Shown here: in pieces, positions 1 to 64,000 of the stretch
Numbering within the stretch: the stretch's first letter is position 1
How the letters are laid out: every line of letters begins with the position of its first letter
Assembly (NCBI GenBank): GCA_951406725.2
Contig: OX597817.1
Location: forward strand, 119,970,001-120,034,000
Reading direction: 5' to 3'
Source: Octopus vulgaris
Taxonomy: Eukaryota
DNA: 64,000 bases
The notes under the pieces: generated by a model
What the model saw: only the letters and a program-made list of their open reading frames with translations
Told to the model about the DNA's origin: nothing
Databases searched by the model: none
Translations under genes and position numbers: made by a program

Positions 1-2399
1 AGTGTGTTCCACAGATCTTTTCAGCCACGACACTGTCATATTAAGTGAACTTGTGAGAGCTTAATTATTTCTCTCACCATGATCCTTACCTAAATTAATA
101 CTGACCTATTCATTGATATATGTAAGTATATGTCATAGGTAATATTGCATTCCAAAGACTGGGGTTTAAGTGAGCAACCAGTAAATTTACACAGGGTGCA
201 TGTGCACCAAACACTAGAGCATTACTCACGCAACTGAGACAGTATACCATCCACATCCATGCATAATTTGAATGCTCATTCGTTTTAAACTGCAGACTTG
301 TGATTTGATTGGCAATTGATCTTAGATTATTTATTGAAACTGAAACAATTGCATAGAGACATAGTTGTGATAGCTACTTAAAATTTACATATGTGCTGTT
401 ATATTCACTTTCATTTTATTTTGCAATAAATAATGTAGTTTAATGTAATAGAATAATGGCAAATACTACTACAAAATGAAATAAAAGGGAATATGATGTT
501 ATAAGTGTCATAAATGACTGTCACACACACATGCATGCATATATATATATGTGAAATAGACATATACAGAGTGGGAGAGAAGTGGTTAACTGTGCATCAG
601 TGGGCCAGAAATTAGGTGGAACATAGGATGATATGTGGAGTTGAAGTAAGGGGAAATACTGGTTTCAAATTTGGGCACTGGAGGAACAGAAAAAAGTGAT
701 CAGGGAAGAATAAAATAGGAAAATATTGAGAATGAGGGATGAACGTTAAAGGAAGTGGTTCCAAGGAGAAGGGAAGGTGACTAGTAATTCGAAAGGGAAG
801 AAATAAGCACAAATTCTGCTGTCATATGATTACAGCACCTGAATAGTGTCATTGTTAGAAGAGTGATGGAGAGATGGGTATAAGGAAGATGACTGTAGAG
901 AAAATCTGAAGTGGAGAGATTGGGTACAGGAGCAGGGCCTGATGAGTGTATAGGTATAAACCTAATGCTTTTAGGATCTCATTTTTGCCATGATGGACAG
1001 GCCCTATCAAGCATAATGAAACATAAATCATACCAGTCCTTTTTCATCTCCATAATGAGGACCAGCATCTTGATATCTGCCCTCATTACTACGTCTCATA
1101 TTATCTTGCATCGCCTTCTTCCAGAAAATCTATCCACTTTAAACAATCGACACTTCATTACACAGCTTCTGACATCAATATGGTTCCCATGACAATACTA
1201 GTGCAGGTTTCTCTCCTGCACACTACATCTGATTCACCTTATTCCCATTTTCTCCCTCAAATATTTGCACTTCATCATACATGCACACTGACTTTGCACA
1301 TCTATTAGAATATACTAGGATAATTTCTTTCTAATCTTCTGCATGCCCTCAGTATTTAAGGCCCATGTCTCACTACTAAGTAGCACCGGTTTCATAGAAT
1401 AAATGTAACTATTAAAAAAGCTTCACCCACTAAACCTGAAGTTAATTGTTTCAAAAATTATTATCTAATTAATAATAAATCAGATGTTTAGACATATATT
1501 CATAAAATATATTCTTACATATGTAAGCTGGAGGCATTTAGAAATAAAAAATATTTTCTTTCATGTGCATAACTGTATCTGCAAATAAGAAACTAGGACG
1601 TAAAGTATATTTATCTTAACCGTCACAAGTTCATTATCTCTCATATTACAACAATGAATATTACAAGATTGTAATAAGTATATACTCATATATGTCACAA
1701 ATTCTAATCTGAAATTTTTTCTTATTCATACATTCATATATATATATCTGATACTGTTACAGTATCACTACTTTTAACATCTGCTTTAAAAATAATATGA
1801 CAGCCTTCTGAAAGGTATTTGTCATATTTCTGATCTTATTCCAACTTACATTTATAGTGATAATAGTTGAACATGTAATCATTCTGATACTTATGTAACT
1901 GCTATTCTAAAGAATCTATTTTAGAAATATTTAACAGAAAATAATAAATATGATTTGCCTCTTATAATGTTGGCATTGATATAAATGCTAACAGTTTTGG
2001 ACAATCTTATTTAGAAGATAATTTTCATTCTGAAAAATTATTAAACTCACAGGAAATAAATCAACCATTTTCTGAAGAGAAAAAATATTATTGGATCAAT
2101 AAAAAAAATATAAGATTTTCTCACCAAAACGTTATGCACAAATGTTGTACACAAACGACATGATATAACACAAGCCATGTGGGAATAAACAGGTTGCCTT
2201 GCCAACTACATATAATTAATGTGTCTATCTCTAACCTAATGCATACAACTGCTTTTGTCCACAAATATTTCGAATAAGCTCATCTAATATTCTTTCCATA
2301 TATTACTTTTAAATTTTTAGGTATATAGCTACCTACAAAGAAGCAGACCTTGATTCTATGTTTCAATCTGCAGTGAATATTAGTTTCTTTATGTTAGGT

Positions 2400-2762
2400 T
2401 CATGCAGGCAACTTCAAAAGGGATGTTGAAAATACAAACATTATCCAAATGCCCTGAAAGAAAAACTGGGTATGAGAGAAATAAGATAGAATATCAAGTA
2501 GAGTGAAAGTGAGCTGGGACAGATATATAACACATATGGAGGATGACAAATGAGTCAAGAAGTGCCAAATAAGTCAAGTGGGAGAAACATGCAGCAGAAG
2601 AAAACTAAGAAAGATATAAGAAATGATGGGAGCTCGTTGCAAGAGCCCAAACTTCATGAAGGGGATATCAAAAGAATGAAACAAGACACTGTGCTGATGA
2701 AGATTCACTCAAGCCATAAAAGAACTGGAAACTATGATGAAACTGATTTAAGAAATATATAA
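2400..2762 (+). pseudogene. Decayed RTE-clade LINE ORF C-terminus
   Basis: Broken translation ...SWDRYITHMEDDK*VKKC...GETCSRRKLRKI resembles the RTE terminal motif W.GHVMRM..D.WVKKC...GRGRPRKTW. Confidence 0.45.
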
Positions 2763-2946
2763 GTTGATGCATTATATCAAATTACAGTCATTTAAAAGAA
2801 ATGAGAACCTTTAAGATTTCCCAACAAAAAAAAAAATTGATATTTAAATTTTTTTCAGTAATTTGTGAAAGCCATTTTATAACATGAAAAACTTTAGTAA
2901 TATTCCTAAAACAAAGTTAATATAACTAAAAATACTTAGTCTGGGA

Positions 2947-3028
2947 TTGATTGATTGATTGATTCTAGTTTCAGCTCACGAGCTGTGGCCATGCTGGGGC
3001 ACCGTCATTTGCTGGGGCACCGCCATTG
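2947..3028 (-). mobile_element. Retroposon 3' tail fragment with (ATCA)n end and an internal duplication
   Basis: Reverse strand reads gcggtgccccagca...tggccacagctcgtgagctgaaactagaatcaatcaatc; a second copy lies on + at 30994-31033. Confidence 0.6.
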
Positions 3029-3407
3029 AATATAAATGAATTTTTTAAGTAGTTCATTAAACTTAACCTATATGGAAAATTATTTCTAGGGCAAAGTTCA
3101 TGCCCTATACCATGTAACTACTGATGACTAAAGTTGTTGAATCAAGGGCTAAAGGTCATGAAAATGATTCTGCTAGGTATTGTTAGGTATCATCTTCAAA
3201 TAATACTATTCAGTTTCACTTGTAGCTATTAAAATATAGATGTATACATCTATCAATGTGCATGCATGTATGTGCATACATAAACATACATGTATATGCA
3301 CATGTAGATGGATGGATATAGACAGACAAATAGATAGATATACAAACACACAGACAAACAGATAGATAGACAGATGCAGGCGGCGGTGGCAGTGGTGATG
3401 ATGATGA

Positions 3408-3600
3408 TCTTTTCAACTGTAGGCACAAGGGCCTGATATATGATGGGAGGGGTACAGTTGATTACAATGATCCCAGTGTTCAACTGATACTTATTTTATC
3501 GACCCCGAAAGAATGAAAACCAAAGTCAACCTTGTTGGAATTTGAACTCAGAACATGAAGATGGACAAAATGCCACAAAGCATTTGACGTGGTGTACTAA
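3408..3600 (-). mobile_element. SINE family B (Meta/MESC-like central domain), 5'-truncated
   Basis: Reverse complement has B box gagttcaaattc and gttgactttggttttcattctttcggggtcgataaaataagta; aligns to 53758-54161. Confidence 0.75.
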
Positions 3601-3832
3601 GAAGCCTGTTATATATATATATACATGACTATATTTGTGTTGTGTGTCTGTGCTTGTTCTCCACCATCACTTGACAACCAATGCTGGTGAAGCAAAAGAG
3701 ACCGATAGAATAAGTACTAGGCTTACAAAGAATAAGTCCTGGGGGTTGATTTCTTTGACTAACACACTTTAAGGCAGTGCTCCAGCATGGCCTCAGTCAA
3801 ATGACTGAAGCAAGTAAAAAATAAATAAAAGA
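3601..3832 (+). mobile_element. SINE family A, 3' half
   Basis: gaccgatagaataagtactaggcttacaaagaataagtcc...cagcatggcctcagtcaaatgactgaa matches 13923-14336. Confidence 0.8.
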
Positions 3833-3882
3833 ACAGTATACAAAAAGAATAACAAAATAAAAGTTGTTGTTGTTGTTGTTGT

Positions 3883-3992
3883 TAAGGTAGTGAGCAAGCA
3901 GAATTGTTAGCATGCCAGGTAAAATGCTTGGTAGCATTTCAACCACTTTTATGGGCTGAGTTCAAATTCCATTAGGGTTGACTTTACCTTTT
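3883..3992 (+). mobile_element. SINE family B, 5' fragment
   Basis: taaggtagtgag...gcagaattgttagc...gagttcaaattcc...gttgactttacc. Confidence 0.65.
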
Positions 3993-4728
3993 AGAAGGAG
4001 GAGGAGGAGAAGGAGGAGGAGGAAGAAGAAGAAAGTGGAGGGGAAGAAGAAGTAGAGTAGTGTCAATACTCAAGCAACAGAAGTGGTATACCCAGCAAGA
4101 AAACCATACTTTCCATCATAATTAGTACACCTCTGTTACAGATAATATTTATCTGTATGATTTTCATGTCTTTCTGACAATAGAATGCATATTCATTGGC
4201 TGTGAACTTCAGCTTTATGCATTTAAGAACACACAGATAGAATGAAGACTATTTCACAAACTGAAGGAATGACAAAAAAGTATAATTGAAAAACAGAATG
4301 AACGGAACAATTAGCTGATTAGAAAGAGGATAAATCGATAATAATCAAAAATAACTGTCAAATCTAGTAAGCAGTTCTCTAAAAGAAAAAAGAAATGTTA
4401 GAGACCATTTAGTCCTGAATTTCCTAATTTAAAGAACCTCAATAAGCAAAATAAAAATAATTGCTGATATGCAAAATGTATAAATTAGAAAATTAAAAAA
4501 AAGCAGTATTCTTATATTTGTATATAATGAATTACCAGAAATATATAAAAGAAATCTGTTTCATCTCAGCTATATTTATAACAATCTTAGAATCCAAATA
4601 TATGGATGGCATGTATTGGAAAGGAACTTCCACTTAAAAGTTGTTCACTCTTGATAAACTAAAGCCATTTGGAATGTACACATCTTTTCACCAACATATC
4701 CATGTATGACATCATACATGTGTACAAA

Positions 4729-4836
<108 letters not shown>

Positions 4837-5250
4837 GACGATACATACACACAAGATATAAGAAGCCTTCAGAAGTGAGCAGAATAATATATATTAATAA
4901 ATTAATAAGAGATTACTGTCAAAAGAAAATGTTTATTAATAAAAGTTCACTGTCAGTGAAAATAAAAATATAAAACAGAACTGAGTTTATTGATTAAATC
5001 TAGCATTTTCATCCATCTTGGGACTTTGTAAAGTTATTGCCAAGAAACGTTATTATTTGTTTCTCTTTAAGTGAAGCAGGTATGCATTCACTTTCAAAGA
5101 AAATTTGCTTATAAATGATTTCCTATTTCTTTCTGCTATTATGGATCATCTCAAGAACATTTATCAAAATGAAATATTTTCATTTTGCTATTCCTGCAAA
5201 TTGTTAGATAATTACTAACAGGTATTTTTCGGACACACACACACACATAT

Positions 5251-5685
5251 TACCTCTTTTACTTCTTTCATTCATTAGACTGTGGCCATGCTGGGGCCAC
5301 AGCACTTTGAATAACTTTTAGTTCAAGGGGCATCACCTTGAAGAACTTTTAGTCATATGAACTGACTACAGTATTTTCTTTTAAGCTTCATACTTATTCT
5401 ATCAATATCTTTTGCTGAACCACTAAGTTACAGGGATGTAAACATACCAACACCAGCTGCCAAGTGGTGGGAGACAAACACACACAGAGAGAAAGAGACA
5501 CACACACACATATATATATGCACATATGTATATATGATAAGCTTCTTTCAGCTTCCGTCTACCAAATCCACTCACAAAGATTTGGTCAACCCAAGGCTAT
5601 GCTAGGAGACATCCAATGTATCACACAATAGGACTGAACCTGGAACCATGTGGTTGGGAAGCAAGCTTCTTACCACAGAGCCACA
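5251..5685 (-). mobile_element. SINE family A, diverged full-length copy
   Basis: Aligns in reverse to 13923-14336. Confidence 0.8.
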
Positions 5686-5710
5686 CACACACACATATTT
5701 ACATATTAAG

Positions 5711-5867
5711 TGGTGCAAGTGTGGTTCTATGATTTGAAAGTTTGTTTCCAAACCACATGGTCTCAGGTTCAGTCTCACTTTGTGGCAACTTGGGTGTCTT
5801 CTACCACAGCCACTTGCTGACCAAAGTTTCGTGAGTAGATATGGTAAACAGAAACTGAAAGAAGCCA

Positions 5868-5870
<3 letters not shown>
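5711..5870 (+). mobile_element. SINE family A, 5' half, ending in (TA)n 5871-5916
   Basis: ccacatggtctcaggttcagtctcac...ctgaccaaagtttcgtgagtagatatggtaaacagaaactgaaagaagcc. Confidence 0.7.
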
Positions 5871-5921
<51 letters not shown>

Positions 5922-5985
5922 CATTTACCAATTTGTATTTGGTCAAAAAACAATGAGTATCATGAATTACAATAATATATATGTA

Positions 5986-6622
5986 CTAGCAGCTAAACCT
6001 GGTTTCACCTGGTCAGTTTGGATGATGTGGCTGCAAAACATACTCTGTGTAAGCATTCAACTTGTTTGGGTATGCTTACGCTAAAAAACAATTTTAGAAT
6101 GACTTTTTTCTGTCAAAACACTAAAAATAACTGACCCACAAAAAAAAAACCAACCAAGATTCAACCAAATCAAAAAATAAACCCAAATTCTAAGCGAACA
6201 AAGATAAACCATCCCACTTCAATTGCACATGCACACGCACACACGCACACACACAAACATACACACATATTTACATACAAACACACGCATTCACATACCC
6301 CCTTTAACATGCACACACAGAGTTGAAACACTGTTTGATTTATTTTTCCAGCATATAATTTTCATCATTCCACTACCAAGTATGACATCACTCCTTCCTT
6401 CCTTATTTATCTATAACCCCTTCCTTTCTCATTCATAAACACAAGAGTATAATCATAGTAGATTATCTCGGTAATCATGGGAGCTATGAAAAAATACAAA
6501 GCTTAGCATCACCACCGGATCATTCTACACATCTGTGTAATTTTTAGCGCAATTCCACCCAGCCATTTGACCATGAATCCCAAGACAAGAAAGAATCACT
6601 TGTCAAATTTATATACATATAT
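5986..6622 (-). mobile_element. Non-autonomous Helitron-like element
   Basis: Minus strand ends accaggtgaaaccaggt-ttagctg-CTAG|T (hairpin plus CTAG 3' terminus); the 5' end fades into TA-rich sequence; no TIRs or TSD. Confidence 0.6.
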
Positions 6623-6697
6623 ATACACACACACAAACACAATTTCAGTATGGAAGGTGTTTATGTGCCGTTTAAAAACAGATGGAAAAAAATTTGA

Positions 6698-6742
6698 GTC
6701 AAAATATTTTCAGCGCTTTGAAATCACAACCTGTTCACTGAC
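6698..6742 (-). ncRNA. Type I hammerhead ribozyme motif, G3:C8 variant (left arm)
   Basis: guca-GUGAACA-g-guugu[gauuucaaa]gcgcu-GAAA-auau-UU-ugac; stem II is decayed. Confidence 0.5.
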
Positions 6743-6767
6743 AAAACTTCATGTTGCATGAAGTTTT

Positions 6768-6812
6768 GTCAGTGAACAGGTTGCAGTTTCAAAGCAATGA
6801 AAATATTTTGAT
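6768..6812 (+). ncRNA. Type I hammerhead ribozyme motif, G3:C8 variant (right arm)
   Basis: guca-GUGAACA-g-guugc[aguuucaaa]gcaau-GAAA-auau-UU-ugau; palindromic stem III. Confidence 0.55.
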
Positions 6813-6944
6813 ACAAAATAAATTTAAATGTTGAAGTGAATCTAACGGTTTTTTGTGTGTTTTTAAATGGCTTAGAAACACCCCAATGTTGAAATGGTTT
6901 TGTTTCAGCACACGATCTCATATATATATATATATATATATAAT

Positions 6945-7272
6945 AATAATAAATATTAGGGAATAAATCCAAATTTACAGGGAAAAATCAGATTTAGGAT
7001 TGAATCCAATTTTATAGTAAAATATTATATAATATTAATTAGAGACAAAACCACTATTTTGCAAATCAAACAAAGAGTTATCAAACAATAAGTTATGAAA
7101 ACTTAAAATTGAATAGAAGATCTGAAATCCACCTGATGAATGTCCTTAGAAGAGACACGAAACAATTGTAGTGGCAAATTTAATTTCATTTAATTTATAT
7201 TAAATTTTTTTATGTATTGGATTAAGTCTTTCTTTGTTTGATTTGCAAAATAGTGGTTTTTTCTCTAATTAA

Positions 7273-7277
<5 letters not shown>
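6945..7277 (+). mobile_element. Penelope-like pseudo-LTR with inverted partial copy, inserted in (TA)n
   Basis: About 47-bp inverted repeat 7031-7076 / 7231-7277; internal hammerhead; (TA)n on both sides. Confidence 0.7.
7129..7174 (+). ncRNA. Type I hammerhead ribozyme
   Basis: ccac-CUGAUGA-auguc[cuuagaaga]gacac-GAAA-caauug-UA-gugg; predicted cleavage after GUA at 7170. Confidence 0.8.
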
Positions 7278-7305
<28 letters not shown>

Positions 7306-7307
<2 letters not shown>

Positions 7308-7597
7308 AAGGTACATAGCCTAGTGATTATGGTATTGCACTCATAATTGCTAGAACATGGGTTTGATTCCTAGAACAAGCAGTGCTTTATGTTCTTGAGC
7401 CAAACACTTCATTTCATGTTGCTCCAGCTCATTCAGTTGTAAATAGGTAACCCTGTGAATGAATATCCTCCCAATAAGATGAGATTTGTGCTGCTCTTCT
7501 AGCCAGCAAGATGGCATCATTTCAAAGCTAAAAACATCTAAAGTACATTGTGACCAGTGATGTATAACATCTAATTTTCTACTCAATACTGTGATAT
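7306..7597 (+). mobile_element. SINE family D (tail variant 2), diverged
   Basis: Head and centre align to 25562-25821; tail aligns to the reverse of 11412-11520. Confidence 0.65.
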
Positions 7598-7599
7598 TG

Positions 7600-7640
<41 letters not shown>

Positions 7641-8756
7641 TCACACACGAGTAAGTGAACAAATGAAAGAAAGTAGTACTCAATACATTTGGTTTGAGTT
7701 ACAGATTTTAAAAATTTGACTTAGATACTCACAACTTGCAGTAACTCTCAACCAAATATCTACATTTCTTCATTTCTTCACTCACTCGCATGTGCATGCC
7801 TGCATGTGTGTGTGTGTGTGTGTTTGTGTGTGTTTGTATGTGTGGATATGCCTGCCTGTTATTCTAAACACTTACATACAATATACACATGTACACACAT
7901 ATTTTTAGCAAAGATCTATCATATTACAAACAGCATGCATGTGCATACATACAAGTGTGTGTGTGCTTGTGTTTGAGCTTGCATTTACAACAATAGTTAA
8001 ATGATAAATGGTTATGAACAATGTCACTCCTAAGGTGTGTATTTTGAGTATGTCACTTACCCCTGTCATCACATTATTAGGTTGAACATGATTAACTATC
8101 TCTTAAACAGTCTTAACCAGCTCTGTGGAAGCTGAACAACTTGCAATTGTGTAACAACAATACAAATATCAACAGAACAGTAATTCAAATTGTTGTAGCA
8201 TGTATATGCAGTATACATGCATACACCAACCATCAAAATATCTGATACTGCCAGTAATTTGTAACATGAATATTCAACATAGTAGTTTCTTATGCTATTT
8301 TTGATTTTAATGTGATGACATTCAATCTATTCCCATGTTGATGTATATTCATTAATAATTTATTCTCTATCAAGAAAACAGTTGTAATTCTAGCGTGGAA
8401 GGTGTTTATAAGCCATTTATAATAAACTGTAATTGCTTTCGCTTGGTTTACCTAACATATCTCACAGTAAATACAGCCTCAGTTACTATCAAAACTATTT
8501 CTGCCTTTAATTTTCTAATACAATAATACATGAAATATAAAACATGTGAATATATATAAAAAAAAGGTTCTGTTAAAATTGTGAAAATATTTGATAAACA
8601 ATCAAATAATCTACATGATATGAGTCTCCTCCTAAATTGATACTTACACTTGATAACACTATAAATCAAAAATGTTAGTAAATTCTTACTTAAAATAATT
8701 ATCAATTTTCTTCAAAGTATGACAAACAAAAGATAGAAGAAAAGCTATAAACTCTC

Positions 8757-9229
8757 CCCTTTCTCAACCATTTTTGCCTATAGACCCCTTTGATTCCTAG
8801 TTCACTCAAGTGGACTCTCATAACTGTTCAAAGTTTAAACAAATCATATTATAAAAGATATCTCTTAATTTTTCTATTCGTTGCTCAATTCTACCTTCTT
8901 TCAATCTTAGCCTTTGGTTTCCCCATTGATAAATTGCTAATCCCCCAAGTATCACCTTCTTCTACCTGTTCATTCTTTCCTCCTAGCTCAGCTTTACTTC
9001 TCTTTGCATAGCACCCTTTCTCACCATCCTACTATGGCGTCACCCTGTTATCTCTCTATACTAAATCATATTATATCTTTATACTTAAATATTATGCAGA
9101 ATTGTATAAAAAAAAATTTTAATATTTTGTGTGTTGTAGAAGTATAACAAATTTATTGCACATAAATTTTAACAACAAAATCTTCTATGATTACTCAAGG
9201 GTCTTCTGGACCCTGGTTGAGAACCACTT
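8757..9229. mobile_element. Decayed hAT-like MITE
   Basis: Ends ttctcaacc... and ...ggttgagaaccact are inverted and resemble CAGTGGTTCTCAACC-type hAT termini; the left end is decayed. Confidence 0.45.
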
Positions 9230-10204
9230 CTTTATTCTGTATCAACTTCAAATGCAAAACCTAGTTCTATTACCATAAATAGCGTGTCATTAAAATAATA
9301 TTCCTTATAAATTTATAATGTATTCCTTATAAATTACATTTGTGTATTCAACAGTCTTTCTAGATATAGCAGTTGGTTTCACAAACATTCTTAAGCTTTG
9401 TAATTTGAAATGCATCTCCTTTAATGAATTGTCCATAAATAAATGTGTATTATACTTTATTTGAACTGATATAATTCAATGTATTGGATCTATGATTTAT
9501 GATGGTTTTTATAGCCATTCTTTCTCCTCTCTTCTTGACAATATGTGATGAACCAAAATGTTTTGTAAATGTCCTGATAGGAAATGTCATACTACTGTCC
9601 ACATTTGAAAATCACCAATCTTCATACCAATAAACATTAAGAAGCGGAAACGTTAAAAGAATAAAAAAGGAAATAATATGAGAAAATACAAAATAAAAGC
9701 AATAATAAAGTAGTGGCTTAGACTTTTAAACAATGATCGAAAAGCTGATATTAAATGAAGGCAGGCAGCTGCATAGTAGTGAATGAATACGGTTGTATAA
9801 ATATAAATTGAGAGTAGTCAAGCTTCATTAGATGAACAGTAATAAAAACAACCTCATATTTTCAAAAGATATTTAATAAGTCTAGCAATAGTAACCAGAA
9901 ACGCAATATGAATGATACATTTACATCGTTATAAGACACAGAAATGCTTTTTTTGTTTTTGAAGTATCAAGTAAACTAGGTAGTAGTTACTTTAACTGAC
10001 CAATGAGCCTTTAATATCATTACCTTTGAATTAGTAATAAATACAATCAGATATCTTCCATGAATTCACTACATAGGTTATTAAGTTATTTGTTAAGTCT
10101 TTTAGTTAACTAATCAGTGTAATAAAAATCAGCAAATAGTATATTTTTATATATATATATATATATAGTATATTCTTTGTGAACTTGATTATTTTTCTTT
10201 CTGT

Positions 10205-10800
10205 AATATCTATCCAGCCAATCAGCCATTCATCTTCTCCACCCATTATTCCTGTGAGGGTCATGAGGGCAGAGTGCTCAAGCACCTCCTCCATAGGGTC
10301 CTCTCAGAAGCAACCATCATTAGCTTTTCCAGCTGGATTCCCAAGCATGACTTTACTGAAACTATGGGTTTTATCCAACCCTTAAGTCTCCAGCTGCTTG
10401 TCTTGGCTTGGCTTGGCTTGAATCCATCCTGTCATTCTTTCCTGTGACATTCTAATAACATGTCCAGCATACATGTGCTATGAGCTCTCAATGAGCAGAA
10501 GTAGAGGCCCAACCTTCAGAGACTTCCCATTCTCAAAGCTATGCACCCTGTCAAGTAATGTTACACCAAAAATTCTTTGAAGGAACCCTATTTTGACCAC
10601 TTGTATTCACAATCACATGCTTTTGATCATTATCCAACGTTCATGACCATAAGTGAGGATAGGTACAAAAACTGAAGTGATGAGTTTGGCCTTCTAACTA
10701 ATCTCTCCTCTTCTGCAATTCTAGCATCTGCAATTCTTGCATCCAATTCTAGCACCTGCAATTCTAGCATCCAATTCAGACTCCTGCTCTCCAACTCTCA
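10205..10800 (-). pseudogene. Decayed RTE (Rex3/Expander-like) LINE 3' fragment
   Basis: Minus strand reads LTYGHERWIMIKSM*L*IQVVKIGFLQRIFGVTLLDRVHS..., similar to LTYGHE.W.MT...RIQA.EM.FLRR..G.TL.DRVRS; includes a short ctgcaattctagca tandem at 10712-10777. Confidence 0.6.
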
Positions 10801-11411
10801 TGGTTTGAACAGTTCAAATTTAAACATCCTAAAAATATTTTCATACTATTTCAACGAATCATATTTTCATGCACCTGTTAGGATACAATATTAGAATAAT
10901 AAATATTCTTTATTTTAGAGGGAAAATATTTTATTTTGAAGTGATTTTTCCTCAACTAAGATACTGATAAATAGCTCAATGAAAATAAATAAAAATGACC
11001 TAATTACCAAGAGTGACATGAATTATATATACCAAATAAATAACTTGCACTATTGATTATATTACCATTAGCAGCTGCGAGGCAATAAGTGATTTTAAGG
11101 ATATCAACAGAGATCAATCATTCTCTAAAACCATAATTATGTTACGAAAACAAGATCTTTTATCTCAGAAAAAAAAATTAAATGAAAGAATGTTAATATT
11201 TATACAAACTTAAGATTCTTGAAAGAATTTCATACACATCCCACATCTATTTGAAAACAACTTTTGAAGTACAGTTAAAATTTTTGTCATAAGAGAAAAT
11301 ATTAATTTTAGTCAGATATGAAGATATTTGAATTTTACTTTCCATGTGTGTATATAATAGTATATTTTCTACTTTCACTAAATATATACACATAAAAGAA
11401 GCATATTCCTA

Positions 11412-11641
11412 ATCACATGATCACATGACGTACCAGGTTATCAGATGTTGTTACACATCACTGGTCACAATGAGCTTTGCATTGTTTTAGCCTTCAAATG
11501 ATGCCACTCTGCTGGCTAAGTGAGCAGGCCACCAGTCCTCGCTGATTGAAGGGGAAGTGCAGTGATGTAAAACGAAGTGTTTTGCTCAAGAACACAATGT
11601 GCTACCCAATCAGGGAATTGAACCTACGATCTAGCAATCAT
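11412..11641 (-). mobile_element. SINE family D (tail variant 2), partial
   Basis: Reverse has B box ggttcaattccc, gtgttcttgagcaaaacacttc, and a tail shared with 7306-7597. Confidence 0.7.
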
Positions 11642-11820
11642 ATAAATATTTGTTGAATAAATTACTGATTCAAATGAAAAACTGAAACCAACTAAGTGAA
11701 TGAATAATATATATTTAAATTCTACACAGGAAAAAAAACCTTTATAGCATGTAGTAGAGTATCTTAAAAAGTAGCTTCCATTTACCATAAGTTCCTTATC
11801 ATCATTAATATATCAATACG

Positions 11821-12233
11821 TATTCTCTTTACTCTTTTACTTGTTTCAGTCATTTGAGTGCAGCCATGCTGGAGCATCGCCTTTAGTCGAAGAAATCGAC
11901 CCCAGGACTTATTCTTTGTAAGCCTAGTACTTATTCTATCGGTCTCTTTTGCCAAACCGCTAAGTTACGGGGACGTGAACACACCAGCATCGATTGTCAA
12001 GCGATGTTAGGGGACAAACACAGACACACAACCATATACACACACATACACACATATATATACATATATACGACGGGCTTCTTTCAGTTACCATCTACTA
12101 AATCCACTCACAAGGCTTTGGTTGGCCCAAGGCTATAGTAGAAGACACTTGCCCAAGGTGCCACGCAGTGGGACTGAACCCAGAACCATGTGGCTCGTAT
12201 GCAAGCTACTTACCACACAGCCACTCCTGCGCC
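11821..12233 (-). mobile_element. SINE family A (tRNA head, CORE-like domain), full-length young copy
   Basis: A box tggctgtgtgg, B box ggttcagtccc, caccttgggcaagtg CORE-like motif, internal TA/TG tract, (gtaaaaga)n tail. Confidence 0.92.
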
Positions 12234-13276
12234 TATATGTTAGTAAATTAAACATATGAATATAAATGGATGTTCATACACATCTTAGTATGCAACAGGA
12301 ACAAAAAGTTAATGAATGCTAATGTTTATGTAATGGACAATCATAATAGACAGATCACACTCACAAAACTCACACATTTATATGTGGCTACATTATTATA
12401 TCTTTCTTTAGTTGCCAGTAAAAGGTGGAGAAGAACCCAAGTTTTATAATCCCATTAAAAATTTTATTTAAAATCACTTTTTTGATTTTTTTTTTGCTCA
12501 AAACTGATGTCAGTAGACACCAGTAAAGTAGGTATACAGGTTCATAGGGCAGCTGCATTATTGAAATAGGAAACACTACATGAGTTAAGACATTGTAGAT
12601 GTGTAATGTGAGAAATCTGATTTAAAAAAAAAACAGTCAAAATTGGAGAGTGAATGGTATTATATTTGAGTCTAACAAAAACAAAAAAAAAACTAATTTG
12701 TGAAACCAATGACATCAAAACTCAAACCTCAAGGCATCTAACAAGCAATGTATACACTGCACTGCCTGTGGCTAGCATGCTGGCATTGTATTGTTGTACA
12801 TAACAATTGTTAACAGTTATTTCATTAAAACAAATAAAGTGTAAAATGAGAATTACATTACTAACAGATGCTGGTTGTTAAAACTAAATTTTCATTATAC
12901 AACCAATACAGGTATGGATGTGAAAAAGAGTGGAATCAGATTAAAAATTTACCTTAGTGAGCAAGTATGTGTTTTATGATTCAAACTTTTCAGAGATAAT
13001 TTGTTCATTTCATAAAAAGTGTTAATAACTATCCCATTGATTGGGGGGTCACATTAGAAGGAGATAAAATATATTGATTTTTCAGCTACAAAATGTGGAG
13101 CTCACTTTATATTTGAGATAACACTGCACTCGACTAAATAATAGATAAAAAGATAAATATGTATATGTGTGTGTGTGTGTGCATGCACGCATGTGTATCA
13201 TATACATGTACGTATACAACACATACATGCAAGTGTATACACATGCATGCACACACACACACACATATGTATTTTT

Positions 13277-13307
<31 letters not shown>

Positions 13308-13922
13308 AGACTTATGTCATATGAGTCACTACTAATATACTATGCATTTTCTTCAAACACAAGCCATGTTGCAGTTTGGTAGGAATAGGGAAAAATATCA
13401 CAGATGACACTAACCAAATAAATTACATAAACCTCAAACTCTACAGCATATATAGAGTACTAACATTGTCAGAGTGGAATCAGTATGTAACACAATACAA
13501 GTTGGCATGTATTGAAGTCACCGAGGACAATGACTTCAAAGGAATTTGCCATTTGATACATAATGAAGCACCTGTTGCTCACTTCTTTTTTTTTGGAGTG
13601 AGGGATGAGGGTCCACAACAAATGGATTTAAAGAAATGAAGAAATCCAAGTATAAACATTAGTTTTTTACAATGAAGTTTGAATTGCAAATAATTGCAAA
13701 TAAACTGGACAACAAATATGAGCTAGAGAAAGAGGATAAGCCATCTTGTGCCACAAAGAAATAAAATGAGATTTTCATGTTAGTACAATAAGGTATGAAG
13801 CTTCGTGCTGAGACAATCTGTTATTGTTTTTTTTAATAGACTTTTCCTTAATGATTTCTTTCTTTAATATTTCAGTGAAAGAGTAAAACAGGGATCCAAG
13901 TTTTGTTACTAACCACTACATA

Positions 13923-14336
13923 GGCGCAGGAGTGGCTGTGTGGTAAGTAGCTTGCTAAGCAACCACATGGTTCTGGGTTCAGTCCCACTGCGTGGCATCT
14001 TGGGCAAGTGTCTTCTACTGTAGCCTCGGGCCGACCAAAGCCTTGTGAGTGGATTTGGTAGACGGAAACTGAAAGAAGCCTGTCGTATATATGTATATAT
14101 ATATGCATGTGTGTGTTTGTGTGTCTGTGTTTGTCCCCCTAGCATTGCTTGACAACCGATGCTGGTGTGTTTATGTCCCCGTTACTTAGCGGTTCGGCAA
14201 AAGAGACCGATAGAATAAGTACTGGGCTTACAAAAGAATAGGTCCCAGGGTCGAGCTCTTCGATTAAAGGCAGTGCTCCAGCATGGCCGCAGTCAAATGA
14301 CTGAAACAAATAAAAGAGTAAAAAGAGAAAAGAGTA
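13923..14336 (+). mobile_element. SINE family A, full-length young copy
   Basis: ggcgcaggagtggctgtgtggtaag...cagcatggccgcagtcaaatgactgaaac plus taaaagag tail; many CpGs retained. Confidence 0.92.
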
Positions 14337-14937
14337 TACATTCCTCTGAATAGCCAAACTGAAAGTTAATTGCTACTGATGGGCTTCTTATGTGTACACA
14401 AGTCATAAACTAGTCATAAAATGGGGGGAGATACTACAGAGCTTTTTGCACTGACTGAGTCATTACACATGTGTAACATCTGGGTTGCTGTTTTCCTTGG
14501 TAACAGACTTCCATCTGGAAACCTTTTCTTTCTTTGCCTTCTGACACACTGACAATCCATAACAGTAAACATGGGAAAGAGCAATCCAAAACAACACATT
14601 TTCACATTGGGACCTATTCTCCATGTTTGCAACAGGGGAAACCTTACTCAAGACAATTGGTCAGAACACAAGAGTTACTGTTTCTCAGTCATTAACCCTA
14701 ATGATGTCCATACAAGAAATATGGTTGAGGCATATTAGTTTATTGATGCTGCTATTTGTATATATTCCAGAGTAAATAGGATGATGTTGTAAGGACTTTG
14801 TCATAGATGTATATAGTTGTTTGTTGTGGGATTGAACATATAGTTTGTGAGTTGGAATTTACTGCAACAACATACTGTACTCTTTGATGTCCAGTTGCTC
14901 TTTCACTGAGTATTTTTGTTTATTTTGATTATCGATA

Positions 14938-15116
14938 TTGTCTGGTTTCAGGTCAGCTCTTATCAGGCAAACTTACAGTGGAAGACATTCCAGCTATGAT
15001 CATCTCCATTTGATACATAATACATACAGGACAATATTATGCAATATGTCCTTCCTTTATTAAACCAGTGGGATGTGATATGAGACAGATATGGTTGCTA
15101 CTTCTAGCAGGTCAAA
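14938..15116 (-). mobile_element. Old interspersed repeat family E
   Basis: Reverse matches 50456-50540 (gacctgctagaa.tag.a.cca.atc) and 52191-52228 (tgacctg...a.acaa). Confidence 0.5.
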
Positions 15117-16904
15117 CAAAATGTAAAATGTGTAAATTGTGCTCTTTCTGTTCTTTGCATTAAAAGAAGTAAAACATACTGAAACAATCAGTAACACGGC
15201 AATATTATTATTAAGCTCGTTATGAGTGTAAGTTAAACAAACCCAAGAAATAGTTATAAATAACCAGAAATACATGAAGTTGGAAAAAGTAAATGCACAA
15301 AGAGAACAATAGATACACTCAGAAAAAATTATGGATAAACAAGCTGATATCTATTATGAATATATTCAGGCAAGCATGAAGTCAAAAAGAATAATTAAAA
15401 GCAGGGGAAAGAGAAAACAATCAATTGTGGTTGATAAAAGTATTCATCAAAACCAGACAACTAAGAATATGTTCATATATCAATAGCTAAATAATAGAAA
15501 GATTAATCAGTTACAAAAAAAATGTCACACCTTTAAAAAATGTCCTTCTGCTGAAGAATATCTGCTATTTATATAAATTATGCACAAACTGAATAACCAG
15601 TTATTTTTGTGCGACTAAACCTATGAAATGACAATGTCAGATGTCTGTTTGGTTAGAGTAGTGAATTAAAAATGATCCATTGGTCAAACACACTAGCTAA
15701 GAAGTGTTTCAATCTGGTTTTGTGACTATTATATGGAGCTTACTTGTTTTGAGTGAAGTATTTAAGTGGAGACCTGTCAGATATAGTATGATATCAAACC
15801 TGCTTTTGTAATTAAAAGTTTCTGCAATGTTTGCTGAGTTTAGCGAATTTCAGTTCAGTGGTGTAGGATAGTTAGGACTTTTCATGATATATTACAAAGA
15901 ATTTGGTCCAAGAAATGACAGTAATGTATTACCATTTTGATGTAATATGTTCCAAAGGGTATAATGGCAGCAATTTTAGAACTGATGTTCCAGTAATTCT
16001 TAGAATACTATTATAAAATAAATGTTATAATAATATTGAAGCATAAATGTGAGAACGAGTATTTGATGCATTGCTGCAAGTAATGTGTAGACTGAAATAA
16101 TCTAGTTTTGAAAATATACACCTTACATACCTAGGTATATTTTAATGAGGGATATTTTGAAAAATAAATTTTCTTGCAAAATTTGGATTGACCCATACGA
16201 TATTTTCTTCAAACACCAACCCTGGTCAACATTTCTATGACAATAATTCTAATATTTTTTCATTAAAATTACAATATATAATGTAATTTTTCAACTCTAG
16301 TCATTGATTTCTTTCAAATATCTGTAACAATTTAGCAAAATTTTAAATCATAGAAAATCTCTTAGGGCTAACATATAAAGGAAACTTCCAACAGGGGAGA
16401 CAGTGGTCAGTAGTGAAATCATTCATGAAATAAATTGTTTAAATGCTCAGAAGCATCAACAGAAGTTATTAACAGATTCTCTTTCCCACATGATTTCATT
16501 AGGAATGAAGTTGGGTGCTGACAACAAAAGAATTCTCTCTTTGGGTGAAGGCAGATTGTATAATGCTTCTATATAAATTACAAACTGAAAGGCAAACATA
16601 GGCACTGAATGTAGATGTGTGAAGACTGGGAAGGAATGAGCCGATCATCTTCCACTGGATGAATGTGAGGAAGCATAAAAAACAAAGAACAAATGAGTAG
16701 GGAAGAAGAAAAAATCTTGGGTGAAAAAATCTCAAATGTATTGTGCAAGAGAGGGGATTGTAATGGTAGAGATTTGTGGTGTGTATTGTTAGATAATTAA
16801 GCGCTAAGTGATAAAAACTGATGGAACCTGCAAAGAGAAAGATCAAAGAAGACAGTGGATATAGTGTCCCTGACATCTAACAATTAATGAGTGTTGTTCA
16901 ACTT

Positions 16905-17085
16905 GATGCTATGTATGAGAGAGAGACATGCTATGTGTACTGAAAATAGCAACTGGATAAAGACGCACTCTATAAGTAAAGTAGAAGGAGCCTGTGGAGA
17001 GGAAGACCAATGAAGACATGTGAAGAAGAAAACACTATCAGGATGTTGAGCATAATGATGAAGATGACAAAAGACTACAAATGGT
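16905..17085 (+). pseudogene. Decayed RTE LINE terminal fragment
   Basis: HAMCTENSNWIKTHSISKVEGACG(R)GRPMKTCEE resembles the RTE end motif. Confidence 0.5.
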
Positions 17086-18296
17086 AAAGCTGGAGTGCTT
17101 TATCACTTACAGTAGTTTTTAGTTCAAACTGGTGTTAAATATCATGTGGCATTTCATGCATCATGTAAATGTTCTAATCTTTAATACGACACACAAAGAA
17201 ACATTTTAAAGAAGTGACAGAAATTTCTTCCAAAATAAAATGATGATGGTTCATCACCATTTGACAATATAAGTTGTCAAATGAAATTTTGAAAGATTGT
17301 GTATGTCACATTAAAGTTGCATAAAATAAAGTATCCATAGATTCACAACTTTAGCCGGCAATAATGCTTCTCAAAGAGAAATGGGGATAGAAAGAAAGAA
17401 AAACTGAAAAAGAGGAATAGACAGAGAGATACAATCGTTAACAAGATTCTTTGCTGTTACATAAATTTTGCCTTTAGCATCCTGGCATGATTTAGATACA
17501 TTTTCATACTAATAACTTGATAATTAATATTCATAGCATTCTGAATATCGTAATGTTAAATATTTAACTGCCAATTACAATTAACATTGGATTCCAGAAA
17601 GGAAGCATTAAGCATATATAGTAACTTCTTCCAAAGCTGGAAATCATATATCCAAACTTTAAACACTCATTCTGTTTGATTTATATTTATAGATACTACA
17701 GCATGGTTTTTAATTGATCTAACAAATTCAAAATTTTGATTAAATTTCAGTGAAAATATCCATATATTAAAATATCACTAATTAAATTACAGTAATAAAA
17801 AAAAAAATACAGGCCAAAATCCTCAAAAAGATTGTGCTCTACACCATTATAAACTGATTACATATATCAGCATATGGATATAAACTATACTAAAAGAATA
17901 TGTAATATGTTTAAGAAAGAGAGACCAATTACTAGGAAAACAGTTAATAAAAAAACATTACTGAACCTAGAAACTAATTAAATGATTTTAACTAAATTCA
18001 CTTTATTAATGAGGAAGGAAAAAAATTTAAACAAGTCAGGCAAGAAAAAAAAAACATAGTAAAGTAGAATATGGAAAGATTGCTGATGAAGTCCAATATA
18101 GTAAAAAGTATTGGCTGACTGAGAATGTATTTAATAATACCAGAATTAATCATATTAGCATTCACACTCGTTTCCAACATATCTATGTATATATAGTCTC
18201 ATTACAGTAATACAACTTGTTCTCAATTAACATTGATATGGTGATGTGTAGCTGTGTGTATAGCTTTGTCTTTCATCACTTTCTTCTACACTCTAT

Positions 18297-18330
<34 letters not shown>

Positions 18331-18435
18331 AACACACACAGCATATGTTGTATGTGTGCTTTTGTGTAGTTGTGTGGGTCTTTCCAGGTGACTATTAACG
18401 TGTGCAGGAATATATACATAACAACATATACATAG

Positions 18436-18502
<67 letters not shown>

Positions 18503-19704
18503 CATAGACACACATGTGTATGTGCAAATGTGTGTGATTGTGTGTGTGTGTCTGTATGTAAGCATATGTATCTAATATAGCTACAGAGACACTTATGTAT
18601 ATGATCAACTATTGTAAATTCTCAAGTATTTTGAATGTAATTTGATTGCAGCTGATGGCATATAAAGAAATGGAAAACAATATACCACAACCAATCAATA
18701 ATGCAGGTGATTATTAGTTAACAAATATGATATTTTATTGGAATGTAGTATTGGATTGATAAATATGTTTCCAAATGAGAATTTAAAGAAACTAAAAAGA
18801 GAATCATTGAGGTATAAATTAATGACTTCTAAAATGTTGTGCCTACACATGTACACATATATACCTGTACACATAAACATACAGCTGTACAAACAAATAC
18901 ACGCACATATACACAAACACATAAACACACATACATATATATAATGTATACCTATCATCTAATTTTAGAACGGTATAGTTTATGGTGTTGTTATCCATAT
19001 CAGCACATGCTATTTAACAGTTTGTGTACAAGAATATGCCTGGTTTTGAACAACAATTTAATAGCTGTATTCAGAAAAATGCTTGGAAGGTATTTATGAT
19101 GTTTGTATATTATGCTAAATGGTCTTCAACAAGCATCTCCCCTGTTTTAGCATTTTATCTAACTTGTTAAAAGAAGATATGAATCTAAACAAACAGTACT
19201 TGTTGTATGTATGCTATCATATACTGTAAATATAACAATAAAATCAATTAATCTGAACATTAAATTAGTAGTATTCTAGTTGTCTTTTATTACAAACAAC
19301 ACACCCAAAATGGCACCATTGTTTTCAAGTAACACACATACACACACACATTATATATATATATATATATATATCCATTTATATATATACATGTATACTT
19401 AGTATAAACAATTTGTTTCTCTTTATTAATGCAAGTTTTTAATTACTTCTCAATTATTTATATTCTAAATTATTGGATTTAATTGCCTTTTTAAGGTTAA
19501 TTTAGAGCCTAATGAATAAAATCTATTTACATTCGTAAATATAGTGTGGATACACATGCAAACTATTTGATACAGAATTAAAAGGGAAGCCGCCAACATG
19601 ATTTCCTCCAATGCAGATTTGAGATTCTCCAAATATTTACATTTTGTGTAACACAAGTTATTTATATTTGTATATTTATTCTTATCTCAAATAGATATAT
19701 TTAA

Positions 19705-19892
19705 CTTTTACTTGTTTTAGTTACTGGACTGCAGGCATACTAGGGCACCACCTCATGAAGGGTTTAGTTGAAGAAATCGACCCCAGTACTTATGTTTTTA
19801 AGTCTGGTACATACTTTATAGGTCTCATTTAGAGGGTTGTCATGCAGTAGAAAGGAACAGCCACAACACAGACACACACACACACACACATG
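19705..19892 (-). mobile_element. SINE family A, diverged 3' part
   Basis: ttttacttgttttag...gaagaaatcgaccccagtacttat... Confidence 0.6.
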
Positions 19893-19902
19893 GATCATCA
19901 TA

Positions 19903-20151
<249 letters not shown>

Positions 20152-20280
20152 GTATATAATTTTGAATTGCCTTGATAACGTTGTATTAACATATTTTTTC
20201 GGAAATATTGATATTAATTTTTACCAATATTTTACACACACACACACACATATATATATATGTATATATATGTATGTATG

Positions 20281-20315
<35 letters not shown>

Positions 20316-20318
20316 ATA

Positions 20319-20800
20319 CAGAGTGTCCCAAAAGTCACTGATGTGTTTCAATTTTTAATAACTTTCTTAACTTTACAAACAAATGTATAAAATGCCTAAT
20401 AAGAAACTCAGACACTCCCATGTTCCTGGCAATGGACCTGATTGCCTTGGCGGTATTGTTGTCAATCATGACCAGGATCTCACAAACAAATTCAGTTCTC
20501 TTCTTATTAGAATGATCAGAGTGAGTTTTCTGAGTTGCCGTACCATTGTAATTACCATTAAACTTATCCAACTCTCCAAATCCTTTGCACTATCCTCGGA
20601 TTGACACCCCAAAACTCTGAAATAGTGTTCCTATAGGATGCTTCCGGCATGAATGCAAAGCAGTATAGTATGTCATTTCCAAATTTCTGGCAGAGTGAAT
20701 TGCGTCATGGTGCTGTTTTTCTCCCAAATGGTGCCCAACTGACCCTACTATACAATGTGCATGCATGAAATTAAAAATATGAAATTTACTCATCACACTG
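20319..20800 (-). mobile_element. Tc1/mariner-superfamily remnant (N-terminal transposase fragment), TA-flanked
   Basis: ORF ...KKRTEFVCEILVMIDNNTAKAIRSIARNMGVSEFLIR is an HTH of the SIR.IAR..GVS type; ends TA|cagagtg and cacactg|TA. Confidence 0.7.
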
Positions 20801-20837
20801 TATATATTTACCCATCGAACCCTATATATATATATAC

Positions 20838-20985
20838 CATCATCATCATCATCATCTAACGTCCACTTTCCATGCTAGCATGGGTTGGACGATATGACTG
20901 AAGTCTGGTGAACCAGACTCCAATCTGATCTGGCAGAGTTTCTACAGCTGGATGCCCTTCCTAGCGCCAACCACTCTGAGAGTGG

Positions 20986-20986
<1 letters not shown>
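20838..20986 (-). mobile_element. RTE-type 3' tail fragment, second copy
   Basis: Close match to 19903-20050. Confidence 0.8.
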
Positions 20987-21020
<34 letters not shown>

Positions 21021-21564
21021 TGTACTAACTTTACAACCATTACTATTCAAAATGATTCTTTTATTTTGAGTCACAAACAGTTTGGAAATCATATCAACAT
21101 AACATGATAACATGCCCATAGATTTTCAATAAATTTGTGGATGACAAAAATATAAGAATGAAACTTAACTAAGAAATGTTGATGTGGCTGCCTTTGCAAA
21201 TCTGAACATTGAACATCCAAAATACTGATATTTTATACAGACAAGTAAACCAATTAATCTCACTGTTTTAATACAAGCTGACTCTTGCAGATGAAGCACA
21301 AAACTCATTCATTGCTTGTGAAAGATAAATGTGCCAAAATTGGGAAAGCATTTCTGATTGAAGCTAAATGAAACACAAGTTGTTCACTGATCTGGACTAT
21401 TCAATGTTTTCCTGATGGATAGTGCAGGGAAAAGAAACAGTTTATTACTGACATGTGATTAATTCAAGTGCTTAAAATCTGATCTTCTTGTTTTTAGATT
21501 CCATTTTGAACCAACAGTTCAATAAGTACATAACGATATATTCATTAGTACTGTCGAATGGGTT

Positions 21565-21730
21565 AGATGATGGTAGCGATGTTGGTAGAGGTAGTGGTGG
21601 TAGTGGTGGAAGTGATGGTGGTTGTTGTTGATGTTGGTAGTGATGATGGTGGCAGCAGCGATGGTGGTTGTTGTTGTTGTTGTTGTTGTAGGTGGTGGTG
21701 ATGGTGGTGGTGGTGGTGACAGCAGCAGCG
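21565..21730. repeat. Mosaic trinucleotide tract (GGT/GTT/GAT/GCA)
   Basis: Directly visible; source of the low-complexity ORFs 21472-21840. Confidence 0.9.
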
Positions 21731-22494
21731 GAGTCCTGCATTTGATTAATGGTTGTAGTCATTTATATTCTGCCGCTCAGGTATCCACTTTATTGAAAGC
21801 TGTGAAATTTTGTTCTAATTGGAAAACAACATTTTCATGACTGTCATCAGAAATTTCAACCCCCATCACCCTCACTGACTTCAGACTCAGAGGCTAAAAT
21901 AAGTACATACAATCATCTACGTTAGCTAATACATCACTTAACGATTATTTCAAAAAGCAACAGTAATAATTCTTCATCTCTGCATGAATCATTTGAATGA
22001 TTAATAGAAATTAATGCTTATACTACTACCAACTACAACTGAAATTAAAAGGAGTAAATATGCCATAGATTATGGAGATAAATGGCTAACATTCGTAAAG
22101 TAAATAACTAAAGTGCAGTATTTGTTAAACAATGAATGTGAGTAATTGTACTTAGGTATACACTGATGTATAAATAATAAATACTTACAGTGTCTATGAT
22201 GTCACATAACTACAACAATATATTTGGAATATATTGTTGTAATGCAGGTGGACGTAAGTACACATATGACTGTGTGATTGAAAAATTTGCTTTACAGTTA
22301 GGTGGTTCTGAATTCAATATCAATGTATAGAATATGAACTAATAGATTATGAGTAGAATTGAATTTCATAAACAAAAGCTGTGCAGGAACGCATCCTTTG
22401 TATGTGCTTGTGTGTATGTGTGCGTGCGTAGGTGGAAGTGCGCGTGCATTTGTATATATGTGAGTGTATTTATATAGATATATGTAAAAAACAA

Positions 22495-22825
22495 AAAAAG
22501 TAAAGTTCCTTCCTGAGTCATAATGCCAGTTTCCCATTTTCCGTGGCGTATAAATTCACCACCTGGATAGGACACTGATCTAGCACAGGCTTACTCATTT
22601 TTGCCAGGTGAAACGAAGAATTTTGATACCTAGCCCAGTCCAGGAATTGAAACTCTTTTACTCGTTTCAGTCCTTTTCATCGAGCAAATCGACTCCAGGA
22701 CTTATTCTTTGGAAGCCTAGTACTTATTCTATTGGTCTCTTTTGCCGAACCACTAAGTTATGGGAACATAAACACACCACCATCATTTGTCAAGTGATGC
22801 TGGGGGGACAAGCACAGATGCACAA

Positions 22826-22874
<49 letters not shown>

Positions 22875-23103
22875 CATATATACGATGGGCTTCTTTCAGC
22901 TTCCGTCTATCAAATCCACTCACAAGGCTTTGGTCACCCTGAGACTATAGTAGAAGACATTTGCCCAAGCTCCCATGCAGTGGGAATGAACCCGGAATCA
23001 TGTGGTTGGTAAGCAAGCTACTAACCACACAGCCACTCCTGCGCCTACAACAATCTTATGATCATGAGTCTAACACTTTAACCACTAAGTCACATGCCTC
23101 CAC
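22495..23103 (-). mobile_element. SINE family D interrupted by a family A SINE
   Basis: Head at 23046-23103 (gtggaggcatgtgacttagtggtt on minus) resumes at 22652 through ctggcaaaaatgagtaa; aligns to 25562-25821. Confidence 0.7.
22653..23045 (-). mobile_element. SINE family A, nested
   Basis: Aligns to 11821-12233 with a deletion in the tail. Confidence 0.88.
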
Positions 23104-23182
23104 TATAGACACATGTAAAATATGTAAATTAATGCAATGACAAAATGATAAGGGAGAAGAAATTATGTGATCAACTCCATTA

Positions 23183-23261
23183 ACTTACAGCTGTTTCAGC
23201 TATAGGAAGCAATGCACTCAGAACTTAGTGCTTTTGCATTACCCGATAGATTCCTCAGAGT
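23183..23261 (-). ncRNA. Type I hammerhead ribozyme with extended stem II
   Basis: acu-CUGAGGA-[long imperfect hairpin aucuaucgg...gcacu/agugc...ccuauagcu]-GAAA-cagcug-UA-agu. Confidence 0.75.
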
Positions 23262-23271
23262 GTTTTATATC

Positions 23272-23515
23272 TATCTTTTATCTGTTTCAGTCAGTGGACA
23301 GTGGCTGTACTGGGGAACCACTTTAAAGAGTTGATTTGAACAAATTGACCCCAGTATCTATTCTTAAGCTTGGTACTGATTTTATCAGCCTCTTTTACTG
23401 AACCACTAAGTGGGAAACAAACACAGACATACACACAAACAAACATGCATATGTGTATATATATATATATATACAGAGAGAGAGAGAGAGTGTGTGTGTG
23501 TGTGTGTATGCATGC

Positions 23516-23546
<31 letters not shown>

Positions 23547-23670
23547 GAGGGGGGGGAGTGAGAAACAGAGAGAGAGAGAGACCTAGGGCTATAAGAGACA
23601 CATGCCCAAAGTATGGAACTGAATCCAAGACTACATGGTTGAGAAACAAGCTTCCTCAGCCACACAACAA
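23272..23670 (-). mobile_element. SINE family A, highly diverged with expanded internal microsatellite
   Basis: tgtttcagtc...ttgaccccagta...aaccactaag...tgcccaaag...catggttgagaaacaagctt...ccacac. Confidence 0.6.
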
Positions 23671-23682
23671 TCCATGCATCTA

Positions 23683-23733
<51 letters not shown>

Positions 23734-23812
23734 GCATACATACACACACACTCACATGTAGGCATGAAGGTAGGTAGAAAGATAGATAATTTATTTACTC
23801 AGAACCAGTTGT

Positions 23813-23858
23813 CTGTTAATCTAGAATTTTCCCAATGCATTATTGGTTCCTCAGACAA
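23813..23858 (-). ncRNA. Type I hammerhead ribozyme motif
   Basis: uugu-CUGAGGA-a-ccaau[aaugc]auugg-GAAA-au[ucuag]au-UA-acag. Confidence 0.6.
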
Positions 23859-24664
23859 GAATGTGCATGTACGTGTACGTGTGCATGCATGTGTGCTGTA
23901 TCTTTTTATGTCCGATAACTGAACAAGTCAAGGAAGGAGGGACTGATAAAATAAGTCTCAGATTCATATAACCAACCAAGTACTTGAAGTGGTGCCCCAG
24001 CATCGTTGAAGCTCAAAAATAATAGAATAGTGATATTTTGAAATCCAATTTATGTCTTATAATCTAATGGCACAATTAAATGAATTGAAAATAATTTATG
24101 AGAATTGCATTGGATTTGATTCAAAGAAACTACTAAGTTTGATAATATAATACTTTCCCTTTTGATAAGCAACAAATATTTATTATATATGAACTGATGA
24201 AAATAGACACATTCATAATTATCAAAATAGACACATTCATAATTATTTTTGCTTCATCTTTTTATCTTTGTATATGTAAAAATACGTTTCTGCATAGAGT
24301 GAATAAGGTGGATATGGATATAGAAATACTATAATTCCTGAAAGAAAGTCAGAATGAACAGGAAACCGTTTAATCAAACTCCTGAACAAAGCCAACAAAT
24401 TTACATTTTCCAACTGGAGGTTTCTTGATATAGCTTCAGTTCAGTGTTTTGATAACATTTACACCAAGCCTATGATAATACTCTGAGCAATTACATAATC
24501 TAAACCGTTTCCAGAGCAATCAAATTTAATGCTATATATCAGGCTATATATGTTTTTATAGCATTTTAAATGAACAAAGGAAATGTTTTTATAAATAATA
24601 AACTTGGTTTTCTAAAATAGGAACAAAAAGCATGAGTTTTCATACAGGGTGTGCTTCTGCATAT

Positions 24665-24711
<47 letters not shown>

Positions 24712-25399
24712 TTGCAGTGTGGTCATGAAGATTGCTTTGCAACAACATTGCTGCTGCAACTTCAATTCCATAGCATGACACCATTTGAGTGAATTTGTTG
24801 GTTGGAAACTGCAATAAGTGTGTGTGTGTGTGCATGGGTGCATGTACACAGATATGTATGAATGTTAATATTCCATACTTGATACTACTTGCATCAAATG
24901 GTGATATTGACATTAATTCTTATTCAAAAAATGAGGCTGGTTGCTTATAAATAGAGTTCTTTACTTGAAATAACAGGTAATGGTTGGCACCACAAAGAAC
25001 ATATGGCCATAAACAGTTACCTCAAATAATTCTTTAACATAAGCTAACATGGAATAATAAGCTTTAAAAAAAATCGTCCTCTAACATCCATGTTACATGA
25101 TGGCATGTGTTGGATGGTTTGACAGGATCTGACAGTTCTGAAGAGTGCACATGCTCCAATGTTACAAGAATATTTAATAGTTAGCCATCACAGTACACCT
25201 AGTGCCCCTACAACTTTTCTTTTAAATTACTCTTCACTTTTAGTTTCTGTACATTATTCTATGTACTGTACATTATTCTATGTACTGTACATGCACTTTT
25301 AGGTTAATTCTATGAGAGCAGGCAGCAACCTGTTGTCAAAGGTCTCACAGTGTCTCTTTCCATCATACTTAACGCCCAAGTACCAATTATTATTATTGT

Positions 25400-26456
25400 T
25401 ATTCACTTTTAATTTGCATGTTTGTTACAATCACTTGCCAATACACACCAAGTGCCCTAGAGCACGTGAAGGATAAGGGATGTTACGGTAAAACTGAAAG
25501 CTTGGGGAGTGAAGGTGGCAGGGGGCAGTTGTGAAATATCTCCATATAATACAACACAGAAGTGGAGGCATGTGGCTTAGTGGTTAGGGTGTCAGCACCA
25601 TGATCATAGGATTGTGGTTTTGATTCCTGGACCAGGCGACGCGTTGTGTTCTTGTGCAAAACACTTCATTTCACGTTGCTCCAGTCCACTCAGCTGGCAA
25701 AAATGAGTAACGCTGTGATGGACTGGCGTCCTGTCCAGCTGAGGAAGACATACACCATAGAAACCGGGAAATCAGGCCCATGAGCCTGGCTAGGCTTTAA
25801 AAGGGTGCATTTATTTATTTTTAATACAACAAAGACAATTAAATTGATAGGATTTTTCTAAGGATGTGACAGTACTTGTCACCACAATCTTTTGGAGTTC
25901 TCTAAGACATGGTTCTCCTGTAATATTGTCTCGATGTTTCTGACAACCCTTTTCTAGCATACCTAGGACACAGTTTTTGCTTTAAGATGTCACATCTTTT
26001 GTATTTCAATTTCCAGGTCCTTATATTTACTAAGTTTGTCAAATTCCTTTACAGGTATATTTTTATCAGTGGGAACGCTTACATTTATTGGTCTACAAGT
26101 ATTTTCTTCCCTGTCTTTAATAATTATGTCTGATCAATTAGCCTGGATCTTTCTGTTAGTGTTGACTGGAAAATCCCAAGGGATAGTCACATTTTTACCT
26201 TCAATGACTGGCTCAGGATGATGTTTGTACCAGTAAGCAGGAGTGTTGATTTTGTAGTGGTTACAGATTTTCCAATGTAATTACTGTCCTACCCTATCAT
26301 GATGATTTTTGTATTTGTTTGGTGTCAGTACAGGACATTTTAAAATGAGATGGTCTATTGTTTTATCAAATGTGTTGCAGAATCTGTATTTAGGGTCAGT
26401 ACCATTTTGAAGAATGTTAGGTTGGTAGTTTCTTGTAGGGAAACTTTGATCTCGTG

Positions 26457-26457
<1 letters not shown>
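25400..26457 (-). mobile_element. R4/Dong-clade LINE 3' end (CCHC knuckle plus restriction-like endonuclease), in (TAA)n
   Basis: RDQSFPTRNYQ...FCNTFDKTIDHLILKCPVL...HDRVGQ...HHPEPV...WDFPVN...DIII...KYKDLEIEIQKM; stop at 25839-25841; TAA arrays at 26458-26507 and 25387-25402. Confidence 0.85.
25562..25821 (+). mobile_element. SINE family D (tRNA head, CORE-like plus V-like motifs) nested in the LINE 3' UTR
   Basis: A box tggcttagtgg, B-like ttgattcc, tgtgatggactggcgtcctgtccag; TSD taatacaaca(c/a)aga at 25547-25560 / 25822-25835. Confidence 0.85.
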
Positions 26458-26508
<51 letters not shown>

Positions 26509-26845
26509 AACAATTCACAAAGGTGAAAACAGAGCTCAAGCAAGTAATTAAATCAGCTACAAACCAAGGTAAAACAAATGATGGACTGTGTTAGCAAATA
26601 ATACCAAATAAAAGTTTATAATGAGGAATAAGTTAGCTATGAAGAACAGGAGAAATCAGAAATTCTGACCATTATCTTTCAATGGGGAAGTAAGTTAACC
26701 TAGTAAATTAACCTCAAACCACCCATCTCTGATACCTTACAAGTACTAAAAATACTGGGTGGAAAAGACTACATGAAAATTAATTACCTAGAAAACCATA
26801 ACTTCCTTAGCTGTATTCAATATAGTATTTGTAAAGACTATTTAA

Positions 26846-27350
26846 CCCTCTTAATATCAACCTCAATGAAACCCTCTCTAGTTTTAATGAAACAAAATTG
26901 TCTTTTTTAAAATATTTCTATTGAAATTAAAACCTTACATCACAGTTTTATGCAAAAATATTTTGTTATGTTACAAACATCCTCTTAATAATGGTTTCAA
27001 ATTTTGGTACGAGGCCAACAATTTCGAGGGAGTGGGATAAATCAATTGCATCAGCCCCAGTGCTTGACTGGTACGTATTTTATCAACTCTGAAAGGATGA
27101 AATGCAATGTCAACCACAGCGGAATTTGAACTCAGAATGTAAAGACAGACAAAAAGCCACTCAGCATTCTGTTTGGCATGCTAACAATTCTGCCAGCTTG
27201 CTACCTTAAGCACCATCTTCATAATAAAAAAAAAAGATGTTAGTTATTTGTTAGTTATTTTACTCACTTTCTTCAAATTGTCGATTATTTTTGAAATCAA
27301 ATGACAAAACAGAGGCGGTGCATTTCATAAGAAACCTAATAATGAAAGGG
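26846..27350. mobile_element. piggyBac-like MITE containing a SINE
   Basis: TTAA|CCCT...AGGG|TTAA termini. Confidence 0.6.
26991..27208 (-). mobile_element. SINE family B nested in the MITE
   Basis: Aligns in reverse to 53758-54161; possible TSD catc(c/t)tc(t/a)taataa. Confidence 0.8.
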
Positions 27351-27885
27351 TTAACACAGCTCTTTAAATTTCATGAAAACATATCCGTTTCTTTTGACAG
27401 TTGCAAACAATGATGTCATATGCTTAGGTATAGTCAAATATCCAGACAATTCTTACAAAATGAAAGATCTTGCTTTTCAGTACAAACTGCATTTTGGCAT
27501 TCTGACTTCCTAAAGAAGAGTAAATAAATGATTACTACTAATGATATACTATCAGTGAAAACTCTTGCAATTAGTGTAATCCCACGAGGTATTATTCTTA
27601 CATGCCTTATCATGCTTGTTTCAGTTCTTCTCACATATACACATATACGTACTAATAAATAGATATAGATAAATATGTTTGCATAGAACATTCTGCTGTT
27701 CCTATATGTATGGTGTTATAATATGTGTTTCTTACTGAAATTTAGTATCATAACAGCAATTCAGTATCATAACAGAAAACAGGGACTGTACTGTTCTATA
27801 TCTAAGAGATGAGGAATTATGTACATTATTTACATTACTTACATTATTTACATTCGACGGATATTTGTCCTCATCTTTGTTGTTA

Positions 27886-27929
27886 ACACAACATTTCAGC
27901 TGATATACCCACCAGCCTTCTTCAGGTGT
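27886..27929 (-). ncRNA. Minimal type I hammerhead ribozyme (left arm)
   Basis: acac-CUGAAGA-a-ggcug[guggguauau]cagcu-GAAA-ug-UU-gugu. Confidence 0.7.
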
Positions 27930-27977
27930 CTTGGGGAAATTTTGAACCTGGGTTCTCATTCCTAAGGTATTCTTCGA

Positions 27978-28010
<33 letters not shown>

Positions 28011-28021
28011 CATTATTGTTC

Positions 28022-28095
28022 AGGTCACTGCTTGGAATCGAACTTTGAATCTTGGGGTTAGTAGCACGTGCTCTTAACCACTACGCCATATGCCC
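28022..28095 (-). promoter_or_regulatory. tRNA-derived internal Pol III promoter (A and B boxes)
   Basis: gggcata-TGGCGTAGTGG-ttaagagc...a-GTTCGATTCC-aagcagtgacc. Confidence 0.75.
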
Positions 28096-28229
28096 GAGGT
28101 TAAGAGCACATGCTACTAACTCCAAGATTCCGAGTTTGATTCCAAGCAGTGACCTGAATAATAATGATAATAATAATAACGTTGAAGAATACCTTAGGAA
28201 TGAGAACCCAAGTTCAAAATTTCCCCAAG

Positions 28230-28273
28230 ACACCTGAAGAAGGCTGGAGGGTATATCAGCCAAAATAGTGTGT
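28230..28273 (+). ncRNA. Degenerate hammerhead (right arm; G12 lost)
   Basis: acac-CUGAAGA-a-ggcug[gaggguauau]cagcc-aAAA-uagu-gugu. Confidence 0.5.
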
Positions 28274-28355
28274 TAACAACAAACAAGATGAGGACAAATG
28301 TCTGTTGAATGTAAATAATGTAAATAAGGGACTGTACTGTTATATATTTTAATCT

Positions 28356-28743
28356 GGATGGATATGGAAGCACTCCGTCGGTTACGATGATGAGGGTTCC
28401 GGTTGATCCGAATCAACGCAACAGCCTGCTCGTGAAATTAACGTGTAAGTGGCTGAGCACTCCACAGACATGTGTACCCTTAACGTAGTTCTCAGGGATA
28501 TTCAGCATGACACAGAGAGTGACAAGGCCGGTCCCTTGAAATACAGGTACAACAGAAACAGGAAGTAAGAGTGAGAGAAAGTTGTGGTGAAAGAGTACAG
28601 CAGGGATCACCCCCATCCCCTGCCAGAGCCTCGTGGAGCTTATAGGTGTTTTCGCTCAATAAACACTCACAACGCCCGGTCTGGGAATCGAAACCGCGAT
28701 CTTACGACCGCGAGTCCGCTGCCCTAACCACTGGGCCATTGCC
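28356..28743 (-). mobile_element. SINE family C (tRNA-derived), young
   Basis: Near-identical in reverse to 43931-44316; TSD ttaatct at 28349-28355 / 28744-28750. Confidence 0.9.
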
Positions 28744-30117
28744 TTAATCTATTGCCTTACATGAAAGTGGGACTTCAGCATGGCTTGATGTGCAATGACT
28801 AAAACAAACTAAAAAATAAACTAAAATACTTATTATTACCTTTAAAATTCTCCCATATTTATAGATATAGGTTTAGGTATTCAGCATCTAACACAGATAC
28901 TTTCAAGATATCTTTCTCATTCACTTCTGCTCTCTCACACACAAACACACACACACCTATTTATTTATTCAAGAAATCAGAAAGATTTACAAATTAATAA
29001 AAGCTTGAAGTCATAAATTTGACATTATTCTATATATTATATATAAGTAAGACACAGAGGCACAGATAGAGACCATATGATATCTAAAGAATAAAACTGA
29101 AAGGGAAATGATCATACAGCTTTTATTTACCAGGCAAGTATATTAGTTATTACACAGAGAGAGCATCACCTTGCATCACTCATTCATAGATTTACCTCTG
29201 GTGACACATGCATATATGTGTTTGTGTATGTATACACATACACTTATAAACACATACACATATACATATAACATATATATGTACATACAAACATATGTTC
29301 AGGCAGACAGATACACACACATACATTTACACATACACACGCACATATACATACAGCATACATACATACAAACATATGTACAAGTAGATAGATACATGCA
29401 CACACATGTATGTATGTATGTACACATATATACATATTATAGCTTAGTTGTTTCAGGTAATTTTTATCTGTGGAAGTTTATTTGCATCCTAATAGTACCA
29501 CTGAAGTGATGAGACATAAATATGTAATTGATTTTTCAATGATCATTCAAGCAAAGCGTTATTATTTGAAGAAAAGTCAAGTATAGACTTTCTGTCTAGT
29601 GTTATTTAAAGAAATATATCCCAAACAAATTTGCATGTGTTAAGATTTTCTTTTACATGCTTGAAGGCTTTGTGGATGTCATTAAACAAAAATGGTTCAT
29701 TTTAATTAATGATGTTAGGCAGATATGTTTTATGTTACAAATTAAATTTTCTTCTATGCTCATGACACAAAAGTCTGTGCTAGTTTGGAGTGAAAATTAA
29801 ATACTATTTAGAGTTGTAGTTAAGATCTTAAATATTGAACAGAATAAATGCTGCATGCCTTGAAATGACACCTATAATTAATATTATTAGTATTTTCCTT
29901 GGCACATAGTGAAATAGGAGAATCATCTAAAGATATATTTTTCTGGGAAACATCAAAATAGTTGCAGGTTACCCAAGGGAATATTAGCAGCCATCTTTAG
30001 CTACTTGAGAGTCTACATAGAGGTTTATTGTCTCACAAGATGAAAAATAAGAGCTAACGTACTGATAACAATTTGTCTTTATATCTGTATGGATATGTAT
30101 GCAAGTATACACGTATA

Positions 30118-30333
30118 CAGGGAGTACTAAAAAGTTCCTGGCTTTAAGGGTACAGTGAAAGGCCTGGTTGGAGGCCCAACTTTCCGAGTTCTTTTACAGG
30201 GCTTAGAAAACCTGAAGGACTATAGCAATAAGTGTGTGAATTTTAGACGGGAATATGTTATATAAAATCATAATTAACTGAGCCTCCTGTATTTTCTTTT
30301 ACCCAAAGCCAGGAACTTTTCAGCACCCTCACA
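30118..30333 (+). mobile_element. Mariner-derived MITE
   Basis: TIR core aaaagttcctggcttt / aaagccaggaactttt; interior encodes the mariner C-terminus GLENLKDYSNKCVNFRREYV; TA-flanked. Confidence 0.8.
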
Positions 30334-30391
30334 TACATGGAGACACATGTGCACATGCACACACTCACATCCATGCACACACATATATATA

Positions 30392-30541
30392 TTTTTCTAC
30401 TCTAGGCACAAGGCCCGAAATTTGGGGGGAGGGGGCCAGTTGATTAGATTGACCCCAGTATGCAACTGGTACTTGATTTATTAACCCCAAAAAGATGAAA
30501 GTCAAAGTCGACCTCAACGGATTTGAACTCAGAATGTAAAA
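30392..30541 (-). mobile_element. SINE family B, 3' part
   Basis: ctaggcacaaggcccgaaattt...gaccccagtatgcaactggtact...aaagtcgacc...tttgaactcagaa. Confidence 0.8.
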
Positions 30542-30571
30542 CATATATATATATATATATATATATATTTT

Positions 30572-30978
30572 TACTCTTTTATCTTTTACTTGTTTCAGTC
30601 ATTTGACTGCGGCCATGCTGGAGCACCGCCTTTAATCGAGGAGCTCGACCCTGGGACTTATTCTTTTGTAAGCCCAGTACTTATTCTATCGGTCTCTTTT
30701 GCTGAACCGCTAAGTAACGGGGACATAAACACACCAGCATCGGTTGTCAAGCAATGCTAGGAGGACAAACACAGACACACAAACACACATATATGTATAT
30801 ATACATACATATACACGACGGGCTTCTTTGAGTTTCCGTCTACCAAATCCACTCACAAGGCTTTGGTTGGCCCAAGGCTATAGTAGAAGACACTTGCCCA
30901 AGGTGCCACACAGTGGGACTGAACCCGGAACCATGTGGTTGGTAAACAAGCTACTTACCACACAGCCACTCCTGCGCC
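30572..30978 (-). mobile_element. SINE family A, full-length young copy
   Basis: Near-identical in reverse to 13923-14336 (shared gagctc and cttttgtaagccc variants). Confidence 0.92.
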
Positions 30979-31033
30979 TATATATATATTTATCAGCATG
31001 GCCACAGCTCATAAGCTGAAACTAGAATCAATC

Positions 31034-31128
31034 ATATATATGCACACATATATATATATGCACACATATATATATATGCACACATATATATATATGCACA
31101 CATATATATATATGCACACATATATATA
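31034..31128. repeat. 18-bp minisatellite (atgcacacatatatatat) x about 5
   Basis: Directly visible; MHTYIY repeats in the ORF track. Confidence 0.9.
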
Positions 31129-31329
31129 GAAATTGGTATGTGAGGTTCGACATGTGAATCACATTAAAGAAGACTAAAGGGAGAGAAACAGGTACATCAA
31201 GTTGACACTGCATGAGTTCAGTGAAGCAAGGAACTTTTGACCATGTAGAGGTCAAGGTGGCAAATCCGTTTGAGTGTGTGTGTACCGACAATGGAGAAAT
31301 CCGTTTCAGAAAATTCTCTCATACATCTT

Positions 31330-31453
31330 ATAAGTACTAGGCTTACAAAGAATAAGTCCTGGGGTCGATTTGATCGACTAAAGGCGGAGCTCCAGCATGG
31401 CCATTCTGAAATTCTGAAATTCCATTTCTGAAAACAGAACTTATCAAAAAAAT
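31330..31453 (-). repeat. Inverted two-piece copy of 32550-32623 and 32238-32288
   Basis: Exact reverse-complement matches, including SINE-copy-specific variants. Confidence 0.9.
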
Positions 31454-32510
31454 TCTGTGGGAATTTTTGAGCAGCAGATTATCATTTCTATTATACTTGC
31501 ATTGTTCAAAGTATTTTACAGAGAAAGAGAACAAAATGCTTGGAAGCATTCTCAACGAAATCTGCTTAGACAATCAATAACTTCTGAATTACTTGAATGG
31601 GACAGCTTTAGGAATTACATGCTTTATTTATAAGAAATTATTCACAAAAAGCATAATTAACGAATAAATAGCAATGATAATGGAGCTTTTTCAAGATAAA
31701 GGTAGAATCTCGATACATATGTGTATTTATTGTTTTACTATTAGCAAAAATATAAAAGAGAAATTGAAATAAATGAAAGTGTTTTAAGAAGTATGTTTAA
31801 ACAATTATTAATATCAAGTTTTAAAAAGACAATCGAAAAATAACAATTTACGAAAGCATTGTACTTTATGGGCAACATAAAAATAATTAATATTAATGTT
31901 TTTAAACAAGACAATAGAAGAAAAACATTGTTATAAACTATAGAGCACCTCAGCAATAAGAAACATGAAATTTTCAATAGAAGCAAAATTGTGAAAATGA
32001 AACCAACAAAAATTAATAAATGAAAGGAAAATAAAATCTCAGTGAGGCCTCTATTGCTGTGCCACCAATGACAGTCATTTTACATTAAGATTATGTTTGG
32101 TTATTCTGAAAACTCTTCATGTAGCGCTGGTTTCCTCAGTAAGGCAGCTCCTATAATTAGGCTTAACAAAAGACATCACTGAAAACCATTTTGATATGAG
32201 TATTTTGATGAAAATACTGGTAAATTGCTATTGAAAGATTTTTTTGATAAGTTCTGTTTTCAGAAATGGAATTTCAGAATTTCAGAATCATGTTTTGCAT
32301 GTTTTTTGGTACTGTTTTTTAACAATGCTTTTTAATTAAACTTTCAAGAATACACACTTTTGCCTCTAAAAGTGAGCTGTTTTGTAAATCAGTCAGTCAC
32401 ATCTCACATCAATCCACTGCAACATTTTCCCAGTCCAAGCTGTCTAAAGTTACACTGTCATCACACTCAATATATTTTGTAGTTTCTTCAAATGACCTGA
32501 ACTTTATAAA

Positions 32511-32922
32511 TCTCTTTACTTTCTTTTACTTGTTTCAGTCATGTGACTGTGGCCATGCTGGAGCTCCGCCTTTAGTCGATCAAATCGACCCCAGGACTTA
32601 TTCTTTGTAAGCCTAGTACTTATTTTATCGGTCTCTTTTTACTGAACTGCTAAGTTACGGGGACGTAAACACACCAGCATCGGTTGTCAAGTGATGTTGG
32701 GGGGACAAACACAGACACACAAACACGCACATACACATATATATATATATACATATATACAATGGGATTCTTTCAGTTTCTGTCTATCAAATCCACTCAC
32801 AAGGCTTTGGTCGACCCGAGGCTATGGTAGAAGACACGTACCCAAGGTGCCATGCAGTGGGACTGAACCTGGAACCATGTGGTTCGTAAGCAAGCTACTT
32901 ACCACACAGCCACTCCTGCACC
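32511..32922 (-). mobile_element. SINE family A, full-length
   Basis: Aligns to 11821-12233; possible TSD taaatc. Confidence 0.92.
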
Positions 32923-33107
32923 TAAATCGTGAAGAAATTTTTCATATATGCTTTTGAAACACTATGAATGTTTTTTTTTTTATGAATCTGAAGTTTAGTT
33001 ATAATCTTTTTAAGGTTTGAAAAGTATTTAGAAGTGCCAATGTTCACATCTCATTCAAAAATTATTTATTTTCATTTTTAAAGGTTTTATTTTATTATTC
33101 TCAAGCA

Positions 33108-33322
33108 TTAAGACAGCAAACTAACAGGTCATTAGCACACTGAACAAAGTGGTAGCGTATCGTATGTTTTTGTGTTCTGAGTTCAAATTCTGCCAAGGTC
33201 GACTTTGTCTTTCATCTTTTCAGAGTTGATAAAATAAGTACCAGTTGATTATTGAGATCAATGTAATCAACTATGCTCCTTCCCTCAAATTTCAGGCCTT
33301 GTGCCTATATTAGAAAGGATTA
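33108..33322 (+). mobile_element. SINE family B
   Basis: gagttcaaattctgccaaggtcgactttgtctttcatc...aataagtaccag...aggccttgtgcctat. Confidence 0.8.
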
Positions 33323-33540
33323 CTCTCAAACATAACACCAGTATGAAATACTTTAAACATGATAAGAAATATGTAGCAAAGAAAGCATTAATCTACAAAT
33401 TCACACATCAGATAATTCTTGACTAAACTTTTTACTTTGTAGTTTAATTAGTATACATTACTAGTATTCATCTTTCTAAAGTAAAATACTATAAAATATT
33501 AGTTATAATAATTATCTACGTAAATATTATTAGTTTCTCA

Positions 33541-33699
33541 GAGGCGTGGCTGTGTAGTAAGAAGCTTGCTTCCCAACCACATGATTCTGAGTTCAGTCCT
33601 GCTGCATGGCACCTTGGGCAAGTGCCTTCTACTATAGCCTTAGGCTGACCAAAGCCTTGTGAGTAGATTTGGTAGAGGGAAACTAAAAGAAGCCTGTCA

Positions 33700-33740
<41 letters not shown>

Positions 33741-33986
33741 TTTTTAATTTATTTATTTATGTGTGTGTGTGTTTATGTCTGTATTTGTCCTCCCCCCACA
33801 CCATTGCTTGACAACCAATGTTGGTTTGTCGATGTCCTCGTAATTTAGTGGTTCGGCAGAAGAGACCAACAGAATAAGCACCAGGCTTACAAAGAATAAA
33901 TCCAGGGGTCAATTTCTTTGACTAAAAGGCAGTGCTACAGCATGGCCCAGAGTCAATTGATTGAAACCAGTAAAAGAATAAAAGAA
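33541..33986 (+). mobile_element. SINE family A
   Basis: gaggcgtggctgtgtagtaagaagcttgc...catggcccagagtcaattgattgaaac. Confidence 0.88.
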
Positions 33987-34518
33987 TTAGCTTAGAAATA
34001 TTAACAGATTTGTTAGCATCTGTGCTGTCCATCTAAAAAAAATGGAAAACATCTTGACTTTATATATGAATATAAATGTGTAGGAGATAGCTTCATTGGA
34101 TTTTTTTCTGAGAACATTTAGGTGCAAAATCAAATACACTTACAATTAGCATTACCAAATTTGGAAATATTAACTGAAGTTACCTGCATTATATTCTTGA
34201 GTTATATGAAAAAAACGCCAACTAGCATTTTTATTAAACAATCGTTGCTGATGTCAATTTTGATAGGCATTGACAAAAAAAAGATGACGATTTTCAGTTT
34301 TCACGTCTAAATATCATAGAGAATATTCTTGATGTTAAGTGAATCTTTATAATCCCTGAAATCTGATTTTCTTAAGGGGCCTTCCTTATTGCAAGCAAAA
34401 GGTATTTATCTTTAAACTTCTGTTCAACAATACCTCGCTAAGTGATTCCGCTTCTTGCAGCAAAAAGCTATCTGGCCCCAGCTTCACATAAACAAAGTAT
34501 ATTTCATCTCTTAACTCA

Positions 34519-34555
<37 letters not shown>

Positions 34556-36910
34556 AGAATTTCCACTGTCTTTCATTTCACACATATTTACTCATAAACA
34601 TACACAACAAATTCTAAATTATATATATATTTTCACTTTGCATTATTAGATGATGATGATGATGATTGTTGAAGATATTTCCTTTTTCTCAGCTTGTCCT
34701 CACATTTTCCTCATCGGTATTCAAATACATACCAACCACTAAAAATTGGCAACCCCCGGCTCATAGCACAATGTACTAAAGATGTAATCTATATGAAAAG
34801 TACATGCATTTTATATTAAAAGCTAAACATAAAATGAAATTGTTAAAATGTCAGTATTAAAATGGTTAGTCATAGTTTGAAAAGATTTGTAGCATCATTT
34901 AAAAAGAAAATTGATATTCCATTGTCCATAAATAATCAACTTTTATCTACTTTAAATAATACCCCAGTGTTGTCATGACAAATCAGAATTGTGAGAAGTC
35001 AGAAAAACAAAAATTACATCAGATGTTATTAGACTACATGCTGTAGGACAAATCTTTTTTTTTTTCTTTTTTCTGGGCAACTTGCTCTGATAAAGGAGCA
35101 ATTTGCTGAATAATGTGTTTTAGACAGATACATAGAAGAATCTTTAACTAAGTCTATCAAACTGAGATAACCTTATGATCCATCATTTTAAAACATGCAA
35201 GTAATTTATCCAGTTCAAATCGAAATGGATGCTATCTTTATTTTTGTTTTAATTTAAAGAAAATTCAAATTGTTTTATGTCAAGCTGTTAGTGAAATGGT
35301 ACTTCATTTGCAAACATTAGCACAAATCAATATTAACTGAAAGTAATGGATAAATAAAATGAACTAAATGGTGTTAGTGGAGGTGAAGATGGAAGCTGTG
35401 TAGGTGCTACTTTATAAAAAAAAATTGAAGATTTATCAGAGAAGGTGAAAAAAAAAAGAAAGCTGAAGAAACTAAACACTATGCAACAAGTGTTAAAAGC
35501 AGTATGTCTGCATATAACAGGTTGGTGGGAGAAAAAAAAAAGCCTGATTTCTTTGTTTGGGGAATCCTACTAAAATATACACTGAAAATGTCTCATAATA
35601 TCCATTACTTAGATAGAATCTTAAAACAACTAGTGTATAGAAGATAACTATTATTCACTGATGTAAATTGATTAGTAGTCTCTTATGTGCAGAATTCATA
35701 AAACTGAAAATTTATATCAATATTATCCTTCTTTTCTTTTTTTTTGTCAAGATTCTGCTGTGCATTGGTTAGATAGAGCTTCAAAATGGCTGTTCTCCAA
35801 ATTTTTTCTTTTTTGTTTTTTTATACCTTGTTCTTAGAGTTCTTTCTCTTATTCTATACATTTGATAAGTATATTATATTAAAATACTTTTATTAAGGAA
35901 AAAATTAATTATTCAACTGCAAACTTAGCATACTCAACAATACCATTAGAAAAAGGAACTCAAAAGAATTTGATAATAAATATTATTTCCAGTAACACTT
36001 TATGTTATCTTGTTGTTATCTTTATTCCTACTGTATTTCAATAGTGCAATCATAAATTCTACACTAATAGACTATAAAGAATACACTGACATAAGGAGAT
36101 TTTAACTTAATTCTGGTCATAAAAGTTAGAATGATAGACAATGTGTGTGAATATGAATATGTATATTATATGCACTTACATTCACACATAAAAGTGCAGC
36201 TCTTCTTACAAAGACTACTCTAGTTGTTTGAGCGACTGAACTAACCTATTTACTGAGTTAGGCTGGAAGTGGCTAAGTATTTCACAGGCACTTGTAACCT
36301 TCAAGCAATTCTAAAACAGAACCAGCATGACTCAAGGTGTAACAAAATTAGGACAGTGCAGATGGAGTTCATCCAACAAGCTATCACATCAGATTCAATC
36401 TGCCTGATTTTACTAACAAGGTATGTGTTGACTCAAGACCATACTGAAAGACGTCATGCAATACATATATACACATGATATATTTAATCGCGCACGTGCA
36501 TGTGTGTGTGGGGGTGTTGTGGTGTAAATGTTATGAAAAACACAAAAAATTTAAGTAAAAAAAATAAACATAGTTTGATGCTCAGGAAATAGTGCTAATA
36601 AAAGAAAATGTCTTTAAGCATTTTAAGTATTCACTCTTCTTCCGAAATGTAGGATAAACTTGGAGAGAATAGAACTGAGAAGGAAAATTGGAGAAATTGA
36701 AAAGCACATGTTTGCAACTGTCATGGCATGGTGAATAAATGGAAGTAGAAAAGAGGTCACTTTAAGCATGAGTTGCAAGGATGACTAAATACATCTATAA
36801 CTGTATGCACACATTCCTGCCAGATCACATCATCACAGAGTGATGCTGATGAAGTTCTCTATCATCCACAATTTATCAACTCTCACTTTCACCCAACTAG
36901 ACTTTAATAA

Positions 36911-39116
36911 TCACCATCATCATTTAACATCCGTTGTCCATGCTGGTATGAACTGGACAATTTGACTGGGCTGGCACGCTGGAAGGCTGCACCAGACTCC
37001 AGTCTGATTTGGTATGGTTTTCCAAGGCTGGATGCCCTTCCTAATGCCAACAACTCTGAGAGTGTAATGGGTGATTTTATGTGCCACTGGCAAGGGTGCC
37101 ATTTGTGTGACAACAGAATGCATGTGCATGCCACTGCCATGGGTGCCAATTTGCATGACACCGGTACCTACCACAACTGTGATTTTGCTCAGTTTGATGG
37201 GTCTTCTTCTGAAGCACGACATAATGCCAAAGGTCTTGGTCATTGCTTCCATGAGGCCCAACCCTTGAAAGGAACTCAGCCACCTTGCCTGCATGAAGCC
37301 TAACACTTGAAAGAACTCAGCCACTTTGCTTCTGTGAGGCACAACACTCAAAAGGAACTCAGCCACTTTGCCTCCATGAGGTCCAATGTTCAAAAGATTT
37401 TCTTTACATACCACCAGCTTGATGGGTCCTCTCAAGCACAGCACATTGCCAAAGGTATTGGTCACTAGTCATTGCCTCTGTGAGGCTCAAAATTCGAAAG
37501 TCATTCTTCACCACCTCCTTCCATGTCTTCTTAGGTCTACCTCTACCACAGGTTCCCTCCACAGTTAGAGATCAGCACTACTTTGCACAATTGTTCTCCT
37601 CCATACACATCACATGACCATACCAGCACAATCATCTCTCTTGCACATCACATTTGATTCCACTTATGCCTAACTTCTTTTCTCAAGATACTTACACTCT
37701 GTAAAACATGCATATCCAATGAAGCATGTTGGCTTCATTTATTTCAAGCCTACGCATTTCCTCGGTTGTCATAGCCTATGTTTCACTGCAAAGCAGTATA
37801 GCTGTTTGTGCACAGACATCAAATAATCTGCCTTTCACTCCATGAGAGAGGCCATTTGTTGCCAGCAGGGGTAGGAGCTCTCTAAACTTTGCTCAGCCTA
37901 ATCTTATTCTCACAGCTATGCTCTCAGAGCATCCACCTCTACTACTAACTTGGTCACCTAAATAATGGACGCTATCTATTACCTCCAGCTTCCCCACTGA
38001 CAGTTGATGGAGTCTATTTTCTGTGCATTTTCAGCATTTATTGTACCTGTGCACCTTCTACATACAAAAACTTAATTTCCCTGTTAACCCTCCTCTGATG
38101 TTGCTGCACCTTTTATGTGTCCAAAGCTTACAATGGGTACATAATATGAAGCTTCTACAGATTGAGCAGGGCCATCTACCTGAAGAGATTTGTGACTTGC
38201 TGACTTTAGTTTTTGCTAGATTAACTCTAAAACCCTTTGATTCTAGACCTTGCGTCCATACCTGGAACTTCTTCTCTGGTTTAGGTAGTGATTCAGCTAT
38301 AAGAGCAAGGTCATTGGCATAGATGAGCTCCAAGGGGCAGCCCATCTTGAATTCCTCTGTTATTGATTGGAGGACTAAGATGAACAAGAGGTGAACCAAT
38401 TCTTGGTGAACTCCTACTTGTGCCCTGAATTCTTTGCTGTACTCGTTGCCACCTCACCTTTCTAATAATATCTATGTACAAGGTTTGCACAGCTCTCACC
38501 AACTACTCGTCTATCCCTAGTCTCTGCATTGAACACCAGAAAAGTGATCAGGGGATCCTGTCAAAAGCTTTCTCCAAATCAAAAAGAGGTTTATCTTTGG
38601 TAAGGTATTTCTCCTGAAGATTCCTTACTAAAAATATAGCATCAGTGGTGCTTCTACCTGGCACAAAACCAAACGGCATCTCATCTAGACTCTCTCTGTA
38701 ACTTTCATCACCTGATCCAACAATTCAATACCTCTGTAATTATTTCTATCTAAGACATCACCTTTACCTTTATAGCAGTTGACTATGGAGCTGCTACACC
38801 AGTCATTCAGTATGACTCTTTCATGAACTACTTGATTTATAATACGGGTGACTATACCATAACCTACACAGCCAGATATCTTAAGTATCTCAGTGGTGAT
38901 TCCTGATGGGCCAGGGGTTTTCCCTGTCTTCATATCCTTAGTTGCTTTATCTACCAGGGTACTGTCATTTCGAGTAGCTGGTCCCTCAGTTGGGTCAACA
39001 TTTGGTAGACTCTTCTCATCCTATTCATTCTTTACATCCAGCAGTCTTTCATAATGGCATCTCCAAGCAAATTTCTTTGCAGACTCATTAAAAGCAAGTG
39101 CATTATCATCAATGCA
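36911..39116 (-). mobile_element. 5'-truncated, decayed RTE-clade LINE (reverse transcriptase, Cys-rich insert, 3' UTR, (GAT)n tail)
   Basis: MKTGKTPGPSGI..E, YKGKGD...NYRGI.LL, FGFVPGRSTTDAIF, DLEKAFDR, YANDL (YADD), VNLAKTKV, CSIC..C..C..W.H..C; frameshifts and stops. Confidence 0.92.
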
Positions 39117-41727
39117 GGCCTTCTTGAAATTATATTGTAGAAGGAATAAAGTATAGTTTTATCTGCACAGGAGTGAGGTAACTGCAAAAAGATTATTAAA
39201 GTACACGAGATAGAAGGACAACAAATCTTGGTATCTAATCTTCTGAATTAGATGGTTACCTACCAACTAAGCCTATCTGAAACAACTCACTAAAATTGAA
39301 AAGAGAACACCTAAAAGGTTACTCAACCTCATAGATTTAGCTAACAAATCTCCATCAAATTACAGCATTCAATTTTATCATTGATAATATGATCTTAGAC
39401 CTCCTACACATCAGAAAAAAGAGAAGATGGTCATACCTTTGATCATAATTTTGCTGAAATAGGGATGGCATGAGAAAATAAACAGCAAAACACTTATTCC
39501 TTAATCTTCTTTTGCTAGTAAAATATTTCACTCCCTTCACATAACACTAGCTGCTCCTTATTCCTCCACAGAACATCAACTCTCCATAATGGAATTTATG
39601 TGACATCAGTATTTTACTTAATGATGGTAACATTAAGCACTAATTAATCAGAGTATATAACTCCAATTCGTACATGATGTTTGAAATTCACTGTTTACTT
39701 TTTCTATAATATCAAATACATTTTGTAACAAGACACAGAATATGATATGTTGATATTTTTCTTTTGAATGAAAATATAATTTTCTAGGCTAACTGATGCA
39801 GATGCAGAGTTTGCTCAGCTTACAAATATATAAACTACATTTAATAACTGAGAGCTATTTGCACAAGAAGTAATATTTATATCTAATATCATGATTGCAC
39901 ATTTCCCCTTTTGTAATATTAGAACATTTCTATCTTAGATGGATTTTATTTCATTTAATATTATTTTCAATCTGCTCCTTATAGAAAAAGAAGAACAAAT
40001 AGACAGAGATAATTAAACAAATCAGAATTAGAATACTGATTAGTGAAAGATTCTGATAAAGATAATTACTGAAAAATTTCTAATAAATAATAAGAATAGC
40101 TCCAAATTTTCAGTGTAGCTTCCAACTATATGACATGAATAACAAAACTCTTATTAGACAGTTGCAATTTTTCTCTTGTACGAAACAGAGGCTGGTCCAA
40201 TTGAATACAAGGTATGTCTTTTGTATCATCACTTTTACTCTAAAGCTGCAAATATAAAGCAGTTATTTTGTAATATGACTCTATTGTTGTTTATCCTTCA
40301 TTCAGTCTTGATTAAGCAGACCTATAATCAGAACAGCATTAATTTATTATCATATATATATATATATATATATATAGGCTTGTGTATACATATATATATG
40401 TGCATCAACAATTATCTTCTTAATATTCTACACATCCTTCTTCCTCCTGCTGATGGGATGTACAAACACTAACACATTTGCATACTTTCTTTTATTCCTT
40501 TCACACTTTTCCCTCTTTCATATAAAAAAATAAAACCAGAAATGTGGGGGAAAAAAAGTCAACTAATTTGTGTACTTTGTCTTCTTACAAGAAGGATAAA
40601 TTACACTATCAAAAGAAGAAATGAATCTTTTCTTAAACTCTTTCAAGAGTAAACAATCCATACTTGAAATAGCTTCACATTAAAACAGATGAGAGTAAAG
40701 CAATATTTTAGAACATCAAACACACACAAAAAAAAATTCAAACAACAAAAAATACAATTGACAGCTAAAAGTCAATACAGATTAATTTCAAATGTCTGCT
40801 TTAAGATATAATTGCTATCTTTTGAGAAGAAATCAAGGAGAAAGTTTCTTAAGTAAATATTTATAAGATTATTCGTTAAATAGTTAGTTGCTATTTATAT
40901 CCATACTAAATACATACTCATGTTTTTATTAGATTTTTTTTTACCTTCTTTGGCATCAAATCCGAATATAAAAAGGTATTAAAATCCCTCTTGAAGAAAG
41001 GAAAATAAAATATTAATCAATGTAATATTACATTGTAAAACCTCTCTTCATAATCACTAATTTTTGATGGGCTTATAAAACAAAATAAATGGGAAGGTAT
41101 CAATAATACCATTTTCAAGTACCTTTGCTATTCTAATAATGAAATTCAATCATTAAGGATATATAAATATATATATATATAACAAAAAAGAACACATGCA
41201 CAAATACATATATATGTATGGATATAAATGTATGAACATATGTGTCTGTATATACATATATGCACACACACACACAAAGAATCAACAGAATATTTGTGTG
41301 ATGAGTATGACAATTTTTCTTTAGTTACATGCTTGACTGAACCCTATGCAATAAACAATACCATTATCAAACCAGAATAACTATCTCCATTTGTTTTTCT
41401 ATATACTACAAACATACTTTCCTCCAATTTGTCTCCAATATAATGACTTCTCTTGTCACACATATACTAATTTTCATTTATTTCCTCTCACTCCATTTCA
41501 AAGAAAACCTCCTAGAAAAAGTATAAAATGCCAGAAAAATGCTAGTAGACTATAGCAAACTGAAAGGTAAATGTCACTATCAACATTCTGAAAAATGAAT
41601 AAATATGTACTCTACTGAAAAGTACAGTACTAAGTGGTCCTTCAATTTAATATTGCATCCTTTTTATCTATATATGCTTGCACATAAAAACAATGTGCAC
41701 ATATATATACCTATGTGTGAGTGTGTA

Positions 41728-41769
<42 letters not shown>

Positions 41770-42890
41770 TATATATACATATGTATATGTTATTACATGT
41801 TTATATATATATATATAAATACACACACACAGATTATATATTTATATATATATATGGGTATGCATAGTGGTAGTAAGACTGGGATAAAACTCGCTCCCAT
41901 TCTAAGCAGGTTTTGTGGGATCTATTTGATATGCAATTTGCATTTTCCTTATGAAAATATAATTGTTCTTCTCAGGAGAGCCCTACCTATTAATGGTGTT
42001 TACAAAAGCAAATGGAGATATTTTATTTGTATTATTTTTATATTCATCATCATCATAATCATCATCGTTGTCATCATTAACATCACTATTAAAACATTTC
42101 ACCCTTCCAATAATTATGGCCATCAGCTGTCAATGTCATTAGCAGACTTTATCAATTATTTATCTTAAGTAGTTGTGTGTGTGTATGAATGTCATTGGGC
42201 TCAACTAACTGGCCTAACTATGAGGTATTTTCCTTGAGATTTCTGTAATCATTTTGCATGATTTTTGACAATAATTGTACTGACTACCAGGTCACCATCT
42301 TTTATCTTTTTATGAATATACCTTTCTTTTCCTCATCAAAACCCACCATCACCACAAACAGCTCTATTTCTTTATCATTAATTTTATTATTTATTTACAA
42401 TTCATCTAGTATTTATCTACAAATTCTGCCATGAACATAGCTATAAATTCTTACTTTTATTCTTAATTTTTCCTATCAATACCATCACAACATCAATATC
42501 ACTGATGCTATTAATATATCCCACCATATTAATAGCTATAAATTTGTACATTTATTACTAGTCTTATTTTCATTATCACTATTATCACAACATCAATACA
42601 ATACTTTATCATTAATTTATCTATTATTTATTTCTCATAAGGATTTTTGTTTACATTAATTTTTCAGTATTACTATCAATATTAATATATTTTATCTGGG
42701 AAATAACTTCAAATTGAAAGCCACTTACGCTGCTGACAATCCCTACTGTGTTCATACAACAAAATAAAGGCTCTTTCTTGGCCTCACATTTTATCATGTA
42801 TAATAGGAGTACTTTAAATAGTTCTACCATTCTCCTTTAAACATAAAATCTGAATTAATGTGTGTGTGTATGTCTCTCTCTCTCTCTCTG

Positions 42891-42926
<36 letters not shown>

Positions 42927-42927
<1 letters not shown>

Positions 42928-43147
42928 GAGGTGGAGCTGAAAAGTTCCTGGCTTTAAGGGTGTTGTGAAAGGCCTGGTTAGAGGCCCAAACTTCTGGGTT
43001 CTTTTACAGGGCTTACAAAAACTGAAGGACCACTGCAATAAGCGTGTGAATCTAAGAGGGGAATATGTTGAATAAAATCATAATTAACTGATACACCTGT
43101 ATATTTTTTTACCTACTCAAAGCCAGGAACTTTCCAGCATCCCTTTG
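42927..43147 (+). mobile_element. Mariner-derived MITE, second copy
   Basis: Aligns to 30118-30333; encodes GLQKLKDHCNKRVNLRGEYVE*. Confidence 0.8.
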
Positions 43148-43510
43148 TGTGTGTTATATATATATATATATATATATATTCATAAGTTTCTTTCATTGTT
43201 TATGACTATATTTTAATGTCAATTATTATATGTCTCATAAAGTAGGATCTTATGAAAGTATGATTTATATAAAAGGTATGAGATTCTTCATGCTTTTTAT
43301 GATTACACATTGTATTTACAATTTAAATTACTAGACTTTTAGAACAAAATGTTTTTGCAACACCTGATGGGAAATGGTAGATTCATAAATAGCATTTTAA
43401 AGTTGCAATTATATCAATGAGATAAATAACTGAACAACTTTTGTTTCCTGTCTGTGTATTTTTCAAAGCATCTAATAATCCTATATATATATATATATAT
43501 ATATGTATAC

Positions 43511-43658
43511 AACAAGCACTTGACTGGAACCCACAGAGGAAAAGGAAGTGAGAAACGACAAGCACTTGACTTGAACCCACAGGGGAAAAGGAAGCGAGGA
43601 TGCTCGAAGCAAACATGGAAGCAGAGCATTTTGGACAAAGGCTATCAGTTGTACAACT
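43511..43658 (+). pseudogene. RTE LINE C-terminal fragment with a tandem duplication of about 46 bp
   Basis: QALDLNPQGKRKRGCSKQTWKQS matches AL.WNPQGKR.RGRP..TW; acaagcacttgact...ggaaaaggaag occurs twice. Confidence 0.7.
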
Positions 43659-43930
43659 GATGTATACATACATACATACATACATACATACATACATACA
43701 TACTGATGTATGCACATGTGGTTATATATGTATGTGTGTTGACCAAAAAACATTTGAGTGAATTTTGGTATATGAAATCAAATGGAAAGTAAGTATCAAA
43801 ACAAGGGTTAAGATCTCTGGTGTAAATGCTATAATCTGAATAAACAAATATCTTCACTCTAATGTGGATTATTAAATACTTATTTTAAATTGTTGTTCAC
43901 CCAGTTTTTAATAAGCACCTACATGGATAC

Positions 43931-44316
43931 GTGGAGGCGCAATGGCCCAGTGGTTAGGGCAGCGAACTCGCGGTCATAGGATCGCGGTTTCGATTCCCAG
44001 ACCGGGCGTTGTGAGTGTTTATTGAGCGAAAACACCTAAAAGCTCCACGAGGCTCCAGCAGGAGATGGTGGTGATCCCTGCTGTACTCTTTCACCACAAC
44101 TTTCTCTCTCACTTTTACTTTCTGTTTCTGTTGTACCTGTATTTCAAGGGCCGGCCTTGTCACTCTCTGTGTCATGCTGAATATCCCCGAGAACTACGTT
44201 AAGGGTGCACGTGTCTGTGGAGTGCTCAGCCACTTACACGTTAATTTCACAAGCAGGCTGTTCCGTTGATTCGGATCAACCGGAACCCTCGTCGTCGTAA
44301 CTGATGGAGTGCTTCC
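43931..44316 (+). mobile_element. SINE family C (tRNA-derived), full-length young copy
   Basis: A box tggcccagtgg, B box ttcgattccc; TSD acatggata at 43921-43929 / 44317-44325. Confidence 0.92.
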
Positions 44317-45290
44317 ACATGGATATACATTTACACCTATATAAGCATAGGCATTTTTTGTTTATACACACGAGTATGTACACAAAATTAATTTTTGAGG
44401 TATCTCTTAGTAAAGTCATGGTAAGACTGTTACATGGTTTAAAACACTCAAACAATTAAAGCTGTGAGTCAATGTGGATATAAAAGAAAGAGAGAGAGAG
44501 ATAGAGAGAAACATATTCACAACACATTTATACACTACGTAATTATATTCACATATATATGTATGAGTATATAAATCATATACAACAGTATATAATTTAT
44601 ACAAGCACACACAACAAATGCACAAATATATAAGCTCACATGTTCCTTTTCCAACACAAAAATGCTACCGCTATTCTTTTAGCAAACAAATTACACCTAA
44701 CAATACAAATCACACATCGAGGATTGTAAAATCTATATATCCAACGCTAAAAATCATTTTGCCTTTAGTACTTACTCAGTCTTTTTATCTATTTACTTTT
44801 TCCTTTCACTTATTGCTGTTAGTCTCTCACCTCTTTTACATAATAAATTATTACTAGTAACAAAGTAGATCTTTACTCTTTTACATTGTAAAATGGACAA
44901 ATGAACGTGATTGTCAGATACATTTATGGAGAGAAACAACCATTTAGTACAAAACAGTGTATTGAATTTAGAGACATTTAAATAGATTTGCTTTTAATAT
45001 GTTAACTGTTACTGCAAACAAGATGTTCCCACAGGAAGCTTGCGATGATAAATCACTATTAATACTATTTCAATATTACTATCACTGCAGTTATTTTAAC
45101 CAACTTGTTAATATATATTTCAGATGACTTTTATCCTTGTCTGACAAATTTCTAATTCAACTATTTTGTCGTCTTCTTCTTTTACAGAAATTAATCTGGT
45201 TTCACATTTAAAGCATTAGAAATTCAATGGGTAATCAACTGCACAAGAAAAGTCATCATCATGATCTTCATCCCCACCACTACCATCATC

Positions 45291-45722
45291 ATCATCATCA
45301 TTTAGCAATGTTTACTTTTCTGTGCTTGTATAGATCAGATGGATACTTTAGGGCCACCAACCCCCAATTGCTTACAAACTAGGTAATATTCCCCCATCGC
45401 CAGGTATGTTTCCACATCACACAAGATTCAAAATTAAGGACACTGCTCGCACGACAGTGATGCTCATTTACAATCATCATGTAATATCAAAAGGAAACAC
45501 ATACACACATGCGTGCATGCACTCACGCATACACACATGCACATGCACACACACGGACACACACACACAAAACTAATTGCTTTTAGTTTACATCTACTAA
45601 ATCTAATTACAAGGTTTTGTTTGGTGTGAAGTTTATAGCAGAAGACACTTCCAGAAGTCAAAGTACCACATAGTAGGACGGAACCTGAAACCATGTAGAT
45701 GGAAAGTGGTCTCACACACACA
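45291..45722 (-). mobile_element. Old SINE with a family-A-like head and a (GAT)n RTE-like tail
   Basis: Reverse has catggtttcaggttccgtcctactatgtggtactttg...aagtgtcttctgctata; ends in a (cat)n array. Confidence 0.5.
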
Positions 45723-45747
45723 TTATATTTGCATTCTTGTCCCATTT

Positions 45748-45788
<41 letters not shown>

Positions 45789-46488
45789 GTGTACATACAC
45801 TTTGCTCTCTTATATGTAAGTATATATTTATCTAAATCTTGTATGACTCTATTCTTTCTTTCTATCAACCCTTTCACACTTATTCGTTCATTCCACTCTT
45901 CATTCTTTCATTCCCCCTCTCTCACATTTCCCTGCCTTCTCTTCTTGCTAACTTTCCCTCCTCTTTTCACTTCACTGTGTCCTTGTCATTTTTTCTCCCC
46001 CTCCTTAATTCTTCTGTCCCTCCGCTTCTACCTCTCTCTCTTCTCTCCCCATGTGATCAGTGTTCGGCTAAGCCTGATCTTTCTTTCTTGGTTTGGCCAT
46101 CATCTGTGTAACATCTATATTCCTTCCTGTACCTGTGAAATCTTGTATCCCTGCCATAAGGTTTTATTTCCACACACGCCAGCTTAATTTAATTCGTCCT
46201 TAGTCGAAAGACACCTGTTGTTATGTACTGTTATTTGTATTTGTGCAACATTCTGTTTCTTTTTCATCCTTGTTTCCATATACATTCACTAATTTCTTCC
46301 AAGGAATCTAATACTCTTAGCTTAGTTTTTTCCTTGGGGCAGGCCAGATTGGAGCATCTAAAGTATAACCAGCCAAAATTGCAAAGATAATGTGTAACTC
46401 GACTGCGGAAAGAAAACTCTGAATGACCTGTCCTTGTTTTCTTTGTATTGTCTATCTGGATGTTTTGCATTCTTGTCTCATTTTGTAT

Positions 46489-46566
46489 TATATATATATA
46501 TATACATACATACATGCATACATACATACATACATACATACATACATACATACATACATACATACA

Positions 46567-46597
<31 letters not shown>
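46489..46597. repeat. (TA)n(TACA)n microsatellite
   Basis: Directly visible. Confidence 0.95.
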
Positions 46598-46598
<1 letters not shown>

Positions 46599-47100
46599 AA
46601 TGTATGCACATGTGGTTATATATGTATGTGTGATGTGTTTAAAAGTGTATACATTGCATAATACACATTCATGTAACTGGTTGTATGTTTGTCTTTGCTT
46701 CAGAAAATAAAACTCTGTTTAAATCTTTATTTACTAAAACAAAAGAAGAAAGGTTGCACTACTTTTTCCAAGACAAAATCTTAGCTAAATCAGAGCAAAC
46801 TTTGGAGATTTTTCCTTTTATCATAGCATTGGATTGACCAAAAACATTTGAGTGAATTTTGGTATATGAAATCAAATGGAAGCCTACTTCAGAAATTGCT
46901 CCTCTTCCTGAGTGCAGCAGTTAATCTCTCTGAGAGTGAAACACCACACCACCTTCTGACCGTTATGCACTCTTAGCTCTGTTGCAAGCATTTGACTAGA
47001 TTTGTGATCTGAGGATAAGTTCTTTCCTCCAACCCACCAGTCTATGAAAGTGTTATATATGCTATTGTTCTTCTAATTCATGTCAATAATAATAATAATG

Positions 47101-47317
47101 AAGATGATTTCAAATTTTTGCCACAAGGGCAGTTTGGGGAAGGGGATGAGCCGATTACTTTGACCCCAGTGTATCACTGGTACTTAATTTATCGATCCTG
47201 AAAGTATGAAAAGTGAAGTTGACTTCGGTGGAATTTGAACTTACAACATGGCGATGGGTGAAATACCACTAATTATTTTGTTGGGCAAGCTAACAATTCT
47301 GCCAGCTCGGCACTTTA
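47101..47317 (-). mobile_element. SINE family B in (TAA)n
   Basis: Aligns in reverse to 53758-54161; TAA arrays on both sides. Confidence 0.8.
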
Positions 47318-47330
47318 ATAATAATAATAA

Positions 47331-48146
47331 CCAACAAATTAAAAGATCAGGAAGCATCATGGAGGTGGCTCAACAAGGGTGACCTAAAAAAGAATATTGG
47401 AAGCCTGATCATCGCTGCCCAGGACCAGGCATTGAATACCAACTCAGTGAAAAAGAATATATACTACACAAGTGCAATGGACCTCTGCAGAATGTGTGGG
47501 AAGAAGGTCAAAAGCATGACTCACATTGTTAGCGCTTGTGAAAGACTTGTGTAGACATGACAAAGTAGCTCAAAACCTCCACTGGCTACTATGCCATAAG
47601 TATGGATATAAGGTTACAGGTGCTTGATACCAACATACATTGGAAATGGTTATGAACAAAAAGGAGAAGGCAAAAATCCTCTGGCAGATTGATTTCCAGA
47701 CAGATAGGGTGTTAGAGCACTGAAGGCCAGATGTAGTAACCTGTAGGATGGACAAACAGCAGTGCCTAATAATTGATGTAGCAGTGCCAGGAAATCAACA
47801 GATCATCATGAAAGAGAAAAGTTTGATAAATATGGATACCTGAGAATTGAGATCGCTAAGATGTGGCAGCTATGAGAGTCAAATATAAAGGTTATCCCTA
47901 TTGTCATTGGAGAATTAGGTTCAATATCACCCAATCTGAAAAGACATCTGAAAACCTTATAAATATCCTACAATATAGGTGTATTACAAAAGTCGGTATT
48001 ACTTGAATCTGCATGCATATTGCATAAGGTACTTTCTGTCTGAGGTCCTTGTTGTGACTTGACAAACAGTACAAACCCCTGGTAGACACAATATCTTCAA
48101 TCAACAACCTCAAAATATTGCAATCTGTGCAACGTCTATGATGATG
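47331..48146 (+). mobile_element. R4/Dong-clade LINE 3' end, second family, in (TAA)n
   Basis: SWRWLNKGDLKK...IIAAQDQALNT...CRMCGKK...HIVSAC...HDKVAQNLHW...RPDVV...IIDVAVP...KVIPIVIGELG...LQKSVLL...ILHKVLSV* (stop 48041-48043). Confidence 0.9.

Positions 48147-48202
<56 letters not shown>
48147..48202. repeat. (TAA)n microsatellite
   Basis: Directly visible. Confidence 0.95.
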
Positions 48203-48203
<1 letters not shown>

Positions 48204-48381
48204 GATGACAGTAGCACTCTTCTTTTAATTTTGACTCTATATTTTCTGGAGGATTTACCTCAATCCTTTATATATTAAAGTGAAGTAGATAGACAAAATT
48301 ATTTTTTGAACCTGTTGAAGACACATGAGATGTCGAAATATCATTCACTAGATGACAATGGCACTCTTCCTTTAATTTTGA
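48202..48381 (+). mobile_element. 147-nt hammerhead-containing unit with 33-nt terminal redundancy (retrozyme/pLTR-like)
   Basis: Direct repeats tagatgaca.t.gcactcttc.tttaattttga at 48202-48234 and 48349-48381; TAA arrays on both sides. Confidence 0.7.
48307..48347 (+). ncRNA. Degenerate minimal type I hammerhead (A6 to U)
   Basis: ugaac-CUGuUGA-a-gaca[caugaga]uguc-GAAA-ua-UC-auuca. Confidence 0.6.
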
Positions 48382-48436
48382 TTTAATAATAATAATAATA
48401 ATAACAATAATAATAACAATAATGATAATAATAATT

Positions 48437-48852
48437 AGGAGGTGGAGGAGAATACCAGTAATAATTGAAACACTGGGTATGATAAAAATATATGAACAAA
48501 AATATAGAAGCTATTCTTGGACCCTCAACACTACACACTATTCAAAAAATAACCCTGCTAGGAACAACCCACATCCTATGCAAGATACTATCAATTTAAT
48601 AGTACAACTCAATCAAAACAATCCTCAAACACATGACACACTCTATTCAGTAAACATTCAATAAAAGAAACAATCCCTACAACATGTACTCCATAGGTTG
48701 GATACTCAAAAGAAGGTAACAACTCACATTACATACAATGTACAAGACAAACACTAATACACAAAAAGACTCAAGCTAAACCCCTATTACAAGCAAACTG
48801 AAGTAATGCAATACAAGAAGAGTTTGTACTCCACCAACAACAACAACAACAA
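48437..48852 (+). mobile_element. R4/Dong-clade LINE extreme 3' end, third family
   Basis: IPVIIETLGMIK...IQKITLLGTTHILCKILSI* (stop 48597-48599); preceded by (TAA)n and ends in (CAA)n. Confidence 0.75.
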
Positions 48853-50193
48853 AAAATAAGAACAAGAGCACACAATGCTGCACCCACCTCAGCAACATGG
48901 TGATGTTGCAAGTGAATTTTGCCAGAAACTATCATATGTTGAATAACAACAACAGTAACAGCAGAAACAACATACTCTGTTATTTACTGAATATTCATTT
49001 AAGTTTGTATTTATAAATAAGAGTTCACTGAACAGCATTTTCCTTTATAACAGAAAATTTTATTAAAAATTTCCTTGACAACTATGACTCAGATTAAAAA
49101 CCTATATGTCAGCTACGCAATAAAAAAATAATAATCAAGGATCTGGTGGTAGTGTCATTCTATTTGGAATTAAATTTTGTTTCAGAAATTCTGCATCACT
49201 TTATGACATTAACATAAATGCCCAATCAATCACAAAAGTAGTGATTTCTAACAGAAACATCTATACGAAAGAAAAATTTACTATTCTGAGCACAATTTCA
49301 AGACATTCTATCAAAACAGAAATTATTGGCAAAATTTTGTCTCCACAGATACTGTTGTGCAAATGATGTAGTTTTAACAAACACAAAGTATGTTAGCATT
49401 CAAGAAAATCAAGAAGCAAAGAAGTTTGGCTTTAAACTGAAATGATGTTTAAAGACACAGATTTATGATATATTTTTAATTCATGCTGTTTAAAACTTAT
49501 CTTTCTTCCAAAGGTTATAATTTAACCTGCATTTATATGTTTAAAAATTATATTTGGCCTGTCAGTTGCTTCCGAGATAGATTTGTTTTTGTGTTGTTTT
49601 AAATCTGGTTATGCAATTACTTCAGTAATCTTTCATTACAAGCATGTTCATGATCAACACTACCAACAGTCACCAATAAGTAACAACAGTTAGGCTGAGT
49701 GTTATTCTTTTTTTTTATTTAATTTCTAGTATATAGACATTTTTAATGTTCAGTAGCTTAAATTTGTCTATAAATATTTTTTCACCTGCCTCTCTGACTT
49801 GTTCAGAAGTAAACAAATAATCAGTAGGAAGGAGTAATAGACAAAGCTATCTCAGCAGCACCATTTCTCTTTAGGATACACTTTAATGATGCATTAATGG
49901 TAATGTACAGATAATTAATGTGTCAATAACCTGTTATTATAAACTCAAATATAAAAAGAAATTACTATTTCTTAGAAATCTCTATTTGGCTTCACCAAAT
50001 TAAGGAAAAAAACTTTTTTTTTTTTGACAAATATCCTTCAAATTCTAAAAAAGGAAAGCAATAGAGTTACAGGAATACAAGATTTAAAGAAAAACTTTTA
50101 AAAAGTAAGACAATTATAGTAAAATACACAACAAACTGATAAATTAATTTTGACATAATACATAAGTTAAATTTATAGAAACTGAATGAATAT

Positions 50194-50224
<31 letters not shown>

Positions 50225-50544
50225 AATGTGTATTTAAGGGTATAGATAGAAATACACACAGATATGCATACACACACGTATATATGCATATACATCTACA
50301 TAAATATGCAACCATATACATGCTCACACGCTTAAAAATCTGCATGTACATATGTTTATAAAGTTGTCTACAATAAATCAAAATGTGAGAACGTTATGAA
50401 AACACTAAAATACACTGTTTGCTCAATGAGTAAACAAGAAAACTTTATTAGGTAATTGGACCTGCTAGAAATAGTAGCCAAATCATCTTCAAATTTCACT
50501 TTAACCTAAAGAAGGACATTTTAAACAATATAGCTCCTGATAGA

Positions 50545-52166
50545 CACTGGCCAAAATATGTTTAAGACTGATGATGACACTTCTATTCCTTCATTACTTT
50601 ATTTTTAACAAAACTGCATAAAATTATTTTATTTTTTACAGTTTATGTAGAATTTTTTTCTCTTTTGAATGACATAGGCATTATATATCTTTCTACAATT
50701 TGAATAATTTTAATGTGCAATTAATTCAAATGATTAAAAATTGTTGGCAAAATAAGTTTCAGATCATACCAACATTATATTGTTTAAATTGAAAATTTAT
50801 GGCACAAAAGATTAACGAACAAAAATTCTATATCCATTATTTTAAATTACAGCCTCACAACAGCAGGACATGGAGTTTGACAAATGAGCACAAAAATCAC
50901 TTGGAATGTTCTGTCATATTTCTTCAATAAAATTATATAATTGGGACAAATTTGTTGGTTTTTTTAGCATGAACTCTTTTAGAAACATAACTCCATAAAT
51001 TTTCTATTGGTTTCAAATCCAGGCTCTGCAGAGACCACTAAATAACCACCATATTACTGCACTCAAAATATTGCAAAACTTTCCTAGCCTTATGAATGGG
51101 GCAATTGTCCTGCTGGAAAATAGATCCCAGTGGCATCTGATTATTTAAGTATGGCAGTACATTTTCATTTACTAATAGCAGATAGCCTACACTCTTCAGT
51201 CTGCCATCAACCTTAACAATTGGACTAACACATAAGCTGCTGAATGCGACCCACATCATTACCCCCTCCCCCCCACACACACACCTCCCGCTTGTATTGT
51301 TTTCTTGACCCATTTAGGATGGAATTCTTCAGTTGGATGGCACCTAACATAAGTCTTTCTGGCTGATCCAAAGATGCAGAAGCAGGATTTGTGACTCCAA
51401 AGAACTTTTGACCAGTTTCAGCCGTCCATTCAAAATGGCTTTTAGCAAACATGATCCATTTCTGCCAATTTGTCTCAGAAATTATTGGATTCTTTCGAGT
51501 AATCTGGCCGAAAAGACCAAATTATTGTTTTATGTAGTTTCTGACAGTTTGTGGGGTAAAGCTGATGTCAGTTTCATCAGACAATTGCTTGCAAATGTCA
51601 ACTGCTGTTAGCATTCAGTTACCTTCAGAGAGCCTATAAATTTGCCAATCCATCTGTACTGTCATTTTTCTTGGGGTGCCCATTCTTTGCTGATCTTTGT
51701 ATTGACCAGTGGCTTGGTAAAGATTCCATGCTTGAATACAACCCATTTTGCTGCATCCTGATTGCTTGCTAATGTTCATGAAGGATACATTTTGCTGATG
51801 AAGCAACATAATCTTTGATCTAATAACTGGGCTGATACTACGATACTTTCCCATAACAAAGTAATGTGTAACAATGCTCAATTATTAAACAAAACTGTGC
51901 AGTATGACCAGCCATATGACCACCCATTTGGTTTATTAGTTTACACAATCTTGGTGCGGTCTTAAGCTTATCTTGCCAACAATTTCTAATCATTTGAATT
52001 AATTATTTGAATTGTAGAAAGATATATAACACCTGCATCATTCAAGAAAGGAAAAAAATTCTACATAAACTGTAAAAAGTAAAATAATCTCATACAGTTT
52101 TGTTAAAAATAAATTAATGAAGGAATAGAACTGTCATCATCAGTCTTAAACTTATTTTGGTCAGTG
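50545..52166 (-). mobile_element. Full-length decayed Tc1 (DD34E) transposon with TIRs of about 225 bp
   Basis: TIRs cactggccaaaatatgtttaagactgatgatgaca... / ...tgtcatcatcagtcttaaacttattttggtcagtg|TA; splits a family E repeat. Confidence 0.92.
50825..51854 (-). pseudogene. Tc1 transposase pseudogene
   Basis: MGK...GTPRKMT, GGEGVMMW..F, FQQDNCPIH, W...SLDLKPIENLW with 34 residues between D and E; stops and frameshifts. Confidence 0.9.
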
Positions 52167-52829
52167 TACATAAAGACAATATTCATATATATTTGCATGA
52201 TCAGAGATGACCTGGGGCTAAACAACAGCTACAAACATTACTTAATTCAACGTATTTGACTGTACACTTGGCAAAAATCAGCCATTCTTTTTTATTAGCA
52301 TCACACAAGAATGCCATAACAAAATACCATATAAATATTTAAATGGAAAAATTACATTTTAGAGAATAGAAAAAATTGGCAATCAATTCTGTATCAACAT
52401 TACAATCTCAAGGATGACGGATGCAATTTCTGTGCCAAAAAATCCACATCTAGTTTAAAACTAAAAAATTTATTTATATTTTTTTAATGTTATTTATAGT
52501 TAAACTTTTCTTTTTTCTTCAACAATATCTTTACTTACTTGTAAGTGAAAATAGAGGAGTTATATTTCAATGTTCCTTTCCCCCATATCTTATTTTGATC
52601 ATCTGGTTATACTGTGTCAAAACATATGCTAATCAGGCTAATAGTGTTTTTGTTTGTGTCAGTGATATTTGAATTATCATTGTCTGTGTTGTTGCTGTTG
52701 TCATTAATTTATATCAACAGAGTCACATACTGGGGTCAATTTTAATCAAGAATATCCCACTCTAAAATATGTGGCTTTGAGCCCAAGTTTTAAAAAATCA
52801 TTATTCTTTTCTATGGTAAATCATAGGGT

Positions 52830-53010
52830 AAGGGATTGGAAAAATTAGCATGGTGATGGAGAAACTCTCTTGCAGTATGTTCTGAATTCAATTTCTGCTA
52901 TGTCCAATTTTGCCTTTCATCCATTTCAGATTGATAAAATAAGTACCAGCCAAGTAAATAACTGTACCTCACTCTCAAATGTTCTAGTTTGGTACCAATG
53001 TAATACATCA
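52830..53010 (+). mobile_element. SINE family B, highly diverged
   Basis: gttctgaattcaatttctg...ttttgcctttcatccatttcagattgataaaataagtaccag. Confidence 0.6.
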
Positions 53011-53757
53011 ATATTGTGTTAAACTATAGTTCTTATTATGATACACCAGATTAATTACCATCTAAAATTTAAGTTCATCAATCTTTATTCTAAATTCAGA
53101 TTTCCTCAGATTCGAATTAATTTCTTATCGCTCCAACGTTGATAAATTAAGTAGAAGTCATGACTTGTAATCAGTTTAATTGATTATATACTTTTACACA
53201 CCTGAGTAATTTGTGTCATTTTATGAAATCAAAGTATTTCCTATTCTAATATTTATTACTATTTTGCTTTTTCTCTATTCATGAAAGGTTTGAGCTCAAT
53301 TACTCATTATAACCCGCCTATTCCTGCCCCTACTATTTATGCTGGAGAATTTTCTTCTATCTCAAAATGTAAAATGTCTCCTCTGTGGCTATCTGTGTCC
53401 ACCCACTGATATTGTAATATGCATCATGTATCAATGATGGTAAATAAGAAGTCTTAGCAAACATTTATGGTAGGTCAATGGCATGAGGAATATATATTTA
53501 TTTATAATAATAGTAAACAGTATCCACTGTAGCATGTGTAATATTCTAGAATAAATAAATGATTGAATGGTGACAAATTAAATGAAAGGACAAACATAAC
53601 AAACTGTGTAAATCTACCAACTGCCAGACAACCATAGTACAAATTTTCCTATTCCTCACAGGTGAAAATGTTGTCAAATAGTAATGGACCTTTACTTGAC
53701 ACTCATCGAGACATTCAGAGAACATGGACAATAAATTATTATTATTATTATCATTAG

Positions 53758-54161
53758 TAAGGCAGCGAGCTGGCAGAAATGTTAGCACACCGGGCAAAAT
53801 GATTAGCAGTATTTCGTCTGCCGCTACGTTCTGAGTTAAAATTCTGCCGAGGTCGACTTTGCCTTTCATCTTTTCGGGGTCGATTAAATAAGTACCAGTT
53901 ACGCACTGGGGTCGATATAATCGACTTAATCCGTTTGTCTGTCCTTGTTTGTCCTCTCTGTGTTTAACTCCTTGTGGGTAGTAAAGAAATAGGTATTTCA
54001 GCCATCACTATGTTCTGAGTTCAAATTCCTCCGGTCAATAAATTAAGTACCAGGGCCAATAAATTAAGTACCAGTGAAACACTGGGGTTGATGTAACCGA
54101 CTAGTCTTCTCCCCACAAATCTGAGGCCTTGTGCCTCCAGTAAAAAGGATTATTATTATTA
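53758..54161 (+). mobile_element. SINE family B, dimeric, in (ATT)n
   Basis: tggcagaaatg A-like box, B box, gaggtcgactttgcctttcatcttttcggggtcgattaaataagtaccag; second monomer from about 53993; (att)n tail. Confidence 0.88.
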
Positions 54162-55134
54162 TCAAGTATTGTAGTAGTAGTAACAACAACAACAACAAAT
54201 TACATAGTACTTATTATTACAATTTCTGCTAATATTATTAGTGGTATTTATTAGTATAGAAAATTATTATTGCTAATAAAACCAGCAGCTGAGGAAATTG
54301 ATAAAGGGCAAACAAAATTGCCTTCTGGATTTAGTTACAAACTGCTATGTCTCAGTTATATCATGCTGTTATATCATGCTGAATCAAATTAATCTTTATA
54401 GGTTTTTCAGGTTAATAAAATATGTAACAGCCAAGTAACAGGGCTGATTTAATTGACTGCTCCATTCCCTTCAAATTTGTAAACTTTTGTCAAATTTAGA
54501 AATCCTTGCAAACATACACAAACACACACATGTATATATACATAAATGCATATATACATAAGTACATGTGTGTGCATGTATGTGGTGTGTGTGTGTGTGT
54601 GTGTGTGTCTGCAGTAACCTAAAGATTGATAAACAGTGTCTGATGCTCACTTTTGGTTTTGTTGTTATTGAATATGCATGTATCATTTTAGAAAAAGGAG
54701 ATATTGAAGGTTAGAAAGATGAGAAGATATACTTTTTTTTTACTACTGAAAATTTAAGTTGAAAATAAAGGCTACAAACATTACAAATAATATAAATAAC
54801 AGAGCTGTTAAGAACAACTCACACTTCAAAATACTCCAGGGTATGCACTAAACAAAACACCACTTTAAAATATTCAACAGTTTGCACTTCAAAATTATTC
54901 ATAATGTTCTCTGCTTGTTTACAGTTTACTTTGTTTAAATGTGGGTATGTTATGCTTATGTTCACTATACATGTTGTTTATATGTGAAACCTCAGTAAAT
55001 GTGTGTGTTTTGATGTATCTACATAATTTGAGTACTTATGTGTAGTTGTGTTATTTTTACATTTTGTGATCTTTCTTCATTCTTTGCATATGAATATGCT
55101 GTCACATCATAAAGACATATGCTGAATTGTTATT

Positions 55135-55305
55135 ATAAGAAGATTATTATTAAGTTAAGTTCAAATCCTGTCAAAGTCAACTTCCTGCTTCATTACTCTG
55201 GAGTCAATAAAATAAAATACCAGTTAAATACTGGGCACTAGCATTGATGGTACCAATTTAATCTCCCCCACAAATTTTAGGCCCTGTACCTCTACTAGAA
55301 ACAAT
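55135..55305 (+). mobile_element. SINE family B, diverged
   Basis: gttcaaatcctgtcaaagtcaac...gtcaataaaataaaataccag...aggccctgtacctctactagaaac. Confidence 0.6.
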
Positions 55306-55339
55306 TATAATTATATTATATTATTGATATTATATTATA

Positions 55340-55726
55340 GGCGCACGAGTGGCTGTGTGCTAAGTAGCTTGCTAACCAACCACATGGTTCCGGGTTCAGT
55401 CCCACTGCATGGCACCTTGGGCAAGTGTCTTCTGCTATAGCCCTGGGCTGACCAATGCCTTGTGAGTGGATTTGGTAGACGGAAACTGAAAGAAGCCTGT
55501 CGTATATATATATATGTATGTATGTGTGTGTGTTTGTCCCCCTAGCATTGCTTGACAACCGATGCTGGTGTGTTTACGTCTCCGTCACTTAGCAGTTTGG
55601 CAAAAGAGACCGATAGAATAAGTACTGGGCTTACAAAGAATAAGTCTCGGGGTCAATCTGCTCAACTAAAGGCGGTGCTCCAGCATGGCTGCAGTCAAAT
55701 GACTGAAACAAGTAAAATAGTAAATA
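55340..55726 (+). mobile_element. SINE family A, full-length
   Basis: Aligns to 13923-14336. Confidence 0.92.
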
Positions 55727-58700
55727 GTAACAGTAGATATTATTAAAACATTGGAGTGTCTGAAATGGTAAACTCTACTAGATTAAATTTTAGCATTTAG
55801 TTCTATTCATCTAAGTTCTCAAGAAAAATCAGACAAGTCACTCTCTGGGTGAATAAGAAAATGTAGCATTTATGTCTTATTTCAACTGCTATCAATTATA
55901 CCAATCCCTTCACTACATAGTTTTGCATTCCTGAAATTATGCAACAAATCAACAGATGTTTTTGTTGTAAGAATTTAGTCACAAAGTACTTTTTTCTTTA
56001 TTAGTGAATCTATAAACATATAGAACAGGAATGGAAAGCAAAAAAACAGTTGTAGATGACAGTAAACTTACATACATAAACACAGACTTAATAAAATCAC
56101 TCTAAAAACCATTACACTCTTCACAAATACTGTTCTTTATAATCTCTGTTGACCTTTCATACTGTCCTCTCACTTCAAATATTTGTGACTGCATCATAAA
56201 GTCTAGGTTTTACCTTCAGATCCAGAAAATACTTTATCTCTGAATAATCCCAGAGCAGATTACTTCGTAAGTTAATACAGAGTTTAAAACGTGAGCGATT
56301 ATGATTAAGTAGGGATATAAGACAGAGAGACAGAAGTTCCAAACTAAGACAGTCAACAAAATGACAAATTGCACACAAAATGTCCAGTGCATAATCTAGA
56401 ACAAGCATTATATTTCTATCATGATGCTGGTAATCTCAATGACACTTAACAGAGATGTTATGAATTTATATTTTCATACAGATAGAACACATAAAAAGAA
56501 ATTACAATCCAAAATCTCTTCCCCTTAACATGACAATAAGAGCGAAAACGTAGCTCATGCTATTAAGTATTCTGATAAAAAAACGTCTATATTGTTTTTG
56601 TTTTGAAACTATTTCTATTTTACATTATAACCTAGCGTAATACATTACCCACGGGATGAAACTCAATACCGCTAATCAGAAGCCTTTGAAATATACATAA
56701 TACACATGTACAAATTCTGATATCATTTTAGCATTTATATAATGAATGTATTTTTCAGCAAATATTGCCTATTATAATAAACATTCCTTCAACACAGATA
56801 TTTTCTATTTTCCATGTTGAACTAAATAAAAATATTTACACAATATGTATTACATTTTTGATCCATTGACAAATGATATTACGTTTTATTTTCAGTTATG
56901 AATCCATTCTCTTATATTTGCCATTGGAATAGATTTGAAGTCAATATAATTTTTTTTTTTCTCAGATGTGGATAAATTATAACTCCTCTAAGACAAAGTG
57001 ATATATTTGTCTGAACAGTATACTTCAATAAAACACCAAAAGCAGGTCATAAAGCATATATTTCATTTTGAAGAGAATATCCAAGTCTCGCCTCATTAAA
57101 TGATTAATGAATTTTTTTTCTAATATGACTGATGTATTAATTTTCCCTTTCAAGAAAAACGTTTTAAAAAATCAGCTTTTATCTCAAATTAGTAAAATGT
57201 TTCAGTTTACTTTTCATTAAGTAATTAAGTTGCTCTAAATTTAATTAACTCCACTTTGCTACTGACTAATTTAGGATTTTTTAAATACATTTATTACAGT
57301 AGCTGGCACATTTCACTAAAGAAAATAAGACATATTTTGATAGGAAAAATCACGTTATCTTTAAATTACAAAGACAATTACTATTAAAGAAAATCTTAGG
57401 GTATTTAATAGAGTTAAGATGCCGAGAATATAGCACAAGTGAAATGAAAGGCACAGTCTTCAGTAATATAGCTAATTTCCAATATCAATTTTGCAAAATG
57501 CTCTAATTTCATAGAGACATTATTATTATTAGCATCATAAGCAGCAGCAGCATTGCTTTAATGTCTATTGGCATACATTGGATAAGTCTGCAGTGCAGCA
57601 TATAACTGTAGCTAATACCTTTAATGCCTAGCTGCATTTTCAGCTCACATGCACACAAACTTAATGCAAGTTAGCATGCAACATCTAAGAGATTCAACTC
57701 ATTCTTCTCTAGCAGATCTGAATTCATTGCCAATGTCACAGTACCATTCCAGATCACACTTCTAACACGTGTCATATAATCAGCCTTCATATCATTTATC
57801 CCTTGTAGATCTGCTATATTCCTTTACTTCATATATTTGCCTGTAAAAACCTCTGTTGTTGACCTCTGACAGTGTTCCAATAAGGATATCTTTTCTCCAC
57901 ATTATTCCTAATTTAACAACTTTTACTAATGATATTGCCATTTCAGAATTTTTTTAATTTTTATTCTCTCAAAGAATGAACTTTGGCACTCACTGAATAA
58001 TGCTGTTTGAAATATACTAAATGATAGTCTAATTTGTACTTAAATCAATTTGCGTATCCAAACGCTTCACAAACGCTAATATTTTTATTTTATTTTAATT
58101 TTTACATTGCTCTTATTTGAAAGATAAATGTTGTGTAAAGAAAACACAAAATAAAATTAGAACAAAGAAAAGTTATTTCCTTTGGGTTCTTCTGTAGTTA
58201 TTTTTAAATATAAAAAACACTCACAAAGGAAAAGAAGTATGTTGTTGATATGAATGTATACTTTTAATATGGTAAACATAATTTCCATTTAATTATTTCC
58301 CAATGAAACCAATATCTTTATAATAAACTGCTTGCCCTTCTTTGTCATAAATTAATTTCCTTCTTAAATTTTATCTCTTTATCACAATAACATTCTTATT
58401 TGAAGATTCTTCAGTAAAGAAAAATACAAACAGAAAGAGATGACACCATTTTGTTCATACTCTGTTACTACAGGAAATCAAGAGTGAAATTATGGTCAGT
58501 ATGTATATAAATGTATATACAGTAGAGATTACGCTGTGTAGAATGAATATTATCCAATCAACATTAATCATCCATCATCCAGTGTTATCAAGTGAACTAA
58601 AATTGTATTTTGACAATGAGTAAGAAATCAATTAGGACTATCATATTTCATTAACTTTTAATGATTTATTAACTTTATTTCTAACAGCATTTTAAAATGC

Positions 58701-58844
58701 ATTCTCATATACTTCTGTTTCAAAATAATTTTATATGTTGCTCAAGTCTGCTCCCCTAGATATTTTAGAGGACTTTAAGAAAGAGATAGTTATCTTTTGC
58801 TAAAATTATCAAATGTGGCATACATTTTTTTTACTTCTTAAAGA

Positions 58845-59060
58845 ATCTTTTCAGCTCAAGGCACAAAGCCTGAATTTTTTAGGGAAGGGGCCAGTTGATT
58901 AGATTTACCCCAGTACACAACTGGTACTTAATTTATCGACCCCAAAAAGACGAATGGCAAAGTCGACCTTGGCAGAATTTGAACTCAGAACGTAAAGACA
59001 GACGAAATACTGCTAAGCATTTTGCCAGGCATGCTAATGTTTCTGCCAGCTTGTCACCTT
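58845..59060 (-). mobile_element. SINE family B
   Basis: ggcacaaagcctgaa...ctggtacttaatttatcgacccc...ggcaaagtcgacc...tttgaactcagaacg...ttctgccagct. Confidence 0.82.
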
Positions 59061-59180
59061 CTTAAAGAATTTCTTGGCAAGGTAAGTAAAATTGTCTTCA
59101 TTAAAATACAATACAAAGTCAGTATCTTAAGCTTGCAAACAATATATTTTCCCATACATAGAAATACAGCACAAAGCTAT

Positions 59181-59580
59181 TCTTTTACTCTTTTACCTAT
59201 CTCAGTAGTTTGACTGCAGCCATGACATTTTAGTTGAATGAATCAGCCCTAGTACTTAATTTTTTTAAGATGGGTATTTATTCTTTTGCCAAACTGCTAA
59301 GTTATGGGAATGCAAACACATCAACACTAGTTGCCAAGTAGTGGTGGTGGAGACAGACAAAGACACATGCAGACAAAGTTACACACACACACACAAACAT
59401 ATATATATCTATATATATATGATGGGCTTCTTTCAGTTTCCCTCTACCAAATTCACTCACAAGGCTTTGGTCAGCCTGAGACTATAGTAGAAGATACTTG
59501 CCCAAGGTGCTATGTAGTGAGACTGTAACCAGAACCATGTGGTTGGGAAGCAAGCTTCTTACTGACAGCCACATTTGCCA
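59181..59580 (-). mobile_element. SINE family A, diverged
   Basis: gggcttctttcagtttc...cactcacaaggctttggtc...agaagatacttgcccaaggtgc...aaccatgtggttggg. Confidence 0.8.
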
Positions 59581-61342
59581 CTCCAAATATATTTTTAAGC
59601 GATTTAGCATAAACTTAATGAGTAAAATGCCAGCCATATTATCAGATTAGATGTGAACTACTCAACAGAATTAGCCAGAGTTAAAATGTATGAGTCATTA
59701 AAATTTGAAACAAGATACAGAAATAATTCATCTCTGATCTAGTATTTATTCTGATGAGAAATTTTTCTCTTTAAATAGCTACACTTTCTCTATTTATCTG
59801 TGAAATGATACTTAATTTGTACCCTAAATTAATGCCAACACCTAGCACTTTGATGTCTTTCATAAAGTTCACTCAGATGTGAATATTTAAATAAGGTTAG
59901 GGTTAGGTGAGGATAACTTTCTCCCTTCCTCCAGCAAGGCACAGTGCTTATCATCACTCTACAGAGGTAAAGGGCACTAGAAAGATGTAAGAAGTCATCA
60001 TTATTATCATTTTTAACATTTATGTACGCAATATAAGTATGGAAGATAAAAATGACTTTAAATTGAAGATTACATTTATGACATTTGATTGTTAATTCAG
60101 CTGCTTGTATGAAACTTCAAGCAATATTTAAATAATTATCTTCTAATGTTCTGTTCACAAATCAGAATTATATGGCATTTGGAATGTCTTTTCTCTTCAC
60201 TCTTTCTATTTTCTTTCATGATTTCCCAATAATTGTAATATATGCAAATTATATTATTTAAGCAGTAACATTCCTGTGTTTAATTAGTGCATTATAACAA
60301 AGTTCAGAAATGAAATTTGTCTCTCATTCAAAAATATATTTTAGCAAAGAAAATTAGAAATGTAAACCGGGAATGAAACAAAATTTGGAAATAACATCAC
60401 TAACTTTTGAAGGATTTTTTTTACAAGTATTGTATTAAAGTGTATTATACGTGTAACATTAAAATGAAGGAATTTGTAGTCTTGCAAATCATCACAAAAG
60501 GAATGGATTTTATACTACATTCTATGTTGTTTTGAGTATCTGGGATGAAAGAACACTAGCATATCATGTTCCCTAACGAGAATTACTGTATTTCTGTCAG
60601 TTGCATGTTCTGGTGACAGTACTGAAGTATAAGAGAGAGAGCATGCATGTGCATGCGTGTGTGTGTGTGCATGTGTGAAGGTAATAGAAAAAATTGACAT
60701 AAAACTTGAGAGGACAATTTGAAATAAGAGACTAACAGCTCACAAATCAAAGCTTTAAATTTGTATATAAATTATGTTTTAGCAAATTCAATAGCTACCA
60801 CTTCTATTTCATGGCAGAACTGGTATAAAAACCACCATTAAGAATTTCTCATGACCACATTTATAGGATGCACATTGCTTCTCCTTCAGAAGCAGTAAAA
60901 TAAATCTTACATTGTCTTTATTATTATCATTCTAAATAATATTTATTTCATAGAATTCATTATTAAAAGTCAAACAGTATATATCTGTGAGTATCTTTAA
61001 TCAAATTGGTTGAATTCACATAATTACAACTTTTGAAATAATGACTCTGAGCATTGAAAAATGCCATTTGGTTGCAATACTAAGTTCAAATTCTTCCACG
61101 AATTTCACTTAGAAAAGGATGGGATTCACAAGGTTGACTTGACATAAAATCACCATATAAAGTGCAAATCTTTAACTACCGTCTTTATCCCTCGATGACT
61201 TTTTGCATAAGGAATAATATTTATTTCAATAAGTTCTCATACAAATGCTCAGGCTGCAGATCAGTTTCAACCAGGTAAACATTGGAGGAGTCACAGAACT
61301 AATAGACTTTCTATGAGTTGATCTACCAACAATAATGTCTGC

Positions 61343-62431
61343 AAATTGACTGAAAGTTGACTACAGTAATCTTTCTCAACAGGTGGTACAGATTAGGAAC
61401 TTAATTGCTGCAAAGTTTACCATTTCCTATCTTTAGTTTCTGTAATTATTGAAAAATTCACAAACAAAATAAAATAAGTTAATAGTTTCAAAACATTTCA
61501 ATCTTGACCTTTAAATTAATTAATTCAACTTTTGATAATTATTATATTCATTCAATCAATTGATAATCACAGACATTTAACACTTGACTTTTAATAATGC
61601 TTTCCATAAAATAAATATTATTTATTGAAGAAAGGAATACAAAGAATATTCTCACAAGTGCAACATGTTTGTTTAAATTTGGGTTGTTATTAGAAAACAA
61701 CACATTATTCTGTTGCAAATTATTTGGTGATATTAGCACTATTATGTTTGTATCATCTTTTATTTGACTTCAAGACATAACTGAACATACTATTGAATTT
61801 TGAGTGTAATATAATAGCTGGTACAAAGAGGAAACTAAAAGGTTATTGCAAATAACTATATAATTTAAATAAATTAAAGATTTTCTTCACATTGATTTCT
61901 GTTTCAAACATTTCCAACATACAATCATTATTCGATAGGTCTAAAATATAGGAATTCAAAATGAAAAGGAAATTAAAATTCATTTTTGGAAAACCTTGTA
62001 TATTTCATGAACTGAAAGATTACAGAATTGAAAAAATATAATACACATTAGGTGCCTGATATATAACAAATGATATTGGTGTTTGAATTTTCTGGATAAA
62101 ATATTCTGTGTAAAATCCCACTTCATTGCACTAGACATGGGATACTTGACTATATATATAAGTAAAGATAAGATCCAAGGATCCAGGCATAGGAAGTTAG
62201 CAAGCTTTGAATGGTCTGTAGAAGGTACAAAAAACAACTTTCAGGAAAAATAGATGTTTATTGAAGTAGAAGATTGTAAAATGTTAAAGTTCAATAAGCT
62301 GAAAAAATTATTTTATAGTTCACAGTTAGCAACTAGGGTTGCTGTGTATATGAATAAACTTTGCAGCAATTAAGTTCCTAATCTGTAGCATCTGTTGAGA
62401 ATGATTGCAATAGTTAACTTTCAGTGAATTT
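61343..62431. repeat. Inverted repeat pair of about 77 bp (61343-61419 / 62355-62431)
   Basis: taaactttgcagcaattaagttcctaatctgta is exact between the arms; the remainder has scattered mismatches. Confidence 0.85.
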
Positions 62432-62475
62432 AGTCTTTCTCATTCACAAAATGGGCCCCACTTAATTTTGCTCAG

Positions 62476-62624
62476 ATTGGTTTCAATTTTGGTGTATCGA
62501 TGCAACTATGAATTTTGATTACGATCAACCAATTACTTTATCTTGTAAATTAAAGTTGGGAAATTTGGGCAATTTTAGCCAATCAACAGACAGAATGGCA
62601 TTAGCAGCTTGTCACCATGACAAC
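62476..62624. promoter_or_regulatory. Candidate promoter module: RFX X-box plus three CCAAT boxes
   Basis: GTCACCATGACAAC at 62611-62624 fits GTHNYYATRRNAAC; CCAAT/ATTGG at 62476, 62529 and 62579. Confidence 0.3.
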
Positions 62625-64000
62625 CACACGCTGTGTTGTGGTTCACTATTGTCTCAGTTAATTTTCCACACTTAATTCTTCATGCCACGAGATTATTTTC
62701 ACCCATGTGTTTTGTTTTAATTTTTCTTTGTGTTAGTATATTACATATTTTTCTGTGCTTCTGAGTGTTAGTATTTTTACATATATGTTATTTCATATAT
62801 TTTTGGGACTCATGAGAAGGATATCGTGGAACAGAGAAACTGTGGGTGATACAGATAATTTGATATTATTTTTGAATTCTGAATGCAAAACTGTATAAGA
62901 TATAGGTATTCTTTTCCTTGGGACAATTTCTTTGTTGACCAGTGTTATTCTTATTGTAATTTACAAATCCAAGAATAAAAACATTACTCAACTTTGGAGT
63001 TTTGGAGACAGATGCCCCCTTAACACACACACACACACACACACGAATGCATAAATGTACATATAAACTGATAAATGAATACATACATCTACATGCACAT
63101 ATACATTAATGATGTACACAAATACATGACAGGTATACATAATACTGAAATACACATAAAGTAAACACATGCAGACAAATATATTAATATAACAAATTAA
63201 AAATAACAATAAAACCATACAGTCAGTGAAGAGGCAAAAGAAACAGTAAGATGATACATGTTGATTTTATCAGGTATTTCTGTTTCTTTAGAAACCTACA
63301 ATGAACAGGTCAGACACTAAACTGTAAATTTCACAGGGTACAACCTTAAAGTTGACACTGTCCCACTAAATGCAGAAAATTTTTGTCTCACTATTAGGTA
63401 AAAATATAGTTTTTTTTTTTTTTTCGATGTTTAAACCTCTATAACTTTTTTCTCCAATTTTTTTCTTCACAACATCATACCTACATAGCAATTGCGAATG
63501 AAAAAAACTAGATCCCTTTCAGTCAATACTATAGGCACACAGAAAAAATACACTTGCATGCACTAATATGTATTTGTTTTGTTTTACTGTTAAGTGATAA
63601 ACTACCAACTTACCTAGAACTATTATGTTCCCTTACTGACCAGAAGCATTATGTCGAACCTCCCTCTCTTCTAACAAATTCTAACTTATTACCACTCCTA
63701 TATTTTCTCTTTCTCTCCTTCTAACTTTCCTTCCCTTTATTTTCTTTGGCTCTGTTTTAATGCATTTACAGGGTGCTACAATATATTTATTCATTTTACA
63801 GCAGACATAGTAATTGCCCCTAGCCTAAATTCACAAAGACCTTCCCCTAGCCAGCTTCACTGTCACTAAAACTTTTTCCCCTACTCTTCTCTCACTCCTT
63901 TTCTTTGTTCATATTCTTATTCTTTTTCTGAACAGCCTTAGCCATTTGCTACTCCTATGTATTATTTCTTTATTATTTCTTCAAACATATGCTTTTGTTT

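Follow-up and report, generated by a model that had tools for sequence, protein, structure and literature searches.

Minimal hammerhead ribozymes (min-HHRs) lie in the pLTRs of metazoan Penelope-like elements, PLEs (Cervera and de la Pena, 2014; PMC4209133). The natural exchange of the 3-8 pair given there is U3-A8, and position 3 is C or U in all 56 representatives of its Fig. S3; the passage on natural covariation at this pair in Perreault et al. (2011; PMC3088659) names U3-A8 only. For PAc (Poseidon of Anolis), Frangieh et al. (2024; PMC11167929) describe a double change, C3G/G8C, that partly restores the cutting abolished by either single change. By the account in the same paper, cutting by the Penelope hammerhead needs the element's protein, hammerhead mutants insert as well as the wild type in vitro, and a one-sided tail is explained by two internal reverse-transcription starts. 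The C-terminal EN+ PLE clades are Penelope/Poseidon, Neptune, Nematis, and Hydra (Craig et al., 2021; PMC8557442).

The locus compared with these systems is a palindrome in a 64,000-nt stretch of Octopus vulgaris DNA (the window), animal DNA that is AT-rich and microsatellite-rich, from a genome of 2.8 Gb. An inverted-repeat search of the window found a 61-nt repeat (6693-6753 / 6757-6817) with arms 89% complementary; by alignment the arms extend past a gap to about 6641 and 6880, the left arm being short by ~35 nt. The 301-nt palindrome stretch folds into one hairpin at -120.1 kcal/mol (z -12.6), and 0 of 100 shuffles folded as well. Judged from its sequence, the palindrome is a head-to-head pair of 5'-truncated pLTR end pieces of a Penelope-like retrotransposon with a one-sided tail, and the window copy is decayed. 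Its features, and those of a related fragment of the same repeat family (family A), are as follows.

6641..6753, minus strand: left arm, a 5'-truncated pLTR piece that ends at the short 3' end (element position ~150) and has a ~35-nt internal deletion
6698..6742, minus strand: minimal hammerhead motif of the left arm (G3 6738, C8 6733, extra G 6731, G12 6711, U17 6702)
6754..6756, no strand: inversion centre, a 5'-to-5' junction that varies from copy to copy
6757..6919, plus strand: right arm, a 5'-truncated pLTR piece that reaches the 3' tail and ends at about element position 170 of 209, with (TA)n after it
6768..6812, plus strand: minimal type I hammerhead motif of the right arm, from sequence, pattern scan, and pairing
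6768-6771 / 6809-6812, plus strand: right-arm stem I
6772 (G3), 6777 (C8), 6778 (A9), 6779 (extra G), and 6799 (G12), plus strand: right-arm core
6780-6784 / 6794-6798, plus strand: right-arm stem II, with a G10.1-U11.1 wobble in this copy
6802-6807, plus strand: right-arm stem III, palindromic, with the predicted cut after U17 (6808)
6867..6919, plus strand: start and first codons of the parent frame (start codon 6867-6869), with a stop at codon 3 in the window copy
8386..8419, minus strand: separate short fragment of family A, element positions 114-148 at the short 3' end, 91% identical over 35 nt (E 1e-7)

A preliminary description had reported a palindrome with a G3:C8 hammerhead-type core on both arms and a related fragment at about 8385-8420, and both are present. 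Read outward, each arm gives stem I (GUCA..UGAY), the core GUGAACA, an extra G, a five-pair stem II, GAAA, AAUAUU, U17, and the stem I partner. The layout described earlier had the stems, core, GAAA, and AAUAUU right and omitted one G, which separates A9 from stem II (6779 in the right arm, minus-strand 6731 in the left) and is the known extra base of Penelope hammerheads. The two motifs are no dimer arrangement: the arms lie on opposite strands and, as an inverted insertion, amount to one fact copied twice. Left-arm stem II has one mismatch and three wobbles. The family A form of this stem is GUCGC/GCGAC, from which the window arms depart at CpG sites, as expected if the mismatches arose by CpG decay. 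The lowest-energy fold of the young parent motif consists of stems I and II, whereas the window arms alone fold otherwise. Because each strand has one motif enclosed in a long hairpin, with G10.1-U11.1 and arms that lack a stem I/II fold of their own, folding predicts that this window copy is probably silent.

The family A motif agrees with the min-HHR consensus given in PMC4209133 save at positions 3 and 8. Like the min-HHRs described there, it has a stem I of 4-7 bp in a U-rich/A-rich frame, an extra base at 9/10.1 (G in family A, H in that consensus), G10.1-C11.1, a short palindromic stem III, a place in the pLTR, many truncated copies, and opposite-strand pairs; stems I and II, the extra base, G10.1-C11.1, and the palindromic stem III are all present in family A. 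Among 59 arms not chosen on their core, U4, G5, A6, A9, G12, A13, A14, A15.1, U16.1, and H17 are found in 93-100%, and all stand in both window arms; in place of the consensus C3 and G8, 58 of the 59 have G3 and 52 have C8. An Rfam scan of the window returned nothing at the gathering score, but Rfam also overlooks a motif with a canonical core (7129-7174), and the swap by itself therefore does not explain the miss. Our search of the literature text returned no natural G3:C8 hammerhead; figures and a key survey lay outside its reach, and the absence is weak. The swap is a laboratory mutant in PAc (PMC11167929) and the natural state of young family A.

Abundance had been suspected, and at least 2,885 arms in the genome match a 29-mer across the motif (2,755 with G3 and 130 with another base at position 3; reversed controls 0). 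DNA similarity search, with the best 40 of 1,992 candidates scored, gave 82 matches. The common unit is 209 bp with two alternative 3' ends, 145 of 378 extracted arms ending at 209 and 128 at 146-154. Among the first 30 loci of contig 1, 19 have an inverted arm next to them; six of these 19 derive from duplication of a single larger stretch, which reduces the count to 14 of 25 events. The six (L119, L120, L130, L131, L133, and L142) carry one palindromic insertion with kilobases of common flank, a larger duplicated or mobile stretch. Head-to-head pairs (n = 113, a sample partly biased toward palindromic loci) comprise 73 with a short and a tailed arm, 26 with a tail and another end, 2 with two tails, and 12 without a tail, giving exactly one tailed arm in 99 of 113; their junctions vary. 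Insertion sites are often in (TA)n, and single arms also occur. This is the known Penelope layout, with an inverted 5'-truncated copy, a tail at one end, and two internal reverse-transcription starts; the palindrome is therefore an insertion by-product, ordinary for PLEs, rather than an independent unit. At subfamily-marking sites the two arms of a palindrome disagree in 11% of cases, a value lying between those for ordinary sites (4.6%) and for shuffled pairs (25%), so some insertions may have been copied from two RNA templates. Pieces of pLTR are also caught in tandem arrays at L239 and L242, with periods of about 2.6 kb and 3.4 kb.

Several ideas about the ends of the unit were tried and dropped. 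A hard 5' end without any longer element was overturned by 617 upstream-motif matches, which led to longer copies and the parent. For an intron removing positions 33-160, most of the ribozyme, the 12 matches to the joined pattern were one precise joint, two near ones, and nine ordinary loop variants. A spliced leader had been suggested by loose ends of RNA-like contigs, and these ends are the reverse complement of upstream sequence in palindromes; the assembled RNA-like contigs cover the first 35-80 bases only and carry nothing on transcript ends.

On the features of their sequence, namely an RT/GIY-YIG frame, tandem pLTRs, and an inverted truncated copy, the parents of family A are a Penelope-like element of the C-terminal EN+ type. 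The frame encodes a reverse transcriptase and, at its C-terminal end, a GIY-YIG domain (Pfam E 9e-5); YVDD and the preceding RT motif were found by eye, and the Pfam RVT_1 profile gave no match to the family A frame. Its relatives are named reverse-transcriptase-domain proteins, the closest named one being annotated from Octopus vulgaris. A protein search, with the best 150 of 3,229 candidates scored, separates a young group at 94-95% identity from a second group at about 59%. Five young-group loci, whose open frames span 646-1,025 aa, carry ten motifs, every one of them G3:C8 and identical to the others, and 12 arms of young frame-bearing loci lie 0.4% from the family majority. The pLTR is continuous with the frame at L289, L292, and L300, the start codon falling within the 209-bp piece, and L275 has a pLTR (4720-4925), a frameshift-broken frame, and a second pLTR (8981-9182), with motifs 4.26 kb apart. 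None of the 23 matches to the N-terminal part of family A is a fully intact copy.

As in PAc (PMC11167929), the frame begins inside the pLTR close to the ribozyme, the tail is defined by two 3' ends, and targets are AT-rich; the start codon lies ~60 nt after the ribozyme in family A, whereas in PAc it lies within stem II. The order of RT and GIY-YIG, partial tandems, inverted 5'-truncated copy, one-sided tail, and (TA)n targets are shared with the EN+ PLEs described in PMC8557442, and ahead of GIY-YIG there is a short CxxC-x7-C linker similar to that in the Nematis rows of Fig. S2 in that paper, the spacing being compared by eye. The protein is longer than in the elements of PMC8557442 (~1,070 aa summed from pieces in family A, 1,310 aa in a sister family, B), as is the tail (~57 nt in family A vs. 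30-40). The most frequent GIY-YIG family, of 781 aa, was considered as the parent and is not; some of its relatives carry a U3:A8 motif. A third PLE family (L152, L154, L155, L158, L163, L169, L176, and L180) carries, 440-950 nt downstream of GIY-YIG, a minimal hammerhead of the U3:A8 kind that lacks the extra base, and at L175-L176 the RT frame is preceded by a second open frame.

Protein similarity, and not a ribozyme pattern, led to family B, which is young. It shares 54% identity over 815 aa with family A, has open frames of 1,310-1,312 aa at three loci, and carries pLTRs on both sides of the frame in the same layout. Its motif at the matching place is C3:G8 with C for A at position 9 (L279:3245-3290; L278, L280, and L285), and this C, a further natural variant of the core, is why it escaped the motif scan of frame-bearing loci. 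The earlier proposal that GUGANCA is a double swap of the 3-8 pair is borne out by this comparison: between A and B both sides have changed in the 3-8 pair, one stem I pair, one stem II pair, and the stem III pair 15.2-16.2. With these double changes, the hammerhead fold and its swap against the sister family are well supported at the sequence level. A six-row alignment (two window arms, parent A, family B, and two sisters chosen by a stem-fixing pattern) has 97% of 72 cells paired (slid controls 20-50%) and 5 of 12 pairs changed on both sides; the rows are related, three being of one family, and the 97% should not be read as a probability. In a metagenome relative (41% identity), a canonical C3:G8 motif follows the frame. 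The 3:8 pair is G:C in family A and C:G in family B and L311, and is broken in a minority of family A arms. From these comparisons, C3:G8 is likely the ancestral state and G3:C8 the derived one.

A search with a scaffold pattern that has Y3/R8 yielded 65 matches (0 for the control), 4 of them mutated family A arms and 61 other repeats; pattern-chosen sister loci show family A homology beyond the ribozyme at z of at least 3 in 7 of 20 cases and below this in 13. A supposed second family with G3:C8 on the same stems, but with a stem III that begins with G, was rejected, all 14 matches being family A.

Conservation of the core above its flanks, which the preliminary description had expected, is absent: in the 59 arms not chosen on their core, the core is 0.975 conserved vs. 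0.974 for free positions. Inserted copies decay neutrally, so this check cannot discriminate. Among 29 ribozyme positions, 1 shows a subfamily-level change (U-A becoming a U-G wobble), vs. 10 of 65 others, which is not significant (p 0.16). The first 100 G3 arms listed have C8 in 94, T8 in 4, and G8 in 2, and the first 100 non-G3 arms listed include 9 with C3, one of which has G8; with a single C3:G8 arm among these 100, a C3:G8 subfamily within family A was rejected.

Position 8, one of the three whose invariance was to be checked, varies: a G8 pattern finds 243 arms. Among the 100 of these listed, 96 have G3 and hence an unpaired G3:G8, on every loop-II background. Five palindromes have G8 on both arms, and G3:G8 occurs in tandem copies as well (e.g., L314, L333, and L303). 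G8 makes up 2/100 to 5/59 arms in unbiased samples vs. a C-to-G background of 0.8%, and of the partner arms at 28 G8 loci, 2 also carry G8, 4 clearly carry C8, and 3 probably carry C8. Arm divergence is 0.029 for G3:G8 vs. 0.023 for G3:C8, which gives no order in time. From the excess over background and the palindromes with G8 on both arms, it follows that the unpaired core was sometimes copied, and that 3-8 pairing is not needed for mobilisation; the G3:G8 lineage is one copied with a predicted dead ribozyme. Such copying is in keeping with a ribozyme that mobilisation in trans can do without, and it supplies a stepping stone linking C3:G8 with G3:C8. Core drift in these elements is also apparent in the C at position 9 of family B.

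We give a probability of about 0.7 to the reading that the locus is a decayed palindrome of Penelope end pieces whose G3:C8 minimal hammerhead is likely, in the parent, a weak self-cutter assisted by dimer formation or by protein. The parent RT/GIY-YIG protein would nick AT-rich DNA and copy pLTR RNA from two internal starts, which, by analogy with the in vitro behaviour of another Penelope element, would leave one arm with a tail and one without. The source of most short copies is probably a capped transcript whose start lies ~19 nt upstream of stem I, as an extra 5' G suggests: among 21 arms ending just before AGATG, 12 carry a G at a place occupied by C or T in the parent, and junction microhomology can explain 2 of the 12. 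The sequence upstream of AGATG resembles a branch point and 3' splice site, and in Drosophila Penelope an intron ends at helix I (PMC4209133); either signal, cap start or splice site, may therefore be in use. In tandem parents, two same-sense motifs ~4.3 kb apart are predicted to pair through the self-complementary AAUAUU of stem III and to cut weakly after U17 with help from protein. The palindrome arms, on opposite strands, would form no dimer within one transcript. Cutting is likely not required for being copied.

The same origin is compatible with a motif that is a dead or near-dead relic, in which G3, unpaired and inactive, was fixed first, C8 arose later through drift or hitch-hiking, and only protein binding, promoter, or splice signals have kept the fold. 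We regard this as unlikely, though as a serious competitor. It would account for G3:G8 arms on all loop-II backgrounds, some of them copied, for the loss of A9 in family B, and for the non-significant subfamily-change test, and it agrees with the lack of effect of hammerhead mutants on insertion in vitro in PMC11167929. Yet the core departs from consensus at just two positions, which form the one tertiary pair and have changed in a complementary way, G3:C8 is the state of all ten motifs in the young loci with frames, and compensating pair changes between families extend to stems I-III.

Readings that change the origin itself fare far worse. Closure of a circular RNA, cut and joined at the hammerhead as in retrozymes, would suit the small size and type I hammerhead, but the ends of copies lie ~35-40 nt upstream of the predicted cut site and 90 or 150 nt downstream of it rather than at the site, and head-to-tail 209-bp arrays were not seen in the loci examined; we consider it very improbable. 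That the palindrome is itself mobile, as a MITE or fold-back DNA element with an incidental likeness to hammerheads, can hardly be right. The inverted arm at 19 of the first 30 contig 1 loci, six with one common junction, would speak for it, but the junctions otherwise vary and the six share kilobases of flank from a larger duplication, the ends are asymmetric with a tail on one side, and the single arms and frame-bearing parents contradict it.

Beyond the decayed end-piece palindrome with a weak parental self-cutter, we hold only tentatively, at somewhat less than even odds, that this is a young Penelope family with a natural G3:C8 hammerhead whose cutting is under selection, with a copied G3:G8 stepping stone and a capped 209-nt pLTR-only RNA as a minimal non-autonomous element. 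If so, it would be the first natural case of the laboratory swap that proved the 3-8 pair, and a path across a fitness valley would be readable in a ribozyme core. Should G3:C8 cut, the natural hammerhead core would be widened, and searches fixed on C3/G8 or U3/A8 would undercount ribozymes. One genome with G3:C8, G3:G8, C3:G8, and U3:A8 would be a panel for whether Penelope elements need ribozyme cutting.

The window holds other repeats as well. The motif at 7129-7174 (plus strand) is a canonical C3:G8 minimal hammerhead of Penelope type, with an extra A and a longer palindromic stem III, and sits within an inverted repeat (7031-7076 / 7231-7276; 46-nt arms, 98% complementary) that is another inverted insertion. 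A canonical-core minimal hammerhead candidate with an 8-pair stem II lies at 27875-27930 (minus strand; 0-1 matches in shuffled windows), and at 5510-5668 / 5738-5896 a different short repeat, also abundant, forms an inverted pair of 159 nt (77% complementary).

What the first reader, a model, noticed from the sequence alone, without database searches (positions are those of the whole stretch)
27781..28341. Palindromic retroposon fusing a tRNA-like Pol III head to a hammerhead ribozyme
Seen: two head-to-head arms sit between a 15-bp TSD. Each arm runs tRNA-like head, (TAA)n, about 45 nt, minimal type I hammerhead, then a short tail. The left head has perfect A box TGGCGTAGTGG and B box GTTCGATTCC; the right arm lacks the A box. 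The left tail closes a 9-bp stem (27807-27815 / 27868-27876). Neither arm has a TTTT Pol III terminator on its sense strand despite the AT-rich context. Established: minimal hammerheads and inverted partial copies typify Penelope-like pLTRs, and schistosome Sm-alpha repeats combine a tRNA-like promoter with a hammerhead. Inference: this is a Pol III-transcribed, self-cleaving, SINE-like parasite of Penelope-type rather than LINE machinery. I know of no such description in cephalopods but cannot check that.
Basis: partly seen in the sequence, partly recalled or inferred. Interest (0 to 1): 0.88.

Follow-up and report, generated by a model that had tools for sequence, protein, structure and literature searches.

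The report
Penelope retrotransposon with captured tRNA promoter
This head-to-head repeat is the end piece of a protein-coding Penelope-type jumping gene of an octopus genome that carries a tRNA-like sequence just upstream of its reading frame; its short copies start at that tRNA start, so the element likely uses a tRNA-type (Pol III) promoter to spawn its own SINE-like offspring.

Summary
Head + (TAA)n + hammerhead + tail is the pseudo-LTR of a Penelope/Poseidon-type element with RT and C-terminal GIY-YIG-like ORF: the head follows the ORF stop by 37 nt (24 of 29 and 24 of 30 ORF-selected loci), and hammerhead and tail are the first 51 codons of the next ORF. About 17,500 insertions (95% CI 5,700-41,000). 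Inverted arms, 10-15-bp TSDs (43 of 60) and one long plus one short 3' end (37 of 41) are Penelope hallmarks. What I could not find described is the tRNA-Arg-like head inside the pLTR: 51 of 57 arms that reach it stop at its start, and the whole ~2.7-kb unit has no TTTT on the sense strand (other PLEs here 3 per kb; p 0.0004-0.15 by null). Best reading: an internal Pol III promoter makes short RNAs that the PLE protein copies by priming both nicked strands. Pol III transcription and cleavage are untested; the RNA-seq laid was uninformative. No intact ORF found.

The parts
27781..27795 (+). left target-site duplication (last 3 nt overlap the element's 3' end)
27793..27884 (-). left arm tail, long 3' end (to position 174 of 176), with 9-bp stem 27807-27815/27868-27876 and an 18-nt expansion of the 9-nt loop repeat
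27885..27930 (-). minimal type I hammerhead: stem I GACAC/GUGUU, CUGAAGA, bulged A, stem II, GAAA, predicted cut between 27890 and 27889
   Evidence: features from PMC4209133
27931..27981 (-). body; holds the ATG (27959-27957) that opens the PLE reading frame through hammerhead and tail
27982..28020 (-). (TAA)n spacer, left arm
28021..28095 (-). tRNA-like head with A box (28088-28078) and B box (28043-28034); nearest host tRNA among 12 anticodon types is Arg(TCG)
28098..28156 (+). right head, 5'-truncated (positions 17-75), no A box
28157..28177 (+). (TAA)n spacer, right arm
28178..28327 (+). right body, decayed hammerhead (28229-28274) and short 3' end (position 150, inside the loop of the tail stem)
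28327..28341 (+). right target-site duplication

Best explanation
The repeat is an inverted two-arm insertion of the pseudo-LTR of a Penelope/Poseidon-type retrotransposon, and the tRNA-like head inside that pLTR likely works as an internal Pol III promoter whose short transcripts the element's own RT-endonuclease would copy into new sites. Shown: unit order is ORF stop, 37-nt leader, head, (TAA)n, ATG, hammerhead, tail, rest of ORF; short copies begin at head -8..+5; arms end at two fixed 3' points; TSDs are 10-15 bp. Inferred: (1) the PLE captured a tRNA-Arg-like sequence upstream of its ATG; (2) Pol III starts about 6 nt before the tRNA +1 and reads head, hammerhead and tail, then on to the next T run; (3) the PLE protein nicks both strands about 12 bp apart and primes two cDNAs, one in the loop of the tail stem and one about 25-34 nt further 3'; (4) the two cDNA ends are joined, often through the self-complementary GCCCACGGGC at the RNA 5' end, which gives the head-to-head palindrome. 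The hammerhead is predicted to be weak or dimer/protein-assisted and was not used to make these copies, since they keep sequence on both sides of the cut site.
For: Linkage: L011 runs RT, endonuclease, stop, leader, head; at least 50 nt of head follows the ORF collinearly in 24 of 29 DNA-selected loci and 24 of 30 protein-selected loci (four overlap the earlier fetches); no other shared 3' UTR seen. L254 shows tail running in frame into the ORF. RT: RVT_1 E 1.2e-9; C-terminal domain matches the GIY-YIG domain of other PLEs here (HH prob 90.6, E 1.3e-6). PLE signature: 57 of 85 selected and 3 of 5 random insertions are inverted two-arm; 37 of 41 not selected on the tail have one long and one short 3' end (binomial p 5e-8); TSD of 9 bp or more in 43 of 60, control 0 of 60; matches PMC8557442 (inverted 5'-truncated copy, 30-40-bp tail; passages) and PMC11167929 (two RT start sites, both strands cleaved and extended; parts 1-2 of 4). 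Two primings: the complete head is on the short arm only in 20, the long arm only in 17, both in 9, neither in 8; arms share a subfamily site in 25 of 29 pairs. Pol III: 51 of 57 arms that reach head +5 stop within -18..+5, against 14 of 71 stopping in the 55 nt inside the head (11-fold per base); only 5 of 58 clearly continue into the leader beyond -8 (8 by eye); no T4 run in the majority sequence of ORF or pLTR, 16 in 66 kb of copies (0.24/kb) against 27 in 9.1 kb (2.98/kb) of other PLE ORFs of like T content.
Against: No direct evidence of Pol III transcripts: three RNA-seq runs of a related species (6% of each read) show equal depth on both strands, no pile-up of starts or ends, and 66-70% of reads running on into unrelated flanks, i.e. 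passenger transcription. The T4 deficit weakens under stricter nulls (dinucleotide shuffle p 0.03-0.09, synonymous shuffle p 0.14 and 0.79 on two segments, recoding p 0.02-0.15), and one real copy (L370) has 3 T4 runs in 565 codons. The head scores below Rfam's tRNA threshold and its acceptor stem is broken. Loci were best hits to a query, not a random draw, apart from 5 insertions. No intact ORF was found, so the master is not in hand. Arm concordance at a second variant site is weaker (26 of 39).
Confidence: 0.65

Rival explanations
1. Ordinary 5'-truncated PLE copies from Pol II or read-through RNA; the tRNA-like piece is a passenger, and RT stops or cDNAs are joined at the small palindrome GCCCACGGGC just before it.
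For: 5' truncation and solo pLTRs are normal for PLEs (PMC8557442, passages). The palindrome sits exactly at the pile-up and many junctions are fold-back-like. Short and ORF-linked copies share variants. RNA-seq shows no Pol III-like ends.
Against: The hairpin is only 4 bp plus a 4-nt loop (read from the sequence), far weaker than the tail stem and stem II, which RT crosses; many 5' ends lie at -4..+5 without the palindrome; intact A and B boxes and the T4 deficit would be coincidence; short copies are enriched for two variants (p 0.01 and 0.0002) and less diverged (3.6-3.8% vs 4.7-5.1%), which suggests short copies kept amplifying.
Confidence: 0.2
2. An independent SINE lineage: a short master separated from the PLE and spread on its own, borrowing PLE protein.
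For: Short copies outnumber ORF-bearing ones (0 of 5 random insertions carry more than the last 71 nt upstream of the head) and are shifted to younger variants.
Against: No variant is private to short copies; both alleles of each diagnostic site occur in ORF-linked copies; the head is in the coding element itself. At most a late, graded separation.
Confidence: 0.1
3. The tRNA-like head is an RNase P processing signal (as recalled for MALAT1 mascRNA) that cuts multimeric PLE RNA at +1.
For: 5' ends cluster at the tRNA start.
Against: Many copies keep 2-7 nt upstream of +1; the acceptor stem is broken and the head does not fold as a cloverleaf.
Confidence: 0.05

Closest known systems
Penelope/Poseidon-clade PLEs (e.g. 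Poseidon_Ac; PMC11167929, PMC8557442, PMC4209133)
   Same: One ORF with RT then GIY-YIG-like domain, no Cys linker; hammerhead overlapping the ORF start; pLTRs, inverted 5'-truncated partner arm, optional tail between two 3' ends, AT-rich targets (TSDs 75% AT).
   Different: A tRNA-like A/B-box head sits in the pLTR upstream of the ATG; copies pile up at its start; no T4 on the sense strand of the unit. None of the papers read mentions this.
Schistosome Sm-alpha / Sj-alpha SINE-like repeats (PMC2770079 and PMC6765202, passages)
   Same: tRNA-derived Pol III promoter followed by a hammerhead.
   Different: Sm-alpha is described as tandem, tRNA-Gln-derived, with canonical hammerheads and no stated coding partner; here the hammerhead is minimal, copies are dispersed and inverted, and the coding parent is identified. 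The primary paper (Ferbeyre 1998) was not held.
TRIMp3 elements Cassandra, Helenus, Ajax (PMC10886601, abstract)
   Same: A small-RNA-derived Pol III promoter inside the terminal repeat of a retroelement.
   Different: Those are non-autonomous LTR elements with PBS/PPT and 4-5-bp TSDs; this is a pLTR still attached to a coding PLE.
Non-LTR retrozymes (bioRxiv 10.64898/2026.07.22.740005, parts 1-3 of 5)
   Same: Non-coding derivatives of PLE pLTRs with type I hammerheads; L060 is a six-unit tandem of this kind.
   Different: Retrozymes are head-to-tail arrays; no tRNA head or Pol III promoter is reported in the parts read.

Membership tests
Penelope-like element (EN+) | RT followed by C-terminal GIY-YIG endonuclease in one ORF | tested here: met
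   RVT_1 hit; 569-aa open frame spanning both in L370; HH match to GIY-YIG of other PLEs. Pfam GIY-YIG itself did not hit.
Penelope-like element (EN+) | pLTR with partial tandem or inverted copies and optional 30-40-bp tail | tested here: met
   tail here about 25-34 nt
Penelope-like element (EN+) | minimal hammerhead in the pLTR (core, bulge after A9, G10.1-C11.1, palindromic 15.2-16.2) | tested here: met
   core positions conserved, 28 of 47 fully covered arms intact; Rfam no hit
Penelope/Poseidon clade | [quoted passage not shown] | tested here: met
   L370 linker has no CxxC pair, unlike the other PLE family here; criterion from PMC8557442 passage
Penelope/Poseidon clade | RT phylogeny with reference clades | not tested
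   no named reference sequences in hand
tRNA-derived SINE | tRNA-related head with A and B boxes | tested here: met
   best host tRNA Arg(TCG) score 69, shuffle maximum 45; only 12 anticodon types compared
tRNA-derived SINE | 3' end borrowed from a LINE, single orientation, simple-repeat or A tail | tested here: not met
   3' end is PLE ORF start; two fixed 3' ends; inverted arms
tRNA-derived SINE | lineage separate from its autonomous partner | tested here: inconclusive
   frequency shifts but no private variants
tRNA-derived SINE | transcription by Pol III | not testable with these tools
   only fragmented, apparently unstranded RNA-seq of a related species
Hammerhead ribozyme (active) | self-cleavage | not testable with these tools
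   no read ends at the site, which this library type would not show reliably

The most novel reading that the evidence does not exclude
The full protein-coding Penelope element was itself a Pol III transcription unit: it captured a tRNA-Arg promoter, purged every TTTT terminator from its ~2.7-kb sense strand, and is thus an autonomous retrotransposon and its own SINE at once. Two copies (L311, L326) start at the tRNA start and read 343 and 861 nt past the tail into the ORF.
Probability: 0.3. Interest if true: 0.9.

Novelty: new variant of a known kind. Interest (0 to 1): 0.74.

Why it matters
It shows a route to SINE birth without a LINE: a coding Penelope element that carries a tRNA-type promoter in its terminal repeat and whose short form spread to roughly 10,000s of copies. 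The short copies are also a clean natural record of PLE insertion: one long and one short 3' end per insertion, 12-13-bp TSD mode, either arm complete, which makes a twin-priming model of the unexplained inverted pLTR structure testable in the existing in vitro system. If the whole ORF was Pol III-transcribed, it would raise the question of how an uncapped RNA is translated and give the PLE hammerhead a possible role.

Tried and rejected
Rfam and ARAGORN: no hammerhead or tRNA hit. First partner hunt with Pfam GIY-YIG found other PLE families with a Cys linker and a different hammerhead variant; their pLTRs are not homologous to this one, rejected as the parent, used as control. An apparent break point at ORF position 397 was an artefact of a deletion in reference copy L254. 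A head profile over the 800-kb sample found no head-only family; next hits were other tRNA SINEs at weak scores. Search for a sister family without the head: the 30 loci fetched of 150 protein matches were the same family; two metagenome scans found nothing, so no outgroup DNA for the T4 test. The look-up of sequencing runs: no RNA holder listed. Laying contigs of four other organisms did not complete. Earlier findings: none. Literature searches: octopus+SINE+hammerhead (4 papers, none on this), 'Twhin' (recalled name, irrelevant), Penelope-like+RNA polymerase III+tRNA-derived+promoter, Penelope+pLTR+promoter+Pol III (1 listing, not read), (0). Albertin 2015, Ferbeyre 1998 and Lunse 2017 were not held. 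Repbase, Dfam and the Zenodo library of PMC13282606 (190 Penelope-like families) could not be seen and may already hold this consensus; bioRxiv supplements were not read.

Full report
Observation. The window sequence holds two inverted arms, 27793-28095 (-) and 28098-28327 (+), between an exact 15-bp direct repeat at 27781-27795 and 28327-28341. The left hammerhead core is intact; the right one is broken at G12 and U16.1. Rfam and ARAGORN report nothing here. It is the only copy in the window.

Family. The window lies on contig C4 of a 2.8-Gb genome; a protein named from Octopus sinensis matches this genome at 100% over 229 aa, so the host is that octopus or a close relative. Three DNA searches (body; body+tail; head) gave 90 loci; I dropped the window's own two and three duplicates, leaving 85. 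An unselected sample of 80 x 10 kb held 5 insertions, about 17,500 genome-wide (95% CI 5,700-41,000). 57 of 85 selected and 3 of 5 random insertions are inverted two-arm; 29 of 90 have heads on both strands. TSDs of 9 bp or more were found in 43 of 60 two-arm insertions, mode 12-13 bp, against 0 of 60 controls; one of the 43 lies in a CA repeat.

The parent. Some copies extend upstream of the head. L011 continues into an RT and endonuclease reading frame. Searching with that region gave 2,678 candidates. At least 50 nt of head follows the ORF collinearly in 24 of 29 loci, and 28 of 29 reach into it; a protein query gave 24 of 30. At the other end, L254 and most of 30 loci selected on the ORF N-terminus show the tail running straight into the ORF; body and tail read as 51 open codons from an ATG 21-22 nt into the body. 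The RT matches RVT_1; the C-terminus matches the GIY-YIG domains of other PLEs of this genome, and a 60%-identical homologue is annotated as a GIY-YIG endonuclease, though Pfam GIY-YIG itself does not hit. The linker lacks the Cys motif of Neptune/Nematis (criterion from PMC8557442, passages). So the repeat is the pLTR of a Penelope/Poseidon-type element, with the hammerhead overlapping the ORF start as in Poseidon_Ac (PMC11167929, parts 1-2 of 4). No intact ORF was found; the best are L370 (569 open codons) and L254 (near full length, broken). Non-CpG divergence from the majority is 3.6-3.8% for short and 4.7-5.1% for ORF-linked copies, roughly 10-14 Myr at the rate quoted in PMC13282606 (inference).

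Insertion mechanism. Arm 3' ends are bimodal: 133-157, mostly in the loop of the 9-bp tail stem (109-117/152-160), or 167-176. Among two-arm insertions not selected on the tail, 37 of 41 classifiable have one of each (p 5e-8; two more had an odd end). This is the PLE tail signature (PMC8557442), and PMC11167929 maps two RT start sites around the tail and shows cleavage and extension of both strands. The complete head is on the short arm alone in 20 cases and the long arm alone in 17 (9 both, 8 neither); a long-tailed arm cannot be copied from a short-tailed cDNA, so two primings are inferred. Arms agree at a subfamily site in 25 of 29 pairs and share more differences than shuffled pairs (p 0.001), but share only 6 of 118 rare changes and 26 of 39 at a second site: one source, then independent decay. 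Many centres read CATATGCCC-AC-GGGCATATG, consistent with joining at a self-complementary 5' end (inference).

The head. It is closest to host tRNA-Arg(TCG) among 12 anticodon types (score 69, shuffle maximum 45); Arg(ACG) and most other types were not in the set. In sets not selected on the head, 51 of 57 arms that reach +5 stop within -18..+5, whereas 14 of 71 stop in the 55 nt inside the head; 5 of 58 clearly continue into the leader beyond -8, 8 by eye. A start a few bases before the tRNA +1 is what a type 2 Pol III promoter gives (established knowledge). The majority sequence of ORF and pLTR has no T4 run on the sense strand; 71 loci have 16 in 66 kb, other PLE ORFs of this genome 27 in 9.1 kb at similar T content. 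Significance depends on the null: 0.0004 (other-PLE rate), 0.005-0.014 (base shuffle), 0.03-0.09 (dinucleotide), 0.02-0.15 (recoding), 0.14 and 0.79 (synonymous shuffle of two segments). Phe codons are TTT in 3 of 14 against 50 of 96 T-ending for other two-fold codons (p 0.04), but not significantly below other PLEs (p 0.25). Suggestive, not proof. For short copies the first downstream T4 lies a median 62 nt away (98 arms), so a Pol III transcript would be about 350-450 nt (inference).

Hammerhead. Core positions are conserved and 28 of 47 fully covered arms keep an intact core; bulge, G10.1-C11.1 and CG palindrome fit the minimal hammerheads of PMC4209133 (parts 1-2 of 4). That paper reports no monomer cleavage and low dimer cleavage; PMC11167929 reports protein-assisted cleavage that is not needed for insertion. 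Copies here span the cut site, so uncleaved RNA was the template.

Against. Three RNA-seq runs of a related species give 6,364-9,456 laid reads each, equal on both strands, no pile-up of ends, loose ends at the genomic boundaries: passenger transcription, no evidence for Pol III starts or cleavage. No outgroup DNA was obtained.

Known. Sm-alpha joins a Pol III promoter and a hammerhead (passages of PMC2770079, PMC6765202); TRIMp3 elements put such promoters in LTRs (abstract of PMC10886601); retrozymes derive from pLTRs (bioRxiv 10.64898/2026.07.22.740005, parts 1-3 of 5). Octopus repeat surveys (PMC13282606 parts 1-2 of 3 and supplement search; PMC8967140 passages) count Penelope and tRNA-SINE families without describing this structure. 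Searches found no PLE with a tRNA-derived promoter; Repbase, Dfam and most subscription papers were out of reach.

Verdict. A real, high-copy, old family; a Penelope/Poseidon-type element by the features tested (about 0.95), and a new variant through its tRNA-like head. Pol III-driven short copies 0.65; whole element Pol III-transcribed 0.3.

Noticed in passing
window 28360-28745 (-): A different tRNA-headed SINE of about 380 nt lies next to the element; 40 BLAST hits in the 800-kb sample, far more abundant and unrelated beyond the boxes.
   Followed up: partly
L201-L204, L214 (e.g. L203 2842-5184): A second PLE family with an upstream ORF, many open 781-aa RT-GIY-YIG frames, a Cys linker, ends in (TA)n and a hammerhead variant UUGAUAA..GAAAC. 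Looks young; an extra upstream ORF is unusual for PLEs as I recall.
   Followed up: partly
L060 384-1872: Six head-to-tail body+tail units joined at (TAA)n after a single head, a retrozyme-like array.
   Followed up: no
L055 845-1496; also L049, L246, L284, L304: A ~570-nt repeat inserted into the (TAA)n spacer of several copies; 9 hits in the 800-kb sample. Likely a TAA-targeting element.
   Followed up: partly
L021 1610-2415: Between two arms lies a piece that resembles a restriction-like-endonuclease LINE (motif recalled, not tested).
   Followed up: no
L223 1455-1740, runs X21-X23: In the related species a set of linked differences marks roughly 25-50% of ORF reads, varying between runs: a distinct, expressed subfamily or locus.
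   Followed up: no
window 27816-27851: The 9-nt unit in the tail loop varies in copy number among insertions, at the short RT start site.
   Followed up: no
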